A stretch of DNA of 63,023 nt, filler included, from Anaerolineae bacterium (lineage in GTDB: Bacteria; Chloroflexota; Anaerolineae; B4-G1; DUEL01), in assembly GCA_041082215.1 (NCBI GenBank). It is 8 parts of 8 records of this genome, joined end to end, with 100 filler letters (N's around TTAATTAATTAA, not from the genome) between each part and the next. Parts side by side here need not be neighbours in the genome. Positions count along the whole stretch, not along the records: positions 1 to 4,681 come from JBDOIF010000044.1; 7 more parts are not named here. The stretch is one strand, 5' to 3'. The notes beneath the pieces are model-generated. The model did no database searches, had not been told where the DNA came from, and saw only the letters and a list, made by a program, of their open reading frames with translations. This document shows, one piece after another, positions 1-63,023 of the stretch. Every line of letters begins with the position of its first letter. Positions within the stretch are counted from its first letter, which is position 1. A program made the position numbers and the translations under genes.

Positions 1-21
1 CCGCCCAACAGCAAACATCGT

Positions 22-1110
22 TCAGAAGACGTGGACCGCTGAGGCCTTGAAGGCGATATAGACCTCTCCCCCCTCCCGCAACGCCATCTCCTCCAGCGAC
101 GGTCGGGTGACCGCGCAGACGAAATCCAGCGCCTCCGGCAAAGCCCCATCCGGCGGAACGCGCACTGTTACGTAGGTGAGGACGCCCCGGTCCAGAACGC
201 CCACTATCCGCCCCCGAAAGGAATTGCGCATGCTGGAATGGAGCAGCTCCCGGGCGAGCACGATGTCCTCCGGTCGGATGGAGGCGTGGACAGAGCCCGA
301 CAAATCGGTCAGAACCGCCATCCGGATACCCGGTCGTCCCGTACCCTCCAGGACGAGCCACCGGTAACTTCCGTCTCCAGGGAAGATTTCACCCCGGAAG
401 ACGTTCCTCACCCCCACAAAACGGGCCACAAATTCCGATTCGGGCCGCCGGAAAATTTCCTCCGGGGAGCCAACCTGAACGATTTGCCCCTGATGCATCA
501 CCGCGATACGGTCGGCCAGCGCGACCGCTTCCTCAAAGTCGTGGGTGACGTGAACCGTCGTGGTGCCCAGTTCCCGGTGCAGTCGGGCCAACTCCCGCTG
601 CAGGCCCTCCCGGGTCTCGGGGTCCAGCGCGCTCAGGGGTTCATCCAGCAGGAGGAGGGCCGGCTCAATCGCCAGCGCGCGGGCCAGGGCCACCCGCTGC
701 GCCTCGCCCCCGCTCAGCGTCTCCGGCCTCCGCTGGAGCAGATGGTGGATAGAAAGCCGTCGGCTGATTTCGTCCACCCGCGCCGCGACCGCCTTCTGGC
801 CCATTCCCTTCAGCCGCAGACCAAAGGCGATGTTCTCCGCCACACTCAGGTGGGGGAAGAGCGCGTAGTCCTGATAGACAAACCCGACCGAACGGCGTTC
901 CGGCGGGACCCGGGTGACGTCCTCACCGTTCAGAAAAACGTGCCCCCGTCGGGGGAAGTGCAGCCCTGCGATGGTCTCCAGCAGCACCGTCTTGCCCGCG
1001 CCGGTCGGGCCGAGAATGACGAAATACTCCCCGGGGATGACCTCCAGATGGACCCCGCGCAGGTGGAATTCCCCCAGGTCCAGCCACAAATCCGTCACCC
1101 GCAAACTCAT
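22..1110 (-). CDS. wtpC: Tungstate/molybdate ABC transporter ATP-binding subunit (WtpC/ModC-like) with C-terminal TOBE domain
   Basis: Walker A GPTGAGKT, signature LSGGEAQRV, Walker B LLLLDEP, H-loop VTHD; C-terminal mop/TOBE-like SMRNSFRGRI...FKASAV; overlaps the permease stop. Confidence 0.85.
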   Translation of the reverse strand: MSLRVTDLWLDLGEFHLRGVHLEVIPGEYFVILGPTGAGKTVLLETIAGLHFPRRGHVFLNGEDVTRVPPERRSVGFVYQDYALFPHLSVAENIAFGLRLKGMGQKAVAARVDEISRRLSIHHLLQRRPETLSGGEAQRVALARALAIEPALLLLDEPLSALDPETREGLQRELARLHRELGTTTVHVTHDFEEAVALADRIAVMHQGQIVQVGSPEEIFRRPESEFVARFVGVRNVFRGEIFPGDGSYRWLVLEGTGRPGIRMAVLTDLSGSVHASIRPEDIVLARELLHSSMRNSFRGRIVGVLDRGVLTYVTVRVPPDGALPEALDFVCAVTRPSLEEMALREGGEVYIAFKASAVHVF

Positions 1111-1898
1111 CTCGCCCTCCGGTTCTTCCGGGGGATTCCCCGCAACGCCGCGAAGGCGACCAGACAGATGAGAATCATCAGCGCCGCCACTGGCTGAGCG
1201 TAGGCCAGCCCGAAAGACTCAAACCGCTCGTAGAGGAGCACCGGGGCCACCATCGGGTGGTAGGCCAGGATGACGACGGCGCCGAACTCGCTCAGACCCC
1301 GGGCCCACATCATGATCGCTCCCGAAAGGATGCCCCGCCAGGCCAGGGGGAAGGAGACCCGCCAGAAGGCCTCCCAGGGCGATGCGCCCAGCGTCCGCGC
1401 CACCCGTTCCAGGCGGGGGTCCACCGCCTCAAACCCCTCCCGGGCCCCGTTGACCAGAAAAGAGAGGCTGACAAAGAGTATGGCGATGACGATGCCGGGC
1501 ACGGCGGAGACAAACCTCAGGCCCAGGAGGCCGAACGCCTGGCCCAGCGGGGCCTGTCGCCCAAAGACCATCAGGAGCGCGATGCCCGCCGCTGAGTGCG
1601 GGACGACGACGGGCAAATCCACGATTCCTTCCACCACCCCCTTGCCGGGGAAGTCTACCCGCGCCAGCAGATAGGCCAGGGGGACGCCGCAGATAAAGGC
1701 CAGCAGGGTAGCGATAAGGGACGCGTAGAGGGTCAGGGAGATGGCGCCGCGCACCTCCGGGTCCAGAAGCGTCTGCCAGAGAAGGGAGGGGCTGGACGCG
1801 ATCACCGTCCGGGCCAGCGGCACGGCGACGAACAGAACCAGCAGAGTTCCGAGGACGGAGAAGAGGACGGTCATTCGGTTGGCGAAAAGGACTTTCAT
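1107..1898 (-). CDS. wtpB: Tungstate/molybdate ABC transporter permease
   Basis: Multiple TM helices, EAA-like loop VARTLGA, DLPVVVPH and WARGLSEFGAV motifs; start taken at ATG 1898 (MKVLFANR), just after the binding-protein stop. Confidence 0.85.
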   Translation of the reverse strand: MKVLFANRMTVLFSVLGTLLVLFVAVPLARTVIASSPSLLWQTLLDPEVRGAISLTLYASLIATLLAFICGVPLAYLLARVDFPGKGVVEGIVDLPVVVPHSAAGIALLMVFGRQAPLGQAFGLLGLRFVSAVPGIVIAILFVSLSFLVNGAREGFEAVDPRLERVARTLGASPWEAFWRVSFPLAWRGILSGAIMMWARGLSEFGAVVILAYHPMVAPVLLYERFESFGLAYAQPVAALMILICLVAFAALRGIPRKNRRAR

Positions 1899-1899
1899 G

Positions 1900-2877
1900 C
1901 TATTGCTCCGTGACCAGTGGCCGAAGGAGGGGAGGAAGGGCATCCCGGTTCTCCGTGACGGGTGGCACAATGGGTGGCTGGCCCATGCGCTCCATGACCG
2001 CCTGGCCCTCCGGGCCGATGAGAAACCGGACAAACTCCAGGGCCAGGTCGGGATTCGGGGCGTTTTTGGGGACGGTCACCCCATAGACGATGGGCTCGCC
2101 CACGATGGTGATGGTCTGGCCCGGGCCTGTACCGACGATTCCCACGCGCGCCTGGCGATAGAAATCGGCGTGCTCCACGCTCCCCAGGTTCATCTCCGGC
2201 GGCAACTCCACAAACCGGAGGCCGTGCTGGAGGGCGACCGAGCGGTACTCAAAGGCGTAGTCCACATCCCCCGACTGCAATAGCGCAATCAATTCCACCG
2301 ACTTGGGGCGCATGTGCGCTTTCGGACAGCGCGCCTCCAGCGTGTGGTAGAGGCCAGGTATCCCGTAGTGTGCCTCCGCCAGTTGCCAGACCATCAGCGT
2401 GCGGTAGCCGCAGGGGTCGGTATTGGGATCGGCGCGACCGCAGATGACGCCGTCCCGACCGAGGATTTCGTACCAGTTACCGGTGTTCACTTCGTCCGCG
2501 TACCGGGAGCGGTCGGTATAGGCCAATACCATTTCGTTGCGGGCAAAAAGAATGCTCCAGTCGGCGAAGTCGGGGATGAGCAACCGGTCAATGATCCGGT
2601 AGTCCGCCGAGATGACCAGGTCGGCCTCCCGGCCCAGTTCGCGAATTTTGCGGGCGGCCTCGTTGCTGCCGGACGCTTCGGTCTGAAACGTGACGCCGGG
2701 ATAGCGGGCCCGGAAGGCTTCCGTGAGGGCCCGCACTGGCTCCGCCAGACTGCCGGCGTGAAAGATGACCAGTTTCCCGCCCCAGGGGGTTGTCGGAGTG
2801 GATGCGGAGAGAGCCGACTGGCATCCGGCCAGAAAGCAGGCAAGGATGACGGCGGCCAGAAGAGGATGAGTTTTCAC
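1900..2877 (-). CDS. wtpA: Tungstate/molybdate ABC transporter substrate-binding lipoprotein
   Basis: Lipobox LAGC; FHAGSL, SGS, SADY, DPCGYR, FEYRSVA and PIVYG motifs of WtpA-type proteins; GTG start after GGAGG. Confidence 0.85.
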   Translation of the reverse strand: MKTHPLLAAVILACFLAGCQSALSASTPTTPWGGKLVIFHAGSLAEPVRALTEAFRARYPGVTFQTEASGSNEAARKIRELGREADLVISADYRIIDRLLIPDFADWSILFARNEMVLAYTDRSRYADEVNTGNWYEILGRDGVICGRADPNTDPCGYRTLMVWQLAEAHYGIPGLYHTLEARCPKAHMRPKSVELIALLQSGDVDYAFEYRSVALQHGLRFVELPPEMNLGSVEHADFYRQARVGIVGTGPGQTITIVGEPIVYGVTVPKNAPNPDLALEFVRFLIGPEGQAVMERMGQPPIVPPVTENRDALPPLLRPLVTEQ

Positions 2878-2912
2878 AGCGAGGCCTCCAGTTGTATATT
2901 TGTCGCGCTACA

Positions 2913-2940
2913 ATTATACTTTCGTAGATACTCCTGTCAA
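2913..2940 (-). promoter_or_regulatory. Sigma70-type promoter for wtpABC
   Basis: Minus strand reads TTGACA-N16-TATAAT, both hexamers perfect, about 35 nt upstream of the wtpA start. Confidence 0.75.
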
Positions 2941-3036
2941 GGCGTCGGGGCTTGACTTTACCCACATCTCAGGGAGGCTGCCGTTGATTGCCCGACGGTA
3001 TTGCAACTGGAAAAATTATTTGGGCAATCGGTAGCA

Positions 3037-3189
3037 ACCGCCCTCACCTCACCCCCAGCCCCCTCCCCTCTCCCGCTCGCCTTCGGCGGCAGGCGAGGGG
3101 AGGGGGTGGAATGGGGTTTTGAGGGCGGCGGCGAGGCCGCCGCCCTCAACCCCCCTCTTCACCCCCCTTCTCCCCCCGAAACGGAGGAG
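3037..3189. repeat. Cluster of GC-rich REP-like hairpins; the last is the IS110 target site
   Basis: ccccctcccctc...gaggggaggggg; ttgagggcggcggc-gag-gccgccgccctcaa; ccccccttctcc...ggag, whose partner arm aagggggg lies beyond the IS at 4674-4681. Confidence 0.65.
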
Positions 3190-3332
3190 ATGCTCTCAAA
3201 ATTGTCAAGAGAGCGACCTGGGGGAAGGAAGGGGCAGGGACGGGAAGAGACAACAATACTCCCCCTTCCCTCTCCTCCGAGAGGGTTTGCTTTTGTTTAA
3301 AAATCAGATTCTGACGCAGGGGCGAAGCGGCT

Positions 3333-4355
3333 CTATACCCTTCGCACCGAGACGGTGTGCCGCTGGGGATCAAACTCCTCCCCACTGCAGTACACCGCCC
3401 ACGCCCACACCACGATCTTGCGCGCCGCCGCCACCAGCGCCACCATATGGGACTTCCCCCGCTCCCGTAGCCGGCGGTAAAAGCGGGCCAGCGGGCTATC
3501 CGCTCCCCGCAACCCGCCCCGAGCCGCCGCCACCAGCAGGGAGCGCCAGCGGGTGTCCCCCCGCTTGCTGATGTGCCCCCGGGGCGGCCGAACCCCGCTC
3601 TGGTGAATCCGGGGGTCCAACCCCAGATAGGCCACCAGCCCTTTGGCATCCCGGCGGCCCAACTGCGCCCAGCGCACCACCAGGGCCACCAGCACGTGGA
3701 CCGTCTTGGCTCCCACCCCGGGCACGCTCAACAGACGCCGCCGCAACTCGTCCAGGTTGGGGAAGTCCTGGTACAGGCGGCGGATGTGCCGCTTCGTCCG
3801 CCGGATGAGCCGATTCAGGCACTGGAGGTGTTCCTCCAGGTCCCCGATTTCGGGGGCATCCGGCGAGACCCCCTGGCTCCGGTAGGCGTCCAGGCGGTTC
3901 TGTTCCCGCTGCCGCTCCGCCTCCAGTTCCCGCAGCCGCTCCGCCAGGCGGAGCAGGTGGAATGCCGGCTCGGGCCAGGGCTTCCAGGGGTGGAGGTCCT
4001 TGCGATGCTCGGCCCCGTAGAGGGCCAGCATCTGGCTATCCAGGGGGTCGGTCTTGGCCCGACGCCCCCGCCCCTGCTGCCATTGGCGCACCTGGCGGGG
4101 GTTGGGATAGAGGATGCACTGGCCCTGTTCGGAGAGCCAGTACATCAGGGGGCGTTCGTAGCCCCCACAGGGCTCTATGACCCAGACGACCTCCTCACCC
4201 CGGGCCCGCTGCCGCACCTGCCGGAAGAGCGTATCAAACGCCTCCGGCCGGTTGGGGAAGGAGCCCAGGGGCTGGGGCGAGGCATCCTGGCCCTCCCGAA
4301 AGAGGGCCACGACCAGGGTGTCCCGGCCGCCGTCCACACCGACATAAAGACTCAT
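3333..4355 (-). CDS. IS110-family DEDD transposase/recombinase
   Basis: RuvC-like DEDD residues in VGVDGG, IEPCGGY and AKTDPLD; HhH SVPGVG; C-terminal AYLGLDP..HQSG with the catalytic Ser; SKRG; ALVAAARK; RBS AGGAGG. Confidence 0.95.
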   Translation of the reverse strand: MSLYVGVDGGRDTLVVALFREGQDASPQPLGSFPNRPEAFDTLFRQVRQRARGEEVVWVIEPCGGYERPLMYWLSEQGQCILYPNPRQVRQWQQGRGRRAKTDPLDSQMLALYGAEHRKDLHPWKPWPEPAFHLLRLAERLRELEAERQREQNRLDAYRSQGVSPDAPEIGDLEEHLQCLNRLIRRTKRHIRRLYQDFPNLDELRRRLLSVPGVGAKTVHVLVALVVRWAQLGRRDAKGLVAYLGLDPRIHQSGVRPPRGHISKRGDTRWRSLLVAAARGGLRGADSPLARFYRRLRERGKSHMVALVAAARKIVVWAWAVYCSGEEFDPQRHTVSVRRV

Positions 4356-4660
4356 TGGACACCTCCTGAAAGGGCCCCGGTTCCCGGAGGGGGTGGGTCC
4401 AGGTATGGTCTGGTATGCGGGCTTGGGAGCCCTGGATGCTCTCCATACTTCGGGTCCTGGCCCACGCCTGATCTCGGATGCGGGCTTGGCAGCCCTGGAA
4501 GGGGGGCAGACTTCCGGGAGAAGGGGCCGTCTCCCATCCGGGATAACCGGAAGGGGTACCGGAAAATGTACCGCAGTTTGTTAAAGAGAACAAGGGCCGG
4601 GGCCTATCTCCGCCCGGGAGCTCTGGGCCCTGAAGGGGGGACGGCTTCCCCGGCCCACCC
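4356..4660 (-). ncRNA. Predicted IS110 bridge RNA with one donor-binding loop and up to three target-binding loops
   Basis: Donor guides GAGAGCATC (4435-4443) and ATACCAG (4410-4416) match the element junction GAGAGCAT-CT-GGTAT; target guide CCCCCCTTC occurs at 4632-4640 and 4498-4506, variant TACCCCTTC at 4550-4558; transcript ends are estimates. Confidence 0.8.
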
Positions 4661-4781
4661 CTAATGATACCAGAAGGGGGGNNNNNNNNNNNNNNNNNNN
4701 NNNNNNNNNNNNNNNNNNNNNNNNNTTAATTAATTAANNNNNNNNNNNNNNNNNNNNNNNNNNNNNNNNNNNNNNNNNNNN

Positions 4782-7038
4782 TCTCTATCAGGAAGCCCAG
4801 CGACGGCTGGAGGAGCTGACCGCCCTCCACGAAATTGACCTCCAGGTCAGTTCCGCGCTGGAACTGGAGGCGGTTCTGGAGACAGTCGCCGAGCAGCTGG
4901 TGCGGATTATGGGAATCTCTACACTCTACATCGGCCTCTACGATCCCCTGCGGGATGAGATCCACCTCCCGGTTGTCCTCGACCAGGGCCAGCGGCTCCC
5001 TCCGCTCAGGGTGGGGGTATCGGCAGGCGGGCTGGCCGGTTGGGTGATCCGCTCCGGTGAACCCCTGTGGGTGGACGACATGGAAAAGGAGCGGGACCAG
5101 CTGGAAGTACAGGCGGTCCAGCTTGGAGAGCCGACCCGCAGCCTGGCCGTCCTGCCGCTGGTGGTTAAGGGACGGGTGGTCGGCGTCCTCTCCGCCCAGT
5201 CCTACGAGCCCTACGCTTTTGACTCGGGCGACCGCCAGCTCCTGACGGAGCTGGCCACCCAGACGGCCATCGCCATCGAGAACGCCCGTCTCTATCAGGA
5301 AACCGTCCGCCGGCTGGCCGAGGCCCGCATCCTCCAGGAGATCAGCCTGGCCGCCGCCTCCACCCTCGACTTCGACCAGGTCCTGGAGCGGGCGATAGAT
5401 GCCATCGGGCGCTTGCTCGGAGTGGAGTACCTTAACTTCATGTTCCCCAACGAGAAGGAAGGGTGCATGGTCACCCACCGCGCCCTGCTCGGCTTCAGTC
5501 CATCACCGGAAGGGACCTATCGCTTCCCCATCAACGCCTGCATCACCGGCCGGGTGTACCGGACCGGGCAGCCTGCGCTGGTGCCCGATGTCACACTGGA
5601 CCCCGATTACGCTGCCGCGGCGGAAGACGTGCGCTCCGAGCTTGCCGTGCCGGTTAAGATAGGGGAAGAGGTGGTCGCTGTCCTGAATCTGGAAAGCCGC
5701 CGCCCCGCCGCCTTCGATGAGGACGACCTGGCCTTCTACACCGCCGTCGCCGGGCAGCTCGGGGTGGCGCTGGAGAACGCCCGACTCTATCAGCAAGAGC
5801 AGCGCCGACGCCAGGAGGCAGAGACCCTCTACCGGGCCGCCCAGGCCCTGACCACCACGCTCGACCTGCAGGAGGTCCTGGACCGGATCCTGACGGAGTT
5901 GCAGGAAGTCGTCCCCTACGACAGCGCCTCGGTCCAGTTGCTTCAAGGAGATAAGCTGGAAATCATCGGCGGTCGGGGGTTCCCCAACCTGGAGGAGCTG
6001 CTGGGGCTCTCCTTCCACCTGGAGCGTGAAGACAACCCCAACAGCCAGGTGATGCGGACCCGTGCGCCGCTCATTCTGGACGATGCATCTGCCATCCATA
6101 ACGGGTTTCGCCAGGAGCCCCACGCCGCTGCCGGCATTCGGGCCTGGATGGGGGTGCCGCTCCTCTTCGGCGACCGGCCGATCGGAATGCTGGCACTGGA
6201 CAAGCGGGAGCCGGGGTTCTACACCCCGGAGCACGCCCGTGTGGCGATGGCCTTCGCTACCCAGGCGGCTATCGCCATCGAGAACGCCCGTCTCTACCAG
6301 CAATTGGAAGAAAAGTCCGCCGAGTTAAGCCAGGCCCTCCGGGAGCTGCAGGAACTGGATCAGTTGCGGAACCAGGTCGTGCAGAATGTCAGCCACGAGC
6401 TTCGCACCCCCCTCACCCTGATCCAGGGATACACCCAGCTCCTCCTTTCCGGCGACCTGGGGCCGATCGTGGACACGCAGCGAAGCGCCCTGGAGGTGAT
6501 CTACGACCGCTCCGTGACCCTCTCCCGGCTGATCTATAACCTGACTGCTCTCCAGGCCATACCCCAGGGGACATTCACCACCGTCCCCCTCCAGTTGCCG
6601 GAGCTGATCTCCTTCGTCTTCATGGAATATCGGCTTGCGGCCGAAGCGGCGGGGGTCCGGCTCGAGGCCACCTTCCCAAAGGACATGCCCCCCGCCCTGG
6701 GCGACCGGGAGTATCTGAAGCTGGCCTTCACCCATCTGATCGAGAACGCCATCAAATTCAGCCCCAACGGAGGGGCCGTTGAGGTGCACGGGTGGGCAGA
6801 GGACAGGTGGGTATACGTGACCGTGCGGGATCAGGGGATCGGGATCGCTCCGGAGCATATGGACCGCATCTTTGAGCGGTTCTACCAGGCAGACGGCTCC
6901 ACAACCCGTCGCTTCGGGGGAATGGGCGTGGGGCTGGCGCTGGTGTGGGAGATCGTGGAGGCCCACGGAGGGAAGGTGTGGGTGGAAAGTGAGGTCGGAA
7001 AGGGCAGTACGTTCACCGTCAAGCTGCCCCGCGCCTGA
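4782..7038 (+). CDS. Multi-GAF sensor histidine kinase (5' end cut by contig edge)
   Basis: Three GAF domains ending AIENARLY/ALENARLY, H-box VSHELRTPL, N-box ENAIKF, G1 DQGIG, G2 GMGVGL; frame open back to the contig start. Confidence 0.92.
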
Positions 7039-7050
7039 GGAGAAGGGACC

Positions 7051-7689
7051 GTGAAGAAGTGGTTTATCGCCATCGCGGGCAACATCGGTGTGGGCAAATC
7101 AACGCTGACGGAAATGTTGAGTCGGCGACTGGGATGGGAGCCGTTCTTCGAAGCGGTGACCGATAACCCTTACCTGGCCGATTTCTACCAGGATATGCGT
7201 CGCTGGAGCTTCCACTCGCAGATCTTCTTCCTCTCGCGCCGCCTGCATCACCACCACAACCTTCTTCAGCGGCCCAATTCCGTGGTCCAGGACCGCACAG
7301 TGTACGAAGACGCGGAGGTCTTTGCCCGCAACCTCTACCAGCAGGGGCTGATGAGCGAGCGGGATTACGCCAGCTATCGGGGGCTGTATGAGGTTTTGAG
7401 CCTCCTCCTGCCCCCCCCCGACCTGGTGGTCTACCTCCGCGCTTCTGTACCTACCCTGATAACCCGTATCGCCAACCGGGGCCGGTCCTTTGAACGGGGG
7501 ATCTCCCCCGATTACCTTGCCCAGCTCAACGACCTGTACGAGGAGTGGATCGCCCACTTCAACCTCTGTCCGATCCTGACCGTCCCTTCCGATCGCCTGG
7601 ATTTCGTGGCCAACTCCCACCACCTGGACCTGATCGTGGAGAAGGTGATGGAAAAGCTCCAGGGGCGAGAGGAGGTGGTGTTTCCATGA
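7051..7689 (+). CDS. Deoxynucleoside kinase (dNK family)
   Basis: P-loop AGNIGVGKST, DRTVYED, PDLVVYL, RGRSFE lid. Confidence 0.92.
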   Translation: MKKWFIAIAGNIGVGKSTLTEMLSRRLGWEPFFEAVTDNPYLADFYQDMRRWSFHSQIFFLSRRLHHHHNLLQRPNSVVQDRTVYEDAEVFARNLYQQGLMSERDYASYRGLYEVLSLLLPPPDLVVYLRASVPTLITRIANRGRSFERGISPDYLAQLNDLYEEWIAHFNLCPILTVPSDRLDFVANSHHLDLIVEKVMEKLQGREEVVFP

Positions 7690-10280
7690 ACAGCACAGCT
7701 TTGCACAAAGGGGAGAGGGCTTCGGACCGATTGACGTTGCTGACGCAGATCGTGAGGGAGCTGACAACCGGCCTGGACCTGATGGGGATCGTGCGGCGGG
7801 CACTTGCCCTGAGCCTTCAGGTCGTGGATGCAACCTCCGGGACGTTGTTGTTGCTGGAGGAGGAGGAACGCCCTGCCATGATGGTCCTTCTCCATGAGGG
7901 GAGGTTCACCCAAAAGGAGCTGACCGTGGCCCGGAGGATGCTCCATGAAGGATTGGAGGGGTGGGTGGCCCGGACCCGCCAGCCGGTTCTGATTGGCGAT
8001 GTGAGGAGAGACCCCCGATGGGCGGGAGCTGCGGATTTGGGGTGGGAAATTCAGATAGGAACGGCCCTGTGTGTCCCTCTGCTCCTGCCCCACCGGCTGG
8101 TCGGTATTCTGACCTGCGGTCACCCCCGGAGCGGTCACTTCGAGGAGGAGGACCTCCGCACCCTCCAGTTCATCGCCGACCAGGCGGCGGTTGCCCTGGA
8201 GAACGCCCGGCTGTTCGCCGCCGAGGAGCAGCGGCGGGAGCTATCCAACACCCTGAGCGAGATCGCGCGGCTCCTCACCGCCACCCTCGACCTGGACGAG
8301 GTGCTCGACCTGATCCTGGAGCAACTGGGCCGCGTTGTTCCCTACGACAGCACCGCTGCGTTCCTCCTGCGGGGCAATCGGCTGGAGATCTGCGCCTGGC
8401 GGGGGATGGAGGACACCGATGCCGTCCGTCAACTGGTCTTCGAGGTCGGGGGCAGGCACCCGATGGGGCGGGTCGTCGCCAGCCGCAGGCCTCTGGTCTG
8501 CGAGGACGTTCAGCAGGAAGAGGGATGGGAAAACGTGCCGGGGATGCCCCCGGTCCGTGGCTGGATCGGCGCCCCTCTGATCGCCCGGGGGGAGGTGGTC
8601 GGCGTCCTCACGGTAGACAGCTACGAACCGGGGACCTACAGCGCCGCCGATGCCCGCGTCGTTGCGGCCTTCGCTGACCATGCTGCCATCGCCGTCGCCA
8701 ACGCCTGGCTGTGGCAGCAGGCCCAGCGACGGCTGCAGGAGATCGCCTTCCTCCACAAGACAGGCCAGGCGCTCACCGCCTCGCTGGAACTGGACGACGT
8801 CCTCCGTAGCCTGATGGACAGTGTGCTGGAGCACTTCGACGTAGAGGCGGCCTCCATCCTTCTGGTAGACGAGGAGACAGGGGAGCTGGTCTTTCGGGTC
8901 GCTGCCGGCGCCGCCGCCGACCAGGTGATGGGAATGCGGCTCAGCCCCGACCAGGGCATCGCTGGCTGGGTCGCCCGCTCCGGACAGCCCGCCCTGGTCC
9001 CCAAGACAACCGCCGATGCCCGCTTCTACCAGGGAGTTGACCAGAAGACCGGCTTTCGCACCCAGGCCATTATGGCCGTCCCCATCCGGCTGGGTCAGGA
9101 GACGATCGGCGTGATCGAGGCCCTCAACCCGCGGGAGGGCCATCTGGATGAAAGCGATCTGCGGCTGTTGATGAACGTGGCCGCGCTGGCGGCCAGCGCC
9201 ATCCAGAACGCCCGCCACTTCACCCGCGCCCGCGACGCGGAGCAGCGGTACGCCAGCCTCTTCGAGAACAGCGCCGACCCCATCGCCATCACCGACGCCT
9301 CCGGCCTCATCACCGACGTCAACCGGCTGATGTGTGAGAAGATCGGCTATCGGAAGGAAGAAATGATGGGGCGGGAGATCGCCTCCCTCCACCGGGACCC
9401 CGATGCAACCCGGGACCGGCTCACCCAGGCTCTCCAGGGGGAAAGCGTCTTCTACAACGTCGAGGTCTGCACCCGGCACGGCTCCGTCGTCCCCTTCGAG
9501 GTCCGGGCCACCCGCGTCTTCCACGGCCCCACCCCCTTCGTCCAGTGGGTCTACCACGACCTGACGGAACGGCTGCAGCTTGAGCGGGCCCGTCAGGAAC
9601 TGACCCATATGATCATCCACGACCTGCGCAACCCCCTCTCCTCCATTATGAGCAGCCTCGACCTGATCAGCGCCGCCTGGAAGGACGGCACCATCACGAT
9701 CCCCGTGGACCAGCTCTTCGCCATCGCCGAGCGGAGCGGGCATAAACTCTACCTCCTCATTGACTCCATCCTCGACCTGGCCCGGCTGGAGGAGGGACAG
9801 ACAAAGCCCAGCCGGCAACGGATCAGCGTCCGGAACCTGGTCCGGGAGGCCGTCGAACAGATGCGCCCCCTCGCCACGTCCCGAGGGCTTACGCTGGAAA
9901 GCTCTGTACCCTCCCAGTTGCCTTCCCTGTGGGGGGATCGGACCCTGCTCCATCGGGTGCTCTTAAACCTGCTGGATAACGCCGTCAAGTTCTCGTTCCC
10001 GGACGGGGAGATTCGGGTGGAGGTGAGCCAGCCTGCGCCGGACACGATCCTCTTTGCTGTCTCCGATTCCGGGCCGGGCATACCACCTGAGGCCCACGAA
10101 CATATCTTCGAGCGCTTCGCCCGCCTGGAAGGGGGAGAGGCTCAGGGGACCGGCCTGGGGCTGGCCTTTTGCAAGCTGGCGGTGGAAGCCCACGGCGGTC
10201 GGATCTGGGTGGAGAGCACGCCGGGCCAGGGCGCGACCTTCAAGTTCACCCTGCCAGTAGGTGAGGAGACAGCCGCATGA
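7686..10280 (+). CDS. GAF x3 - PAS - histidine kinase
   Basis: ATG overlaps the dNK stop (ATGA); three GAF domains, PAS (FENSADPI...VN), H-box IIHDLRNPL, NLLDNAVKF, DSGPG, GTGLGL. Confidence 0.9.
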   Translation: MNSTALHKGERASDRLTLLTQIVRELTTGLDLMGIVRRALALSLQVVDATSGTLLLLEEEERPAMMVLLHEGRFTQKELTVARRMLHEGLEGWVARTRQPVLIGDVRRDPRWAGAADLGWEIQIGTALCVPLLLPHRLVGILTCGHPRSGHFEEEDLRTLQFIADQAAVALENARLFAAEEQRRELSNTLSEIARLLTATLDLDEVLDLILEQLGRVVPYDSTAAFLLRGNRLEICAWRGMEDTDAVRQLVFEVGGRHPMGRVVASRRPLVCEDVQQEEGWENVPGMPPVRGWIGAPLIARGEVVGVLTVDSYEPGTYSAADARVVAAFADHAAIAVANAWLWQQAQRRLQEIAFLHKTGQALTASLELDDVLRSLMDSVLEHFDVEAASILLVDEETGELVFRVAAGAAADQVMGMRLSPDQGIAGWVARSGQPALVPKTTADARFYQGVDQKTGFRTQAIMAVPIRLGQETIGVIEALNPREGHLDESDLRLLMNVAALAASAIQNARHFTRARDAEQRYASLFENSADPIAITDASGLITDVNRLMCEKIGYRKEEMMGREIASLHRDPDATRDRLTQALQGESVFYNVEVCTRHGSVVPFEVRATRVFHGPTPFVQWVYHDLTERLQLERARQELTHMIIHDLRNPLSSIMSSLDLISAAWKDGTITIPVDQLFAIAERSGHKLYLLIDSILDLARLEEGQTKPSRQRISVRNLVREAVEQMRPLATSRGLTLESSVPSQLPSLWGDRTLLHRVLLNLLDNAVKFSFPDGEIRVEVSQPAPDTILFAVSDSGPGIPPEAHEHIFERFARLEGGEAQGTGLGLAFCKLAVEAHGGRIWVESTPGQGATFKFTLPVGEETAA

Positions 10281-11545
10281 GCGGTTTCTACCCGGAACGG
10301 CTTTACTATGCCGATCCTTACCTCACCCGGTTCACAGCAAGGGTGGTCGAGCGGCTCACCTGGGAGGCCCAACCGGCAGTGGTCCTGGATCGCACGGCCT
10401 TCTACCCCACCTCCGGCGGCCAGCCGTCAGATCGGGGGACCCTCGGCGGGGTCTCTGTGGTCGGCGTGGAGGTGCGCCCGGAGGACGAGGCGATCCTCCA
10501 TCTGCTGGACGGCGAGCCGCCGACGGATCAGGTCGCCGGAGAGGTGGATTGGGAGCGACGGTTCGACCATATGCAACAGCATACCGGTCAGCATCTCCTC
10601 TCCGCCGCCTGCGAACGGCTGCTGAACGCCGACACGGTCTCCTTCCACCTCGGAGCGGAAAGCTGCACCATTGACCTGAACCGGCCCCGCATCCCTCCAG
10701 AGGCAATGGAGCCGGTGGAGGAGATGGTCAACCGGGTCATCTGGGAGGACCGTCCGGTGAGGACCCGCTTCGTCGGCCCCGATGAGCTGGACGGCCTCCC
10801 CCTTCGCCGCCCCCCCAAAGTGGAAGGGCCGGTCCGGCTCGTGGAGGTGGAGGGCTTTGACCTGAACCCCTGTGGCGGGACCCACGTCGCCCATACCGGC
10901 GAGATCGGCCTGATGAAAGTCATCCGTCTGGATTATCGGGGGGAGGAAACGCGGGTGGAGTTCCTCTGCGGGGGGCGGGCGCTGCGAGACTATCGGCAGA
11001 AGAACCGGGTTCTGCTCGACCTTTCCGCCGCGCTCACGGTAGGGTACTGGGAACTGGGGAACGCCGTGGAGCGGTTGCAGCAGGAGCTGAAGGCCGCCCG
11101 ACGGGAACTCCAGACGGCGCGGGAGCGTCTTCTGGAGGAAGAAGCCGCTCGACGGGTGCAGGAAACGGTCCCCTCCGGCCCGGTGCGGCTGATCCGGCTG
11201 GTAGAGGAAGGCCGCTCCCCAACCGACCTGCGGGGGCTGGCGCAGAGGATGGCCGCCTATCCGGGCGTGCTGGCCGTGCTGGCATCGGTGGGCGAACAGG
11301 TCCACCTCTGCGTCGCCCGTTCCACCGACGTGGAGGTCAATGCAGCCCAGATCGTGCAGGCCGCCTGCGCCCGCCTCGGCGGGCGTGGGGGCGGACAACC
11401 CCATCTGGCCCAGGGAGGCGCCCCCGCCACCGACCGCGCGCAGGTGGAGAGGCTCCTGGAAGAGATCGTTACGGACCTCGCATCCCGATTGGGTGGCCCT
11501 TCAGGGGTAAAGGAGGATAGCCATAAACAGGAGCACGGGCTATGA
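10277..11545 (+). CDS. alaX: Alanyl-tRNA editing protein (AlaX-L type) with C-terminal DHHA1 domain
   Basis: FYPTSGGQPSD, zinc motifs HMQQHTGQH and CGGTH, DHHA1-like GGRGGG...AQGG. Confidence 0.85.
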   Translation: MSGFYPERLYYADPYLTRFTARVVERLTWEAQPAVVLDRTAFYPTSGGQPSDRGTLGGVSVVGVEVRPEDEAILHLLDGEPPTDQVAGEVDWERRFDHMQQHTGQHLLSAACERLLNADTVSFHLGAESCTIDLNRPRIPPEAMEPVEEMVNRVIWEDRPVRTRFVGPDELDGLPLRRPPKVEGPVRLVEVEGFDLNPCGGTHVAHTGEIGLMKVIRLDYRGEETRVEFLCGGRALRDYRQKNRVLLDLSAALTVGYWELGNAVERLQQELKAARRELQTARERLLEEEAARRVQETVPSGPVRLIRLVEEGRSPTDLRGLAQRMAAYPGVLAVLASVGEQVHLCVARSTDVEVNAAQIVQAACARLGGRGGGQPHLAQGGAPATDRAQVERLLEEIVTDLASRLGGPSGVKEDSHKQEHGL

Positions 11546-12396
11546 ACGTGGAAGAGATCGCTTCCGGTGTCTATGTCTCCTCGTTCTATCCCGGCATCAA
11601 CGTCGGGCTGATCGTGACGGATGGCGGGGCTGTCGCGGTGGACGCCCCCCCTCTCCCGGCCGACGCCCGGTCCTGGCGGGAATGGATTCTGGCCACAACC
11701 GGCGGTCCGATCCGATACGTAGTCCTCACCGACCCCCACCCCGACCGGCTGGTCGGTGTGGGGTGGCTGGGGGCGCCGGTGATCGCCGGGGGGTTCGTCT
11801 TCCGCCAGCTCCGGGAGGGAGGCGAGTCCTGGTGGCACTCCCTGCTTGAGGAATGGGCACAGAATCAACCCGGGGGAGTGGAGATAGAGCCAGCGCCGCA
11901 GGTCTTGCCGGAGATCATCGTCAACGGAAGCGTGACGCTTCACAGCACCGTGCCCGTCGTCGTGGAGCTGGTGGCGGGGGCCACCCCCGGCAGCATCTGG
12001 GTGCGGCTTCCCCAGCAGGCGGTCGTTTTCGCTGGCGACACGGTGGTCGTGGGCAGGCATCCCCTCCTCTCCGCCGCTCCCGACACCCGGGCCTGGCTGG
12101 AGACGCTGGTCGAGCTGCGTCGCTCCCGCTCCCCTGTCCGCCTCATCGTCCCCGGCCGGGGTCCGCTCGCCCGAAAGGAGGACACCCGCGAGCTGAGCGA
12201 GTACATCCAGCGGGTCCGCCGCCGGGTCCGCGCCGTCCGCACCGCTGGCGGACGCCGGTCCGACCTGGCCAGGCTGGTGCCGGAGTTCCTCTCCCTCTTT
12301 CCAGTTGAAAAAAGCCTCCAGGAACGGGCCTGGCGAGAGGTCCAGGCGGGCCTGGAGCGGGTTTTTGAAGAGCTGGCACAGGAGGAAAAAGCTTGA
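11542..12396 (+). CDS. Metallo-beta-lactamase-fold protein with degenerate metal motifs
   Basis: NVGLI..DG.VAVDAP, LTDPHPDR at the HxHxDH position, FAGDT, IVPGRG. Confidence 0.75.
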   Translation: MNVEEIASGVYVSSFYPGINVGLIVTDGGAVAVDAPPLPADARSWREWILATTGGPIRYVVLTDPHPDRLVGVGWLGAPVIAGGFVFRQLREGGESWWHSLLEEWAQNQPGGVEIEPAPQVLPEIIVNGSVTLHSTVPVVVELVAGATPGSIWVRLPQQAVVFAGDTVVVGRHPLLSAAPDTRAWLETLVELRRSRSPVRLIVPGRGPLARKEDTRELSEYIQRVRRRVRAVRTAGGRRSDLARLVPEFLSLFPVEKSLQERAWREVQAGLERVFEELAQEEKA

Positions 12397-13331
12397 CCCC
12401 TGTGGTCATTCCCCCGCGTCCCCACAGTTTGCTGGATGAGGTGCGGGAGGTGCTGGATCAGATCGAGGCCCGCCTGACCCGCATCCCCGGCTCCGGCCCC
12501 GATGCCCTGGAAATCCTGCGGTTGCTGGACCAGGCAGCGGAGCGGCTGGAAAGGCTGGAGGCAGCCGGGGCGGATACCCGGGCAGAACGGGGCCGACTGG
12601 ACGGGGCCTGGCAGGGGTTGCAGCGGCAGGCGCGGACCTTCCTGCGCGAGGTCGGGCCGGCGCTGCGGGCAGAACGGAGCCGCCGGGCAGGCGAGTCCCT
12701 CCGTCCCTGGTGGTCGCTGGACGGGCTGTATGCCCGGCACCGGCGCCGGGTACTGGTGCGGTGGCTGTCGGCCGGGGGGGGGCTGCTGCTGCTGCTGGTT
12801 GGCGGCTGGATGGCCTACGAGCGTTTTCTGGCCCCGCCCCCCCAGCTCCGCCAGGCGCTTCGTCACGCTGCCCGCGGGCAGGAATTGCTGGAGGCAGGGG
12901 ATGTGGCAGGAGCACTGGCGGAATATGAGGCCGCCGCCCACCTGACCCCCAATGACCCGGAGATGCTCCTCCGGGTCGGCGTCCTGCGAAAGATGTCGGG
13001 AGACGAGACAGGGGCCGAGACAGCCTTCGAGATGGCCCGCAGGCTGGAGAGGAGCCAGGAGGAATTCCTCGTCCGGCGGGGGGCGGTCTTCCTGGAACTG
13101 GGGGACATAGAAGCGGCCCGCGCCGACGCCGAGGAGGCGGTCCGGCTGGCCCCCGAATGGGGGCATGGCTTCTACCTCCGTGCTTCCATCGAGGCGATGG
13201 TGGGGGAGTTCGAGGCCGCGCTGGCGGATTTCCAGCGGGCAGCCGAGCTGGCCCACGCCGCCGGGGATGCCGAACTGGAGGCTATGGCCCGTGTCCAGAT
13301 CGGCTACCTGCTCCAGCGTCCGGGTGAGTAG
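12393..13331 (+). CDS. Membrane-anchored TPR protein
   Basis: Helical N-terminal region, one TM segment (GGGLLLLLVGGW), several TPR-like repeats; TTG start overlaps the previous stop. Confidence 0.75.
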   Translation: MTPVVIPPRPHSLLDEVREVLDQIEARLTRIPGSGPDALEILRLLDQAAERLERLEAAGADTRAERGRLDGAWQGLQRQARTFLREVGPALRAERSRRAGESLRPWWSLDGLYARHRRRVLVRWLSAGGGLLLLLVGGWMAYERFLAPPPQLRQALRHAARGQELLEAGDVAGALAEYEAAAHLTPNDPEMLLRVGVLRKMSGDETGAETAFEMARRLERSQEEFLVRRGAVFLELGDIEAARADAEEAVRLAPEWGHGFYLRASIEAMVGEFEAALADFQRAAELAHAAGDAELEAMARVQIGYLLQRPGE

Positions 13332-13358
13332 AAAGCTGATACGGGAAGGAGGGTGAGG

Positions 13359-13619
13359 ATGGCCGATGAGATGGAACTGGAACGGGTTCGGGCTGTCAAG
13401 GCTGCCTACGAGAAGGAGCTGATGCGAAAGGCCAATGTGGTCGGTGTGGGGATCGGCCTGCGTAAGCGGTGGGGCCGTCCCACTGGAGAGCTTTCCATCA
13501 TCGTTTCCGTGACCCGAAAAGTACCGCTGGAGGAACTGGACCCCGAAGACGTGATTCCCCGGGAGCTGGAGGGGGTCCCGGTGGACGTGCAGGCGGTCGG
13601 CCTCCTCCGGGCACTGTAG
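13359..13619 (+). CDS. Small protein: stand-alone paralog of the N-terminal (pro-like) domain of the downstream protease
   Basis: RBS GGAGG; colinear with residues 1-85 of the next ORF (NVV.GIG, T.ELS.IVSVT.KV, LDPED..P.E..GV..DV...G.LRA). Confidence 0.8.
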   Translation: MADEMELERVRAVKAAYEKELMRKANVVGVGIGLRKRWGRPTGELSIIVSVTRKVPLEELDPEDVIPRELEGVPVDVQAVGLLRAL

Positions 13620-13642
13620 CCCTGGAGCGAAAGGAGTCTCCG

Positions 13643-14647
13643 ATGAACGAAGAGCTTGTCGCACAGATCGGTCAGGTGAAGCGGCGCCATGTCGGTAGTC
13701 TGCTTGCCCGCCGCAACGTGGTGGCCTGCGGGATCGGCTACAAGGTGAGCCGGGGAGTACGGACGCAGGAGCTGAGCCTGATCGTCTCGGTGACCCACAA
13801 GGTCCACCCCTCCGCCCTGGACCCGGAAGATATGGTGCCGCCGGAGGTGGACGGGGTCCGCACCGATGTTATCGAGACGGGTGTGCTCCGGGCCTTCCAG
13901 GGCACCACCGACCGGTGGCGGCCGGTGGTGCCACCAGGGGTTTCGGTGGGCCACTACCGTGTTACCGCCGGCACCTTTGGCTGTCTTGTCCATCGCGGGG
14001 GGGAGGTCTTCATCCTCTCCAACAACCACGTCCTGGCCGACATGAACAAGGGACGGGCTGGCGATCCCATCCTCCAGCCTGGTGCAGCCGACGGCGGCAC
14101 GATGGACGACCGGATCGCAGAGCTGGCGGATTTCGTCCCCCTGGACTTTGGAGAAGAGCAGGCGGATTGCCCTGTGGCAGGGTTCCTGGCGACGGTGCTG
14201 AACGGGCTGGCGTCCCTGACCGGCTCCAGCCACCGGTTGCAGGCGGTGCGGCAGACCCCCGGCGTGAACCGGGTGGACGCGGCGCTGGCCCGCCCCCTTT
14301 CTCCCGATATGGTGAGCAACGAGATTCTCTACATCGGTGCGCCCGTAGGGGCAGGCGCGGCGACGCTGGGAACACAGGTGCAGAAGACAGGCCGCACGAC
14401 CGGCTACACTACCGGCACCATCACCCAGATTGACGCCACCGTTCGCATTGACTACTACGGCTCCACCGCCGTTTTCGAGGGGCAACTGGTCGCCTCGCCG
14501 ATGAGCCAGCCCGGCGATTCCGGCTCGGCCATCCTGGACATGGAGCGGCGGGTGGTGGGGTTGCTCTTCGCCGGGTCGGATGCGGCGACCATCATCAACC
14601 CTATCGAAGAGGTCCTCGCTGCCCTCAACGTCCGGGTGGCGACTTAG
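13643..14647 (+). CDS. Trypsin-like serine protease, Nal1-like, no signal peptide
   Basis: GVSVGH..VTAGTFG, catalytic His in LSNNHVL, Asp in RVDAA, KTGRTTG, Ser in PGDSGS, VGLLFAG; AAGGAG RBS before ATG 13643. Confidence 0.85.
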   Translation: MNEELVAQIGQVKRRHVGSLLARRNVVACGIGYKVSRGVRTQELSLIVSVTHKVHPSALDPEDMVPPEVDGVRTDVIETGVLRAFQGTTDRWRPVVPPGVSVGHYRVTAGTFGCLVHRGGEVFILSNNHVLADMNKGRAGDPILQPGAADGGTMDDRIAELADFVPLDFGEEQADCPVAGFLATVLNGLASLTGSSHRLQAVRQTPGVNRVDAALARPLSPDMVSNEILYIGAPVGAGAATLGTQVQKTGRTTGYTTGTITQIDATVRIDYYGSTAVFEGQLVASPMSQPGDSGSAILDMERRVVGLLFAGSDAATIINPIEEVLAALNVRVAT

Positions 14648-14656
14648 CAGGACATA

Positions 14657-14683
14657 GTAGGACAAGCCTTAAGCTTGTCCTAC
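14657..14683. repeat. GTAG-type REP palindrome between convergent genes
   Basis: gtaggacaagc-cttaa-gcttgtcctac. Confidence 0.75.
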
Positions 14684-14719
14684 ACGCTTGCACACATCAC
14701 GAACCGGATAGAGATGGGT

Positions 14720-15610
14720 TCATCCGCCCCCCTGCGGGCGGAAAGCGTCGGCGATCTCCCTGAGAAGCGGGGGGATCGGCTCGCCGTTCAGCATTCGGAT
14801 CCGCAGCAGGTAGAGCCAGCGATCCGATCCCTGCACGACTACCGTCTCTGCCAGCCCTTCAGACCACTGCTCGACGAAACGGAAGGCGGGAAGCCCTGCC
14901 CACCGGAGCGACTCGACGGACTTTAGCTCCACTGTTCCCCCGGAGGACCGGGCCGCTTCCACCAGCATAAGGGCCGTGTCCTGGCTGAGCGGCTCCGCCG
15001 GACCAGGTGTCCAGCCCAGGCTTACCTCCCCGCCGGCCCCGATCCAGGTCCGCCACCCCGCCAACTGATCCCCTTCGGCCCGCACGGCCGAGAAGCTCTG
15101 AGGGATGGGCAGGTAGACCCCCTCCCGCACCCCGGCCAGGTCCCGCAACGGCACCGGCTCCGGCTGGAAGCGGACCATCCGTTCGCCGGTTATGGTTGCT
15201 GTCGTCTGGAACGCGACCCGCAACTCCCACTCACCCGGCGGGGAGACCAGGGGCAGATGGAGCGGTTCGGGAGCAATGTACCCTCCTTCCCCGTCGGACT
15301 CCAGGGAGGCCATCCACCAGAGGTGGTGGAGAGGATCGTAGATGGAGACCCAGAGCCGTGCTGCGGGGTCCCGTTCCGCCAGCCCTGGCGCCTCCACCCG
15401 GATAGTCACGTCCCTCAGGGCAGAGACGGTGGGAGGCCAGTGGATAAAAAGGGGGATAGGAGGGAGAGGTGTAGGGGTGGGAGTCGGGAGGGCCGTGGGA
15501 GTCGGTATCACTGTGGGAGAAGATGATGGAGTGGGGGCATCTCCTGCACTGCAGGCGACTAGGAGGAGAACGCACAGAAAGGGAAAGAGGTTACGGGGTA
15601 TCCGGTTCAT
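14720..15610 (-). CDS. Hypothetical lipoprotein
   Basis: Signal peptide with lipobox LVAC followed by a Pro/Thr-rich linker. Confidence 0.7.
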   Translation of the reverse strand: MNRIPRNLFPFLCVLLLVACSAGDAPTPSSSPTVIPTPTALPTPTPTPLPPIPLFIHWPPTVSALRDVTIRVEAPGLAERDPAARLWVSIYDPLHHLWWMASLESDGEGGYIAPEPLHLPLVSPPGEWELRVAFQTTATITGERMVRFQPEPVPLRDLAGVREGVYLPIPQSFSAVRAEGDQLAGWRTWIGAGGEVSLGWTPGPAEPLSQDTALMLVEAARSSGGTVELKSVESLRWAGLPAFRFVEQWSEGLAETVVVQGSDRWLYLLRIRMLNGEPIPPLLREIADAFRPQGGG

Positions 15611-15629
15611 GGGCGTGAAGCGTCATACG

Positions 15630-16946
15630 TCATACGTGATCGGTGAGCAGGCCGAGCAGGTGGCGGGGCACTTTCGCCACGATCCGGGTGCCACGAGCGG
15701 TGTGTTCCTCCTGTTCCACCTTCCCCTGCTCATGGACCAGCCGGACCAGGTCCCCCCTGTGGAAGGGGAGGACGACCTTCACAGGGACCAGGTCCGCTTC
15801 CAGCACTGCCTCCACCCTTTCCAGTAGCTGGTCCAGCCCACTGCCCGTGAGGGCAGAGATCGGGACGGGGTTGGGCAGCGTACCCGTCAGAAAGAAGGCC
15901 GGGACAGGGCCGTCCAGCCGGTCCACCTTGTTGAGGGCGGTGACCATCGGCTTGCCGGCCGCGCCGATTTCCTCCAGCGTCTCCAGCACGGTCTGCGCCT
16001 GGCGGCGGGCGTGGGGGTGGGTGATGTCCAGCACATGGAGGAGGATGTCGGCTTCCGTCGTCTCCTCCAGCGTGGCGCGGAAGGCGGCCACCAGGTGGGT
16101 CGGGAGCTTCTGGATAAAGCCGACCGTGTCGGTGAAGAGGGCTATCCGTCCGCTGGGCAGGCGGACCCGACGGGTGGTGGGGTCGAGGGTGGCGAACAGC
16201 TTATCTTCCACCAGTACGCCTGCGTGGGTGAGGGCGTTGAGGAGGGTGGACTTCCCGGCGTTAGTGTAACCGACGATGGAGACGACAGGGATGCCCTCCC
16301 GACGGCGGCGGGCGCGGTATCGGCCCCGATGGGCGCGGACCTTTTCCAGCTCCTCTTTGAGCTGGGTGATACGGCGGCGGATCACCCGCCGGTCGGTCTC
16401 CAACTGGGTCTCGCCGGGGCCGCGCACACCAACCCCGCCAGTGGCCCCGCCCGCACGGCCGCCCGCCTGACGGGCCAGGTGGGTCCAGGCGCGGGTGAGC
16501 CGGGGCAGGCGGTACTCATACTGGGCCAGCTCTACCTGAAGCGCCCCCTCCCGGGTGTGGGCGTGCTGGGCGAAGATGTCCAGGATGAGGGCGGTGCGGT
16601 CCAGCACCTTGACCCCCTCTCCCAGCGCCTCCTCCAGCTCCCGCTGGTGGCGGGGAGAGAGTTCGTCGTCGAAAATCACCACATCGGCAGCGGTCTGGGC
16701 TACCTGGTCGCTCAACTCCTCCACCTTGCCGGGGCCGATGAAGGTAGCAGGGTTGGGCCGCTCCAGCCGCTGGACCATCTGCCCCACCACATCCATACCG
16801 GCAGTGTGGGCCAGTTGGGCCAGCTCCGCCAGCGACGCCTCCACAGGCCAGGAGCCATCAGGGGAGAGGCCAGGCCCTTTCAGCTCAACCCCCACCAGAA
16901 ACCCCCGCTCCCGGGGGGGGCCGGTCGGCTCGGAAAGTCGTGCGAT
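15630..16946 (-). CDS. hflX: GTPase HflX (probable ATC start at 16946; first canonical start is GTG at 16895)
   Basis: DRTALILDIF, GPGETQLETDRR, G1 VGYTNAGKST, LFATLDPT, DTVGF, NKVD. Confidence 0.93.
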   Translation of the reverse strand: MARLSEPTGPPRERGFLVGVELKGPGLSPDGSWPVEASLAELAQLAHTAGMDVVGQMVQRLERPNPATFIGPGKVEELSDQVAQTAADVVIFDDELSPRHQRELEEALGEGVKVLDRTALILDIFAQHAHTREGALQVELAQYEYRLPRLTRAWTHLARQAGGRAGGATGGVGVRGPGETQLETDRRVIRRRITQLKEELEKVRAHRGRYRARRRREGIPVVSIVGYTNAGKSTLLNALTHAGVLVEDKLFATLDPTTRRVRLPSGRIALFTDTVGFIQKLPTHLVAAFRATLEETTEADILLHVLDITHPHARRQAQTVLETLEEIGAAGKPMVTALNKVDRLDGPVPAFFLTGTLPNPVPISALTGSGLDQLLERVEAVLEADLVPVKVVLPFHRGDLVRLVHEQGKVEQEEHTARGTRIVAKVPRHLLGLLTDHV

Positions 16947-17016
16947 CGTCCACCTCCTCTACCTTTTCTACTCACAGTATACCACAAAAGTAACTGTTCA
17001 GGGAAGGCATTCGTAA

Positions 17017-17077
17017 ACCATAAAGGACACCAGGCACACAAAGGAAAAATCTGCACCTCCTTCGTGTCCTTTATGGT
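17017..17077. repeat. Inverted repeat of the ACCA(C/T)AAAGGACAC type
   Basis: accataaaggacac (17017-17030) and gtgtcctttatggt (17064-17077), perfect 14-bp arms. Confidence 0.7.
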
Positions 17078-17089
17078 GAAGAGGTGGGA

Positions 17090-19768
17090 TCAACCGAGAA
17101 TCTGGATGGTTCCCCTGGCCCCATCCACCGCGAGCTGCTGGCCCGTCCGCAGGATGCGGGTGGCCCCCTCGACGCCGATCACCGTTGGGATGCCGTACTC
17201 CCGTGCCACCACCGCGCCGTGGGAAAGCAGCCCACCGGCCTCGATCACCAGCCCGGCAGTCAAATGGAAAAGGGGGGTCCAGCCCGGATTGGTGTAGGGG
17301 GCCACCAGAATCTCCCCTTTCTCCAGCGACCGGGCCTCCTCCAGGTCGCGGACTACCCGCGCCGGACCTGTGGCCCAGCCGCTGGAACAGGGAGTCCCCT
17401 GCAGGAGGGTCACCTGGCCAGAGGGGAGGGGGAAGGGACGGGTTCCCCGTCCGATGACATTGGGCGGTTCGAAGTTCCGGTACGCGGTCCGCAGCCGCCG
17501 ATACCGTTCGATGGCCCGACGGATCTCCTCCGGGCCGAGCCGCCCATCCAGCGCGGCCTCGATCTCCTGCCAGCGGAGGAGAAAGACCTCATCCGCCCCT
17601 TCCAGCCAGCCGGCGGCGGTCCAGCGGCGGCCCAGCTCCAGGAAGAAGCGGCGGCAGTGATAGAAGGCCATCGAGGCGATCACCCGCATCTCCTCCCGCC
17701 ACCAGACGTAGCGACGCACCCGCTCCAACTGCTGCCGGAAGGAGCGGCGGGGGAAAGGCCAGAACCGACGCCAGCCCCGCGAGAGGGCCGCCATCGCCCT
17801 GGCCTCCGCTGCCTGCGCCTGTTCCCGCTGCATCGTCACCTGACGGGCCGGCTCCCGGGATACGTCTCCATCACCGATGAGGTGGATGTAGGCCTGGAGC
17901 GTGGTCAGCACAAAGGAGGGGTCTTCGTCCCAGCGGGGCTGGGCCAGGTCCTCATCCACCCGGCCCATATACCGGTATCGCTGGATGAACGCCTCCACCT
18001 CGGCCCAGAAGGCCCGACCGGCTGGGGTGGCCTGCAGTCGGCGGGGCATCTGGGCCGGGTCTTCCTCCGCCACGGCCCCAGCGACCTCCGGCTGCTCCCG
18101 GCCACGGCGGGCCAGCCCCCACAGTTCCAGCATCGGCCTGGCCGTTCCTACAAGGCAGGAAAGGCTTTCCGCCTCTTCTCCCGGCCCGGTATGGGACGGA
18201 CCGAACGCCCATCCTAAACCGGCGATCAGGTCCCCATAGGGGATAGCCTCCCCGGGAGGGAGATTACGGTTCAGCCGGGCCAGTGTGGGGGTGAACTCGT
18301 CCTGGGCCTGAGCCGCCAGCAGGCTCACCGTGATGGCGACGTGGTTGGCCCGCTGGTGGAGGTCCGCCATCCGCCGCACCCATTCGGCCAGCTCATCGTC
18401 GGTGAGAGCAGCGGGGTCCACAGCGGCTACCTCTGGCTCCTCCGCCCGGCGGAAGTGGTCGGCGAAGGCCGCCGCCTCCTGCCAGCAGGTCTCATATCGG
18501 CGGTTAAGGGCAAACAGGACCGGCAGCGCCCGCAGGATGGTGCGGGGGGTCCAGGGGGTGGTGAGGCCGTCCCCCTCGTAGGCGGGGTCAATGCCGACGG
18601 TGGCATCGAAGGTGCGCTCCTTGAAGCCGGGGATCAGGGCGGCGAACTGCTTGACCACGCCCACGTTCCAGTAGGGGCGGCCAAAGAAGGGCCGGCCCCA
18701 GACCGTGCCGGGCGGGGCTTCGCCCATCTTCAGGTCGCGGAACATCCCCGCCAGCGCCCGACCGTACTCGATCTCCAGGCTGAGGGAGAGGGAGAGAGGG
18801 GAGGCGAATCCCGGCAGCACCTCCCGGTGGTTGGCCGAGGTCCACTGCCCCATCCCGGGGTCGAACTGGAAGGCGGTCATCGGGCGGGTCTGGAGGAGAT
18901 AGAAGTGCCCATCGGCCAGCGCCCATTCCACGTCCTGGGGGAAGCCATAGAGGGCCTGCACCTGGTACCCCAGCTCGGCCAGCTCCAGGAGTTGCCGGTC
19001 GTCCAGCACCGGCCGGCCCCGCCGATCTGGCGGCACAGCGACCTCCCTCGTGCCCCCCTGGGGGGCGGCGATCCACATCGTGGGCCGGTCGGCTGGCTCG
19101 CGGCGGAGGACCCGACGGTCGTAGGGGTTCACCACATACCGATCCGGCGTGACCTCTCCGGCGACCAGCGGCGCCCCCAGCCCCCAGACCGCCTCGACCA
19201 GCATCTCCTCCTCCCGGCCAGAGAGGGGGTTGAGGGAAAAGAGGACGCCGGCCGCTTCTGCCGGTATCTGCTGCTGGATGAGGACAGCCATCCCGATCCG
19301 GCGGGGGTCCGTCCCGCACTGGACGGCGTAGGCGCGGGCCCGCTCGCTCCAGGGGGCGGCCCAGCAGCCGCGGACGGCCGTCAGCAGAGGCACAAGACCA
19401 TCCCGCCCCTCCCCTGCTGCGACGTTCAGGAAGGTGTCGTACTGGCCGGCGAAGGAGGCCTCCGGCAGGTCCTCGGCGGTGGCGGAGGAGCGGATGGCAA
19501 GGAAGGGAGAGAGAGCAGCGCATGCCTCCTCCACCGCCCGCGCCACCTCGGAGGGCACCTCCGCCTCCCGCAATGCGAGGGGGTCGGGTTCGGTGCCGGG
19601 GGGAGCGCTGGCTTCCAGGAAGGCATGGTAGGCGTCGGTGGTGAGGCAGAAGCCGGGAGGGACCGGCAACCCGGCGCGGGCCAGTTGCGCCAGTCGAAGC
19701 GCCTTGCTTCCCACGCGGGGACCATCGGAGTCCCTGATCTCTGTCAGGAAAAGGATGTACCGCCTCAT
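17090..19768 (-). CDS. PEP-utilising enzyme (PPDK_N ATP-grasp, central helical domain, C-terminal phospho-His swivel; rifampin phosphotransferase-like architecture)
   Basis: GSKA, IRSSATAED..ASFAGQYDT, DVEWA..LLQTRP, C-terminal TNPGWTP...GGLLSHGAVVAREYGIP; start at ATG 19768 (MRRYIL). Confidence 0.85.
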   Translation of the reverse strand: MRRYILFLTEIRDSDGPRVGSKALRLAQLARAGLPVPPGFCLTTDAYHAFLEASAPPGTEPDPLALREAEVPSEVARAVEEACAALSPFLAIRSSATAEDLPEASFAGQYDTFLNVAAGEGRDGLVPLLTAVRGCWAAPWSERARAYAVQCGTDPRRIGMAVLIQQQIPAEAAGVLFSLNPLSGREEEMLVEAVWGLGAPLVAGEVTPDRYVVNPYDRRVLRREPADRPTMWIAAPQGGTREVAVPPDRRGRPVLDDRQLLELAELGYQVQALYGFPQDVEWALADGHFYLLQTRPMTAFQFDPGMGQWTSANHREVLPGFASPLSLSLSLEIEYGRALAGMFRDLKMGEAPPGTVWGRPFFGRPYWNVGVVKQFAALIPGFKERTFDATVGIDPAYEGDGLTTPWTPRTILRALPVLFALNRRYETCWQEAAAFADHFRRAEEPEVAAVDPAALTDDELAEWVRRMADLHQRANHVAITVSLLAAQAQDEFTPTLARLNRNLPPGEAIPYGDLIAGLGWAFGPSHTGPGEEAESLSCLVGTARPMLELWGLARRGREQPEVAGAVAEEDPAQMPRRLQATPAGRAFWAEVEAFIQRYRYMGRVDEDLAQPRWDEDPSFVLTTLQAYIHLIGDGDVSREPARQVTMQREQAQAAEARAMAALSRGWRRFWPFPRRSFRQQLERVRRYVWWREEMRVIASMAFYHCRRFFLELGRRWTAAGWLEGADEVFLLRWQEIEAALDGRLGPEEIRRAIERYRRLRTAYRNFEPPNVIGRGTRPFPLPSGQVTLLQGTPCSSGWATGPARVVRDLEEARSLEKGEILVAPYTNPGWTPLFHLTAGLVIEAGGLLSHGAVVAREYGIPTVIGVEGATRILRTGQQLAVDGARGTIQILG

Positions 19769-19769
19769 C

Positions 19770-21056
19770 TCACGACACAATCGGCAACGGAAGTTCCGGC
19801 AGCTTCTCCAGGTCCATTCGGCTGAGGAGCGCCAGCGAGCGGTCCATTGCCTCCAGGACGAAATCAACCTCGTCCGGCTGGATGATGAGGGGAGGGAGGA
19901 TCTGGATGGTGGAGGGGCGGTAGTCGGCGAAGACGGCCAGGACGCCGTTCTGGAACAGCGCCATGCTCATCAGCGGCCCCAGCCGGTCGTCGGTCAGCTC
20001 AAAGCCGATCATCAGCCCCCGCTGGCGGACCCCGGCGACGATGGGGTAGCGGGCCTTCAGGTCGGCGAAGCCTCTGGCGAACCGTTCCCCCATCGCCCGG
20101 ACGTGCTCCAGGAAGCCCGGCTCGGTGATCTGATCCAGCATCGCCAGGGCTGCCACACACCCGAGCGCTGCCCCTCCGAAGCTGGAGAGGTGAATGAACG
20201 GGTTCTCCTGAAAAAAGCGGTCGAGGTGGGGCCGGTGGCAGGTGGCGGACATGGGGTAGATTCCGCCGCTGAGCCCCTTGCCGATGACCAGGATATCCGG
20301 CACCACCCCCCATTCCTCGATCGCCCACATCCGGCCGGTGCGGCCCAGGCCGGCCTGGACCTCGTCCAGGATCAGCACCGCCCCGGCCCGGTCGCAGATC
20401 TCCCGCACGCGGGGGTAGTAGTCATCGGGCGGGATGAGGATGCCAGCGGTAGCGGGGATGGTCTCGATGATGACCGCTGCTGTCTCTTCGTCCACTGCTT
20501 CCTCCAGTGCGTCGGGGTCGCCGAAGGGGACCTTGAGGAAGCCTGGCGGCATGGGGCCGAAGTGGGCGCGGAAGACGTCCTCTCCAGCTGCCAGGGCAAA
20601 GCCGGTATGGCCGTGGTAGCCCTTGCGGACGGAGATGACTTTGGGGCGGCGGGTATAGCCCCGGGCCAGCTTGATCGCCACATCAATGGCTTCAGCGCCG
20701 CCGGGGGAGAAGGTGGTGTACTGGATGTCGCCGGGGGTCAGCTCCGCCAGCCGTCGGCCCAGCACAGCCCGCATCTCGCTCATCAGCATATGGTCCCCCA
20801 CGTCCAGCTCGTCCAGTGCCCGCTTCACCGCCTCCACCACCCGGGGCGGCCGGTGGCCCAGGTTGAAAACGCCGCCGGAGGTGCGGCAGTTGATAACGCG
20901 GTGGCTACCGCCCACGTCCCACAGCCAGACCCCCTCCCGACGGCCCGGCACGAAGTTAATCCCCATCGCCCGGTAGACCGTCACCCGGCCGGGGTTGACA
21001 TAGCGGGCGTAGTCCTCGATGATCCGCTCCTTGGGCTGCTGGCCGATGTAGACCAT
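19770..21056 (-). CDS. Class III PLP-dependent aminotransferase (putrescine/acetylornithine aminotransferase-like)
   Basis: NLGH, GGAEA, GYHG, ILDEVQAGLGRTG, PLP Lys in IGKGLSGG; start ATG 21056 after AAGGAG. Confidence 0.9.
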   Translation of the reverse strand: MVYIGQQPKERIIEDYARYVNPGRVTVYRAMGINFVPGRREGVWLWDVGGSHRVINCRTSGGVFNLGHRPPRVVEAVKRALDELDVGDHMLMSEMRAVLGRRLAELTPGDIQYTTFSPGGAEAIDVAIKLARGYTRRPKVISVRKGYHGHTGFALAAGEDVFRAHFGPMPPGFLKVPFGDPDALEEAVDEETAAVIIETIPATAGILIPPDDYYPRVREICDRAGAVLILDEVQAGLGRTGRMWAIEEWGVVPDILVIGKGLSGGIYPMSATCHRPHLDRFFQENPFIHLSSFGGAALGCVAALAMLDQITEPGFLEHVRAMGERFARGFADLKARYPIVAGVRQRGLMIGFELTDDRLGPLMSMALFQNGVLAVFADYRPSTIQILPPLIIQPDEVDFVLEAMDRSLALLSRMDLEKLPELPLPIVS

Positions 21057-21083
21057 GTCTCTCTCCTTATGGGATGAACGAAA

Positions 21084-21159
21084 ACCACAGAGACACGGAG
21101 TTTTGCGGAGTTTTCGAGGTTCTCTCGGTGTTCCTCTGTGCCCTCCGTGCCTCCATGGT
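21084..21159. repeat. Imperfect inverted repeat built from ~9-nt units
   Basis: accacagagacacggag ... ctccgtgcctccatggt; related sequences near 28750-28820 and 44690-44750. Confidence 0.6.
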
Positions 21160-21187
21160 GAGATACAGCCAGTTCCTGGCATCACTT

Positions 21188-24088
21188 CTACCCATCTTCG
21201 TTCCCCCGCGTTCCTCTGTCCCCGCGTCCCCGTGTCCTTCCCTCCTCCAGCCATTTCCTTGCCGCCTGGGGCAGCATCGTTGCCGGGCCACGACGGATAG
21301 TGGGGCCAGGAAGGGACTGCAGGAAGACCTGGCCGTAGGACTTGCTGACCAGCCTCCGGTCGAAGATAGCCACGACTCCCCGGTCGGTGCGGGTGCGGAT
21401 GAGGCGGCCGAACCCCTGGAGAAAAGAGAGCACCGCTTCTGGAACCGCATACTCGAGGAAAGGCTCATCAAAGGTCTCCGCGCGGGCAGCGAAGATTGGG
21501 TCGGTAGGCACATTGAAGGGAAGCTTAGCGATAGCCAGACAACTGAGCGCCTCCCCCGGCACGTCCACCCCCTCCCAGAAACTGCGGGTCCCCAGGAGGA
21601 CCGCCCGTTCGGTGGTGCGGAAGTTCTCCAGGAGCTGATTGCGGGAGAGTCCCTCCCCCTGGGCATAGAGGGTGATGTCGGCCTGGGCCAGGGGGGCAGC
21701 AAGGGCCCGGGCGGTGGATCGGAGCTGGCTGTAGGAGGTGAAGAGCCCCAGCGCCCGGCCACCGGTAGCCTGGAAAAGGGCGAGCATCCCCTGTTCCACC
21801 GCTCGCTGGTAGCCCGGCTGCCCCGGCTCGGGGATGTCGTCCACGATATAGACCAGGGTGGAGGACCCGTAGTCGAAAGGGGAGTCCACCGCCAGCTCTT
21901 CCGCTTCCCAGGCATGGAGCCGCTCCCGGAGGAAATCGAAGCTGCCGCCGGTGCGGAGGGTGGCCGAGGTGAGGATGACGACCTCCTTTTTGTGGAAGAG
22001 ATGCTCCCGAATCAGCGGACCAACGTGGAGGGGAGCGGCGTGGATGGAGAGAGGGACCGCTCCGGGACCGGCCTCGATCCAGTAGATGGTCTGCTTGTTG
22101 GGCTGGACAACGAAGCCGTTCAGGTGGCCCAGGATTTCCGTCAGCCGTCGGGCCACACCGATCAGCTCTGCTTGCAGGTCCTCCCCATCCCGCAGGCCCA
22201 TCGCCTCCAGGTTTGCCAGCCCGCCCGCCAGCCGTTCCAGGCCGTCGGCCACGGCGAAGAGGGGGGTACTGGTCTCGTCCCAGGCAACCTCCACCGCATC
22301 CCAGGCCGGTTGCGCCCTCTGGGCGGCATTGATGCGAAGGCGAGAGGCGTACCCGCCGGCCCCCTTCTCCTCCCCGATCTCTTCCATCAGCCGCTCCAGT
22401 TGCCCGAAGAAACTCTCCAGCCCCCGTTCGGCCCGCTCCACTGCCTGAGCCACCTGCCCTGCGAACCCTTCCAGTTTTGCCATTAGCGGGGGGTCCAGCC
22501 GGGCCGCACGGCAACGGGCCAGCGTTTCCCCCAGGAGGCCGGTGAAGGCAGCTCCGGCCGCCCCTTCGCCAGCCCCCCGGCGGTGGCCCACCTCTTCAAG
22601 CATCCGCCGGATGACCTCTTTGTCGGTCTCGAACGAGAGGCCGTTGGTGGTGGCCGTCTCAAGGTGGTGGGCCTCGTCCACGATCAGGTAGCGGTACTCC
22701 GGCAGCGCCCGGCTCTGCACCGCCACGTCGGCCAGGAGCAGGGCGTGGTTGACGATGACCAGGTGGGCCGCTTCGGCCGCCCGTCGGGCACGGTAGAAGA
22801 AGCACTCCCCTTTGTGGAAATAGCGACACCGCTCCGGGTCACACCCGTCGAACTCGGCCGACAGGTCCCGCCAGATAGCCCGCTCGGTGGAGGAAGGCAG
22901 GAAGAGGCTATCCCCGTCGCCGTCCAGCGTGTTGGGCAGCCAGACCAGCACCCGGGCCAGCACATCCATCTCCCTGGTCGAGGAGGGGCCGATCCGCCGG
23001 AGCGCAGCCAGGCGGGCCGGGCAGAGGTAGTGGGAACGCCCCTTCAGCACCGCCGCCCGGAAGTCCAGGGGAAGGATACGGGCCAGGTCCGGCAGGTCCT
23101 TCCGGTAGAGCTGTTCCTGAAGGTTGATGGTGTTGGTGGAGATGACGACCCGCTCCCCGTTCTGGACCGCCCAGTGGACGGTGGGGATGAGGTAGGCCAG
23201 CGATTTGCCGACGCCGGTGGGGGCCTCGACGATCAGGTGGCAGCCCTCGTTGAAGGCACGGACCACTTCCCGCAGCATCCTGACCTGCTGGGGGCGATGC
23301 TCATAGCCGGGGAACTTCTGGGCAAAGGCGCCATCCTCCTCCAGCAGCCCGGCCAGCTTCTCCACGTCCAGCGGCCGGCGGCCCTCCTCCGGCTTGAGGG
23401 GCGGCTCGTCAATGGAGACAGAGAAGATAGGAGCCTCCCTCGCCTGCCCTCGCTTTGCCGCCAGTTGAGCGCCGATGGTGCTGGTGAAGCTCCCCTGCGC
23501 GGCCTCCCGCAGCGCCTGGCGGAAGAACTCGGTGGGGGGCCAGTTCACCCTCCCCCCGTGGCGGACCAGCTCCTCAAGGACAGAGGTGGGCAGGGCCAGC
23601 GCCCGCTCGAAGAGGGCGAGGAACAACCGGTGGGTGGTACGGGCATCGTCCAGCGCCCGGTGGGAAACAGGGGGCGGGAACCCCAGAAACTGAGCCAGCG
23701 ACCTCAGGCTGTAGCGACGGGCATCGGGGGCCAGAATGGTAGCCAGCGTGAAGGTATCCAGCAGCCGGTTGGGCTCCAGGATCGAGTGACGGTGGAGGAA
23801 CTCCAGGTCGAAACCGATGCTGTGGCCGACGACCAGCCGGTCGCCCACGAAGCGGGAGAATCTGTGCAGCACCTCATGCAGACGAGGGGCGGCCTCCAGC
23901 TCCTCATCGGTGAGGCCGGTGAGGACCACGATCTCCGACGGCAGAGGCCGTCCGGGGTTGACCAGAGTGCTGAACTCCTCCAGCACCTCCTCCCCCCGGA
24001 ACTTCACCGCCCCGATCTCAATAATTGCATCCCGGTCTGGATCCAGCCCGGTGGTCTCCAGATCGAGCGCAACATAGATGGGTAACAT
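21188..24088 (-). CDS. dinG: DinG-family helicase with N-terminal DnaQ-like 3'-5' exonuclease
   Basis: Exonuclease DLETTG...HRALDDA; Walker A APTGVGKS; IVDEAHH; TSATL; SFWEGVD; QGFGRLIR. Confidence 0.92.
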   Translation of the reverse strand: MLPIYVALDLETTGLDPDRDAIIEIGAVKFRGEEVLEEFSTLVNPGRPLPSEIVVLTGLTDEELEAAPRLHEVLHRFSRFVGDRLVVGHSIGFDLEFLHRHSILEPNRLLDTFTLATILAPDARRYSLRSLAQFLGFPPPVSHRALDDARTTHRLFLALFERALALPTSVLEELVRHGGRVNWPPTEFFRQALREAAQGSFTSTIGAQLAAKRGQAREAPIFSVSIDEPPLKPEEGRRPLDVEKLAGLLEEDGAFAQKFPGYEHRPQQVRMLREVVRAFNEGCHLIVEAPTGVGKSLAYLIPTVHWAVQNGERVVISTNTINLQEQLYRKDLPDLARILPLDFRAAVLKGRSHYLCPARLAALRRIGPSSTREMDVLARVLVWLPNTLDGDGDSLFLPSSTERAIWRDLSAEFDGCDPERCRYFHKGECFFYRARRAAEAAHLVIVNHALLLADVAVQSRALPEYRYLIVDEAHHLETATTNGLSFETDKEVIRRMLEEVGHRRGAGEGAAGAAFTGLLGETLARCRAARLDPPLMAKLEGFAGQVAQAVERAERGLESFFGQLERLMEEIGEEKGAGGYASRLRINAAQRAQPAWDAVEVAWDETSTPLFAVADGLERLAGGLANLEAMGLRDGEDLQAELIGVARRLTEILGHLNGFVVQPNKQTIYWIEAGPGAVPLSIHAAPLHVGPLIREHLFHKKEVVILTSATLRTGGSFDFLRERLHAWEAEELAVDSPFDYGSSTLVYIVDDIPEPGQPGYQRAVEQGMLALFQATGGRALGLFTSYSQLRSTARALAAPLAQADITLYAQGEGLSRNQLLENFRTTERAVLLGTRSFWEGVDVPGEALSCLAIAKLPFNVPTDPIFAARAETFDEPFLEYAVPEAVLSFLQGFGRLIRTRTDRGVVAIFDRRLVSKSYGQVFLQSLPGPTIRRGPATMLPQAARKWLEEGRTRGRGDRGTRGNEDG

Positions 24089-24169
24089 CCCCCCCCTTTC
24101 CGATGAAGACCAGGCTTGTGTGGAGGGGATTATACCGTAGAAAGAGCAGGGGGAAAAGCCGCGGCTTGC

Positions 24170-24385
24170 TCAGATGTTGTGGACCCCCTCGATCTCCACT
24201 TTCGCCTCCTCCAGGGCTTTCAGCGCGGCCGCTGCGTCCTCTCGGTGGATGCGCAGGCAGATCCCGCAGTCGGAGCTGAGGTGACGGGGAACGGGGATCG
24301 GTCGGCAGGCAATCCCGGCTCGTTGCAGCACCTTCTCTGCCTTCAGCGCGTGGGCCGTGGAGTATACCAGGATCACGGCGTACAT
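24170..24385 (-). CDS. DUF3343-like small protein associated with Se/S metabolism clusters
   Basis: STAHALKAEKVL...IPVPRHLSSDCG; GGAGG RBS; follows a cysteine desulfurase and selD. Confidence 0.75.
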   Translation of the reverse strand: MYAVILVYSTAHALKAEKVLQRAGIACRPIPVPRHLSSDCGICLRIHREDAAAALKALEEAKVEIEGVHNI

Positions 24386-24396
24386 TTCCTCCAAGC

Positions 24397-25572
24397 TTAT
24401 CCTCCTGGCGTCCTGCGTCCTGCTTCCTCCGCCAGCCTCTCCACCGCTTCCAGCGCCCGGTCCACCTCTCCGGCAGTGTTGAAGGCCCCCAGGCCGAAGC
24501 GGACGGTACCGACAGGGAAAGTGCCGATGGTCCTGTGAGCTGCAGGGGCGCAATGGAGGCCCACGCGGCACATGATGCCGAACTCTTCATCCAGACGCAG
24601 CCCTGCCTCCGAGGGTTCCATCCCGGCGATGTTGAAGGAAACGACCGCCGTCCGGAGGTGAGCCTCCGCCGGCCCGTAGACGGTCACGCCGGGGATACTC
24701 CTCAGGCCGTCCAGAAGCTGCTGGCTTAATTCCACCTCGTGGGCGCGGACGGCCTCCACACCCTGTTCCAGCACCCAACGGGCGCCAGCTTCCAGCCCTG
24801 CCAGCCCCACCGCGTTGGGCGTCCCGCTCTCGCACATATCCGGCAGGAAGTCCGGTTGCTCCTCCCGCTCCGACCGGCTCCCCGTCCCGCCCCGGATGAG
24901 GGGCCGGAACTCCTCCAGCGGGACCCGCTCCCCGATAATCAGGCCGCCGGTGCCGGTCGGCCCGTAGAGGGACTTGTGGCCGGTGAAGGCCAGAAGGTCT
25001 ATCCCGTCGGCCTGCATATCTATAGGGATGGCCCCCCCGCTCTGCGCCCCGTCCACCACCAATAACGGGCCATTCATCTGCTGCAGGGCCCGCCCCACCT
25101 CCGCCACCGGCAGGATCGTCCCCGTCACATTGGAGGCGTGGTTGAGGACAACCAGACGGGTGTTGGGCTGGAGAGCCGCCAGCACTGCCTGGGGGTCCAG
25201 AACACCCTCCGGCGAACAGGGGACCACCGTCACCTCCACCCCTTCCCGCTCCAGCGCTCGCAGCGGCCGCATCACCGAGTTGTGCTCCATGCTGGAGGTG
25301 ACGACGTGGTCGCCTGGGCGCAGGAGGCCCCGCAGGGCCAGGTTGATCCCCTCTGTGGCGTTCATCCCGAAGACCACCCGCAGCGGGTCGGGGGCATGAA
25401 AAAGCTGGGCCACCGCCTCGCGCGCGGCGTAGACGATGCGCCCCGCCTCCACCGAAAGCCGATGGCCGGAGCGGCCCGGGTTAGCGCCGACCCCGGTCAT
25501 AAAGCGGGCCATCGCCGCCAGGACCTGCGGGGGCTTGGGCCAGGACGTGGCCGCGTTGTCCAGGTAAATCAC
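24397..25572 (-). CDS. Cysteine desulfurase / selenocysteine lyase (class V aminotransferase)
   Basis: IYLDNAATS, EHNSV, DGAQ, FTGHKSL, catalytic RVGLHCAP. Confidence 0.92.
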   Translation of the reverse strand: MIYLDNAATSWPKPPQVLAAMARFMTGVGANPGRSGHRLSVEAGRIVYAAREAVAQLFHAPDPLRVVFGMNATEGINLALRGLLRPGDHVVTSSMEHNSVMRPLRALEREGVEVTVVPCSPEGVLDPQAVLAALQPNTRLVVLNHASNVTGTILPVAEVGRALQQMNGPLLVVDGAQSGGAIPIDMQADGIDLLAFTGHKSLYGPTGTGGLIIGERVPLEEFRPLIRGGTGSRSEREEQPDFLPDMCESGTPNAVGLAGLEAGARWVLEQGVEAVRAHEVELSQQLLDGLRSIPGVTVYGPAEAHLRTAVVSFNIAGMEPSEAGLRLDEEFGIMCRVGLHCAPAAHRTIGTFPVGTVRFGLGAFNTAGEVDRALEAVERLAEEAGRRTPGG

Positions 25573-25583
25573 TTTGCCTCCTC

Positions 25584-25609
25584 GTAGCGCAAGATTAATC
25601 TTGCGCTAC
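25584..25609. repeat. GTAG-type perfect palindrome overlapping the selD stop
   Basis: gtagcgcaagattaatcttgcgctac is self-complementary over 26 bp. Confidence 0.75.
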
Positions 25610-26650
25610 AACCTCTATCCCTGGCTCCCCCTCCACCACCTCCCCGATCTCCCAGAAGGGCTGACCCAGCGCCCGGCATGCTTCGGCAAAGCGGTCCATC
25701 TCAGCGACGGGGATGGCGGCCAGAATCCCTCCGTTGGTCTGGGCGTCGTAGAGGAGCATCTGGACCTCCTCGGGGATGGACGGGTCAAAGGTCACCCACT
25801 GGCCGAAGTGCATCTCGTTGGCCGCCGTCCCGCCGGGGAAGAGCCACAGGTCGGCCAGGGGGCGGGCGGCCTCCAGGATGGGGGCCCGGTCCGCCCAGAC
25901 CCGGAAGCGGACCCCTGCTGCCAGTGCCATCTCGACGGCGTGGCCCAGAAAGCCGAAGCCGGTGACGTCGGTGGCGCCCCGGGCGGAGGTGGCGTGGACG
26001 GCCCGGACCGCGTCCCGGTTCAGCCGCAACATCCAGGGGACAGCCTGGGCCAGCGCCTCGGGGGAGGCCTGTCCGGCCCGGTAGGCAGTGGTGATGACGC
26101 CGGAGCCCAGCGGCTTGGTCAGGACCAGCCGCTCCCCGGGCCTTGCGCCGCCCTTCAGGAGCAGCCGCTCCGGGGCCACCGTCCCGACGACGGCCAGGCC
26201 GTACTTGGGCTCCTTATCGTCCATTGTGTGCCCGCCAGCGACGACGACGCCTGCCTCCCGCGCCTTCTCCATCCCGCCCCGGAAAATCTCGGCGGCGATC
26301 TCCGGCGGCATGTCCGAGGGAATCGCGGCCAGGTTGAGGGCCAGGAAGGGGGTCCCGCCCATCGCGTAGACGTCGCTGATGGAATTGGCGGCGGCGATGG
26401 CGCCGTAGGTGTGGGCGTCGTCCACCACCGGCGCGAAGAAGTCCGCTGTGACGACCAGCAGGGTGCCGTCCTCCAGCCGGTAGACGACAGCGTCGTCGGG
26501 CGAGCCCAGCCCCACAACAACGCGCTCGCTTTCCTCCAGCGAATCCAGCAGGGGGCGCAGGACCTGCGCCAGGGCCCCGGGGGCCAGTTTCCCCGCTCAA
26601 CCCGCGCAGGAGGCGATCTGGGTCAGCCGGGTGAAGTCTCGTTTGGGCAT
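25595..26650 (-). CDS. selD: Selenophosphate synthetase, selenoprotein (TGA=Sec at codon 18, 26597-26599)
   Basis: ATG 26650 after AGGAGG reads MPKRDFTRLTQIASCAG-TGA-AGK in frame with DDA, ANSISDVYAMGG, GGHT, LTKPLG, TDVTGFG, DAQTNGG. Confidence 0.93.
26554..26570 (-). promoter_or_regulatory. Predicted bacterial SECIS hairpin of selD
   Basis: GGCGCAG-GTC-CTGCGCC starting 26 nt after the UGA, with G in the apical loop. Confidence 0.7.
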
Positions 26651-26820
26651 GGGACCTCCTGGCCCTCACCCCCACCTCCTGCGGCTTGGCCGCCGGGGGT
26701 GGGGGGTGAGGGCTACCGCGNNNNNNNNNNNNNNNNNNNNNNNNNNNNNNNNNNNNNNNNNNNNTTAATTAATTAANNNNNNNNNNNNNNNNNNNNNNNN
26801 NNNNNNNNNNNNNNNNNNNN

Positions 26821-27497
26821 CCGGAGACTTCTGTGACCTCGCTGTAGGTCAGGAGCGTAATGTTGGGATGCCGACCGGCATCCATCATCTTGGGGCCGAG
26901 AATTCAGGTACTGCAGTCTAACGTGGGGAAGGTCTTATCCAGTTGGGCCATGTGGCCGCCGATGGACGGCTGTCGTTCTACCAGATAGACCTGGTACCCG
27001 GCCTCGGCGATGGTGAGGGCGGCCTGGATGCCCGCGATGCCGCCGCCGACGACCAGCGCCGCCGGGGTGACGCTCTCCTGGCGGGGGAAGAGGGGCTCGT
27101 GGTAGTTCACCCGGGCGACGGCGGCCCGGACCAGCCGCTTCGCCTTCTCCGTCGCGGCAACGGGGTCCTCCACCACCCAGGAGACGTGCTCGCGGATGTT
27201 GGCCATCTGGAAGTAGTACGGGTTGAGGCCGGCCGAGGCCACGACGTTCTGGAAGGTGGGCTCATGCATCCGGGGGCTGCACGAGGCTACCACCACGCGG
27301 GTCAGGCCCAGTTCCCGGATGTCCTGCCGGATCATCTCCTGCCCGGCCTCGGAGCAGGTATAGCGGTGCGGGCGAGCAACAACCACGTTGGGCAACGTGC
27401 TGGCGTACTGCACCACCTCGTCCACGTTCACCGTTGCCGCGATGTTGAGCCCGCAGTGGCAGATATAAACGCCGATTCGGGGCTTTTCGTCCGTCAT
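26821..27497 (-). CDS. hdrA: Heterodisulfide reductase subunit A-like protein, selenoprotein (TGA at codon 198, 26904-26906); 3' end cut by contig edge
   Basis: RIGVYICHCG.NI, ASCSPRMHE, ANIREH, GGGIAG, LDKTFPTLDCST-TGA-ILGPKM...HPNITLLTYSEV continues in frame past the TGA. Confidence 0.92.
26866..26883 (-). promoter_or_regulatory. Predicted bacterial SECIS hairpin of hdrA
   Basis: GGATGCC-GGTC-GGCATCC starting 20 nt after the UGA. Confidence 0.72.
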
Positions 27498-27550
27498 TCT
27501 GTAACCTCCGGTAATCGCCAATCCACGCAGTACGGAGTACGCAATACTCC

Positions 27551-28735
27551 CTACTTCTCCATCACCTGCCAGACCAGTTCGCAGATGTCCAGCACCCGGA
27601 TGCGGGTCTTGGTCTTGCGGGCGGCCTGGAGCAGGGTGCGTTTGCACTGCTGACAGGAAGAGAGAATGGCCTCGGCGCCGGTGGAGACGGCCTCCTGCAA
27701 CCGCTGAACGGAGACGTGCTCCACCGCATCCGGCTCCGTCATCGCCACATCCCCGCCGCCGCCACAGCAGACGGCGTTTTCCATCGCATGGGGCATCTCC
27801 CTCAGTTGCATCCCGGGGATGCTGCGAATGATGGTCCGGGGCGGCTCGTACACGCCGCTCTTGCGGCCCAGGTCGCAGGGATCGTGGTAGGTGACCGTCC
27901 AGGCCAGTTCGGTCATCCGGATGCGGCCCTCCTCAATCAGCCGGGCCAGAAATTCGGTGGCATGCAGCACCTCGAACCCAAAAGTATCCTCCACCATCTG
28001 CGGATAGAGATGGTGCCAGGTGTAGTAGCAGGAAGAGCAGGTCGCCACCAGGACTTTCGGGCCAGCAGAGCGGACCTTCTCCACATTGTGCCGGGCCAGT
28101 TCCACCATCTCGTCCTGAAACCCGGCGCCGTAGAGGGGATAGCCGCAGCACCATTCCTCACTGCCCAGCAGGGTGTAGGGGACATCTGCCTGTTCCAGAA
28201 TCTGGACTAAGGACTGGGGGATGGAGTAGGCCATCGGGTAGAGGGCGGAGACGCAGCCGGTGAAAAGAAGCACCTCCGCCGTTCCCTGAACCCGGCCCGC
28301 GACCGTCTCCAGCCCCTGGCTCCAGATGAGGCGGGTCTGGTTATCTTCGTTGAGGATGTTGCGGGTGGCGCTGACGGCCTGGCGCATCATCTGGAGCGTC
28401 TGGGGGATGGTGTAACCGTTGGCGACGGCCCACTCCCGCAGGCGGCGCATGGTCGTGCTGGTCAGAATCCCGCGCGGGCAGCGGGCGGAGCAGGCGTAAC
28501 ACTGAGTGCAGAGCCAGAAGGTGCGGCTGTTCATCACCACGTCCCGCAGCCCCAGGCGCACCAGTTCCCACAACTGACGGGGGGAGTAGTCCATCAGGTC
28601 CGCCGTCGGGCAGGACGCGCTGCAGGTGCCGCACTGCATGCAGGTCAGGAGTTTCTCCCACTCTGGCTCCACCTGGGCCATAAATTCGCGGTCCAACTGC
28701 TCTTCAGTCAATGGAACAGGAAGTGAAAGGGCCAT
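27551..28735 (-). CDS. HdrC/HdrB-like fusion (HdrD/GlpC-type): two [4Fe-4S] motifs plus two CCG domains
   Basis: CMQCGTCSASCP, CTQCYACSARCP, EEWCCG, CSSC, YHDPCDLGR, CCGGGG, CQQC; AAGGAGG before ATG 28735. Confidence 0.88.
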   Translation of the reverse strand: MALSLPVPLTEEQLDREFMAQVEPEWEKLLTCMQCGTCSASCPTADLMDYSPRQLWELVRLGLRDVVMNSRTFWLCTQCYACSARCPRGILTSTTMRRLREWAVANGYTIPQTLQMMRQAVSATRNILNEDNQTRLIWSQGLETVAGRVQGTAEVLLFTGCVSALYPMAYSIPQSLVQILEQADVPYTLLGSEEWCCGYPLYGAGFQDEMVELARHNVEKVRSAGPKVLVATCSSCYYTWHHLYPQMVEDTFGFEVLHATEFLARLIEEGRIRMTELAWTVTYHDPCDLGRKSGVYEPPRTIIRSIPGMQLREMPHAMENAVCCGGGGDVAMTEPDAVEHVSVQRLQEAVSTGAEAILSSCQQCKRTLLQAARKTKTRIRVLDICELVWQVMEK

Positions 28736-28851
28736 ATTCACATGTCCTCCTTGAAAACGCCTCGGACTTACACAATTCCACCAGGTACTGCGCTGCGTCC
28801 TCCGTGCCTCTGCGGTTTCCGTCCGCAGCAGGAGCGTGACCTCTGACACGA

Positions 28852-28879
28852 AAAATGGGGGCTATGGACCCCCCATTTT
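28852..28879. terminator. Probable intrinsic terminator after the response regulator
   Basis: aaaatggggg...cccccatttt hairpin right after the stop at 28882. Confidence 0.6.
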
Positions 28880-28881
28880 CC

Positions 28882-29256
28882 TTAGCATTTCACAAATCGC
28901 TGAACGGTCTTCAGAAGGACCTCGGGCTGGATGGGCTTGGAGATCCAGGCGTCGATCGGGACCCGTTCCTCCGGGAACTCGCTGGCGTACTCGCTGGTCG
29001 CAATGGAAGAGATCATCACCAGGGGGATATCCCTCAGGGCGGGGTCGGCCTCCAGCTCCCGACTGACGTCCACCCCCTCCAGCGTAGTGGTCATCATCAC
29101 ATCCAGCAGGACCAGGTCGGGGCGGGTCTGGCGCATCATCTGGAGCGCCTCATCGCCGTTGTGGGCCTCCATCACCTGATACCCCTCGGCCTCCAGGATG
29201 CGGCGGCAAACGAAGAGAAAATCAGGGTCATCGTCCACAATCAATATCTTGGCCAT
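28882..29256 (-). CDS. Stand-alone response regulator receiver protein
   Basis: ILIVDDD, PDLVLLDVMM, SKP. Confidence 0.9.
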   Translation of the reverse strand: MAKILIVDDDPDFLFVCRRILEAEGYQVMEAHNGDEALQMMRQTRPDLVLLDVMMTTTLEGVDVSRELEADPALRDIPLVMISSIATSEYASEFPEERVPIDAWISKPIQPEVLLKTVQRFVKC

Positions 29257-29300
29257 CTTCTCTCTCCCTAAAGTTTGTCTGGGAATCTGTCCAAAAAGCT

Positions 29301-29350
29301 GTAGGGCAGGCTTTCTAGCCTGCCTGGGCAGCCTGGAAAGGCTGTCCTGC
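29301..29350. repeat. GTAG-type REP doublet
   Basis: gtagggcaggctttctagcctgcc followed by the inverted variant ggcagcctggaaaggctgtcctgc. Confidence 0.65.
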
Positions 29351-29358
29351 GACCGTTT

Positions 29359-30900
29359 TTAAGCAGGCGTTCCGCTGGAGGGCCTGGCGTGCCCCTCTAC
29401 CGGCACATCCACAACGACCGTAGTACCGCTCCCGGGGGCCGATTGAATGAGCAACGTCCCGCCCAGCAGGCGAGCCCGTTCCAGTATCCCGACCAGGCCC
29501 AGCCGTCCCGAAGCCAGGTACTCCTCCATCCGCTCCGGGGCGTTGAACCCGCAGCCGTTGTCCCGAACGGTCATCCGTACCGCGCCGAGCCTGAACTCCA
29601 GTTCCACCCAGGCCCGGGAGGCCCTGGCGTGCCGGTAGACGTTGTTCAGCGCCTCCTGAGCGATCCGGAAGAGCGTCAGCTCCTCCTCGGAGGAAAGGGG
29701 ATAAGGCTCCCCGACCACGGAAAGCTCCAGCTCCGTCTCCCCGGCCTCCATCAGGTCATCCATCAGCGCCCGCAGCCCGGCCACCAGACCGAGGTCGTCC
29801 AGCACAGGCGGACGCAGGTCCTGCACGCACCGGCGCAGGTTCTGCACCGTGCCCTGGACCATCTCCCGTAGCTGCTGGAGCCGGGGTAGGAGCTGGGGCC
29901 ATTCCTGAGGCGTCCTCATCAGCGCTTCCAGGCGGCGGGAGATCGCGATCAACATCTGAACCGTCTCGTCGTGGAGTTCCTGGGCGATCCGCTTGCGCTC
30001 ATTCTCCTGGGCGCGGGTGATCTGCCGGACGTAGAAGTGCATGGCCTCGTAGAGGCGCGCGTTCTCGATGGCCATACCGATCTGGCCGCCGATAGAGGTC
30101 AGCAACTGCCGCTCGTCCTCTCCGAGCCACCGCCCCCTGCGCAGGCCGAGCAGCATGACGCCCAGGACACGCTCTCTGGCCTTCAGGGGCACCAGCACAA
30201 AGGGGCCATCCGGCTCCTTCGGAGCTTCCCTGCAGATCACTTCCCTCAGCTCGCTCCACGGGCCGACCTTTAGGGCTTCCACTACCTCTGTGGCTGCCTC
30301 TGGGGCCAGTCCCCGGGAGGTTTTGAGATGCAGGTGCTGTCTGCCCGGGCCGAGCAGGAAGATGGAACCTTTGGGTTCCGGCGTCAGAAGCCCCAAAGCC
30401 CGCCCTCCTTCCAGTACCTTTTCCAGCCCCTTTTCCAGAATCTCGTCCAGGTTGAGGGACTGGCTGGTTGTGCTGGCGATCGCGCTGGCGATCTCCATTT
30501 TCTCCAGCGTCGCCTGGCGGCCCTTTTTTTCCCGTTCCTGGATCTCGATGATCCAGATCACCAGGAGACCGATCGCACCGACAGCCGCCACCTCCAGCGC
30601 GGCGTCCGCAGGATAGGAGGAAATCCAGATAACCCGCGGGATCATGATGAGGAGGGCCAACGCGAGGGTGAGCAGACCGCTGAGACGGCCGAAGTAGAAA
30701 GCGGCTCCGGCGATAGGTACAAGAAATAGGATGCGGTCCACAGCATGTCGGTTCAGGAAAGTCACGGTCCTGGAGATGGGAAGGCTGGGAACCAGGTAGT
30801 GGAGAGCGGTGGCCAGGGCCATCGCTGTCGCTACGGCCCAGAAGGAACGGCGAGTCAACAGCCGTGCCCCCCCCGGCTCCCCGGTCATTCGCTTCACCAC
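29359..30900 (-). CDS. Membrane sensor histidine kinase (TM - GAF - HisKA_3 - HATPase)
   Basis: N-terminal TM helices, ERKRIAQELHD, QEALNN..RHA, DNGCGF, GLVGILER. Confidence 0.9.
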   Translation of the reverse strand: MVKRMTGEPGGARLLTRRSFWAVATAMALATALHYLVPSLPISRTVTFLNRHAVDRILFLVPIAGAAFYFGRLSGLLTLALALLIMIPRVIWISSYPADAALEVAAVGAIGLLVIWIIEIQEREKKGRQATLEKMEIASAIASTTSQSLNLDEILEKGLEKVLEGGRALGLLTPEPKGSIFLLGPGRQHLHLKTSRGLAPEAATEVVEALKVGPWSELREVICREAPKEPDGPFVLVPLKARERVLGVMLLGLRRGRWLGEDERQLLTSIGGQIGMAIENARLYEAMHFYVRQITRAQENERKRIAQELHDETVQMLIAISRRLEALMRTPQEWPQLLPRLQQLREMVQGTVQNLRRCVQDLRPPVLDDLGLVAGLRALMDDLMEAGETELELSVVGEPYPLSSEEELTLFRIAQEALNNVYRHARASRAWVELEFRLGAVRMTVRDNGCGFNAPERMEEYLASGRLGLVGILERARLLGGTLLIQSAPGSGTTVVVDVPVEGHARPSSGTPA

Positions 30901-30920
30901 CTGTAATCGCCCTGTCTCTG

Positions 30921-31604
30921 TCAGGATTCCCCTTCCTCCAGGGAGATCCAGCCCCTCCGCAGGCCGTAAAGCACCGCTTCGGTCCGTGATCCGACCCCCA
31001 GTTTGCGGAAGATATGGCTCAGATGGACCTGAACTGTGCGGATGCTGATGTGGAGCCGGGCGGCGATCTCCCGGTTCGTCATCCCCTTCGCGGTCAGACG
31101 CAGCACCTCCAGCTCCCGATCTGTGAGGGCCTCCGCGGGACGCACCTCCGCTGGGGCCGGGGAAGGCTGGGCGAAGTGGCGCACGACTTTGCGGACGACG
31201 GCCGGATGAAGTACAGATTCGCCCGCCCGGACAGCGCGGACGGCCCGGATCAACTCCTCAGCCGAGACGTCCTTCAGTAAATAACCCGCCGCTCCTGCCT
31301 CAAGGAGGGCGAACACGTACTGGTCGTTGTCGTAGGCGGTGAGTGCCAGAACCGCTGTGGAGGGATGCTCGGCCTTGATCCGTCGTGTGGCCTCAATGCC
31401 GCTGCAACCGGGCAACGCGATGTCCATCAGCACCACGTCGGGCCGGTGCTGGGCGGCCAGACGCACAGCCTCCTCTCCATCACCAGCCTCGGCCACGACC
31501 TCTATGTCCTGCTCGCGCTCCAGCAACTCCCTTGTTCCCTGCCGCACCAGAACATGGTCCTCGGCCAGCAGAACCCGGATCCTGGACGGCGCCTCTTTCT
31601 TCAC
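30921..31604 (-). CDS. NarL/LuxR-family response regulator
   Basis: VLLAEDH, VLMDI, YLLK, HTH LTDRELEVL...TNREIA...ISIRTVQVH. Confidence 0.93.
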   Translation of the reverse strand: MKKEAPSRIRVLLAEDHVLVRQGTRELLEREQDIEVVAEAGDGEEAVRLAAQHRPDVVLMDIALPGCSGIEATRRIKAEHPSTAVLALTAYDNDQYVFALLEAGAAGYLLKDVSAEELIRAVRAVRAGESVLHPAVVRKVVRHFAQPSPAPAEVRPAEALTDRELEVLRLTAKGMTNREIAARLHISIRTVQVHLSHIFRKLGVGSRTEAVLYGLRRGWISLEEGES

Positions 31605-31869
31605 CGGTCACCTCCACCACAGATTATATGCTCGCCGCCGGGGGGGGCAAGCCTGGAAAAGCCGCTTCCGGGTAAGCAATTGGGCGCATTTTTCTTTAAG
31701 CATTTATGCGGATGCCCTCAGAGGATGCAGTAAGAGGTTTGCGCCAAATCGGGATCAGCCTTTTGGCAGATGACGGGACTGACAGGGGGTGGTATATTGA
31801 TTTTGTTATCGTTAAAGGGGGGATTGCCGGATGAAGCAAGGGGTATTATACTTGAGAGGAGGTTGCCCG

Positions 31870-32850
31870 ATGAAGCAGGCTTTTCGTGTACCCGCGATGG
31901 TTCTGCCCTACGTTGTCGCGGTCCTCCTGGCGCTTCTTCCCGGCGCATGCGCGCCGACCGTTGCGCCGTCGGAAGGGGATGAACTCAGCGGGACCATCAC
32001 CGTCTCCGGCGCGTGGGCCCTCTACCCGATGATGGTGCGCTGGGGCGAGGAGTTCCACACTCTCCACCCCCGCGTCCAGTTCGACATCTCCGCTGGCGGC
32101 GCGGGGAAAGGGATGGCCGATGCCCTGGCTGGCGCGGTGGATATCGGGATGGTCTCCCGCGACATTTACCCCCAGGAGGTCGAACAGGGCGCCTTCTGGG
32201 TGGCCGTGGTGATGGACGCGGTCGTGCCTACGGTGAACGCCGGCAATCCGTACCTGGCCCAGTTGCAGGCCCGGGGTGTGGACCGGGCTACCTTCGAGGG
32301 TATCTGGACCGGGCGGATCACAAGCTGGGGTGAAGTCATCGGCGACCCCGGCGTGGGGGACGAGATCCACGTCTACACCCGATCCGACGCATGCGGTGCC
32401 GCCGAGACCTGGGCGGCCTATCTGGGCAGCTATCGGCAGGAGGACCTGCTGGGCACGGCGGTCTATGGCGATCCCGGGCTGGCGGCTGCCGTCTCTCAGG
32501 ACTCCCTCGGGATCGGCTACAATAATCTGAACTTCGCCTACGATGCCGAAACCGGACGCCCGATCGCGGGGCTACAGATTGCCCCGCTGGACCTCAACGG
32601 GAACGGGCAGATAGATGCCGATGAGAATTTTTACGCCACCCGCTCCGAACTGATGACGGCGATCGCCGATGGCCGTTACCCCTCTCCGCCTGCCCGCGCC
32701 CTCAATCTGGTCACCGCGGGCCAGCCCGATGGGCTGGTGCGGACTTTCATCCTCTGGGTGCTGACCGATGGGCAGAGGTTCGTCGAGGAGGCAGGATACA
32801 TCCCGCTCTCCCCGGCCCGGCTGGAGGCGGAGCGGATGAAGTTGGAGTAG
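31870..32850 (+). CDS. pstS: Phosphate ABC transporter substrate-binding lipoprotein
   Basis: Lipobox PGAC, SGAWALYP, AGGAGKG, DIGMVSR, TRSDACG; GAGGAGG before ATG 31870; heads the pstCAB operon. Confidence 0.85.
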   Translation: MKQAFRVPAMVLPYVVAVLLALLPGACAPTVAPSEGDELSGTITVSGAWALYPMMVRWGEEFHTLHPRVQFDISAGGAGKGMADALAGAVDIGMVSRDIYPQEVEQGAFWVAVVMDAVVPTVNAGNPYLAQLQARGVDRATFEGIWTGRITSWGEVIGDPGVGDEIHVYTRSDACGAAETWAAYLGSYRQEDLLGTAVYGDPGLAAAVSQDSLGIGYNNLNFAYDAETGRPIAGLQIAPLDLNGNGQIDADENFYATRSELMTAIADGRYPSPPARALNLVTAGQPDGLVRTFILWVLTDGQRFVEEAGYIPLSPARLEAERMKLE

Positions 32851-32925
32851 GGGCGAGGCAAGCCTCGCCCCAGGGTGGGGGTGAGGCAGCTTGCCCGTAC
32901 CCCCGCGAACCTGTAAGGGGGGGAT

Positions 32926-33852
32926 GTGGAACGGAGGCGTTTCCGCCTGCTTGGCGATCGGCTCGCTGCCTGTCTGACCGGCGGTTTGGCGTTTCTGGCC
33001 GCCGGACTGGTCCTCTTGATCATGCTGGCGCTGTGGATGCACGCCCAGCCGCTGCTGCGGGTCAGGCCGCTGGTCGGACTTCTGGGTTCTTCTGAATGGC
33101 GGCCCCTGGGCGGCGAGTTCGGCCTCCGGCCGTTCATCATCGGCACGATATGGGTCACTGGTCTGGCGATGGTGCTGGCCGTGCCCCTCTGCCTTCTGTG
33201 CGCCATCTACCTGGCTGAATACGCCCCCCGTCGGTTGCGGGAGCTGACGAAGCCCCTGATTGACCTGCTGGCGGGCATCCCGTCGGTGGTCTATGGGCTG
33301 TGGGGGGTTCAGATGGTCGTGCCGCTCATCCGCGAGGTGGTCGTGCCCTGGGCGCGGGAGAGCCGACTGCCCCTGCTGGCCACCGATAACCCTACGGGGT
33401 ACAGCGTTCTGGCGGGTGGAATTGTGCTGGCGGTGATGGTCTTTCCGGTCATCATCTCCGTCACCGAGGAGGTCATCCGCGCCGTTCCCGACGGGCTGCG
33501 CGAGGCGGCGCTGGCGCTGGGGGCTACCCGCTGGCAGATGGTCAAAGGGGTCGTGCTGCGCCGTTCGTTGCCGGGCGTGATCGCTGCCGTCGTGCTGGGC
33601 TTCTCCCGCGCCTTCGGCGAGACGATGGCCGTGATGATGGTCGTCGGCAATGTCCCTCAGATACCCCGCTCGATCCTGGACGCCGCCTACCCCTTGCCGG
33701 CCCTCATCGCCAACAACTACGGAGAGATGATGTCCATCCCCCTTTACGATGCGGCCCTGCTGACCGCTGCGCTGGTGCTGCTGCTGCTCGTGCTGGCTTT
33801 CACCCTGATCGCCCGCCTGGTGCTGTTGCGGGCCGTCCGGAGGGCAGCCTGA
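32926..33852 (+). CDS. pstC: Phosphate ABC transporter permease
   Basis: LLAGIPSVVYGLWG, EAALALGAT, SRAFGETMAV. Confidence 0.92.
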   Translation: MERRRFRLLGDRLAACLTGGLAFLAAGLVLLIMLALWMHAQPLLRVRPLVGLLGSSEWRPLGGEFGLRPFIIGTIWVTGLAMVLAVPLCLLCAIYLAEYAPRRLRELTKPLIDLLAGIPSVVYGLWGVQMVVPLIREVVVPWARESRLPLLATDNPTGYSVLAGGIVLAVMVFPVIISVTEEVIRAVPDGLREAALALGATRWQMVKGVVLRRSLPGVIAAVVLGFSRAFGETMAVMMVVGNVPQIPRSILDAAYPLPALIANNYGEMMSIPLYDAALLTAALVLLLLVLAFTLIARLVLLRAVRRAA

Positions 33853-34697
33853 TGGGCAAGCACCTGGAAGAGCGGATCTTCCTGGCCCTGATGATCGCTT
33901 CAACGGCGATCGTCCTGGGCAGCCTGATCCTCATCCTGGCGACCGTGTTGATCAAGGGGTTGCCCGCCCTCAACCTGGCGATGATCACCCAGACGCCTCG
34001 GGGCGGGTATTACCTGGGTAAAGAAGGAGGTATCCTCAACGCCATCACGGGGTCTCTTGCGCTGGCCGGAGGTGCAACGTTCCTGAGTTTCCTCATCAGC
34101 CTGGCAGTCGTCCTCTATCTCCAGGTCTTTGCCCGGGGTTCCCGGCCTGTCGCTTTCATACGGCTTTCGCTGGATGTGCTCTGGGGGGTGCCCTCCATCA
34201 TCTATGGGGCTTTTGGTTTCACGGTGATGCTGATGTTCGGGCTGCGGGCATCGCTTCTGGGGGGAATCATCGCCCTGGCCCTGCTGGAACTGCCGATCAT
34301 GGTACGGGCGATGGACGAGGTGATGATGATGTTCCCCTTCGAGCTGAAGGAGGCCTCTTACGCCCTCGGGGCAACCCGGCTGGAAACGGCGCTGAGGGTC
34401 CTGATCCGGCAGACCGCGCCGGGTCTGCTGACGGCGGTGCTGCTGGCCTTCGGGCGGGCCATCGGCGACGCAGCCTCGGTGCTCTTCACTACCGGTTACA
34501 CCGATCGGCTCCCCACCTCACTCCTGCGCCCCGTCGCTTCGCTGCCCCTGGCCGTCTTTTTCCAGCTCGGAACGCCAGTCCCGGAGGTCCGGCAACGCGC
34601 CTATGCCTCGGCTCTGGTGCTGACCGCTGTCGTTCTTCTCATCAGCCTGGTCACACGCTGGCTGACCCGGGGGCTATCGCGGCAGGTGGTGCGATAG
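33852..34697 (+). CDS. pstA: Phosphate ABC transporter permease
   Basis: GGILNAI.GS, GVPSIIYG, EASYALGAT, GRAIGDAA. Confidence 0.9.
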   Translation: MGKHLEERIFLALMIASTAIVLGSLILILATVLIKGLPALNLAMITQTPRGGYYLGKEGGILNAITGSLALAGGATFLSFLISLAVVLYLQVFARGSRPVAFIRLSLDVLWGVPSIIYGAFGFTVMLMFGLRASLLGGIIALALLELPIMVRAMDEVMMMFPFELKEASYALGATRLETALRVLIRQTAPGLLTAVLLAFGRAIGDAASVLFTTGYTDRLPTSLLRPVASLPLAVFFQLGTPVPEVRQRAYASALVLTAVVLLISLVTRWLTRGLSRQVVR

Positions 34698-34734
34698 GAA
34701 GCCAGCCGATGGCGAATAACTGGAGGGGACCGCA

Positions 34735-35493
34735 ATGGCCGATCCGGTGATCCAGATCCAGGGGTTGACCGTGACCTTTTCTGGCCACCTGGCCATCCGG
34801 GATGTCAGTGTGGACATTCCGCCGCGGCAGATCACGGCCATCATTGGGCCGTCGGGCTGTGGAAAGACCACGCTCCTGCGTTCGATGTGCCGGCTGATCG
34901 AGCTGACCGAAGGGGTGCGGGTGTCGGGCCGGGTGCTCTTCGAGGGCCAGGATGTCTACGACCCCCGTGTAGATGTGACGGAGATCCGCCGACGTATGGG
35001 TCTGCTGGCCCAGCGGCCCTTCCCGCTGCCCATGTCCATCTACGAGAACGTTGCCTATGGGCCCCGCCTGCACGGCGTTCGTCAGCGCAGGGAGCTGGAC
35101 CGGATTGTGGAGGAGCATCTGCGAGCCGCCGGCCTCTGGGACGAGGTCAAGGACCGGCTGCATGCCCCGGCGTCGGCGCTCTCCGTCGGCCAGCAGCAGC
35201 GGCTGTGCCTGGCCCGCGGCCTGGCAGTCGAGCCGGAGGTGCTGCTCTGCGACGAGGTGACTTCATCGCTGGACCCCATCTCAGCCCAGCACATCGAGGC
35301 CCGCTTGCTGGAGCTCAAGAGGGATTACACCATCGTGCTGGTGACCCACATCCTGCGCCAGGCCCGCCACCTGGCCGATTATGTTGTCTTTATGTATATG
35401 GGAGAACTGGTCGAGCACGGCCCGGCCGAGCAGGTGCTGGGCAATCCCAGGGAGGAGAGGACCCGTGCCTATGTGGAGGGCAAGTTCTACTGA
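34735..35493 (+). CDS. pstB: Phosphate ABC transporter ATP-binding protein
   Basis: GPSGCGKT, PMSIYENVAYG, LSVGQQQRLC, DEVTSSLDP. Confidence 0.92.
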   Translation: MADPVIQIQGLTVTFSGHLAIRDVSVDIPPRQITAIIGPSGCGKTTLLRSMCRLIELTEGVRVSGRVLFEGQDVYDPRVDVTEIRRRMGLLAQRPFPLPMSIYENVAYGPRLHGVRQRRELDRIVEEHLRAAGLWDEVKDRLHAPASALSVGQQQRLCLARGLAVEPEVLLCDEVTSSLDPISAQHIEARLLELKRDYTIVLVTHILRQARHLADYVVFMYMGELVEHGPAEQVLGNPREERTRAYVEGKFY

Positions 35494-35589
35494 TTGCTCT
35501 TAACCTGGCGACAGGTGGCCGTGTGGTAGGCCGGGGCTACGGCCCGGACCTGTAGGGGCGCAATACTCTGCGCCTCTACAGCTTTTCTG

Positions 35590-35830
35590 GGGAAGATCTG
35601 CTACCCGCTGAACCGACCGCTGCACCGTCATCGCCGACACCACCACCGCCGTCAGATGCTCCACTACCCCCGCCGTCTCCCGAAACGAGCTCCTTGCCGC
35701 CACGGCCACCATCGCCTCCTGAAGGGAAGGAGTGGCAATCTGGCGGGGCTCCCACCCCAGGTACTCATCCAGCAGGAAGTGATACCTCCCCCCTCCATCC
35801 CGATACAGCCGCCGCCGGTATGGGGAACTG
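35590..35830 (-). pseudogene. Fragment of an ISLre2/UPF0236-family transposase
   Basis: YRRRLYRD...YHFLLDEYLG...TPSLQE......SSFRETA...VSAMTV resembles the N-terminal part of UPF0236 transposases; no catalytic part follows; boundaries approximate. Confidence 0.6.
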
Positions 35831-36170
35831 GCCAACTTCATTCCTGAGGAGATGTCAGGGTTGGTAAGGATAACCCCATAGTTCTTAAATTGGGATACAA
35901 GCCATTCGCCTCGTTCCTTGAAACTATGCTTTTCCGCCAGGCGGGTGATCTCTACACCCCACAGTGGCAGGTAAGGGATCTGGCACTGGAATTTTTGGCA
36001 ATGTCCCTCAAACTGGGGAGCTTGGTCGCAGGATAGTTCAATGGTAGGATACATGCTAAAAGCATGATGATCGTCTATACCCTGCCTTTGTGACTCCTTA
36101 AAACATACGGCCTGGCCGATAGGGCCAGGCCCTTGCTTCCCAAGCGGCCACTGGATCGGCCGCCTTACAG

Positions 36171-36243
36171 TACCCCCGCCGCGACTCGAACGCGGGCCAC
36201 CGGCTCCGGAGGCCGGTGCTCTGTCCTTCTGAGCTACGGGGGC
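36171..36243 (-). tRNA. tRNA-Arg(CCG)
   Basis: Acceptor GCCCCCG/CGGGGGT, anticodon arm CCGGC-CTCCGGA-GCCGG, T-loop GTTCGAG; CCA not encoded. Confidence 0.92.
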
Positions 36244-36305
36244 CTGTGTAATCCCTTATACCATGCTTCCGCTAAGTGTGCAAGTGATGCGCCCACGATT
36301 GAGGC

Positions 36306-36689
36306 TCATTCTTCCTGCCCCGCCGTGTAGGCATGACGAATCCCCCCGTCCTGACGCCGACGAAAGGCCCTCTCCAGTTGCGGCGTCATCCGCGCACCGA
36401 ACCGGTACTGGAACGGCCACATGCTCCGCCTGTGAAAAACCCCCACCCGGGCTCCATCCTCCAGCGGGAAGTCCAGGTCCACCTCCACGCCCGGCAGCGC
36501 CGCCAGACTGCCGTTGACAAAGACGATCCCCCTCTCCTCAACAGGAATCCGAAGCTGACGGAGTATGTCTTCCAGCGTGGTGCCCACTGGAACCTCCAGG
36601 TCCAGCCGGGCGTATCCCTCCCGCTTCTCCTCGCCGCCGTAAACGGCCATAGGTCCATACAGCCAGACCTCCAGTCGAACTGTGCTCAT
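36306..36689 (-). CDS. MoaD/ThiS-like beta-grasp protein with a C-terminal extension and no terminal GG
   Basis: VWLYG...GTTLEDIL..L.I....GIVFVNG.......LEDGARVGVF; GAGGAGG before ATG 36689. Confidence 0.75.
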   Translation of the reverse strand: MSTVRLEVWLYGPMAVYGGEEKREGYARLDLEVPVGTTLEDILRQLRIPVEERGIVFVNGSLAALPGVEVDLDFPLEDGARVGVFHRRSMWPFQYRFGARMTPQLERAFRRRQDGGIRHAYTAGQEE

Positions 36690-36715
36690 GGTCAGGTTCC
36701 TCCTCACAGGGGAAA

Positions 36716-39622
36716 TCAGCGGTGATGCCTCTTTTTCCTTTTCGGCTTCTGTTTCGGCCTCGCCCGAAGGGCAGGCTCTGGCTCCGGAGGATGAACGAGG
36801 TCCCCCTCTTCATCCACTATCAGAGGACGACCGCAATCAGGGCACAGAGGTTCACCCCAGGCTGTATAGCGCAGCCGCCGGGGCCGGTCGTCTTCATCGT
36901 AAATAAGGCGCTGGTTGATCGGTGCAGGGGTCCGCAGATGAGAGGAAGGAGGAGAGGGAGGCTTTGCCGGAACCCCCAGCTCCAGCAGTGCCCACCAGAC
37001 ATAATCCAGGTCCAGTGCGTCGGCCTGGGGGTCTTCCAGGGCTTCCTGGAGCAGCGGAACCGCACGGCGGTCCCTCAGATCGCCCAGGGCAAGGGCGACC
37101 ATCCGCCGCCCGTCGGCCCAGTCGGTGGTCCTCCACGCCCGTTCCAGCAGAGGGAAGCTTTCCGGGTCTCCTCTCCCCACATGCCCCAGCACCTCGGCCA
37201 GGGCCGCCGTTGCCTTGGGATCCCGCCCATAACGAAGGTACATCTGGACAGGGTGGAGGGCAGCACGGCCCAGGGCCATCAGGCTGAGGATCGCCGCATC
37301 GCGGATGACGGCATCGGGAGGCGTAGCTACAACGATGCTTGCCAGGATGTCGGCTGCCTGGGTGACCTTTAGCTCCCCCAGCAGGCGGACAGCCATGATG
37401 GCGGCCCACCCCGCGCCTGGCGCCTTGACGCTCGCGTAGTGCGGGTTGCCAGCGATAGCCAGCAGAGCCGGGGCAACAGCTTTCCTGTGACGGCGAAAGG
37501 CAGCCCGGTCCCCAGGAGTCAGCCCCTCTTCCTGACGTTCAAAGAGGAGTTCAATCAGCTCTTTGACCTTCGGAGGTGGCTCCTCCTCCTCTTCTTCTCC
37601 CCTCACCAACCTGAACTCGCTGACCAGCCCCCGGGGAGGGATGACGGGGAGACGCAGGGGAAGAAGGCCCTGCTCCAGCAACAAGCTGCGCAGGTCCAAA
37701 GCTCCATCCAGCCAATCGGATAAGGGAGGATCGGTTTCAAGCCGCCACATAATCCACAGGGGTTGTCCCTGGAGGGTCAGTGCTGCGGCCTGCCCGAACA
37801 GCCGCCGGGCCTCCTCACTGCCGGGAGGGAGGTCCCGGGCGGCTGCGATCAGCGCGTCGGGCGTTTCCTTTGTCCTGGGACTGACAAGGGGATAGTAACA
37901 AAAGGGTAGCAGGATGCCCTCAAAGTAGTGTCGCAACTCCTCCCTGTAATCGTCTGCCAGGAGTTCGTAGGCCCTGCGCGCCCAGCGAGGGAGGTCGTCC
38001 GCGGGGATGTCGAAGGCCAGGCCGTCAACCAGCTCCAGAAGTTGCTCTGCTGTTGGCCCGACCTCCTCCGGAGTTGCCTCCAGGACAGCAGCCGCGAATC
38101 GGTTCAAGATTAACTGTTTCGCTACAGGGAGATAAGCCCTGGCCACTCGCTCGGGGGAAGATCGCCACTCCTTCGGGGCTTTCTCCATAACGGAGTGGAA
38201 GAGCTGGGGGTCGCGGATGGCTTCGAGCCACTCCTGCGCTCTCTCTATAGCCACTGACCTGAATTTGACTTCGACGCCGAGCTGTTCCAGCGCGTCTGCC
38301 ACCGTGTTGTAGTCCAGCGCATCTTCCAGTGCTGGATCCTCCAGCGCCTGCTGGAGAACAGGGATCGCTCGCTCTCCCCCGGTCCGGGCCAGGGCATAGG
38401 CCAGAAGCGCCCTGCCGTCCTCCCAGGTTGTCCCCTCCCACACGGAAAGCATCAACCGGTAGGCCTCCTCATCCTCCTCACCGACTTCATCCACCACTTC
38501 GGCCAGGGCGATCTTGGCCTCCAGGTTCCGGGAGTATCGCATAAAGGCCAGCACTGGCTTCAGCGCGGGCGAGCCGATTTCGCAGAGGGCGTGGATAGCT
38601 GCATCGCGGATGATGTCCAGCAGTTCGGCCTTGGCGACGACATCAACCAGGGTTGGGACCGCCTCGGTTGCCCCAAGCATTCCCAACAACCGCACCGCGT
38701 GGATCGGCGCATACCCCTCCCCCGGCGCATCCTCTGCCCGGAGCTCCTCGTCTTCTACCAGATCGATCAGGGCGGGGACGGCCTCCTCCCGATAGGCCCG
38801 GAACTGTTCGATCTGCTCCTCCGTCAGCGGGGTCTCGCCCTGCTTGAACAGCTCTTCGATCATCCCGGAGATCAGCTCTTCTTCTTCTTCTTCGCCTTCT
38901 TCCTCCAGGCTCTCCTCCAGGGCAAGGGATTTCTTCGCCAGTTCAAGCGTCTTCCTCACCTCGCCCACGACCAGTTCCCGGGCCTCCTCCGGCGGTCCCA
39001 AAGGGAGCTTTCCCCCAAAGGTGTAGCTCTCAATCAGGATACAGGTGGCTCTGAGCCTTTCCGCTGCCGGGCCATAAGCTTCCTCCTCCCATCGCCACCA
39101 GAGCGGCCGTCCGTGGAGGGCAATGGCCCCCGCCTGAGCGATCCATCGGTGGGCCTGTTCCAGGTCTTCCTCCGCCATCTGCAGGGCCCTGGCAATGAGG
39201 TCATTGGGGTTTGCATCGGGATCGTAATCACCTGTTATGTATGTTGAAAGGAGGGCCTCCATCGCCCTGCCTATCCGGGCAAAGACAGGCCCGGCGAAGG
39301 CGGCAAAACGGTCGTAATACTGCCGTTCATCTCGTTTCAGCTTCCGGCGGGGAGATCGGAAGTCCAGGGATGAGAGGACCTGGCGGATCTCTGCCAGGGC
39401 AGCAGGGACTTCTTCGGGTGGGAGAAGGAAAGTGGCGAGCAGGCCGGCCTCGGTGGCGAAACACTCTACCAGCAGGCCAGTGTATGAGGCTGCGACTATG
39501 CTGGGGTCGTCTCCATAGCGCTCCTTCAATCCAGGCAGGACCTCTTGGAAACTTTCAGCCTCGACGGCTTCCTCGACGAAGCTGAGGAACTTTCGCCAGA
39601 AGTTTTGAATTTGCTCAGACAT
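36716..39622 (-). CDS. Large internally duplicated HEAT-repeat protein with C-terminal CPDC motif and basic tail
   Basis: HAVRLLG/MAVRLLG, IRDAA and RA(I/V)P(V/L)LQ.ALEDP each occur twice; 968-codon ORF directly after mutS2. Confidence 0.75.
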   Translation of the reverse strand: MSEQIQNFWRKFLSFVEEAVEAESFQEVLPGLKERYGDDPSIVAASYTGLLVECFATEAGLLATFLLPPEEVPAALAEIRQVLSSLDFRSPRRKLKRDERQYYDRFAAFAGPVFARIGRAMEALLSTYITGDYDPDANPNDLIARALQMAEEDLEQAHRWIAQAGAIALHGRPLWWRWEEEAYGPAAERLRATCILIESYTFGGKLPLGPPEEARELVVGEVRKTLELAKKSLALEESLEEEGEEEEEELISGMIEELFKQGETPLTEEQIEQFRAYREEAVPALIDLVEDEELRAEDAPGEGYAPIHAVRLLGMLGATEAVPTLVDVVAKAELLDIIRDAAIHALCEIGSPALKPVLAFMRYSRNLEAKIALAEVVDEVGEEDEEAYRLMLSVWEGTTWEDGRALLAYALARTGGERAIPVLQQALEDPALEDALDYNTVADALEQLGVEVKFRSVAIERAQEWLEAIRDPQLFHSVMEKAPKEWRSSPERVARAYLPVAKQLILNRFAAAVLEATPEEVGPTAEQLLELVDGLAFDIPADDLPRWARRAYELLADDYREELRHYFEGILLPFCYYPLVSPRTKETPDALIAAARDLPPGSEEARRLFGQAAALTLQGQPLWIMWRLETDPPLSDWLDGALDLRSLLLEQGLLPLRLPVIPPRGLVSEFRLVRGEEEEEEPPPKVKELIELLFERQEEGLTPGDRAAFRRHRKAVAPALLAIAGNPHYASVKAPGAGWAAIMAVRLLGELKVTQAADILASIVVATPPDAVIRDAAILSLMALGRAALHPVQMYLRYGRDPKATAALAEVLGHVGRGDPESFPLLERAWRTTDWADGRRMVALALGDLRDRRAVPLLQEALEDPQADALDLDYVWWALLELGVPAKPPSPPSSHLRTPAPINQRLIYDEDDRPRRLRYTAWGEPLCPDCGRPLIVDEEGDLVHPPEPEPALRARPKQKPKRKKRHHR

Positions 39623-39638
39623 AGAAAGGCTCCCTATT

Positions 39639-41969
39639 TCAAATCAGCATGGCAATGGTGACTCCCTCTCCTCCTTCCCCCTCCTCGCCGGAGCGGTAGG
39701 AAGCCACGAGGGGATGGGAGCGAAGGAAATCCTGCACTGCCCGGCGGAGTGTGCCGGTCCCCTTGCCGTGGACGATCTCAACCCAGGGCAGGCTGGCCAA
39801 CGAGGCGCTGTCCAGGTGACGGTCCAGCCGCTCCAGCGCCTCCTCCACCGTGCATCCCCGCAGGTCGAGCCGAACCCCGGGAGTGGGGACCTCGTAGGTG
39901 AGGCCGGAGGGTTCCACCGCTGGCTCCGGCGCTGCCCGTAATATCAGCCGGGCCAGCGGCACCCGGACCCGGGCTGGGCCGATCTGGACCTCGGCCTGTC
40001 CTCTTTCCAGAGTCAACACCCGGCCCTCTGCCCTCAGCGGCTCTACCCAGACGGTGTCGCCGGGGCGGGGAGGGCGGGACGGGGGGACGACAGGGATCAG
40101 GGGCTCCGGCTCCACCGGCGGGGCGACTTCCTCTTCCATCTCCTCAAGCTCTGCCTCGACCCCCACGATGGCCTCCAGCGACGCGCCAGCCGCCTGCAAC
40201 CTCCGCCGGAGGGCGCGGACCTCTTCCCGCAGTTGTTCCAGCTCGGCGGCCGCCTCCTCACGGGCCTTCTCCAGGATAGCGACCCGCTCCTCCTCGATGC
40301 GGACCAGTCGCTCCTGTAGCTCCTTTGCCAGCCGCTCCGCCTCCAGCCGGGCCTGGTAGGCCTCGTCCCGCTCCCGGGCCGCCTGGAGCCGCAGCCGGTG
40401 GATATCGGCCAGCAACCCCTCCGTCTGCCGGTCCTCCTGGGAGATCAGGGATTCCGCCTGGCGGACAATTTCCTCATCCAGCCCCAGCCGCCGGGCGATG
40501 GCAAGGGCGTTGGAACGGCCCGGCAGGCCGATGGTAAGGTGGTAGGTGGGCCGGAGCGTCTCCGGGTCAAATTCCACCGAGGCGTTCTTGACACCAGGGG
40601 TCAGTTGGGCGTATGCCTTCAGCTCCGGGTAGTGGGTGGCCACAAGCGTGGTCGCCCCCTGCTGGCGGAAGGTCTCCAAAAGCGCCCGGGCCAGCGCCGA
40701 ACCCTCCGCCGGGTCGGTCCCGGCCCCCAGCTCGTCCAGGAGGACCAGCGAACGGTTGTCCGCCTGGCTGATAAAGGAGAGGATGTTGGTCAGATGGGAG
40801 GAGAAGGTGGAGAGGGATTGTTCGATGGATTGTTCGTCGCCGATGTCGGCGTAGACTGCGTGGAAGAGGGGAAGGCCGGAGCCTGGGGCGACAGGGATGT
40901 GCAGCCCCGCCTGGGCCATCAGCACCAGAAGCCCCACCGTCTTCAGCGTTACCGTCTTGCCGCCGGTGTTGGGGCCGGTGATGACCAGCACGTGGGTCTC
41001 CTCATCCAGCACCACGTCAATCGGGACGACGGTCTCGGGGTCGAGGAGGGGGTGGCGGGCCTGCAACAGGTGAATGGGCCGCCCCTCCCCGACCTCCGGG
41101 ACGGTGGCTTCCAGGTCGTCGGCGTACTGAGCCCTGGCAAAGGCCAGGTCCAGCTCCGCCAGCGCCTCTACCGTCTGCTCGATCTCCCCGCCGCATCCGG
41201 CAACCCGGGCGGAAAGGCCGGACAGGATGCGATGGACCTCCTGTTCCTCTTCAATCTGGAGCTCCCGCCAGGCGTTGTTCAGCTCTACCACATTGAGGGG
41301 TTCGATGAAAAGGGTGGCCCCCGAGGCGGACCGGTCGTGGACAATGCCCCGGATGCGGCCCTTGAAGTCTGCCTTGAGGGGGATGACGTATCGGCCCTGG
41401 CGGAGGGTGATGATGGGCTCCTGGAGGAAGGGGGCGTTTTCCGGGGAGGAGATGAGCCGCTGGAGGCGGTCTATCAGGCGGTCGTGGGCCGTCCGCAGCT
41501 CCCGGCGGATGCGGGCCAGCTCCTCAGAGGCCTCGTCCTGCACCTCTCCCCGTTCATCCAGGCAGCGGCCGATCTCCTCGACCAGCTCCGGGCAGGGGGC
41601 GATACGGCCGGCGATGACAGCCAGACGGGGGAACTGGTGGTGCAGCCGCATCAGGGCCTGATAGAGGGTACGGGCGGCGATGAGCGTCCCCCGCACGTCC
41701 AGCAGCTCGGTGGGGGAAAGGACCCCTCCCAGCCGCGCTGTCTCCACCTGAGGACGGACGTCCCGCGCCCCGCCCAGGGTGGTCTGCGGACGGGCGCTCA
41801 GGAGGTCACGGGCTTCCGTCGTGGTCGCCAGCCGCTCCTGGACCTCAAGGAGATCGGTGCTGGGGGTCAGGCGGCGGGCCTTCTCCGCGCCAGCGGAAAA
41901 GGTGGTGTAGGCGGCCAGCCGTTCCAGGACTTTGGGTAGCTCCAGGGTGTTCCAGTGCTTAGGGTTCAT
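39639..41969 (-). CDS. mutS2: MutS2 (ribosome-collision sensor / endonuclease) with Smr domain
   Basis: TGPNTGGKT, DIGDEQSIEQSLSTFS, LDELGAGTDP, ATHY, Smr LDLRG...IVHGKGTG; start ATG 41969. Confidence 0.95.
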   Translation of the reverse strand: MNPKHWNTLELPKVLERLAAYTTFSAGAEKARRLTPSTDLLEVQERLATTTEARDLLSARPQTTLGGARDVRPQVETARLGGVLSPTELLDVRGTLIAARTLYQALMRLHHQFPRLAVIAGRIAPCPELVEEIGRCLDERGEVQDEASEELARIRRELRTAHDRLIDRLQRLISSPENAPFLQEPIITLRQGRYVIPLKADFKGRIRGIVHDRSASGATLFIEPLNVVELNNAWRELQIEEEQEVHRILSGLSARVAGCGGEIEQTVEALAELDLAFARAQYADDLEATVPEVGEGRPIHLLQARHPLLDPETVVPIDVVLDEETHVLVITGPNTGGKTVTLKTVGLLVLMAQAGLHIPVAPGSGLPLFHAVYADIGDEQSIEQSLSTFSSHLTNILSFISQADNRSLVLLDELGAGTDPAEGSALARALLETFRQQGATTLVATHYPELKAYAQLTPGVKNASVEFDPETLRPTYHLTIGLPGRSNALAIARRLGLDEEIVRQAESLISQEDRQTEGLLADIHRLRLQAARERDEAYQARLEAERLAKELQERLVRIEEERVAILEKAREEAAAELEQLREEVRALRRRLQAAGASLEAIVGVEAELEEMEEEVAPPVEPEPLIPVVPPSRPPRPGDTVWVEPLRAEGRVLTLERGQAEVQIGPARVRVPLARLILRAAPEPAVEPSGLTYEVPTPGVRLDLRGCTVEEALERLDRHLDSASLASLPWVEIVHGKGTGTLRRAVQDFLRSHPLVASYRSGEEGEGGEGVTIAMLI

Positions 41970-41971
41970 CG

Positions 41972-42517
41972 TCAGGATAACAGATAGGCCAGCAGGGGCG
42001 GTGGCGTGGGGAACCAGATTCGATGGAGGGAAAGATAAGCGGAAAGGACCTGCTCCAGCAGCGGACGAAAGGCGGTGGTCTGGTAGCTCTGGTAGGCTAT
42101 CTCGCGCAGGAAAGCCAGGCCCTGCCCCCACGACTGCAGCGTGGCGTAGCCCAGCGATGTCAGGAGCAGGCTGATCAGGATGAGGCCGTAGATGATGCCG
42201 GGGACAAGGGCCAGCAGGTTATCCAGAAACTTCAGACTGGGCAGACGGGTGTCCGGGAAGCCCCATCGCAGCAGCCCCTCCAGCCCGAGGGTGATGGCCA
42301 GAAGGAGGACCCAGAACATCACCGCCTGGGTCAGGGTGGGGGTCCTTCCCCCAATAGCGGTGACGAAGTGGGCGGCCTGGGGGTAGAACAGCCCGGCCAC
42401 GACAGTGGCGATGTAGAGGACGCCCAGGCTCAGCAACTGTCGGATCAACCCCTGGATTGCAGCCACAAGGCAGATCAGCAAGAGAAGGACAATCCATATC
42501 AGGTCTGGCAGGCTCAT
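41972..42517 (-). CDS. CvpA-family membrane protein
   Basis: Four TM helices, GLIRQ, LDNLL; CvpA-like genes commonly precede mutS2. Confidence 0.75.
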   Translation of the reverse strand: MSLPDLIWIVLLLLICLVAAIQGLIRQLLSLGVLYIATVVAGLFYPQAAHFVTAIGGRTPTLTQAVMFWVLLLAITLGLEGLLRWGFPDTRLPSLKFLDNLLALVPGIIYGLILISLLLTSLGYATLQSWGQGLAFLREIAYQSYQTTAFRPLLEQVLSAYLSLHRIWFPTPPPLLAYLLS

Positions 42518-42589
42518 TTTTCCCTCCCCTGCCAGAACTATACCACAATCGGGGCAATGGGCAAGGCCAGCCTGTGTAGGGCAGGCTGA

Positions 42590-42770
42590 ATGAACTTTGA
42601 AAAATTAATCCGTGCATAATGGTGCAGGAGGTTCTCCGGGAATTTGCGTGGTCGGGGAGCACTATGCCCACAAAAATGGCCGGGCGTAGCGCAGGCTGTT
42701 AGCCTGTCCGCCACGTTGTTTCCACAAGAGCCGCACAGGATTATGGCCGGATTAATTTGTTAAAACTCAT
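42590..42770. mobile_element. Putative MITE with 31-bp terminal inverted repeats inside a GTAG REP
   Basis: 42590-42620 versus the reverse complement of 42740-42770 match at 25/31; flanked by tgtagggcaggct and agcctgccctaca. Confidence 0.6.
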
Positions 42771-42780
42771 AAAGCCTGCC

Positions 42781-44652
42781 CTACACTGGATACAGCCGGA
42801 CCTCGTGAACTTCCCGTTCGGGGTCGTGGCAGTAGATGAGGGTCTGGGCAGCCTGGTCCAGGTGGTACTCCCCGTCGGAGATCTCGACCCGCACCCCGTT
42901 GGGGTACTGGAGCGCGGGGACGAAGACTTCGGTGGGGGCCTGGACCGCCGGGTCGTGCCGGAAGGACAGATGGAAGACGCGGCGCTTGAGGTCAAAGCCC
43001 ATTCGCAGCGGCTCGCCGGCCACCCGCGGGGCGTAGGGGCGGACCACCGCCTCCAGCGCACGGCCCCCGGAGTTGGGGTCGTTGGGATCGGCCTGCTGGT
43101 CCCGGCTGAAGATGGAAAGGTCTTCATCGTTCCACTGATCCCCCCGGCGGTTGTCGTTGTCGGCGGTGTAGTTCCAGAGCGTCCCGCTGAGGAGATTGGC
43201 CTCTATCGCCCGGAAGGTGAGGTCCATTGCCTGCACCTGCCGGCGGAAGTCGCCGGTGCGATAGGCCCGCTTTTCGTCCATATCGAAGGGGATGCCGAAC
43301 TCGCCGATAAGGGTGGGGATGTCCCCCATCTGCTTTGCTCCCCACTCCTTGAGGAGGCGGAGCTGCCCGGCAAATGCCCGCTCCACCCGTCGGCGGCCCA
43401 GGACGGGCCTGCCGGTGCGGATGTCCAGGGTGAGATGGGGGTTGAACTGCTTGGTCAGGAGGGTGATGGCGTCGTACCAGTGGGGGGCATTGACGACGTT
43501 GGGGACCCGGGCGAGGTCCCAGCGGGGCGGGGGCTGGCCTGGTTCCCCCTCCAGGAAGATGATCGCTTCGGGGTTCACCGAGCGGATCTCGTGGGCGTAT
43601 CGCTCCAGGAAGGGGCGGAGGCAGTCTTCGGCGAAGCTCACCGGGCGGCCTTCTATCTGGGCGAAGTGGTGGGGGCGGAGCAGCCGTGGCTCTCCGTCGG
43701 GGCCGAGGTCCCACACGCCGTTCTCCCGCCAGACGCATTCCCGTCCCTCCTGCCAAGCCCGCGCCCCGTGGGGATTCACCAGCCGTCGTCCGCGGGGGTT
43801 CATCCCCAGGAGGGAGATCTCCCACACCGTCACCTCCTGGGGGAAGCCGGAGCCGAGGAGGATGGCCTGGTAGGGGGTGGGGACCTCCCCCAGGCGCATC
43901 GTGCCCCAGGGCATTCTCAGGTCGGGGCAGCCGATGAAGCCGGGGGACGGCTCGTTCATCGTGTCGTATCCCACCACGTGGGGTAGCCCCTTCAGCCGCC
44001 GGGCCACTTCTTTGACAGCGTTGATGTAGTGGCGCTGGAGGAACTCCTGAACCGGCTCCCCGTCCACCCGGGTCCGGGGGGCGAAGAGGTTGCCGCCGAA
44101 AAAGAGGGAGAACATCGTTGCCGCGGCCAGTTTGGTGTAGTTGGTGGGCCAGATCATCTGGGGGAAGGGGTCGCCGTGGACGGCGTGGACGATGGCCGCG
44201 CCGGTCTCCAGGAAGCGGGTGGGGTCCATCCCCACCACCTCGAACGTCCATCCCGGTGCACCATCGCCGCCGGAGAGCCGGCTCCAGACGTCCTGATGGG
44301 GGTCAATGAAAAGATGGAAGCCGTATTCACCAGCTTTACGTACCACCTCGTAGAGGTAGTCCAGATATTCCCGATCGTAGATGCCCGGTCCGGCATGTTC
44401 GACCGCCTCCCAGGTGATGAGGAAGCGGAGGAAGGTGAATCCCCAGGCCCGCAGCCGGGCGAAGTGCTCGTCTGCTTCCTCCAGGGGGAAGGGACGGCCC
44501 ACGAAGGAGACGTTGCGGTGGTCGAAGAACCCCTCGCGGATGCAGGTGGCACGGCCCCAGGGGACCTTGCTGCTGCCTCCCAGGTTGACGCCGCGCAGGA
44601 TCAGCGTCCGTCCGTGCTCGTCTTTGAACCAGTGCCCTTCGGTGTGGATCAT
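42781..44652 (-). CDS. Glycoside hydrolase family 5, endoglycoceramidase-like, with C-terminal beta-sandwich
   Basis: RGVNLGG, WEAVEH, DPHQD, acid/base MNEP, HWY, nucleophile IGEFG, WNY. Confidence 0.88.
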   Translation of the reverse strand: MIHTEGHWFKDEHGRTLILRGVNLGGSSKVPWGRATCIREGFFDHRNVSFVGRPFPLEEADEHFARLRAWGFTFLRFLITWEAVEHAGPGIYDREYLDYLYEVVRKAGEYGFHLFIDPHQDVWSRLSGGDGAPGWTFEVVGMDPTRFLETGAAIVHAVHGDPFPQMIWPTNYTKLAAATMFSLFFGGNLFAPRTRVDGEPVQEFLQRHYINAVKEVARRLKGLPHVVGYDTMNEPSPGFIGCPDLRMPWGTMRLGEVPTPYQAILLGSGFPQEVTVWEISLLGMNPRGRRLVNPHGARAWQEGRECVWRENGVWDLGPDGEPRLLRPHHFAQIEGRPVSFAEDCLRPFLERYAHEIRSVNPEAIIFLEGEPGQPPPRWDLARVPNVVNAPHWYDAITLLTKQFNPHLTLDIRTGRPVLGRRRVERAFAGQLRLLKEWGAKQMGDIPTLIGEFGIPFDMDEKRAYRTGDFRRQVQAMDLTFRAIEANLLSGTLWNYTADNDNRRGDQWNDEDLSIFSRDQQADPNDPNSGGRALEAVVRPYAPRVAGEPLRMGFDLKRRVFHLSFRHDPAVQAPTEVFVPALQYPNGVRVEISDGEYHLDQAAQTLIYCHDPEREVHEVRLYPV

Positions 44653-44727
44653 CTCGTTCTCACCTCGCAGCTTTCCTGTTCGATTCTGGCCACACAGACG
44701 CGGAGAGCCCGGAGTTTCGCGGAGTTT

Positions 44728-45294
44728 TCAGAACTTTCTCGGCGTTCCTCGCTGAGGAGCGGAGGGCGCAGAGACGGGCCCTGTGGAGGCCAGGGCGGCG
44801 CTGGGGAGGGTAAAGGTGATGGTGAGGCCGCCGCCGTGGGTCGGGGCGGCCCGGATATGGCCTCCGTGGGCTTCTACGATGTAACGGGCGAAGGAGAGGC
44901 CGAGAGGGTCTCCCTCCCAGGACGGCTCGAAGAGCCGGTCCAGCTCCTCCTCCGGCACCCCCGGCCTGTCGTCGGCGACCGCCACAGCCACCTCCCGTCC
45001 CCGGTCCTCCACCCACACCGTGATGTGGCCTCCCTCCGGCACGTGCCGGAGCGCGTTGTCCAGCAGGTCCCCCACCACCCGGGCGATCCGGTCCCGGTCG
45101 GCCAGGACGAGGGGGAGGGCGGACGGGGCCTCGAAGGCCAGGGTCACACCCTTTTCCTGCGCCCGGGCCTGGTGAGCTTCCAGCGTCTCCCGGAGGAGGG
45201 GCCGGAGGTCCAGAGGGACTTTATGGGCCCGCACCCGGCGGACGCCCTTCGGTTCTCCGTCCACGACACGGATGGTCCGGCGTGCAGGGGTCAT
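44728..45294 (-). CDS. Degenerate stand-alone HATPase_c domain (possible pseudogene)
   Basis: DLLDNALRH, DDRPG (altered G1), shortened G2 (GDPLGLS), IVEAHGG; no H-box. Confidence 0.55.
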   Translation of the reverse strand: MTPARRTIRVVDGEPKGVRRVRAHKVPLDLRPLLRETLEAHQARAQEKGVTLAFEAPSALPLVLADRDRIARVVGDLLDNALRHVPEGGHITVWVEDRGREVAVAVADDRPGVPEEELDRLFEPSWEGDPLGLSFARYIVEAHGGHIRAAPTHGGGLTITFTLPSAALASTGPVSAPSAPQRGTPRKF

Positions 45295-45482
45295 GCTTTC
45301 CACCCTGGGGTTCCCGTCACGCGAAGTGGCCCGGCGATCCGCTGTGGTAGCAGCCCGGCCGGGCATACGTTTTAGCAAGTATATACCGGTACGCAGGTTA
45401 GCGCAACGTTTTTATCCAATCGGTGAAAGCTGGCCCTTCACCCCATTTCGGGTTATAATCTTCCCATATCCTGCGGAGGGAA

Positions 45483-46613
45483 ATGATGGACGATCTGCGC
45501 TCCTTTTTCATTCGACGCACAGGGCAGATGCTCGATCTCCTGCGCCAACTGGTGGAGATGGAATCTCCCAGCACCGACAAATCGGCCACCGACCGCATCG
45601 TCCGCTACGTGGCCGATCAGGCTTGCAGGGTCGGGGGAGAGGTCGGTCTCATTCCTCAGGAAAAGTATGGCGACCACCTGCTGGTCCGCTGGGGGGAGGG
45701 AGAGGGAGGCTTCCTGCTCCTCTGCCACCTGGATACGGTCTGGCCGGTGGGTACGCTGGACCGGCGGCCCTGGCGGGTGGAGGGGGATCGGGCTTTCGGC
45801 CCCGGCTGTTACGACGACAAGGGGAGTGCGGTCATCGTCCTCGCCGCGCTGGAAGGGCTGCGGGAGCTGGGAATCCGCCCGGCCGGCCCCGTAACTGTCC
45901 TCTTCAATACCGATGAGGAGGTGGGCAGCCGCTCCTCTCGCCCTCTCATTGAAGCGGAGGCCCGGCGGGCGAGGGTGGTCTTCTGCGTCGAGCCGGCCCG
46001 CCCCGATGGCGCCCTTAAGGTGTGGCGGAAGGGGACCGGCCGATATACCCTGACGGCCCTGGGGCGGGCCGCCCACGCCGGAGCCGACCATGAGAGGGGG
46101 ATCAACGCCATTGAGGAACTGGCCCATCAGGTGCTGCGGCTTCAGGAGATGACCGACTACGAGCGGGGCACGACAGTCAATGTGGGATGGGTCCGGGGAG
46201 GCAGCCGGGTCAACATTGTGCCAGACCGGGCGGAGGCGTGGGTGGACCTGCGGGTACGCACCGCTGCCGAGGGGGAGCGGATGGATGCCGTCATCCGGGG
46301 GCTGCGTCCTGTGCTGGCCGGCGCGCAACTGATCGTCGAAGGGGGGCTGAGCCGCCCGCCGATGGAGGAGGGGCCGGTCACGCTGGAGCCTTTCCGCCGG
46401 GCGCGGGAGATCGGAGAGGAGCTGGGACTGACACTGACTGCCGATGGGTCCGGCGGTGCCTCTGACGGCAACTTCTCCGCCGCCCTGGGGATACCCACAC
46501 TGGACGGGCTGGGAGCGGTCGGAGATGGCGCTCACAGCGAGGACGAATACATCCTTATCCCCAGCCTGCCGGAACGGGCTGCCCTGCTGGCGGCCCTGCT
46601 CAGCCGGTGGTGA
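45483..46613 (+). CDS. M20-family metallopeptidase (glutamate carboxypeptidase-like)
   Basis: CHLDTV, DDKG, DEEVGS, VEP, AAHAG, GGASDG, GAHS. Confidence 0.9.
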   Translation: MMDDLRSFFIRRTGQMLDLLRQLVEMESPSTDKSATDRIVRYVADQACRVGGEVGLIPQEKYGDHLLVRWGEGEGGFLLLCHLDTVWPVGTLDRRPWRVEGDRAFGPGCYDDKGSAVIVLAALEGLRELGIRPAGPVTVLFNTDEEVGSRSSRPLIEAEARRARVVFCVEPARPDGALKVWRKGTGRYTLTALGRAAHAGADHERGINAIEELAHQVLRLQEMTDYERGTTVNVGWVRGGSRVNIVPDRAEAWVDLRVRTAAEGERMDAVIRGLRPVLAGAQLIVEGGLSRPPMEEGPVTLEPFRRAREIGEELGLTLTADGSGGASDGNFSAALGIPTLDGLGAVGDGAHSEDEYILIPSLPERAALLAALLSRW

Positions 46614-46634
46614 AGGGGGGTTTTCCGTATCATC

Positions 46635-46663
46635 TGGACAAGTTGGGGAAAAGCGACTATAAT
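46635..46663 (+). promoter_or_regulatory. Sigma70-type promoter
   Basis: TGGACA-N17-TATAAT about 60 nt upstream of ATG 46724. Confidence 0.6.
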
Positions 46664-46723
46664 CGCTCCACATTGACGAGCCGATCAGACCTTACGGTGT
46701 GATCCCACGGAGCGTGAGCGACC

Positions 46724-48616
46724 ATGCGTTGTCCCGATTGCGGGAAAGAGGTGCCGGAGCCGCTTTCCCTTTGCCCTCACTGCGGTCTGAACATTGAAGA
46801 GACCCAGCCGATGAAGCGGCGGCGAGGGCGCCGTCGGAGGAATCCAGCGGGCCTGGAAGAGACCATCCCCCTTCCGATCCTCGGAGAGGAGGAAAGGACG
46901 GCCGCCAGGCTTACCCTCTGGCAGCGGGTACGGGTGGTCCTTCTGGCCTTTCTGGCGTTCCTCTGCCTCCTCGTGATTTCCATTTCCCTCGGAGGGTACG
47001 CCGGCTTCCGGCAGGGAGAGCAGGCGCGCTGGGAGCAGCGGCTGGCCGCAGCCGAGGACCATTACCAGCGGGGGCTGGCCCGCCTCGACGCCGGGGAGTA
47101 CGAGCTGGCCATCGCCGAGTTTGAGTACGTCCTCCGTCTGAACCCCAATCATCCGCTCGCCGCTCAGGGGCTGGCCGAGGCCCAGGCACGCCTGGCCGAT
47201 GTCCCAACCCCTACTGCCAGGCCGACCGAGGACATTGCCCAAGAGCTGTATGGGCGGGGGAAGGCGGCCTACGAGGCCCAGGATTGGGAGACTGCAGCCC
47301 GGGCCCTCGGCGAGCTGCGCGGCTTCGCCCCCGACTACAAGACCGAGTCGGTCGAGGAGATGCTCTTCAACAGCCTCTACAACTATGGCATGGCGCTGCT
47401 GGCCCAGGACCGTCTGGAGGAAGGGATTTTCTATCTGGATCAGGCACTCCAGATCCGTCCGCTGGACCCGGAAGCGATGTGGGAGCGAGACTTAGCGCAC
47501 CGCTACCTGACGGCTGTGGGATACTGGGGGGTGGATTGGGAGCGGTGCATCCAGCGGTTTGAGGAACTCTATGCCCTTGCCCCCGCCTATAAAGATGTCC
47601 TGTCGCGGCTGTATCGGGCCCACGTCCAGTACGGTGACCTGTGGGCCGGGAAGGGAGAGATGTGCCCGGCGGTGGAGCAGTATGCCCAGGCGCTGGAGCT
47701 GGTCGCCGACGCTCAGCTTGAGCAGAAGCGGGCGGAGGCGGCGGAGGTCTGTGCTGTGGCTACACCGACCCCCATCTCGCCCATCACCGGCACTCTCTCC
47801 CCCACCAGCACGGTCTATGTGCCGGGGTTCCAGGGGGGCCGGCTGGCCTACCCGGCCTACAACGTCCAGACCGGCCTGTACGATATTTACGCTATCACTG
47901 CCGACGGGCGGCTGACGCGGCTGGTCGGAGGGGCGGACCAGCCGTGCTGGCAGTGGGGGAGCGACCGGCTGGTGTACCGTGACCGCCTCTCTTCCAGCCT
48001 TGCCATGATCCAGCCAGGCGGGCAGCCCGTGATTCTGCGGGTGGACCCGGGGGCCGCCTGGCCCACTCTCTCCCCCGACGGGGGGCGGTATGCCTATGCC
48101 GCTGCGGACTCGTCCGGCGTGTGGCGTATCTACATCGCCGCCACGGACGGCACCGGAGAACCGACGATGCACGCCATCGGCTGGGGGCCGACCTGGGGCC
48201 CCTCCGGACTCCTGGCCTGGACCGGCTGTGAGGCCGATGGGGTGACCTGTGGCATTTTCGTGGATAATCCCGACGACGATCAGCCTCCCACCCGTCTCAC
48301 CGCCAGCAGAAACGATGTCGGGCTTCACTGGGCTCCCGGTGGGGGCCTCCTGGCCTATATGTCGAACCACACTGGCTACTGGAACCTCTATCTCCTCAGC
48401 GTCACCGGCGGGGTACAGGCGCTCACCAACGACGAGACGATTGAGGCGCTGCCTACCTGGGCCCCCGACGGCTCTGCTCTGGCCTTCCTCTCCTACCAGG
48501 GTGGCCGATGGGGCATTTATCTGATGCGGCCGGACGGGGAAGATGTCCACGAGATCGTGGATCTGGGAGCTGAGATGCCTGGCTGGCAGAACCAGCGGCT
48601 GAGCTGGGCACCGTAG
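46724..48616 (+). CDS. Zinc-ribbon / TM / TPR / TolB-like (PD40) beta-propeller protein
   Basis: CPDC..CPHC, one TM helix, TPR repeats, P/T linker, repeated P.WAPDG/SPDG motifs. Confidence 0.8.
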   Translation: MRCPDCGKEVPEPLSLCPHCGLNIEETQPMKRRRGRRRRNPAGLEETIPLPILGEEERTAARLTLWQRVRVVLLAFLAFLCLLVISISLGGYAGFRQGEQARWEQRLAAAEDHYQRGLARLDAGEYELAIAEFEYVLRLNPNHPLAAQGLAEAQARLADVPTPTARPTEDIAQELYGRGKAAYEAQDWETAARALGELRGFAPDYKTESVEEMLFNSLYNYGMALLAQDRLEEGIFYLDQALQIRPLDPEAMWERDLAHRYLTAVGYWGVDWERCIQRFEELYALAPAYKDVLSRLYRAHVQYGDLWAGKGEMCPAVEQYAQALELVADAQLEQKRAEAAEVCAVATPTPISPITGTLSPTSTVYVPGFQGGRLAYPAYNVQTGLYDIYAITADGRLTRLVGGADQPCWQWGSDRLVYRDRLSSSLAMIQPGGQPVILRVDPGAAWPTLSPDGGRYAYAAADSSGVWRIYIAATDGTGEPTMHAIGWGPTWGPSGLLAWTGCEADGVTCGIFVDNPDDDQPPTRLTASRNDVGLHWAPGGGLLAYMSNHTGYWNLYLLSVTGGVQALTNDETIEALPTWAPDGSALAFLSYQGGRWGIYLMRPDGEDVHEIVDLGAEMPGWQNQRLSWAP

Positions 48617-48617
48617 C

Positions 48618-48646
48618 TTGACGGAGAGGGCCAAAGGCGGTATACT
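48618..48646 (+). promoter_or_regulatory. Promoter of the tRNA operon
   Basis: TTGACG-N17-TATACT, 9 nt before tRNA-Pro. Confidence 0.75.
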
Positions 48647-48655
48647 TGCGATTGG

Positions 48656-48728
48656 CGGGGCGTGGCGCAGAAGGAAGCGCGCTGCGTTTGGGACGCAGAG
48701 GTCGCCGGTTCAAGTCCGGCCGCCCCGA
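48656..48728 (+). tRNA. tRNA-Pro(TGG)
   Basis: Acceptor CGGGGCG/CGCCCCG, anticodon arm CTGCG-TTTGGGA-CGCAG, T-loop GTTCAAG. Confidence 0.93.
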
Positions 48729-48730
48729 CC

Positions 48731-48801
48731 GCGGGCGTTGCAAAATGGTATTGCCGCAGCCTTCCAAGCTGCTGTTGCGGGTTCGATTCCCGCCGCCCGC
48801 T
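48731..48801 (+). tRNA. tRNA-Gly(TCC)
   Basis: Acceptor GCGGGCG/CGCCCGC, U discriminator, anticodon arm GCAGC-CTTCCAA-GCTGC, T-loop GTTCGAT. Confidence 0.92.
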
Positions 48802-48815
48802 CTATTTCCAGCCCG

Positions 48816-48888
48816 GGGCCCATAGCTCAGCGGTCAGAGCAGCCGGCTCATAACCGGTCGGTCGCAGGTTCGAATCCTGCTGGGCCCA
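48816..48888 (+). tRNA. tRNA with CAT anticodon, probably tRNA-Ile2 (lysidine)
   Basis: Acceptor GGGCCCA/TGGGCCC, arm GCCGG-CTCATAA-CCGGT; paired 1-72 and no three G-C pairs in the anticodon stem exclude fMet; resembles Ile2 more than elongator Met. Confidence 0.85.
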
Positions 48889-48900
48889 TTGAGCGGGAGT

Positions 48901-48940
48901 GTTTTCGCCGGGCAGGCAGAAGCCGCCCGGCAAAGTTTTA
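48901..48940. terminator. Probable bidirectional terminator
   Basis: gccgggc...gcccggc stem with T/A tracts between the tRNA operon and the convergent gene. Confidence 0.55.
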
Positions 48941-48942
48941 TC

Positions 48943-49761
48943 TCACGGCCCCAGCCCGGGGAATCCCTCCAGGGTGCCGGTCATTCCGTAGCGCAACAGG
49001 TCAATCAGGCCGATCTCCAGAAATGCCAGCGTGGTCCCCACCAGGAGAGGGACGGCGGCCTCTCTCCAGCCGTCGTACTGGTTTTCCCGCCCCGCGAAGA
49101 TCACCACGGCCACCGTGTTCACAGTACCGAGCATCGTCACCACGCCCGCCGCACTGGCCAGTGCCAGGGGATAGAGCAGCGGCGGCCAGCGGGTCCATAC
49201 CAGAGCTGCCATCCCTGCCTCCATCCCCACCAGCACCCCCAGGTCCCGCCAGCCCCGGATCACCCGCTCCGGCGAGGGGTTCCGCCAGAGGCTGAAATGG
49301 ATCATCGGCAGGAGGATGCTGCTGAGGGCCAGGCCGTTGAGCGAACCGGTGATCAACCGTAGCCATTGCTGCGGTTCGTACAGATGGGGAGCGCCGGGGA
49401 TCATGCTCAGGTAGGAGTTGAGGCCGTCGGCTCCCATCAGGAAGATGAAGCCGATCAGGAGGGCCAGGATCGGCGGAGGGGGGAACTCGGACGCCCGTCG
49501 TCGGCGAAGGGCCAGCTCCTGGCCCAGCAGGCCTGTGAGGGCGCCAAGGAAGGTGCCGGTGCACCGGGCGCAGAGGGGGAGCTGCCGCCCTCCCACAAAG
49601 AAGGAATGGGAGGGGATGCGGTGGCAGACGGCATATCCCACCCAGTCCGTCTGGGTCAGCAGGTCGCCCGGCGTCAGTTCCACGTAGGCCCCGATGATCA
49701 GGGCACACAGGAGCACGATAACGATTCTTCCAAAGCGCCGGGTGGGAAGTTCTTTCGTCAT
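48943..49761 (-). CDS. DUF2085-like membrane protein
   Basis: VCHRIPSHSF...QLPLCARCTG and DGLNS motifs, multiple TM helices. Confidence 0.8.
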   Translation of the reverse strand: MTKELPTRRFGRIVIVLLCALIIGAYVELTPGDLLTQTDWVGYAVCHRIPSHSFFVGGRQLPLCARCTGTFLGALTGLLGQELALRRRRASEFPPPPILALLIGFIFLMGADGLNSYLSMIPGAPHLYEPQQWLRLITGSLNGLALSSILLPMIHFSLWRNPSPERVIRGWRDLGVLVGMEAGMAALVWTRWPPLLYPLALASAAGVVTMLGTVNTVAVVIFAGRENQYDGWREAAVPLLVGTTLAFLEIGLIDLLRYGMTGTLEGFPGLGP

Positions 49762-49825
49762 AGGGCATCTACTTGAGGGTGGTATTGTACCCCATCCCGG
49801 GCAGATCGCAAAGGGCTGTTTTGCT

Positions 49826-50356
49826 TCAACGCGACCGGTTCGATAGCCATCGAACCACCTGCTCGGGCAGCCTGGCCCGATTCTCCACGGTCACCTCCCA
49901 CAGCGTCACGCTGGGCATCGCCTTGAGGGCGTCCACCCACGGATAGGGCTTTGCCATCACCGTTGCCACCACCGTCCACGGCCCGTTGACCGCCTGCAAT
50001 ACGGCCTCCTTGAACGGACCAGAAAAAAGCTCCATTTTACCGATCTCGTCTATGACGACGATCCGTCCCTGTTCCATAGCCTGCCGGAGGGCTGTCACCC
50101 CTACCCGTCCGATTGCCTCCACGTCCACCCCATACCGGCCCACGCGGGGTTGCCCGCTCCCTTTCAGCGCGATGTGGGCCATCACCGCCTCCTCCCCATC
50201 CAGCGTCACCAGTCGGAAGCCCTTGCGTCCGCCAGGGCCCCGGATCTCCTCGGTGTAGAACCCTCCGGCCCGTTCTCCGAGCGCTTCCGCCACTGCCTTG
50301 ATCACAGTCGTCTTGCCGATCCCCGGCCGCCCAACCAGCAACAGAGTGCGTCCCAT
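49826..50356 (-). CDS. THEP1/NTPase_1-family nucleoside triphosphatase
   Basis: GRPGIGKTT, GGFYTEEIR, VGRYGVD, IDEIGKME. Confidence 0.9.
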   Translation of the reverse strand: MGRTLLLVGRPGIGKTTVIKAVAEALGERAGGFYTEEIRGPGGRKGFRLVTLDGEEAVMAHIALKGSGQPRVGRYGVDVEAIGRVGVTALRQAMEQGRIVVIDEIGKMELFSGPFKEAVLQAVNGPWTVVATVMAKPYPWVDALKAMPSVTLWEVTVENRARLPEQVVRWLSNRSR

Positions 50357-50464
50357 TTCCCACCTCCGGCCCGATTATACGCTGCGCCCCTCAATTGCTC
50401 AACCCCCCATCCCGGTGTACAATCCAGCCACGAGCAACCGGCAACCAGCAACCAGCCACGACCA

Positions 50465-51601
50465 ATGAACCGCGACATCCGCCTGATCGCCCTGGCCCTC
50501 TTTCTTTGGGGATTGGGGGAGGGGTTGTTTATGTATATCCAGCCCCTCTACATAGCTGAGTTGGGAGCAGACCCGGCTCAGATCGGTGGGGTGCTTTCCC
50601 TGATGGGGCTGGCGGCCGGGCTGACCTATATCCCGGCCGGCCTCCTGGCCGATCGGTTGCCCCGCAAGCCCTTGCTGGCGGGCGGGTGGTTCTCCGGGTT
50701 TCTGGCCGTGCTGATCTCCGCCCTGGCGCGGGATTGGCGGGCGCTGATACCGGGCCTGGTCCTCTACGGCCTTTCCGCCTACTGTATCCCCGTCATCAAC
50801 GCCTACGTGGCGACGGCGGCGGGGGGGAGGGACCTGGAGCGGGTGTTTACCACGACCTTTGCCGCCTTCACAGCAGGAGCTGTGGTCTCCCCTGCGGTGG
50901 GAGGAGGGCTGGCGGAGCTCCTCTCGATGCGGGCCGTCTACCTGATCTCGGCGGGGATCTTCGCCTTTTCTACGGTTGTGGTGCTCCAGATTTCCCCTCA
51001 GCAGCCGTTGAAAGTGCGGCAACGGCGGGAGAAGGGGCGGTTGTTGCTGACCCGCCGCTTCATCCGGTTTGCGGCTCCGGTTCTGCTCTCTTTCTTCTCG
51101 ATGTACCTGGTTTTTCCGCTGGCCCCCAACTTCCTGAGCGATGTGCGAGGATTGAGCACCGCTCAGGTGGGGATGCTCGGCTCAGTCTACGCAGTGGGGA
51201 CGACGCTCTTCTCCCCTATTCTGGGGAGATTGAGGAAGGGCGAGCGGTCGTGGGGAATGGCGGTGGGACAGGGGATGGTATGGGCCTCGGCGGGGCTGCT
51301 TTTGTGGGCGCCGGGCTGGGCAGGGGTGACGGCGGCCTTCCTCCTGCGGGGTGGATACTATGCCTGCCGTGCCCTTACCCAGGCGAGGGCCAGCGACCTG
51401 CTGGGGGAGGAGAACCGGGGGCTGGCTATGGGAGGAGTCCAGACGGCAATGGTTGCTGCAGAGGTGCTGGCACCGGCGGTAGCTGGCTGGCTCTATGAGG
51501 GGCAGCCGACCTGGCCTTTCCTGACCGCGCTGGCCCTGATCCCGGTCAGCATCCTGCTCGGGCCTCTTGTCAGGGGGCGCGGAGACACGGGGACGCGGTG
51601 A
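50465..51601 (+). CDS. MFS transporter
   Basis: About 12 TM helices, motif A GLLADRLPRK; start ATG 50465. Confidence 0.85.
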   Translation: MNRDIRLIALALFLWGLGEGLFMYIQPLYIAELGADPAQIGGVLSLMGLAAGLTYIPAGLLADRLPRKPLLAGGWFSGFLAVLISALARDWRALIPGLVLYGLSAYCIPVINAYVATAAGGRDLERVFTTTFAAFTAGAVVSPAVGGGLAELLSMRAVYLISAGIFAFSTVVVLQISPQQPLKVRQRREKGRLLLTRRFIRFAAPVLLSFFSMYLVFPLAPNFLSDVRGLSTAQVGMLGSVYAVGTTLFSPILGRLRKGERSWGMAVGQGMVWASAGLLLWAPGWAGVTAAFLLRGGYYACRALTQARASDLLGEENRGLAMGGVQTAMVAAEVLAPAVAGWLYEGQPTWPFLTALALIPVSILLGPLVRGRGDTGTR

Positions 51602-51678
51602 AGCGGAGACGCAGGGACACAGAGACACGGGGACGCGGGGGCGATCGCCGCGTCTCCCCCTCTCCGCGTCTCCGGGTC
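51581..51678. repeat. Tandem/inverted 8-nt-unit repeat (GGAGACAC/GGGGACGC) between convergent genes
   Basis: ggagacac ggggacgc ... then ccgcgtct ccccctct ccgcgtct; same family at about 21203-21238. Confidence 0.65.
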
Positions 51679-51685
51679 CTCTTGT

Positions 51686-53050
51686 CTAGGGCGCCCGGTC
51701 GCCGCTGACGGCGGGCAGGTGATCGGTCTCGTTGAGGGCCAGCAGGCGGGCCTGCCCTTTTGTCACCGCCACCCGGGTCAGGCCGCAGTGGTCCAGGGGA
51801 TACGCCCACCATTCTCCCAGCTCCTCCGGCAGCAGGTAGGCCAGGCAGGCGCGGAGGGTCCCTCCGTGGGCGACGATGATGACCGTCCCCTGAGGGTGGC
51901 GAGAGAGGATCTCCGTGCAGGCCCCGGCGACGCGGCGGAAGAAGTCGGCCCGTTTCTCCCCGCCGGGCCAGGTGTACTCGGCATCGTCCTTATCGAGCCA
52001 GCGGGCATAGAGGTCCGGGTAGCGGGTTTGCATTTCCTTCAGCGTTACTCCGTCCAGATCGCCGAAGTGGATCTCCCGCAGCCCCTCCACAGGGATCGGC
52101 TCAAGCCCCAGCGCCCGCCCGATGGCCTCGGCGGTCTTCCGCGCCCGGGGGAGGGGGCTGGTATAGATGGCGGCCTCGCCGCAGACCTCGGCGACCAGCC
52201 TGCGGGCGGTGGCCTCGATCTGGGCGTGCCCTCGCTCTGTGATCTCGGTGTCTCCCCATCCCACCCATCGCCGTTCCACGTTGGCGGCCGTCTCGGCATG
52301 GCGGATGAGGATGAGCTGGAGGCTGGTTGATGGTTGGTTTTTGCTGGCAAAAAAGGCGCATTCGTTGCGGAGGACGCAGGCTTCGCAGCGGGGGGCGCGG
52401 GCCTGGCAGACAGCCCGGCCGTGGGCGATGAGGTTAAGGTGGAGAGGGTAATAGACCTGCGGGGGTATGATCGCCTCCAGCAGCTCATGGGCCCGCTCGC
52501 GGGAGGTCCGCTGGGGGATCCATCCCAGCCGGCGGGCCACGCGATGGATATGGGTATCCACAGGAAAGGCGGGCCTGCCCAGGGCGAAGCAGAGAACGAT
52601 CGCCGCCGTCTTGGGGCCGACGCCCGGAAGGGAAAGGAGCCAGCTTCGAGCCGCCTCCGACGGCATACCGGCCAGGAAGTCCAGGGAGATGCGGCCCTCT
52701 TCATCCGTGATGCGGCGCAGGACCTCCTGGATGCGGGGGGCCTTGGTGGGAGCCAGCCCCGCCGGTCGGATCGCCTCGATCAGATCGGGGAGCGGTGCGT
52801 CGCGGGCCGCTTCCCACGTTGGGAACCGTTCCCTGAGCTGCTCGAAGGCCCGGTCCCGGTTGACGTCGTTGGTGTTCTGGGAGAGGATGGTGGAGACCAG
52901 AGTAGCGACCGGATCGCGGGGATGCCAGGGGTGATCGCCGTACTCGGCAAGGAGCAGGTTGTGGATGCGGAGGATTTTCTCAGGTTCAGGCGACCAGCGG
53001 GTTGCCTCTACTTCGGGTTTCAGGTTCTGTGGAGGTGTTCCATTCGTCAT
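51686..53050 (-). CDS. nth: Endonuclease III (HhH-GPD, 4Fe-4S) fused to a histidine phosphatase
   Basis: ILSQNTND, LPGVGPKTA, VDTH, C-x6-C-x2-C-x5-C; then LIRHAET, TSPLPRA, LREIHFG, AHGG. Confidence 0.85.
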   Translation of the reverse strand: MTNGTPPQNLKPEVEATRWSPEPEKILRIHNLLLAEYGDHPWHPRDPVATLVSTILSQNTNDVNRDRAFEQLRERFPTWEAARDAPLPDLIEAIRPAGLAPTKAPRIQEVLRRITDEEGRISLDFLAGMPSEAARSWLLSLPGVGPKTAAIVLCFALGRPAFPVDTHIHRVARRLGWIPQRTSRERAHELLEAIIPPQVYYPLHLNLIAHGRAVCQARAPRCEACVLRNECAFFASKNQPSTSLQLILIRHAETAANVERRWVGWGDTEITERGHAQIEATARRLVAEVCGEAAIYTSPLPRARKTAEAIGRALGLEPIPVEGLREIHFGDLDGVTLKEMQTRYPDLYARWLDKDDAEYTWPGGEKRADFFRRVAGACTEILSRHPQGTVIIVAHGGTLRACLAYLLPEELGEWWAYPLDHCGLTRVAVTKGQARLLALNETDHLPAVSGDRAP

Positions 53051-53567
53051 CAGTCATTGCCTGGGCTGGGGTTGTCGCGGTCCAGATGCCAGTTGGCTGG
53101 ATTATTGAGAATATACCGCCGGGTGGCATGGAGTTCCCGCTCATTACGGATGATCCGCTCATAGTAGTTTCGTTGCCACACGGGGACGTCCGGGGTTTCC
53201 CGCAATTGGTTGACCCGTTTAGTGACGGCGGATTTGAAGCCGGCGATGATGGCACCGATAGAACCGGATTGGGGGCCACGGGGACCACCCGTATGGGTGA
53301 TCAACGTGGGGATGGCCTGCCGGTCGTCCACCGACGAATCGTCCACCGCAGGGGCGACCTGCCGGTCGTCCACCGCAGGGGCGACCTGCCGGTCGCACAT
53401 CGCAGGGGCGACCTGCCGGTCGCACATCGCAGGGGCGACCTGCCGGTCGTCCACCGCAGGGGCGACCTGCCGGTCGTCCACCGTAGGGGCGACCTGCCGG
53501 TCGTCCACCGCAGGGGCGACCTGCCGGTCGTCCACCGTAGGGGCGACCTGCCGGTCGTCCACCGGAG
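53050..53567 (-). CDS. REP-associated tyrosine transposase (RAYT/Y1), C-terminal part, with an in-frame REP array
   Basis: SIGAIIAGFKSAVTK, VWQRNYYERIIR, YILNNP.NW; N-terminus lost at the contig edge. Confidence 0.85.
53306..53563. repeat. Tandem array of 27-bp REP hairpins (8 near-identical copies plus 1 degenerate)
   Basis: g(c/t)aggggcgacc-tgcc-ggtcgtccacc starting at 53348, 53375, 53402, 53429, 53456, 53483, 53510 and 53537. Confidence 0.9.
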
Positions 53568-53667
53568 NNNNNNNNNNNNNNNNNNNNNNNNNNNNNNNNN
53601 NNNNNNNNNNNTTAATTAATTAANNNNNNNNNNNNNNNNNNNNNNNNNNNNNNNNNNNNNNNNNNNN

Positions 53668-53790
53668 GGGAGGGGGAGCGGGGGTGGGGGTCTCAGCCCC
53701 CTCCCCCGTAGACGGGGGAGGGGGAGCGGGGGTGGGGGTCTCAGCCCCCTCCCCCGTAGACGGGGGAAGGGGAGCGGGGGTGGGGGTAAA
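53668..53790. repeat. 48-bp palindromic tandem repeat in the coding frame (TPTPAPPPPSTGEGAE)
   Basis: ccccctcccccgt-ag-acgggggagggg hairpin units, about 2.5 copies up to the contig edge. Confidence 0.75.
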
Positions 53791-55452
53791 AACGACCACC
53801 AGCACCAGCGCCAGCAGTGAGAGAGCGGAGAGTACATCCGCCGCCAGCCGCAGCGGGGTCTCCCCGAAGCGGATGGCGATATGGTGGCGGCCCGCCGGGA
53901 CCGGAAAAGTGAACCGCCCCCATTCGGTCTCCGGCGCAACCTTCACCTCGTGACCGTCCACCCAGGCCCGCCAGCCGGGGTAATAGAAACGGTTGACGGT
54001 CATCTGGAAGGGCTCAGAGCTTTCCACCCACGCCTCGGCGGAGAAGAGTCCGGTCTGTTCCTCCTGAAGCGTCGCGCCTTGTGGAAGCGCGGTGGGCTCA
54101 AAGACGTTCCCTGCCGAGAAAGGCGGACGTCCCTGGACCAGACGGGGCAGGAACTCACCCCCGGACGTTCCCACCCCTCCACCAACGTGCTCATACGTCC
54201 TGAGGCTGCCAATGGAGACCTCGTCCCACCCCGGACAGTAACGGACGTTGTAGAGCCAGCCCAGGTCAGCCAGGATCAGCGCCAGGATGATCAGGACAAC
54301 GGCGAGGCCGCGCCAGCGGGAATGGCCCACCAGTTCCACCGTTGCGCCGATGAGGACCGCCAGGGAGAGAGAAGCCGGTCCCAGGAACCGCCACGGGAAC
54401 TGAAAGTTGTGGAGAAAGGAGATGGACTCCCAGGCCGGCCCGGAGATGGGCAGGGCCATCAGGGTGGATAGCAGGAACACCAAGCCAAAGAAGGCGACCT
54501 GTCGGCGGCGATGGTCGGAGAACCGGAAGAGCCCCACCAGCAGGCCGGGCAACCCCAGGAGGGTAGCGACCAGCCCCAGCGACCGAGGCGGGTAGGGATT
54601 GACCAGGTCGGGACGAACCGGCTCCCAGGCGAAGACGGTGTAGCTCAGGGAAAAGAAATGGGACCTGTACCCGCCGGGAAAGCCATAAGGGACCCGTTCC
54701 AGTTGGACCAGGGGCCGCTCTGCCCAGGCAGGAATCCAGAAGAACAGGGAGAGTCCCAGCCCCAGCCCGACGACGGCCGCCGCGGTCAGAAGTTTCCGAC
54801 GCAGCGAGAGGGGCGACCGGGAGAAGGCCTCCATCAGCGCGTAGAGGGAGACGAGGGGAGTTCCCACCACAGCGGCGACGCTGTGGGTAATAAGCAGCGC
54901 GCCGAAGAGGATAGTTCCCGCCGCGACCCATCCCTTCCGGCCTGTTCGGACGGCCCGGCCAACGGACCACCAGGCCCAGGGGAGCAGTGCCCACCCCATC
55001 GCTTCTGGCAGCGCCCCCCGGTAGAGAGGGTTATAGGCCACATACGGCGCGTACATCGCCGCGACTCCGGCGACGAGGGCAGATTCCTCTCTCAAAAGGT
55101 CCCGGGCCAGAAAGTAGACCCCCAGGCCAGCCAGCAGGAAGGTCAGAGCCTGAGCGATTCGGACCCCCGGCGTGATGCCAAAGCCCAGCCGGGCAATCAC
55201 CAGCGCAATGTAATAAGAAAGGGGCGGGTAGAAATTGAAGACAGGATACCCGAACCCCCATCCCATATCTGGTGCCAGGCGAGCGTAAAAAACCCTCTGG
55301 GACCAGAGGTGGTCTATCTGGACCACCCGCAGGAGGTGCAGAAGCATATCGTCGCCGCAGACCATCGTCGGGCCGATGGCCGCTCGCGCTGGCACCCACC
55401 AGAGAACCAGGATTGTCAGTGCGGGGATCAAATGCTTGAAAAAACGGCTCAT
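53668..55452 (-). CDS. Polytopic membrane protein, PTPS-related/YfhO GT-C glycosyltransferase-like; 3' end cut
   Basis: DDMLLH, GYPVFNFYPPLSYY, RGALPE, QFPWRFLG, YYPGWRA.VDG, H.I.IRFGETPLR. Confidence 0.75.
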
Positions 55453-55514
55453 TTTCTCTTCCAACCGTTTTTTGAGCGGCAAAGTACCAGAAACTTTAGA
55501 AGTGTAGCGTAAGG

Positions 55515-56309
55515 TTAATCCTGCGCCACCAGCACTCCCAGCAGCACTGCGTCGTTTCCATCAGACGTGGTCAGCCGGGGGCCGCCGTACCGATACATTC
55601 CCACCATCAGCTGATATTCACCGGGGGGCAACTCCGACGGCAATTTCAGCACCCGCTCATCCACGATGACCTCGCCGGGCAACCACCCGGTCGTGGGCCG
55701 GCTCCACCCCGCCGGCTCCCCGTCCGACTGCGCCACCAGCACCCCCCCCGGCCCCAGCAGGTGCAGAAAAACCCGGTAACTGCTCTCCATCTCCCGCTCC
55801 CCCCGCCAGACCAGGGTCACCGTCAGCGGGGAACCGGCCTGCAGAGTGTCCTCCTCCGGTTCCCAACTCGCCCCCACCAGCGTCACCTCCCCGCCCAGCA
55901 GAGCATCCACCTGCACCCGCAGCGGCGGGACCGCCCAGAAACGGGCCGGGGCCTCAATCCGCATTGTTCCCAAAAGAGATGGTTCCCCCAGCATCCGGCA
56001 TTCATCCCCCTCCCGGCGGCAGAGTTGCAGCCACAGCCCGTGTTCGCCACTCTCCAGGCCGGGCGGAAGCCGCAGTGTGTGGAGACCCAGCCAGCGGTCC
56101 CCTTCCTGCCACTGAAGAGTGGGAAAATCAGCCCGGGTTAGTGGTCGCTCCCACTCCCGGCCCCCGGGACCGTCCACCCACACCTTCATCCGGTAGTCCT
56201 CGCCCGGGGTCTCCAATGCCTCCCAGTAGAGTTCCAGATGCAGCGGGTCGCCAGGGCGGCCCCCCTGCTCCCGCACGCTCCCCCGCAGCAGGCGGATGGG
56301 CCCCCAGGA
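55515..56309 (-). CDS. C-terminal extracellular domains of a GT-C/ArnT-like membrane protein (5' cut)
   Basis: Two copies of L.L.W......Y.VF.HL...D..P...PT..W..GE...D.....P..L..G.Y.L.VG.Y. Confidence 0.65.
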   Translation of the reverse strand, partial: SWGPIRLLRGSVREQGGRPGDPLHLELYWEALETPGEDYRMKVWVDGPGGREWERPLTRADFPTLQWQEGDRWLGLHTLRLPPGLESGEHGLWLQLCRREGDECRMLGEPSLLGTMRIEAPARFWAVPPLRVQVDALLGGEVTLVGASWEPEEDTLQAGSPLTVTLVWRGEREMESSYRVFLHLLGPGGVLVAQSDGEPAGWSRPTTGWLPGEVIVDERVLKLPSELPPGEYQLMVGMYRYGGPRLTTSDGNDAVLLGVLVAQD

Positions 56310-56409
56310 NNNNNNNNNNNNNNNNNNNNNNNNNNNNNNNNNNNNNNNNNNNNTTAATTAATTAANNNNNNNNNNNNNNNNNNNNNNNNNNNNNNNNNNN
56401 NNNNNNNNN

Positions 56410-57398
56410 TTGCGGCCTTCATAGTGAATGAAGCGGGCTTCGGGATCCAGGCGGCTGGCTCGACGGCACTGTTGCCGGCAAGCGGCGGTGTCGCACAGGC
56501 AGCCTTCATGTGCCCCTCGCCGCGCCCTACAGGGGCGTCGCGGCCTCGGGGAAGCCGCCGCTGGATTGGGGACCGCCTCCCCCTGCGGCAGCGGTGCGGC
56601 TTCCGCTCGGCTCTCGGGCAGGGGTTGGTAGCATTCGTCGGTGGCGAGTTGGCAGGCCTGGCGGCTGAGGGCATCGTGGAGCATCCCGTCCTGGGACATG
56701 CTGACCCCCTGGTCAGGGGGATCCCCCGGGTAGGTGCTGTGCTCGGGAAACAGTCCTGCTGTTCGCAGCATCTCGGCCCAAGCCGGCCCCAACTGGGCAA
56801 AGGGCTCGGGGCCGACCGATTGATAGAAGTAGCGCAGCCCCGAAGCGGAAGGGGTGTCCCCCTCGACAAAGCCGCACAGCCGCCGCCAACCCGCGCCATC
56901 CTCCCCCGCTAACAACCTGGCCACCTTACGCCAACTCTGGCCGGTCTCGATCCTGAGTGCGACGGCCAACAACATTGAGACCGGATGGAAGGGGATCTGG
57001 CCCTTGGCGCTGGGTCGGTAGTAGAACTGGGCCAGGGGCCGCTCAAGAGCTGAGAAGTCGATCAGATGGACGGCCAGCTCGAAGTCGGACATGCCGTCGC
57101 GTTTGGTTTGATCGAAGAGGCGACCCGGCTCCGGGGGGCAGTAGAGGGAGCGGTAGTGGGGCTTTGGGGAAGGGGGCAAGTTGGGATCTACGGGGAAGGG
57201 GAAGGGGAGGTAGGGAGATAGGGCGCCGAGGGACCAGGTGAGGGGAAAGAGGGGATTAGCCGCCCGCTTGACGCTGGCGCTCTTGGCGGCTTCCGCCTCG
57301 GGATGCGACGAGGCGAGGAGGGGAGGGCTCGGTGGGCGGGGGGAGCCCAAGGCCTCCTCCAGGGCAACATCGGGCAGGAGGGGAGCAGAGGCCGTCAT
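56410..57398 (-). CDS. DDE transposase with InsH/DUF772-like N-terminal domain (IS5/IS1182-like), 3' cut
   Basis: LIDFS.L, G..PFHPVSML, WRRLCGF..GDTPS.SGLRYF, first Asp in SQDG, DPEARF. Confidence 0.7.
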
Positions 57399-57826
57399 CG
57401 ATGGGTCCTCCCGCCGAGCCGTCGTGATCTGGCCCTCTGGTAGTGGTGGGCCAGGGATCGCTGGTAATGGGCCCGGCTATCCAGCCCGAGGAGACGGCGC
57501 AACGGCAGGGAGTGTGCTGGGTGGGCGAGGTAGAGCAGAGCCTCTTGGTGGAGTTGGTGAGCGCGTTGGCGAGTGAGTCCCAAGGTGCGGCCGATGGCGC
57601 TGTAGCTCTGGGGCTCGCTCTCTCCCAGACCATAGTGGGCGACGATCACCAGCCGGAGACGGGGCTCAAGTTGCTCGACCATGGACCTCAGCCAAGCGCT
57701 CGTCTCGGCCAGACGGAGGGACTCGTCCGGGTCGATCACCTCGGCCGGCGGCGAAGTCGGGGACTGGGGCTTGGCCCAGGCGGCAAACGACAGGCTTTGC
57801 CCGCGCTCGTTCCGGTCCCTGTCCAC
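57395..57826 (-). CDS. Sigma70 region-4-containing protein (sigma-factor-like), 5' cut, overlapping the transposase start
   Basis: L..R.R.VIVAHYGL....PQSYSAIGRTLGLTRQRAHQLHQEAL matches the region-4 HTH pattern. Confidence 0.75.
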   Translation of the reverse strand: MDRDRNERGQSLSFAAWAKPQSPTSPPAEVIDPDESLRLAETSAWLRSMVEQLEPRLRLVIVAHYGLGESEPQSYSAIGRTLGLTRQRAHQLHQEALLYLAHPAHSLPLRRLLGLDSRAHYQRSLAHHYQRARSRRLGGRTHR

Positions 57827-57926
57827 NNNNNNNNNNNNNNNNNNNNNNNNNNNNNNNNNNNNNNNNNNNNTTAATTAATTAANNNNNNNNNNNNNNNNNN
57901 NNNNNNNNNNNNNNNNNNNNNNNNNN

Positions 57927-58961
57927 CGGGTCGCCCGCCCGCACCGCCTCCAGATTGACGGCTACCCAGACCCCCGGCACCGTCACCACCAGGTTGACGA
58001 AGAGCAGGTGGAAGAGCATCCCGAAGCGGATCGGGTCGCTCAGGAGCGCCCGCCAGGCCGGACGGTCCGGCCGTTCCTGCACCAGCCCCCGCATCCCATA
58101 GAGGGCGACGATGGCGGCTCCGGCCAGCAGGACTACCGCGCCCACGTTGATGATTTTGTGGGCCACACCCTCTATGACCATCACGCTCCAGGTGGCGAAG
58201 GCGGTGATGGTGGTCCCGGCGATAATAAGCGGCATCGCCACCCGATAAGCCCGGCCCGCCAGGTTCACCCGCCGGGCGATCAACAGCAGCAGGGCCACAT
58301 CTATCAGGGTCAGCATGATATGCAGGTGGGCGATAATAGCCCGCTGAAAGAGATCGTGCCCGGCCCGCAGGACGTCCTCGGCCAGGAACGCCTGAAAGCC
58401 GTTGCCGAAGTAGGCGCCGACCGAGCCGCCGATGATGACGGAAAGGAGGGTGTAGAGGGCCATCAGCCAGAAGGCCCAGCGCTCCAGCCGCCTGTAGCGC
58501 AAGATTCCGTCTTGCACCGCTGCACCCAGCCAGAGCCCCCACCAGAGAACGACGCCCGCGTAGAAGGTCAAACTCAGGCCGACCAGGAAGACACCGTGGG
58601 CGATCCAGCCGGCCCACAGGTAGGCAAAGCCCAGCCCGCCGACGCTGGCCAGCAGGTAGCCCGCGGTGACGGCGGGCCGGACCCGCTGGGGGACGCGCTC
58701 GTCAAAAGGCAGTGCGTCCAGGATCAGGTAGACCAGCGCGGCGACGAAGGGGACCACCAGGGAGTGATACAGCATCACGATACGGCCCACCCGTCCCGCC
58801 TCGTCCAGGCCCAGGCGGTCCGCCAGGCCCAGCCCGGCCAGCGGCCCGGTGGCGGAAAGCGGACTCAGCAGGACCACCAGCAGGGCTTCCCACGCGGTGA
58901 CGGTCCAGAGCAACGATTCGGTAGTGGAGAGAAAGCAGGTTCGGCGCATAGCGTGCTCCAT
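57927..58961 (-). CDS. Hypothetical polytopic membrane protein with several His residues in or near TM segments (3' cut)
   Basis: About 9 TM helices; MLYHSL, IAHGVF, IIAHLHIML; lies downstream of the oxidase subunit I gene. Confidence 0.65.
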
Positions 58962-59023
58962 TTATTGCGTATTCCGTGTTCCGTGTTTTGCGTTGAGCCG
59001 GGGCCGGACACCCTGCTTTCGAA

Positions 59024-59798
59024 TCACGCTGTCGCGGACGCAGGACGCCGCCGCTCCACCACCAGCCCCAACACGTTCTCCCAGCCCAGCGTGGCGATGA
59101 CGTTGACCAGGAAGGCCAGGAAGCCCAGGGCCATCAGGACGCCGCCCACCCAGGCCACGTTGAGGAACGGCTGGTAGGGATTGGGTTGCGGGTAGAGCAT
59201 CCGCCGCAGCATCCCCTGCGATCCGGCCATCCCCATCACGTAGGTCATCAGCACCGAACCGGCTATCCACAGCCAGAAGTGGGCCAGGGTGAGGATACGG
59301 CTGCGGATTTCCTTCCCGGTCAGCATCGGCACCAGCGCGTAGATGACGGCGAAGAGGAGGGTGCTCAGGCCGGTCAGGAGCATCGTGTGGGCGTGGGTCA
59401 TGATGACCCACTGGGTGTTGTGGAGCACCACGTTGAGGCCGACGTTGGCCTGGGTGAGCCCCGCCGCGCCGCCGATGAGGAAGCCGAAGATGGAGCCCAG
59501 GACGAAAAGAAGCGGCGGGGTGAACTTCACCGGCCGGGCCTTCCAGATGGTCATCAGCGAGGCGAAGATGGTCAACCCCATGGTGAAGAACTCCCCCCAG
59601 GTGATAATCTGGCCCGAAAGGAGCCGCATCCAGAACGGCTGCACCCGGTCGCCCAGCAGGTGGTGGCTCCACACGCCCAGGGAGACCAGAAGGTCCACCA
59701 TAATGACCGTCCGCACCACCGACTCGCCGTAGAGCCGCCGGCCCACCAGCAGCGGGATGAGCAGGTACCAGACCCCGGCGGTGTAGATGAGGACATTC
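59024..59798 (-). CDS. Heme-copper oxidase superfamily subunit I, C-terminal half (5' cut)
   Basis: VWSHHL (metal ligands), LNVVLHNTQW, THAH (heme ligands), GMLRR; frame open to the contig edge. Confidence 0.85.
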
Positions 59799-59898
59799 NN
59801 NNNNNNNNNNNNNNNNNNNNNNNNNNNNNNNNNNNNNNNNNNTTAATTAATTAANNNNNNNNNNNNNNNNNNNNNNNNNNNNNNNNNNNNNNNNNNNN

Positions 59899-60711
59899 CC
59901 ACTCCGCAGTCCTGATGGACCCGGACGAGTCCAGCACCACCGCTATATGTGGAGCCGTGTGCTCCTTGCCGGGGAGCACCACGTTGGGGAGCCGACGGCG
60001 CGCTGGCCTGGCGTAGGTGGCCTCATCGGCATCTGCCCCCAGCCCGTAGAGCCGTCGCACCGCTCCGCGCAGCTCCCGCTCCCACGGAACCTTAGGCGGC
60101 TGTAGCACCACTTCTGCCCATTCACGCCAGTGGCCTGGAGCCGTGCCACAGCGTTGTGCTGCTTCGGCCACGGCGCGGCGAATAGCCTCCTGCTCCAGCA
60201 CCGAAGGCCCATCGGCGCACCCGTCCTCCCAGGGCTGCCAGTGACCGTGAGCCCCGGACCCGTGCTTCTGCGGCGCCTTCGGGCTGCCCCGGCCCTGCCT
60301 CCCAGTCTGCGGCAATTGCTCGAAGTACTCTTCAGCAAGCAGGCCAGGTTGGAGTCCGAACTGCTCAGGTTGAAGGGTGCCATCCGGAAGTTTCATCCCT
60401 TCTCGTAGCAGGTCGTCGTTAATCTCAAGGTCGGCGGCGGCGTTCGTCCGTTCCTGGTCTTTTTCAAACAGCGCCCTCATCCTCCTGGGGTGGTCCCGGA
60501 GGAGGTGGCACACTTCGTGGTAGAGCGCCCCCTCCAGTTCCTCCACGCTCCAGGCCTCGACGACTGCGGGGTCGACGTACAGATGCCAGGCCTGGCTCAC
60601 ACCCATTGTACCCAGGCCCGGCCGTTCGACGACGGGCATCCTCCACACAGCGGCTGCCAGGAAGGGGCGGTCCCGTAGCAGCCTAAGCCTTGCGGCCCTT
60701 AATTTCAACAT
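59899..60711 (-). CDS. DUF2201-like metallopeptidase / VWA protein (3' cut)
   Basis: HEVCH zincin motif, NAAADLEIND, W..EL, VWA MIDAS VVLDSSGS; AAGGAGG RBS. Confidence 0.82.
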
Positions 60712-60724
60712 CTCGCACCTCCTT

Positions 60725-61491
60725 TCACAGCCCTGCCAGGGCTGCGATTTTGGCGAAGGCTCGGATATCCTCCCCTGGCTTGGGGAGCCCAGGCTTCTGG
60801 TTCCGGGCCAGGGTCATCGCTCCGAAGGCGGCCACGTCGGGCTGTCCAGCCCGCGCCACACGGCCCAGGATGCGCCAAGCTGCGACCCAGCGCTCCGGTG
60901 TGGGCCTAGCGACCGCTGCGGCTGCCACCGCGTCCAACGTGGCTGCCAGCCTGTCCTGCCGCTCTGGGAGCTCCGCTTCTGGGTTCCGCAGCAGCTCCTC
61001 CGGGTCCGGCAGCGCCACGTCTTCCAGCCAGGCATGGAACTCGACCGCCACCCCTGAGCCTACTAGTGCCGGCAGGAGCTCCAGCGCCGTCTCTTCGAGG
61101 GACAGGCCATCGGCCATTCCAGCAGCCATCGCCCTCGTCCCCATGTCCCAGGAACGTGGCGAAGGCCAGGCCCGCCCGGCCTGCTCCTCGTCCTGCGGCA
61201 CATCGAGGAGCAGCGTCATCTTCCGCATGTGTCGCAGAAACGACGCCACAGCCGCACGGCACCGTGGCCAGTACTCCCTGCCGTAGTACAGCTCCGGTGG
61301 CTGGCCCCAGTAATCAACGAAGCCCCCGGCCCAAGTGTCCAAGTCCAGCTCCCACTCTACGTGGGCCAGCCTGTTCGCTGTGGGAGGGGCCAGGTAGTGA
61401 CCGTCTGCCGCCTGGTCTACGGGGTTGCCCGCCGCAACCCGCCAGCAGTTTGCGGGTATGCAGTATGACCCTAGCTTCCCCGAATCCAGGA
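60725..61491 (-). CDS. MoxR-like AAA+ ATPase, C-terminal part (5' cut)
   Basis: Frame open from the contig edge: LDSGKLG...VAAGNP...LAPPTANRLAH...WPSPRSW. Confidence 0.8.
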
Positions 61492-61591
61492 NNNNNNNNN
61501 NNNNNNNNNNNNNNNNNNNNNNNNNNNNNNNNNNNTTAATTAATTAANNNNNNNNNNNNNNNNNNNNNNNNNNNNNNNNNNNNNNNNNNNN

Positions 61592-63023
61592 GAAAGCCCC
61601 AGCGCCGTCCCTGCCAGGCCGCCCAGGAGCCCCAGAACCGCCCCCTCCAGCAAGAATAACCGCGCCACCGCATCAGTCCGCCAGCCCAGGGCCTTCAGCA
61701 CTCCAATCTCCCGCCGCCGCTCCAGCACCCCTACCAGCAGCACATCCGCCGTCGCCAGCGCCCCTACTCCCAGCACCACTCCCACCATCCCCCAGTGAAC
61801 CCCGCTGATGTGAACCAGAATGTACTGCCCCAACAGCGTCAGCGCCAGATACCCCCGCATCCCCCAGAGCAGGCTCAGCAGAAAGGCCAGCATCCCCGCC
61901 CCCGCCGCCATCACCCCCACCGCCAGCACCGTCCGCATCCGCCGCCGCAACAGGGAGCGCCCCGCATACCCCAGCCACCGGGGCAATCTTCTCGCCGCTG
62001 CCTGCTCCCCCTGCCGCAAAGCCACCACCGGCGCCACACGTGCGGCCCGCACAGCAGGGAGGGCAAACCCCGCCAGGCAGAGCAGAACGGCGGTGGGCAG
62101 GATCAGCGCCGCCCGCCCCAGGGGGAAGACCAGCCCCAGCGCCTTCGCCAGCCCCAGCGCCAGCACTGTCCCGACCGCTCCCCCCGCCGCACCGATGAGG
62201 AGCCCCTCCGTCAGGACCAGACCGGCCACCGAACTCCCCCGCCAGCCCAGGGCCTTGAGCAGGCCAAATTCGGGGATACGGCCCGCGACGGAGGTGGAGG
62301 TGGTGTTGAAGATGAAGAGGGCGCAGACGGTCAGCATCGCGGCGAAGAGGAGGAGATTGGCCTTCTGGACTTCCCGGTGGGTGGTGAGGGCGACGCCTTT
62401 CTGGACCCAGTACTCCTCCACGTAGCCGATGCCGGGGATGTGGACGAGGACGGGGCGGGGGGAGGAGCCGACGACGATGTCCACGTCCAGGCCGGTGCGG
62501 TTGATGATTTCGGCGGCGACGGCCTCAATTTTGGATTGGGCTTCCGGGGAGAAGCGGTCCACCCCGGCCACCCGCACCCGGATGGCGCTGATACAATCCT
62601 CCCCGGCGATGGCTCGTGCAGCTTCCATTGTGGTTAACATTAACGGTGGAGGTTGGAAGTAGACGATGGTTGAGGTGATCAGCGGGGTGGATGGCCTTAA
62701 TGGCTTGGGCTCGGTGGGGTTGCCACTCTCATCATAGAGCAGGGTGATTTTGGGCGGGAAGTACAGTTCCACAGGTACTACCACCGGGCCCTCGGTAGAG
62801 AGTCCCAGTTTGTCCGATTCAAAAATTCCCACAGGGATATACTTAAAGTAACGGACTTGCCTAAAGCGCATCTCGCAGGGCGTGGTAATCTTTGCTTCCA
62901 ATGTAAGGCGATTCGGCTGTGGGGAACCAGAGGCCAGATGGTGCTCAACACAGGTATCCGGGAGTCTAAGTTTGCTGTCCACTGAGAAGAAAACAAAAAG
63001 TCGCTCCAGCAGTTGATATATTT
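61592..63023 (-). CDS. ABC transporter permease (FtsX/MacB-type with duplicated TM domain), both ends cut
   Basis: R..EFGLLKALGW and RRREIGVLKALGW repeats, EG...G..GG..G. Confidence 0.85.

Follow-up and report, generated by a model that had tools for sequence, protein, structure and literature searches.

The left non-coding end of an intact IS110 element in a hot-spring Chloroflexota MAG encodes, in our reading, a bridge RNA with a variant layout that is shared by a whole subclade. Under this reading, a promoter that forms on the excised circle precedes a target-binding loop (unit 1), a second target-binding-type module (unit 3), and a donor-binding loop (unit 4). We put its probability at about 0.6. 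In the canonical layout, a 5' stem-loop precedes exactly two internal-loop stem-loops; here, we find three guide-type modules. An earlier note on this DNA proposed multiple target-type loops, in departure from the canonical pair of one target and one donor loop, and units 1 and 3 bear this out. Throughout, the window is the entire stretch of DNA analyzed (63,023 nucleotides), and positions count along it (Table 1).

The element and its ends

The element runs on the minus strand from 4671 to 3190 and is present as a single copy in the window, as determined by self-comparison. Its 340-aa open reading frame contains the Pfam domains DEDD_Tnp_IS110 (PF01548, E = 7.4e-21) and Transposase_20 (PF02371, E = 1.7e-14), that is, the DEDD RuvC-like domain plus Tnp domain that IS110 membership demands of a recombinase. 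CT cores bound the element on both sides and also occur at both boundaries in 12 related families, with TT in place of CT on the left side of two copies in G001, a complete host genome with 5 copies. The ends of the relatives L001 and L080 are the same as those of the window element. Unit 4 matches the joined ends of its own element at 9/9 with the left guide and 7/7 with the right guide; across relatives, the right-donor match is 7/7 in 14/14 rows and the left-donor match is 7 to 9 of 9. The recombinase domains, CT cores, and donor guide matches bear out the earlier note in its identification of an IS110 bridge-RNA region and of unit 4 as the donor loop. All of the strings that it quoted were found on the minus strand where it had placed them, GAAG-N4 does precede units 1, 3, and 4, and its match counts of 15/15 (donor), 14/15 (unit 1), and 11/15 (unit 3) were reproduced once the core T was counted.

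Because the contig ends at 4681, leaving 8 nt of left flank, the reconstructed insertion site joins flanks that were never seen contiguous. Taken together, the left and right flanks place the arm CCCCCCTTCTCC opposite GGAGAAGGGGGG. The right target flank produced strong hairpin-type chance matches in an Rfam search, and versions of it vary among DNA sequencing runs. Within the left end itself (4356-4671), Rfam 15 yielded no match even at E ≤ 10; the strong matches all lay in flanking repeat hairpins. Across the subclade, the left end is ~295 to 407 nt long. In a single-sequence fold, the left end as a whole folded no better than shuffles (z = -0.18).

Table 1. Positions in the window of the IS110 element, its flanks, and the predicted modules of its left end.
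Feature	Position	Strand	Basis or remark
Whole IS110-family element	3190..4671	-	Left end 4671, right end 3190
CT cores bounding the element	4673-4672 and 3189-3188	-	Sequence; donor guides match both ends
Recombinase gene, 340 aa	3333..4355	-	ORF and Pfam domains
Right non-coding end	3190..3332	-	Contains -35 box TTGACA, 3208-3203
Left-donor sequence GAGAGCAT	3197-3190	-	Within right non-coding end
Left target flank CCCCCCTT	4674..4681	-	8 nt known; contig then stops at N linker
Right target flank, CCTCC onward	3100..3187	-	G+C-rich, repeat-like, palindromic
-10 box TATCAT	4664..4669	-	Predicted promoter, forms only across circle junction
Unit 1, target-binding-type module	4594..4656	-	Fold, consensus structure, pair counts, target match
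Unit 1 outer stem, GGGCCGGGG with CCCCGGCCC	4656-4648 with 4602-4594	-	Fold
Unit 1 left guide CCCCCCTTC	4640-4632	-	Sequence
Unit 1 right guide GGCGGAG	4614-4608	-	Sequence
T-rich tract TTGTTCTCTTT	4583..4593	-	Immediately 3' of unit-1 stem
Unit 2, predicted plain 9-position hairpin	4533..4555	-	Fold; one U.U mismatch (4552/4536), 5-nt loop
Unit 2 supposed left guide TACCCCTTC	4558-4550	-	Sequence
Unit 2 supposed right guide ATGGGAG	4537-4531	-	Sequence
Unit 3, second target-binding-type module	4466..4511	-	Constrained fold, pair counts, guide covariation
Unit 3 base stem, GUCUG with CAGGC	4511-4507 with 4470-4466	-	Constrained fold
Unit 3 left guide CCCCCCTTC	4506-4498	-	Inner hairpin follows
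Unit 3 right guide ATCCGAG	4479-4473	-	Sequence
Model R2 match on unit 3	4464-4515	-	RNA model search
Unit 4, donor-binding loop	4403..4448	-	Guides match the two ends of this element
Unit 4 base stem	4448-4444 with 4407-4403	-	Within unit 4
Unit 4 left guide GAGAGCATC	4443-4435	-	9/9
Unit 4 right guide ATACCAG	4416-4410	-	7/7

Unit 1 follows the insertion site

In addition to its outer stem, unit 1 has a short base stem and an inner hairpin between the two guides. At the insertion site of the window element, the guides match 9/9 positions on the left and 4/5 on the right. We scored the unit-1 region of each element against its own target and against foreign targets in 12 families, which are related to one another and for which 1 to 5 sites are known per element. 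Own targets scored 8.33/9 on the left and 6.0/7 on the right, compared to 6.06 and 4.69 for foreign targets, which places the match beyond chance. The best match to the left probe fell at left-end positions 29-35 in 12/14 rows and was 9/9 in 7 rows. Compared at 18 insertion sites, unit 1 outscored unit 3 at 17 and tied with it at one. Between the window element and L001 (84% aa identity), both unit-1 guides have changed together with the target, and in the X10 strain variant, four of the 12 listed differences over ~800 nt lie within unit 1.

The structure of unit 1 is likewise maintained. Over 13 sequences, in an alignment not fitted to the structure, 87.0% of cells were paired, compared to 69.4 ± 2.1% in shuffles (0/500 as high); 31 cells were altered on both sides, compared to 11.1 in shuffles, and slid controls reached a maximum of 58.6% paired. 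In the single-sequence minimum-energy fold, the unit-1 guides are partly paired to each other. Of the modules, it is unit 1 that tracks the real insertion site, and it is the main loop. An extra or accessory role for it is at odds with both the comparison of own and foreign targets and the result at 17/18 sites.

Unit 2 is predicted to be a linker hairpin

Both supposed guides of unit 2 are, in the predicted fold, arms of a single plain hairpin with no guide loop. In the X9 RNA-library variant, plus-strand changes at 4552 (A>C) and 4536 (A>G) convert the U.U mismatch of this hairpin to G-C, and in L001, the segments equivalent to unit 2 make a perfect 7-bp stem. Among relatives, the linker ranges from 23 to 142 nt and contains no conserved module. 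Its scores against own and foreign targets (5.83 versus 5.71 and 4.5 versus 4.41) give no target covariation, and neither of the RNA models R1 and R2, described below, matches unit 2. Units 1 and 3 are modeled as open guide loops and unit 2 as closed. The proposal that unit 2 is a target loop is contradicted by the pairing of its segments with each other, by the X9 change, and by the linker scores, and with it falls the proposal that four units share one layout.

Unit 3 is a second target-binding-type module

Units 3 and 4 have a common 18-nt inner hairpin, with a self-match of 87% over 31 nt. At the insertion site of the window element, unit 3 matches 9/9 positions on the left and 1/5 on the right, and its guides score 6.75/9 (left) and 5.25/7 (right) against own flanks, compared to 5.97 and 4.84 against foreign flanks. 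The guides of unit 3 resemble those of unit 1 in the same element more than those in other elements. Over the last 7 nt, the left guides agree at 6.25/7 within elements and 5.02 between them (permutation p = 1e-4), and over the 4 nt before AG, the right guides agree at 2.58/4 within and 1.52 between (p = 1e-4), in permutations that ignore relatedness. In unit 3, then, the guide bases nearest the core vary with unit 1, and those farther out fail to fit the observed flanks. We looked for another partner of the unit-3 right guide in both orientations, covering the two flanks as well as the left-end start and right-end tail, and no signal rose above the cross-element control. We also considered whether unit 3 of the window is a left-junction loop, given that its right guide is like that of the donor loop at 5/7 positions, but other families lack such likeness and we rejected this candidate as a general explanation.

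Site by site, the performance of the unit-3 right guide varies. It matches 5/5 positions at the L082 site, compared to 4/5 for unit 1, and 5/5 at the G001 site L098, compared to 3/5 for unit 1, with the two units tied overall at L098. In the window lineage, L084, and L089, it matches the real right flank at just 1 to 3 of 5 positions. Among 29 G001 repeat loci, a sample chosen by left-flank likeness, the target predicted from unit 1 matches the repeat family; in this same sample, biased to unit-1-like left flanks, the unit-3 target gives scattered GC-rich matches and no repeated class.

RNAalifold returned no consensus pairs for unit 3 in two MAFFT alignments. We then counted pairs on a structure that we specified ourselves: 70.8% of cells were paired, compared to 63.8 ± 2.4% in shuffles (2/500 as high), and 7/8 pairs were altered on both sides. 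These counts are lowered because three rows from the window clade and L002 are one alignment column out of register. In constrained folding, the base stem of unit 3 is missing in L001/L080, L008, and L085.

The layout extends across a subclade of related elements

We searched 74 sources with two RNA models, R1 built for unit 1 and R2 built from unit 3 only. R1 detected unit 1 in 19/74 sources (E ≤ 8e-4), and all 19 have a downstream R2 match, 17 at E ≤ 1.6e-4 and two at E of about 4e-3. R2 also matches unit 1 in 13/19 sources at E ≤ 1 (best 1e-3), and R1 matches unit 3 in 2/19. The set of two target-type loops and one donor loop is retained down to ~36-45% recombinase identity. Farther relatives (≤34% aa identity) have a maximum of one match per model (R1 in 11 sources, R2 in two, at E ≤ 1). 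In a sample of 151 Chloroflexota genomes, R1 matched in three under strict filters. By these sequence searches, the layout is common to the whole of a small, mostly Chloroflexota-borne subclade. Because units 1 and 3 occur together in all 19 sources, down to that level of recombinase identity, the layout is subclade-wide, and the extra loops were not gained by this element as had been suggested.

Predicted transcription signals

A promoter is predicted across the circle junction, where TTGACA and TATCAT are separated by a 17-nt spacer (motif score 11/12). The junction motif scores 10-11/12 in 10/12 families and 8/12 in the other two. Left-end position 3 is invariably the start of the -10 box, so unit 1 would be the first structure in the RNA. 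When the integrated element was scanned for promoters and terminators, 0 promoters were found, and the tract downstream of unit 1 was not called a terminator. An internal sigma-70-like promoter scores at least 9/12 in 3/12 families (L082, L081, and L007) and 7/12 in the window. T-rich tails also follow unit 1 in L001 and L085, and most relatives lack them. Judging by its sequence and position, the tract TTGTTCTCTTT could be a terminator or attenuator, giving rise to an RNA with unit 1 only.

RNA-library contigs X9 and X10, both from one study, span the left end including unit 1; these contigs carry no information on strand, start, or level, DNA may be present, and a stretch that they leave uncovered is no evidence either way. 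The end of the X9 contig at 4611 falls where strains differ, which makes it uninformative about the end of the RNA. The X10 contig extends 337 nt into the flank and may represent either read-through RNA or DNA.

Proposed mechanism and alternative explanations

In the mechanism that we propose, transcription would begin at the promoter created by fusion of the element's two ends in the excised circle. Unit 1 would come first, with left and right internal-loop guides that spell the insertion site, followed by the variable linker, which in the window would be the unit-2 hairpin. Unit 3 would then add a second target-binding-type module, and unit 4 would come last as the donor loop spelling the element's own joined ends. 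By analogy with IS621, dimers of the recombinase would bind both the donor loop and a target-type loop. On the same analogy, the left guide would pair with the bottom strand to the left of the CT core and the right guide with the top strand to its right, and the two DNAs would then be swapped. Units 1 and 4 would set the place of insertion, in repeat-like palindromes, and unit 3 would read the same core-proximal target bases as unit 1 with a shorter match.

For the role of unit 3, our preference, held tentatively and at less than even odds, is a division of labor between unit 1 and units 3 and 4. Unit 1 would be a stand-alone, high-specificity "seek"-type RNA made from the circle. Units 3 and 4 would act together as a canonical bridge RNA, whose low-stringency target loop and donor loop would serve complex assembly and excision. 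Such an arrangement calls for either termination after unit 1 or a second promoter, and the promoter, terminator, and T-tail results lend it thin support. The broader idea that both target-type loops work, either with a circle-gated, high-specificity unit 1 beside a low-stringency unit 3 coupled in cis to the donor loop for excision and complex assembly, or as two loops that widen the range of repeat variants open to the element, is possible, though we would not wager on it at even odds.

Several rival explanations bear on these assignments. In a reduced form of the earlier note's proposal, units 1 and 3 might both be working loops for different host-repeat variants that share core-proximal bases, and the pattern at unit 3 is partly what this would produce: its scaffold is conserved and its guides differ between elements, the core-proximal bases covary with unit 1 and the outer ones differ, as expected of loops for repeat variants, and its right guide is the better of the two at L082 and L098. 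We consider this unlikely, however, given that 0/18 sites score higher with unit 3 than with unit 1, that no unit-3 repeat class emerged from the 29 G001 loci (subject to the left-flank bias of that sample), and that the right guide fits poorly in the window lineage, L084, and L089. An improbable reading makes unit 3 a decaying, functionless duplicate of the target loop, with units 1 and 4 as the working RNA. Outer guide bases that do not track targets, base stems that are gone in some relatives, and the absence of a consensus structure from RNAalifold alone would all fit such decay. Yet unit 3 is present in 19/19 unit-1 sources, down to ~36-45% recombinase identity, and this persistence counts against a relic, since a neutral relic is expected to be lost or scrambled over that distance. 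Also against decay are the 7/8 pairs altered on both sides and the covariation of the core-proximal guide bases with those of unit 1 (p about 1e-4).

Two further readings concern units 1 and 2. If unit 1 were an insulator or terminator hairpin at the edge of the element, working at the level of DNA or RNA, its likeness to the target would stem from C/G-rich composition, and unit 3 would be the true target loop. A strong G+C stem does precede a T-rich tract in L001, L085, and the window, and units 2, 3, and 4 resemble the 5' stem-loop, target loop, and donor loop of the canonical RNA as outlined in PMC11208160. We give this reading very little credence because both unit-1 guides follow the flanks over 12 families, including right-side matches of 5/5 to GAATA, GCGCG, and CTCCG; because the left guide, hairpin, right guide ending in AG, and A are retained while the stems covary; and because the T-rich tail is missing in most relatives. 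The full array, in which unit 2 would be one of three target loops beside a single donor loop, is scarcely credible. The C-rich 9-mer of unit 2 does fit the left flank at 7/9 positions and its G-rich 7-mer ends in AG, but these segments are predicted to be the arms of one hairpin, with the X9 change and the L001 stem described above, and the linker lacks a conserved module, has no R1 or R2 match, and scores equally against own and foreign targets.

Implications

Bridge recombinases are under development as programmable tools for genome rearrangement, and their RNA is described as strictly bispecific. If our main reading is correct, the scaffold tolerates a third recombinase-binding module, which could point to natural circle-stage gating of insertion or could show two-site targeting by one RNA. 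If both target loops work, the subclade would show how, in nature, an RNA-guided recombinase can have its target specificity split or multiplied. If unit 3 is inert, the finding reduces to an unusual yet ordinary family member. A conserved RNA with two target-type loops would provide a concrete system for testing the separation of excision and insertion, which papers from 2026 treat as open; excision is reportedly independent of target complementarity (10.64898/2026.08.31.748434).

Comparison with known systems

In the texts covered by our literature search, no naturally occurring bridge RNA is described as having two target loops. In its overall organization, the element is like IS621 and the IS110 group as these are described in the text of PMC11208160, PMC11208158, and PMC13626964. 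It has a recombinase with DEDD/RuvC-like and Tnp domains, CT cores at both ends, a guide RNA in the left end, and a promoter rebuilt across the circle junction, here at the level of motifs. As in that group, the left guide equals the top strand, the right guide is complementary and ends at the core, and the targets are repeat-like palindromes. Unlike in IS621, a full target-type module follows the promoter as the first structure, and another lies ahead of the donor loop, giving three modules rather than two.

Other reports concern guide loops that are multiplied or divided. Several predicted donor-binding loops have been described in IS110 loci (10.64898/2026.08.14.744561), a case that, like ours, involves a single IS110 element with guide loops of one kind present more than once. 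As presented in that source, the loops in question are donor loops, associated with partial-circle junctions at a single large locus; in our case, it is a target-type loop that is repeated, and the repetition is fixed throughout a subclade. Target and donor loops split onto separate RNAs function in trans (10.1101/2025.05.14.653916), which makes it mechanistically plausible that a separate unit-1 RNA could act with unit 4, since such split loops support recombination. The split bridge RNAs of that report are laboratory constructs with one target loop, in contrast to the predicted natural RNA with two.

Short RNAs that contain only the target loop are abundant in other IS110 elements (10.1101/2025.10.25.684509; PMC11187229). 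In the accounts given there, the seekRNA of ISEc21/IS1111 (PMC11187229) and the short RNA of CazIS110-1 (10.1101/2025.10.25.684509) are target-only RNAs of ~70-100 nt found beside a longer, donor-bearing RNA. Unit 1 resembles these short RNAs: it is ~63 nt long, would be first after the promoter, and in the window has a T-rich tract behind it. According to the same accounts, the short RNA in those systems is a shorter form of the target loop of the bridge RNA; by contrast, in the subclade studied here, the candidate stand-alone unit 1 and the donor-adjacent unit 3 differ in sequence.

The element and its relatives

The first contig stops at 4681, ten bases past the left end of the IS110-family element, so the left flank is known over 8 nt only. 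No second copy of the element was found within the window, and Rfam gave no match in its left end. A dense G+C-rich palindromic repeat region adjoins the element; it is probably a host repeat family serving as target, and it attracts many spurious microRNA-type Rfam matches. Seven N44-TTAATTAATTAA-N44 linkers lie at 4682-4781, 26721, 53568, 56310, 57827, 59799, and 61492; therefore, the window consists of eight contigs joined in a row, and genes flanking a linker are not genomic neighbors.

Features of the element and its surroundings
Feature	Position	Strand	Remarks
IS110-family element	4671 to 3190	minus	CT cores at 4673-4672 and 3189-3188
Recombinase gene, 340 aa	4355..3333	minus	both IS110 Pfam domains present
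Unit 1	4656-4594	minus	predicted target-binding loop
Unit 2	4555-4533	minus	single hairpin
Target-like site GGCCCCTT-CT-CCCGG	4526-4512	minus	inside left end, flanked by units 2 and 3; left guide 7/9, CT core present
Unit 3	4511-4466	minus	second target-type module
Inner hairpin of unit 3, 18 nt	4497-4480	minus	
Unit 4	4448-4403	minus	donor-binding loop
Inner hairpin of unit 4, 18 nt	4434-4417	minus	
Palindromic repeat region	3040-3180		

Among 8000 scored candidates, the recombinase protein search gave 1291 proteins at E <= 0.001, including four close relatives at 75-93% identity; the next ones are at <=45%. A relative was encoded in 431 of 605 candidate stretches in the genome scan, with 79 loci retained, and the metagenome scan gave 15 of 172. 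Public runs containing the element are hot-spring metagenomes, and its named relatives are Chloroflexota MAGs. We analyzed 12 element families: the window, L001 (with L080), L002, L004, L007, L008, L081, L082, L084, L085 (with L086), L088, and L089. L003, L009, L012, L090, and L091, which are copies or have undefined ends, were left out of the guide statistics and kept in the module counts.

Unit 1 as the main target-binding loop

We aligned unit 1 from 13 regions using MAFFT, without fitting to structure. In the consensus, both guide strands stay open, and the paired parts are an outer stem, a base stem of 4 bp, and an inner hairpin. Pairing was present in 87.0% of cells, compared to 69.4 +/- 2.1 in shuffles (0/500 as high) and a maximum of 58.6% in slid controls, and 31 cells were altered on both sides, compared to 11.1 in shuffles.

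We then scanned each element's left end with its own flanks. The best match to the left flank fell at left-end positions 29-35, and that to the right flank at 54-60. Across 14 rows, the left-flank match was 9/9 in seven, 8/9 in four, 7/9 in one, and <7 in L002 and L080; the right-flank match was 7/7 in four rows, 6/7 in six, 5/7 in two, and lower in L004 and L008. Within the unit-1 region, own targets scored 8.33/9 and 6.0/7, compared to 6.06 and 4.69 for other elements' targets. Between the window and L001, a related locus, both unit-1 guides differ in step with the target. This joint change and the own-target match together indicate that unit 1 is the target-binding loop bearing the element's specificity.

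The right end contains TTGACA and the left end opens with GG followed by TATCAT; once the ends join through the CT core, the two boxes are 17 nt apart. This predicted junction promoter scored 11/12 in the window by in-script motif scoring, 10-11/12 in 10 of the 12 families, and 8/12 in the remaining two, and the -10 box starts at left-end position 3 in every family. By sequence motif, it corresponds to the circle-junction promoter known from IS621 (PMC13626964). Given its position, unit 1 would be the transcript's first structure.

At L001:1089-1254, the first ~83 nt of the left end (its start and the entire unit 1) stand in tandem in two copies; the repeat unit closes with CT, so that CT precedes each copy of the left-end start. 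This looks like recombinase-mediated self-insertion followed by deletion, or a MAG assembly artefact. At L080:1150-1173, the left flank is unlike the expected target. With TTGACA and a tail terminating in GCAT-CT, it resembles a truncated right end from a related element and may have been left behind by an element in tandem or nearby. Record 12 of RNA-library run X10, a 567-nt contig, matches window 4639-4671 (left-end start and unit-1 outer stem) over 33 nt with 3 differences and diverges exactly at the left-guide start; it may represent a sister element with another unit-1 guide.

Units 2, 3, and 4

The earlier note described four like units in the left end. Every string it quoted is present at the position it gave, and its match counts were reproduced: 9/9 and 7/7 for unit 4 against the donor junction, and 9/9 and 4/5 for unit 1 and 9/9 and 1/5 for unit 3 against the window's site. 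Units 1, 3, and 4 are real, and its reading of more than one target-type loop (units 1 and 3) beside a donor loop (unit 4) holds. Unit 2 is ruled out as a guide loop: the two segments taken for guides pair with each other as a single hairpin; RNA-library run X9 has plus-strand changes at 4552 and 4536 that convert the hairpin's U.U mismatch to G-C; the corresponding segments of L001 pair as a perfect 7-bp stem; and the linker joining unit 1 to unit 3, which is 23 to 142 nt long across relatives and has no conserved module, gave no target signal. We consider an array of four guide units hardly credible.

RNA model R1, built from unit 1, detected that unit in 19 of the 74 sources (E <= 8e-4) and weakly matched unit 3 in L004 (E 0.021) and the window (E 0.32). 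R2, built from unit 3, gave a match downstream of unit 1 in 19/19 sources (17 at E <= 1.6e-4, L012 and L091 at ~4e-3) and also matched unit 1 in 13 of them at E <= 1 (best 1e-3). Therefore, units 1 and 3 are alike, and both are conserved. Distant relatives (<=34% amino acid identity) had at most one match per model at E <= 1 (R1 in 11 sources, R2 in 2), and a few chance-level matches lie elsewhere, such as window 46882-46977 at E 0.1. R1 matched in 3 of 151 sampled Chloroflexota genomes; the three-module layout is common to a small subclade.

Under a structure that we specified, unit-3 pairing was present in 70.8% of cells, compared to 63.8 +/- 2.4 in shuffles (2/500 as high), and both sides were altered in 7/8 pairs; RNAalifold alone predicted no structure for unit 3. 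When folding was constrained to keep the guides open, seven of the 12 families formed the full module, two formed just the inner hairpin, and three folded otherwise. In the window lineage, units 3 and 4 have near-identical inner hairpins and a common GAAGT lead-in; in other families, scaffold motifs are common to units 1 and 3 instead. The likeness in the window lineage suggests that gene conversion has taken place there between the donor loop and the second target-type loop.

Possible roles of the two target-type loops

By analogy with IS621, recombinase dimers would occupy the donor loop and one target-type loop, and the two DNAs would be exchanged at the CT core. The insertion site is most likely set by units 1 and 4 together; the basis for this is anatomy and covariation, and transcription and binding are inferred. 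The guides of unit 1 follow the targets, and we regard it as very improbable that unit 1 is a mere insulator hairpin. Against real flanks, unit 3 gave a weak signal (own 6.75/9 vs. foreign 5.97; own 5.25/7 vs. foreign 4.84), and unit 1 scored above unit 3 at 17 of 18 sites, with one tie, even in a unit-3 frame picked in unit 3's favor. G001, a complete host genome, has five identical copies, all within one repeat family; in this biased sample, the site predicted from unit 1 recovers the family and that from unit 3 gives scattered matches only. We consider a true dual-target RNA rather unlikely. In two of the five G001 copies (L095 and L097), the left junction reads TT, not CT, and the right one keeps CT; TT also stands at the left-junction position in the genome's common repeat class. 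Therefore, the element apparently accepts target sites with a core unlike its own.

The unit-3 guides are not random. The last 7 nt of the unit-3 and unit-1 left guides agree at 6.25/7 within an element and 5.02 between elements (p = 1e-4, frame optimized alike for all pairs), and the 4 nt before AG in the right guides at 2.58/4 and 1.52 (p = 1e-4); the outer guide bases of the two units showed no agreement. No other partner for the unit-3 right guide was found in the element's ends and flanks. We consider it improbable that unit 3 is an inert relic. Our preferred reading, at about one chance in three, is a division of labor in which unit 1 would act by itself as a high-specificity, circle-driven "seek"-type RNA, and units 3 and 4 would form a bridge RNA of the canonical kind, with a target loop for which a short match is enough. 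This is plausible because split loops function in trans (10.1101/2025.05.14.653916), other elements produce target-loop-only RNAs in abundance (10.1101/2025.10.25.684509; PMC11187229), and excision is reportedly independent of target pairing (10.64898/2026.08.31.748434). Against it, an internal promoter scores 7/12 in the window and convinces in no more than three of the 12 families, a promoter/terminator scan called neither at the relevant places, and the expression data for the element consist of contigs only.

Comparison with known bridge RNAs

At the level of sequence, the element fits an IS110 bridge-RNA system in all but the number of internal loops: in place of the canonical two (PMC11208160), it has three guide-type modules, units 1, 3, and 4. 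A natural bridge RNA with two target-binding loops was not found in the article texts searched; the nearest published statement concerns one locus with several predicted donor loops (10.64898/2026.08.14.744561). According to one preprint, numerous bridge-RNA models depart from the structure of IS621 (10.64898/2026.10.21.760802), so the three-module form may already have been drawn in print. The element is a known system, the IS110 bridge RNA, in a new variant form with a second target-type loop.
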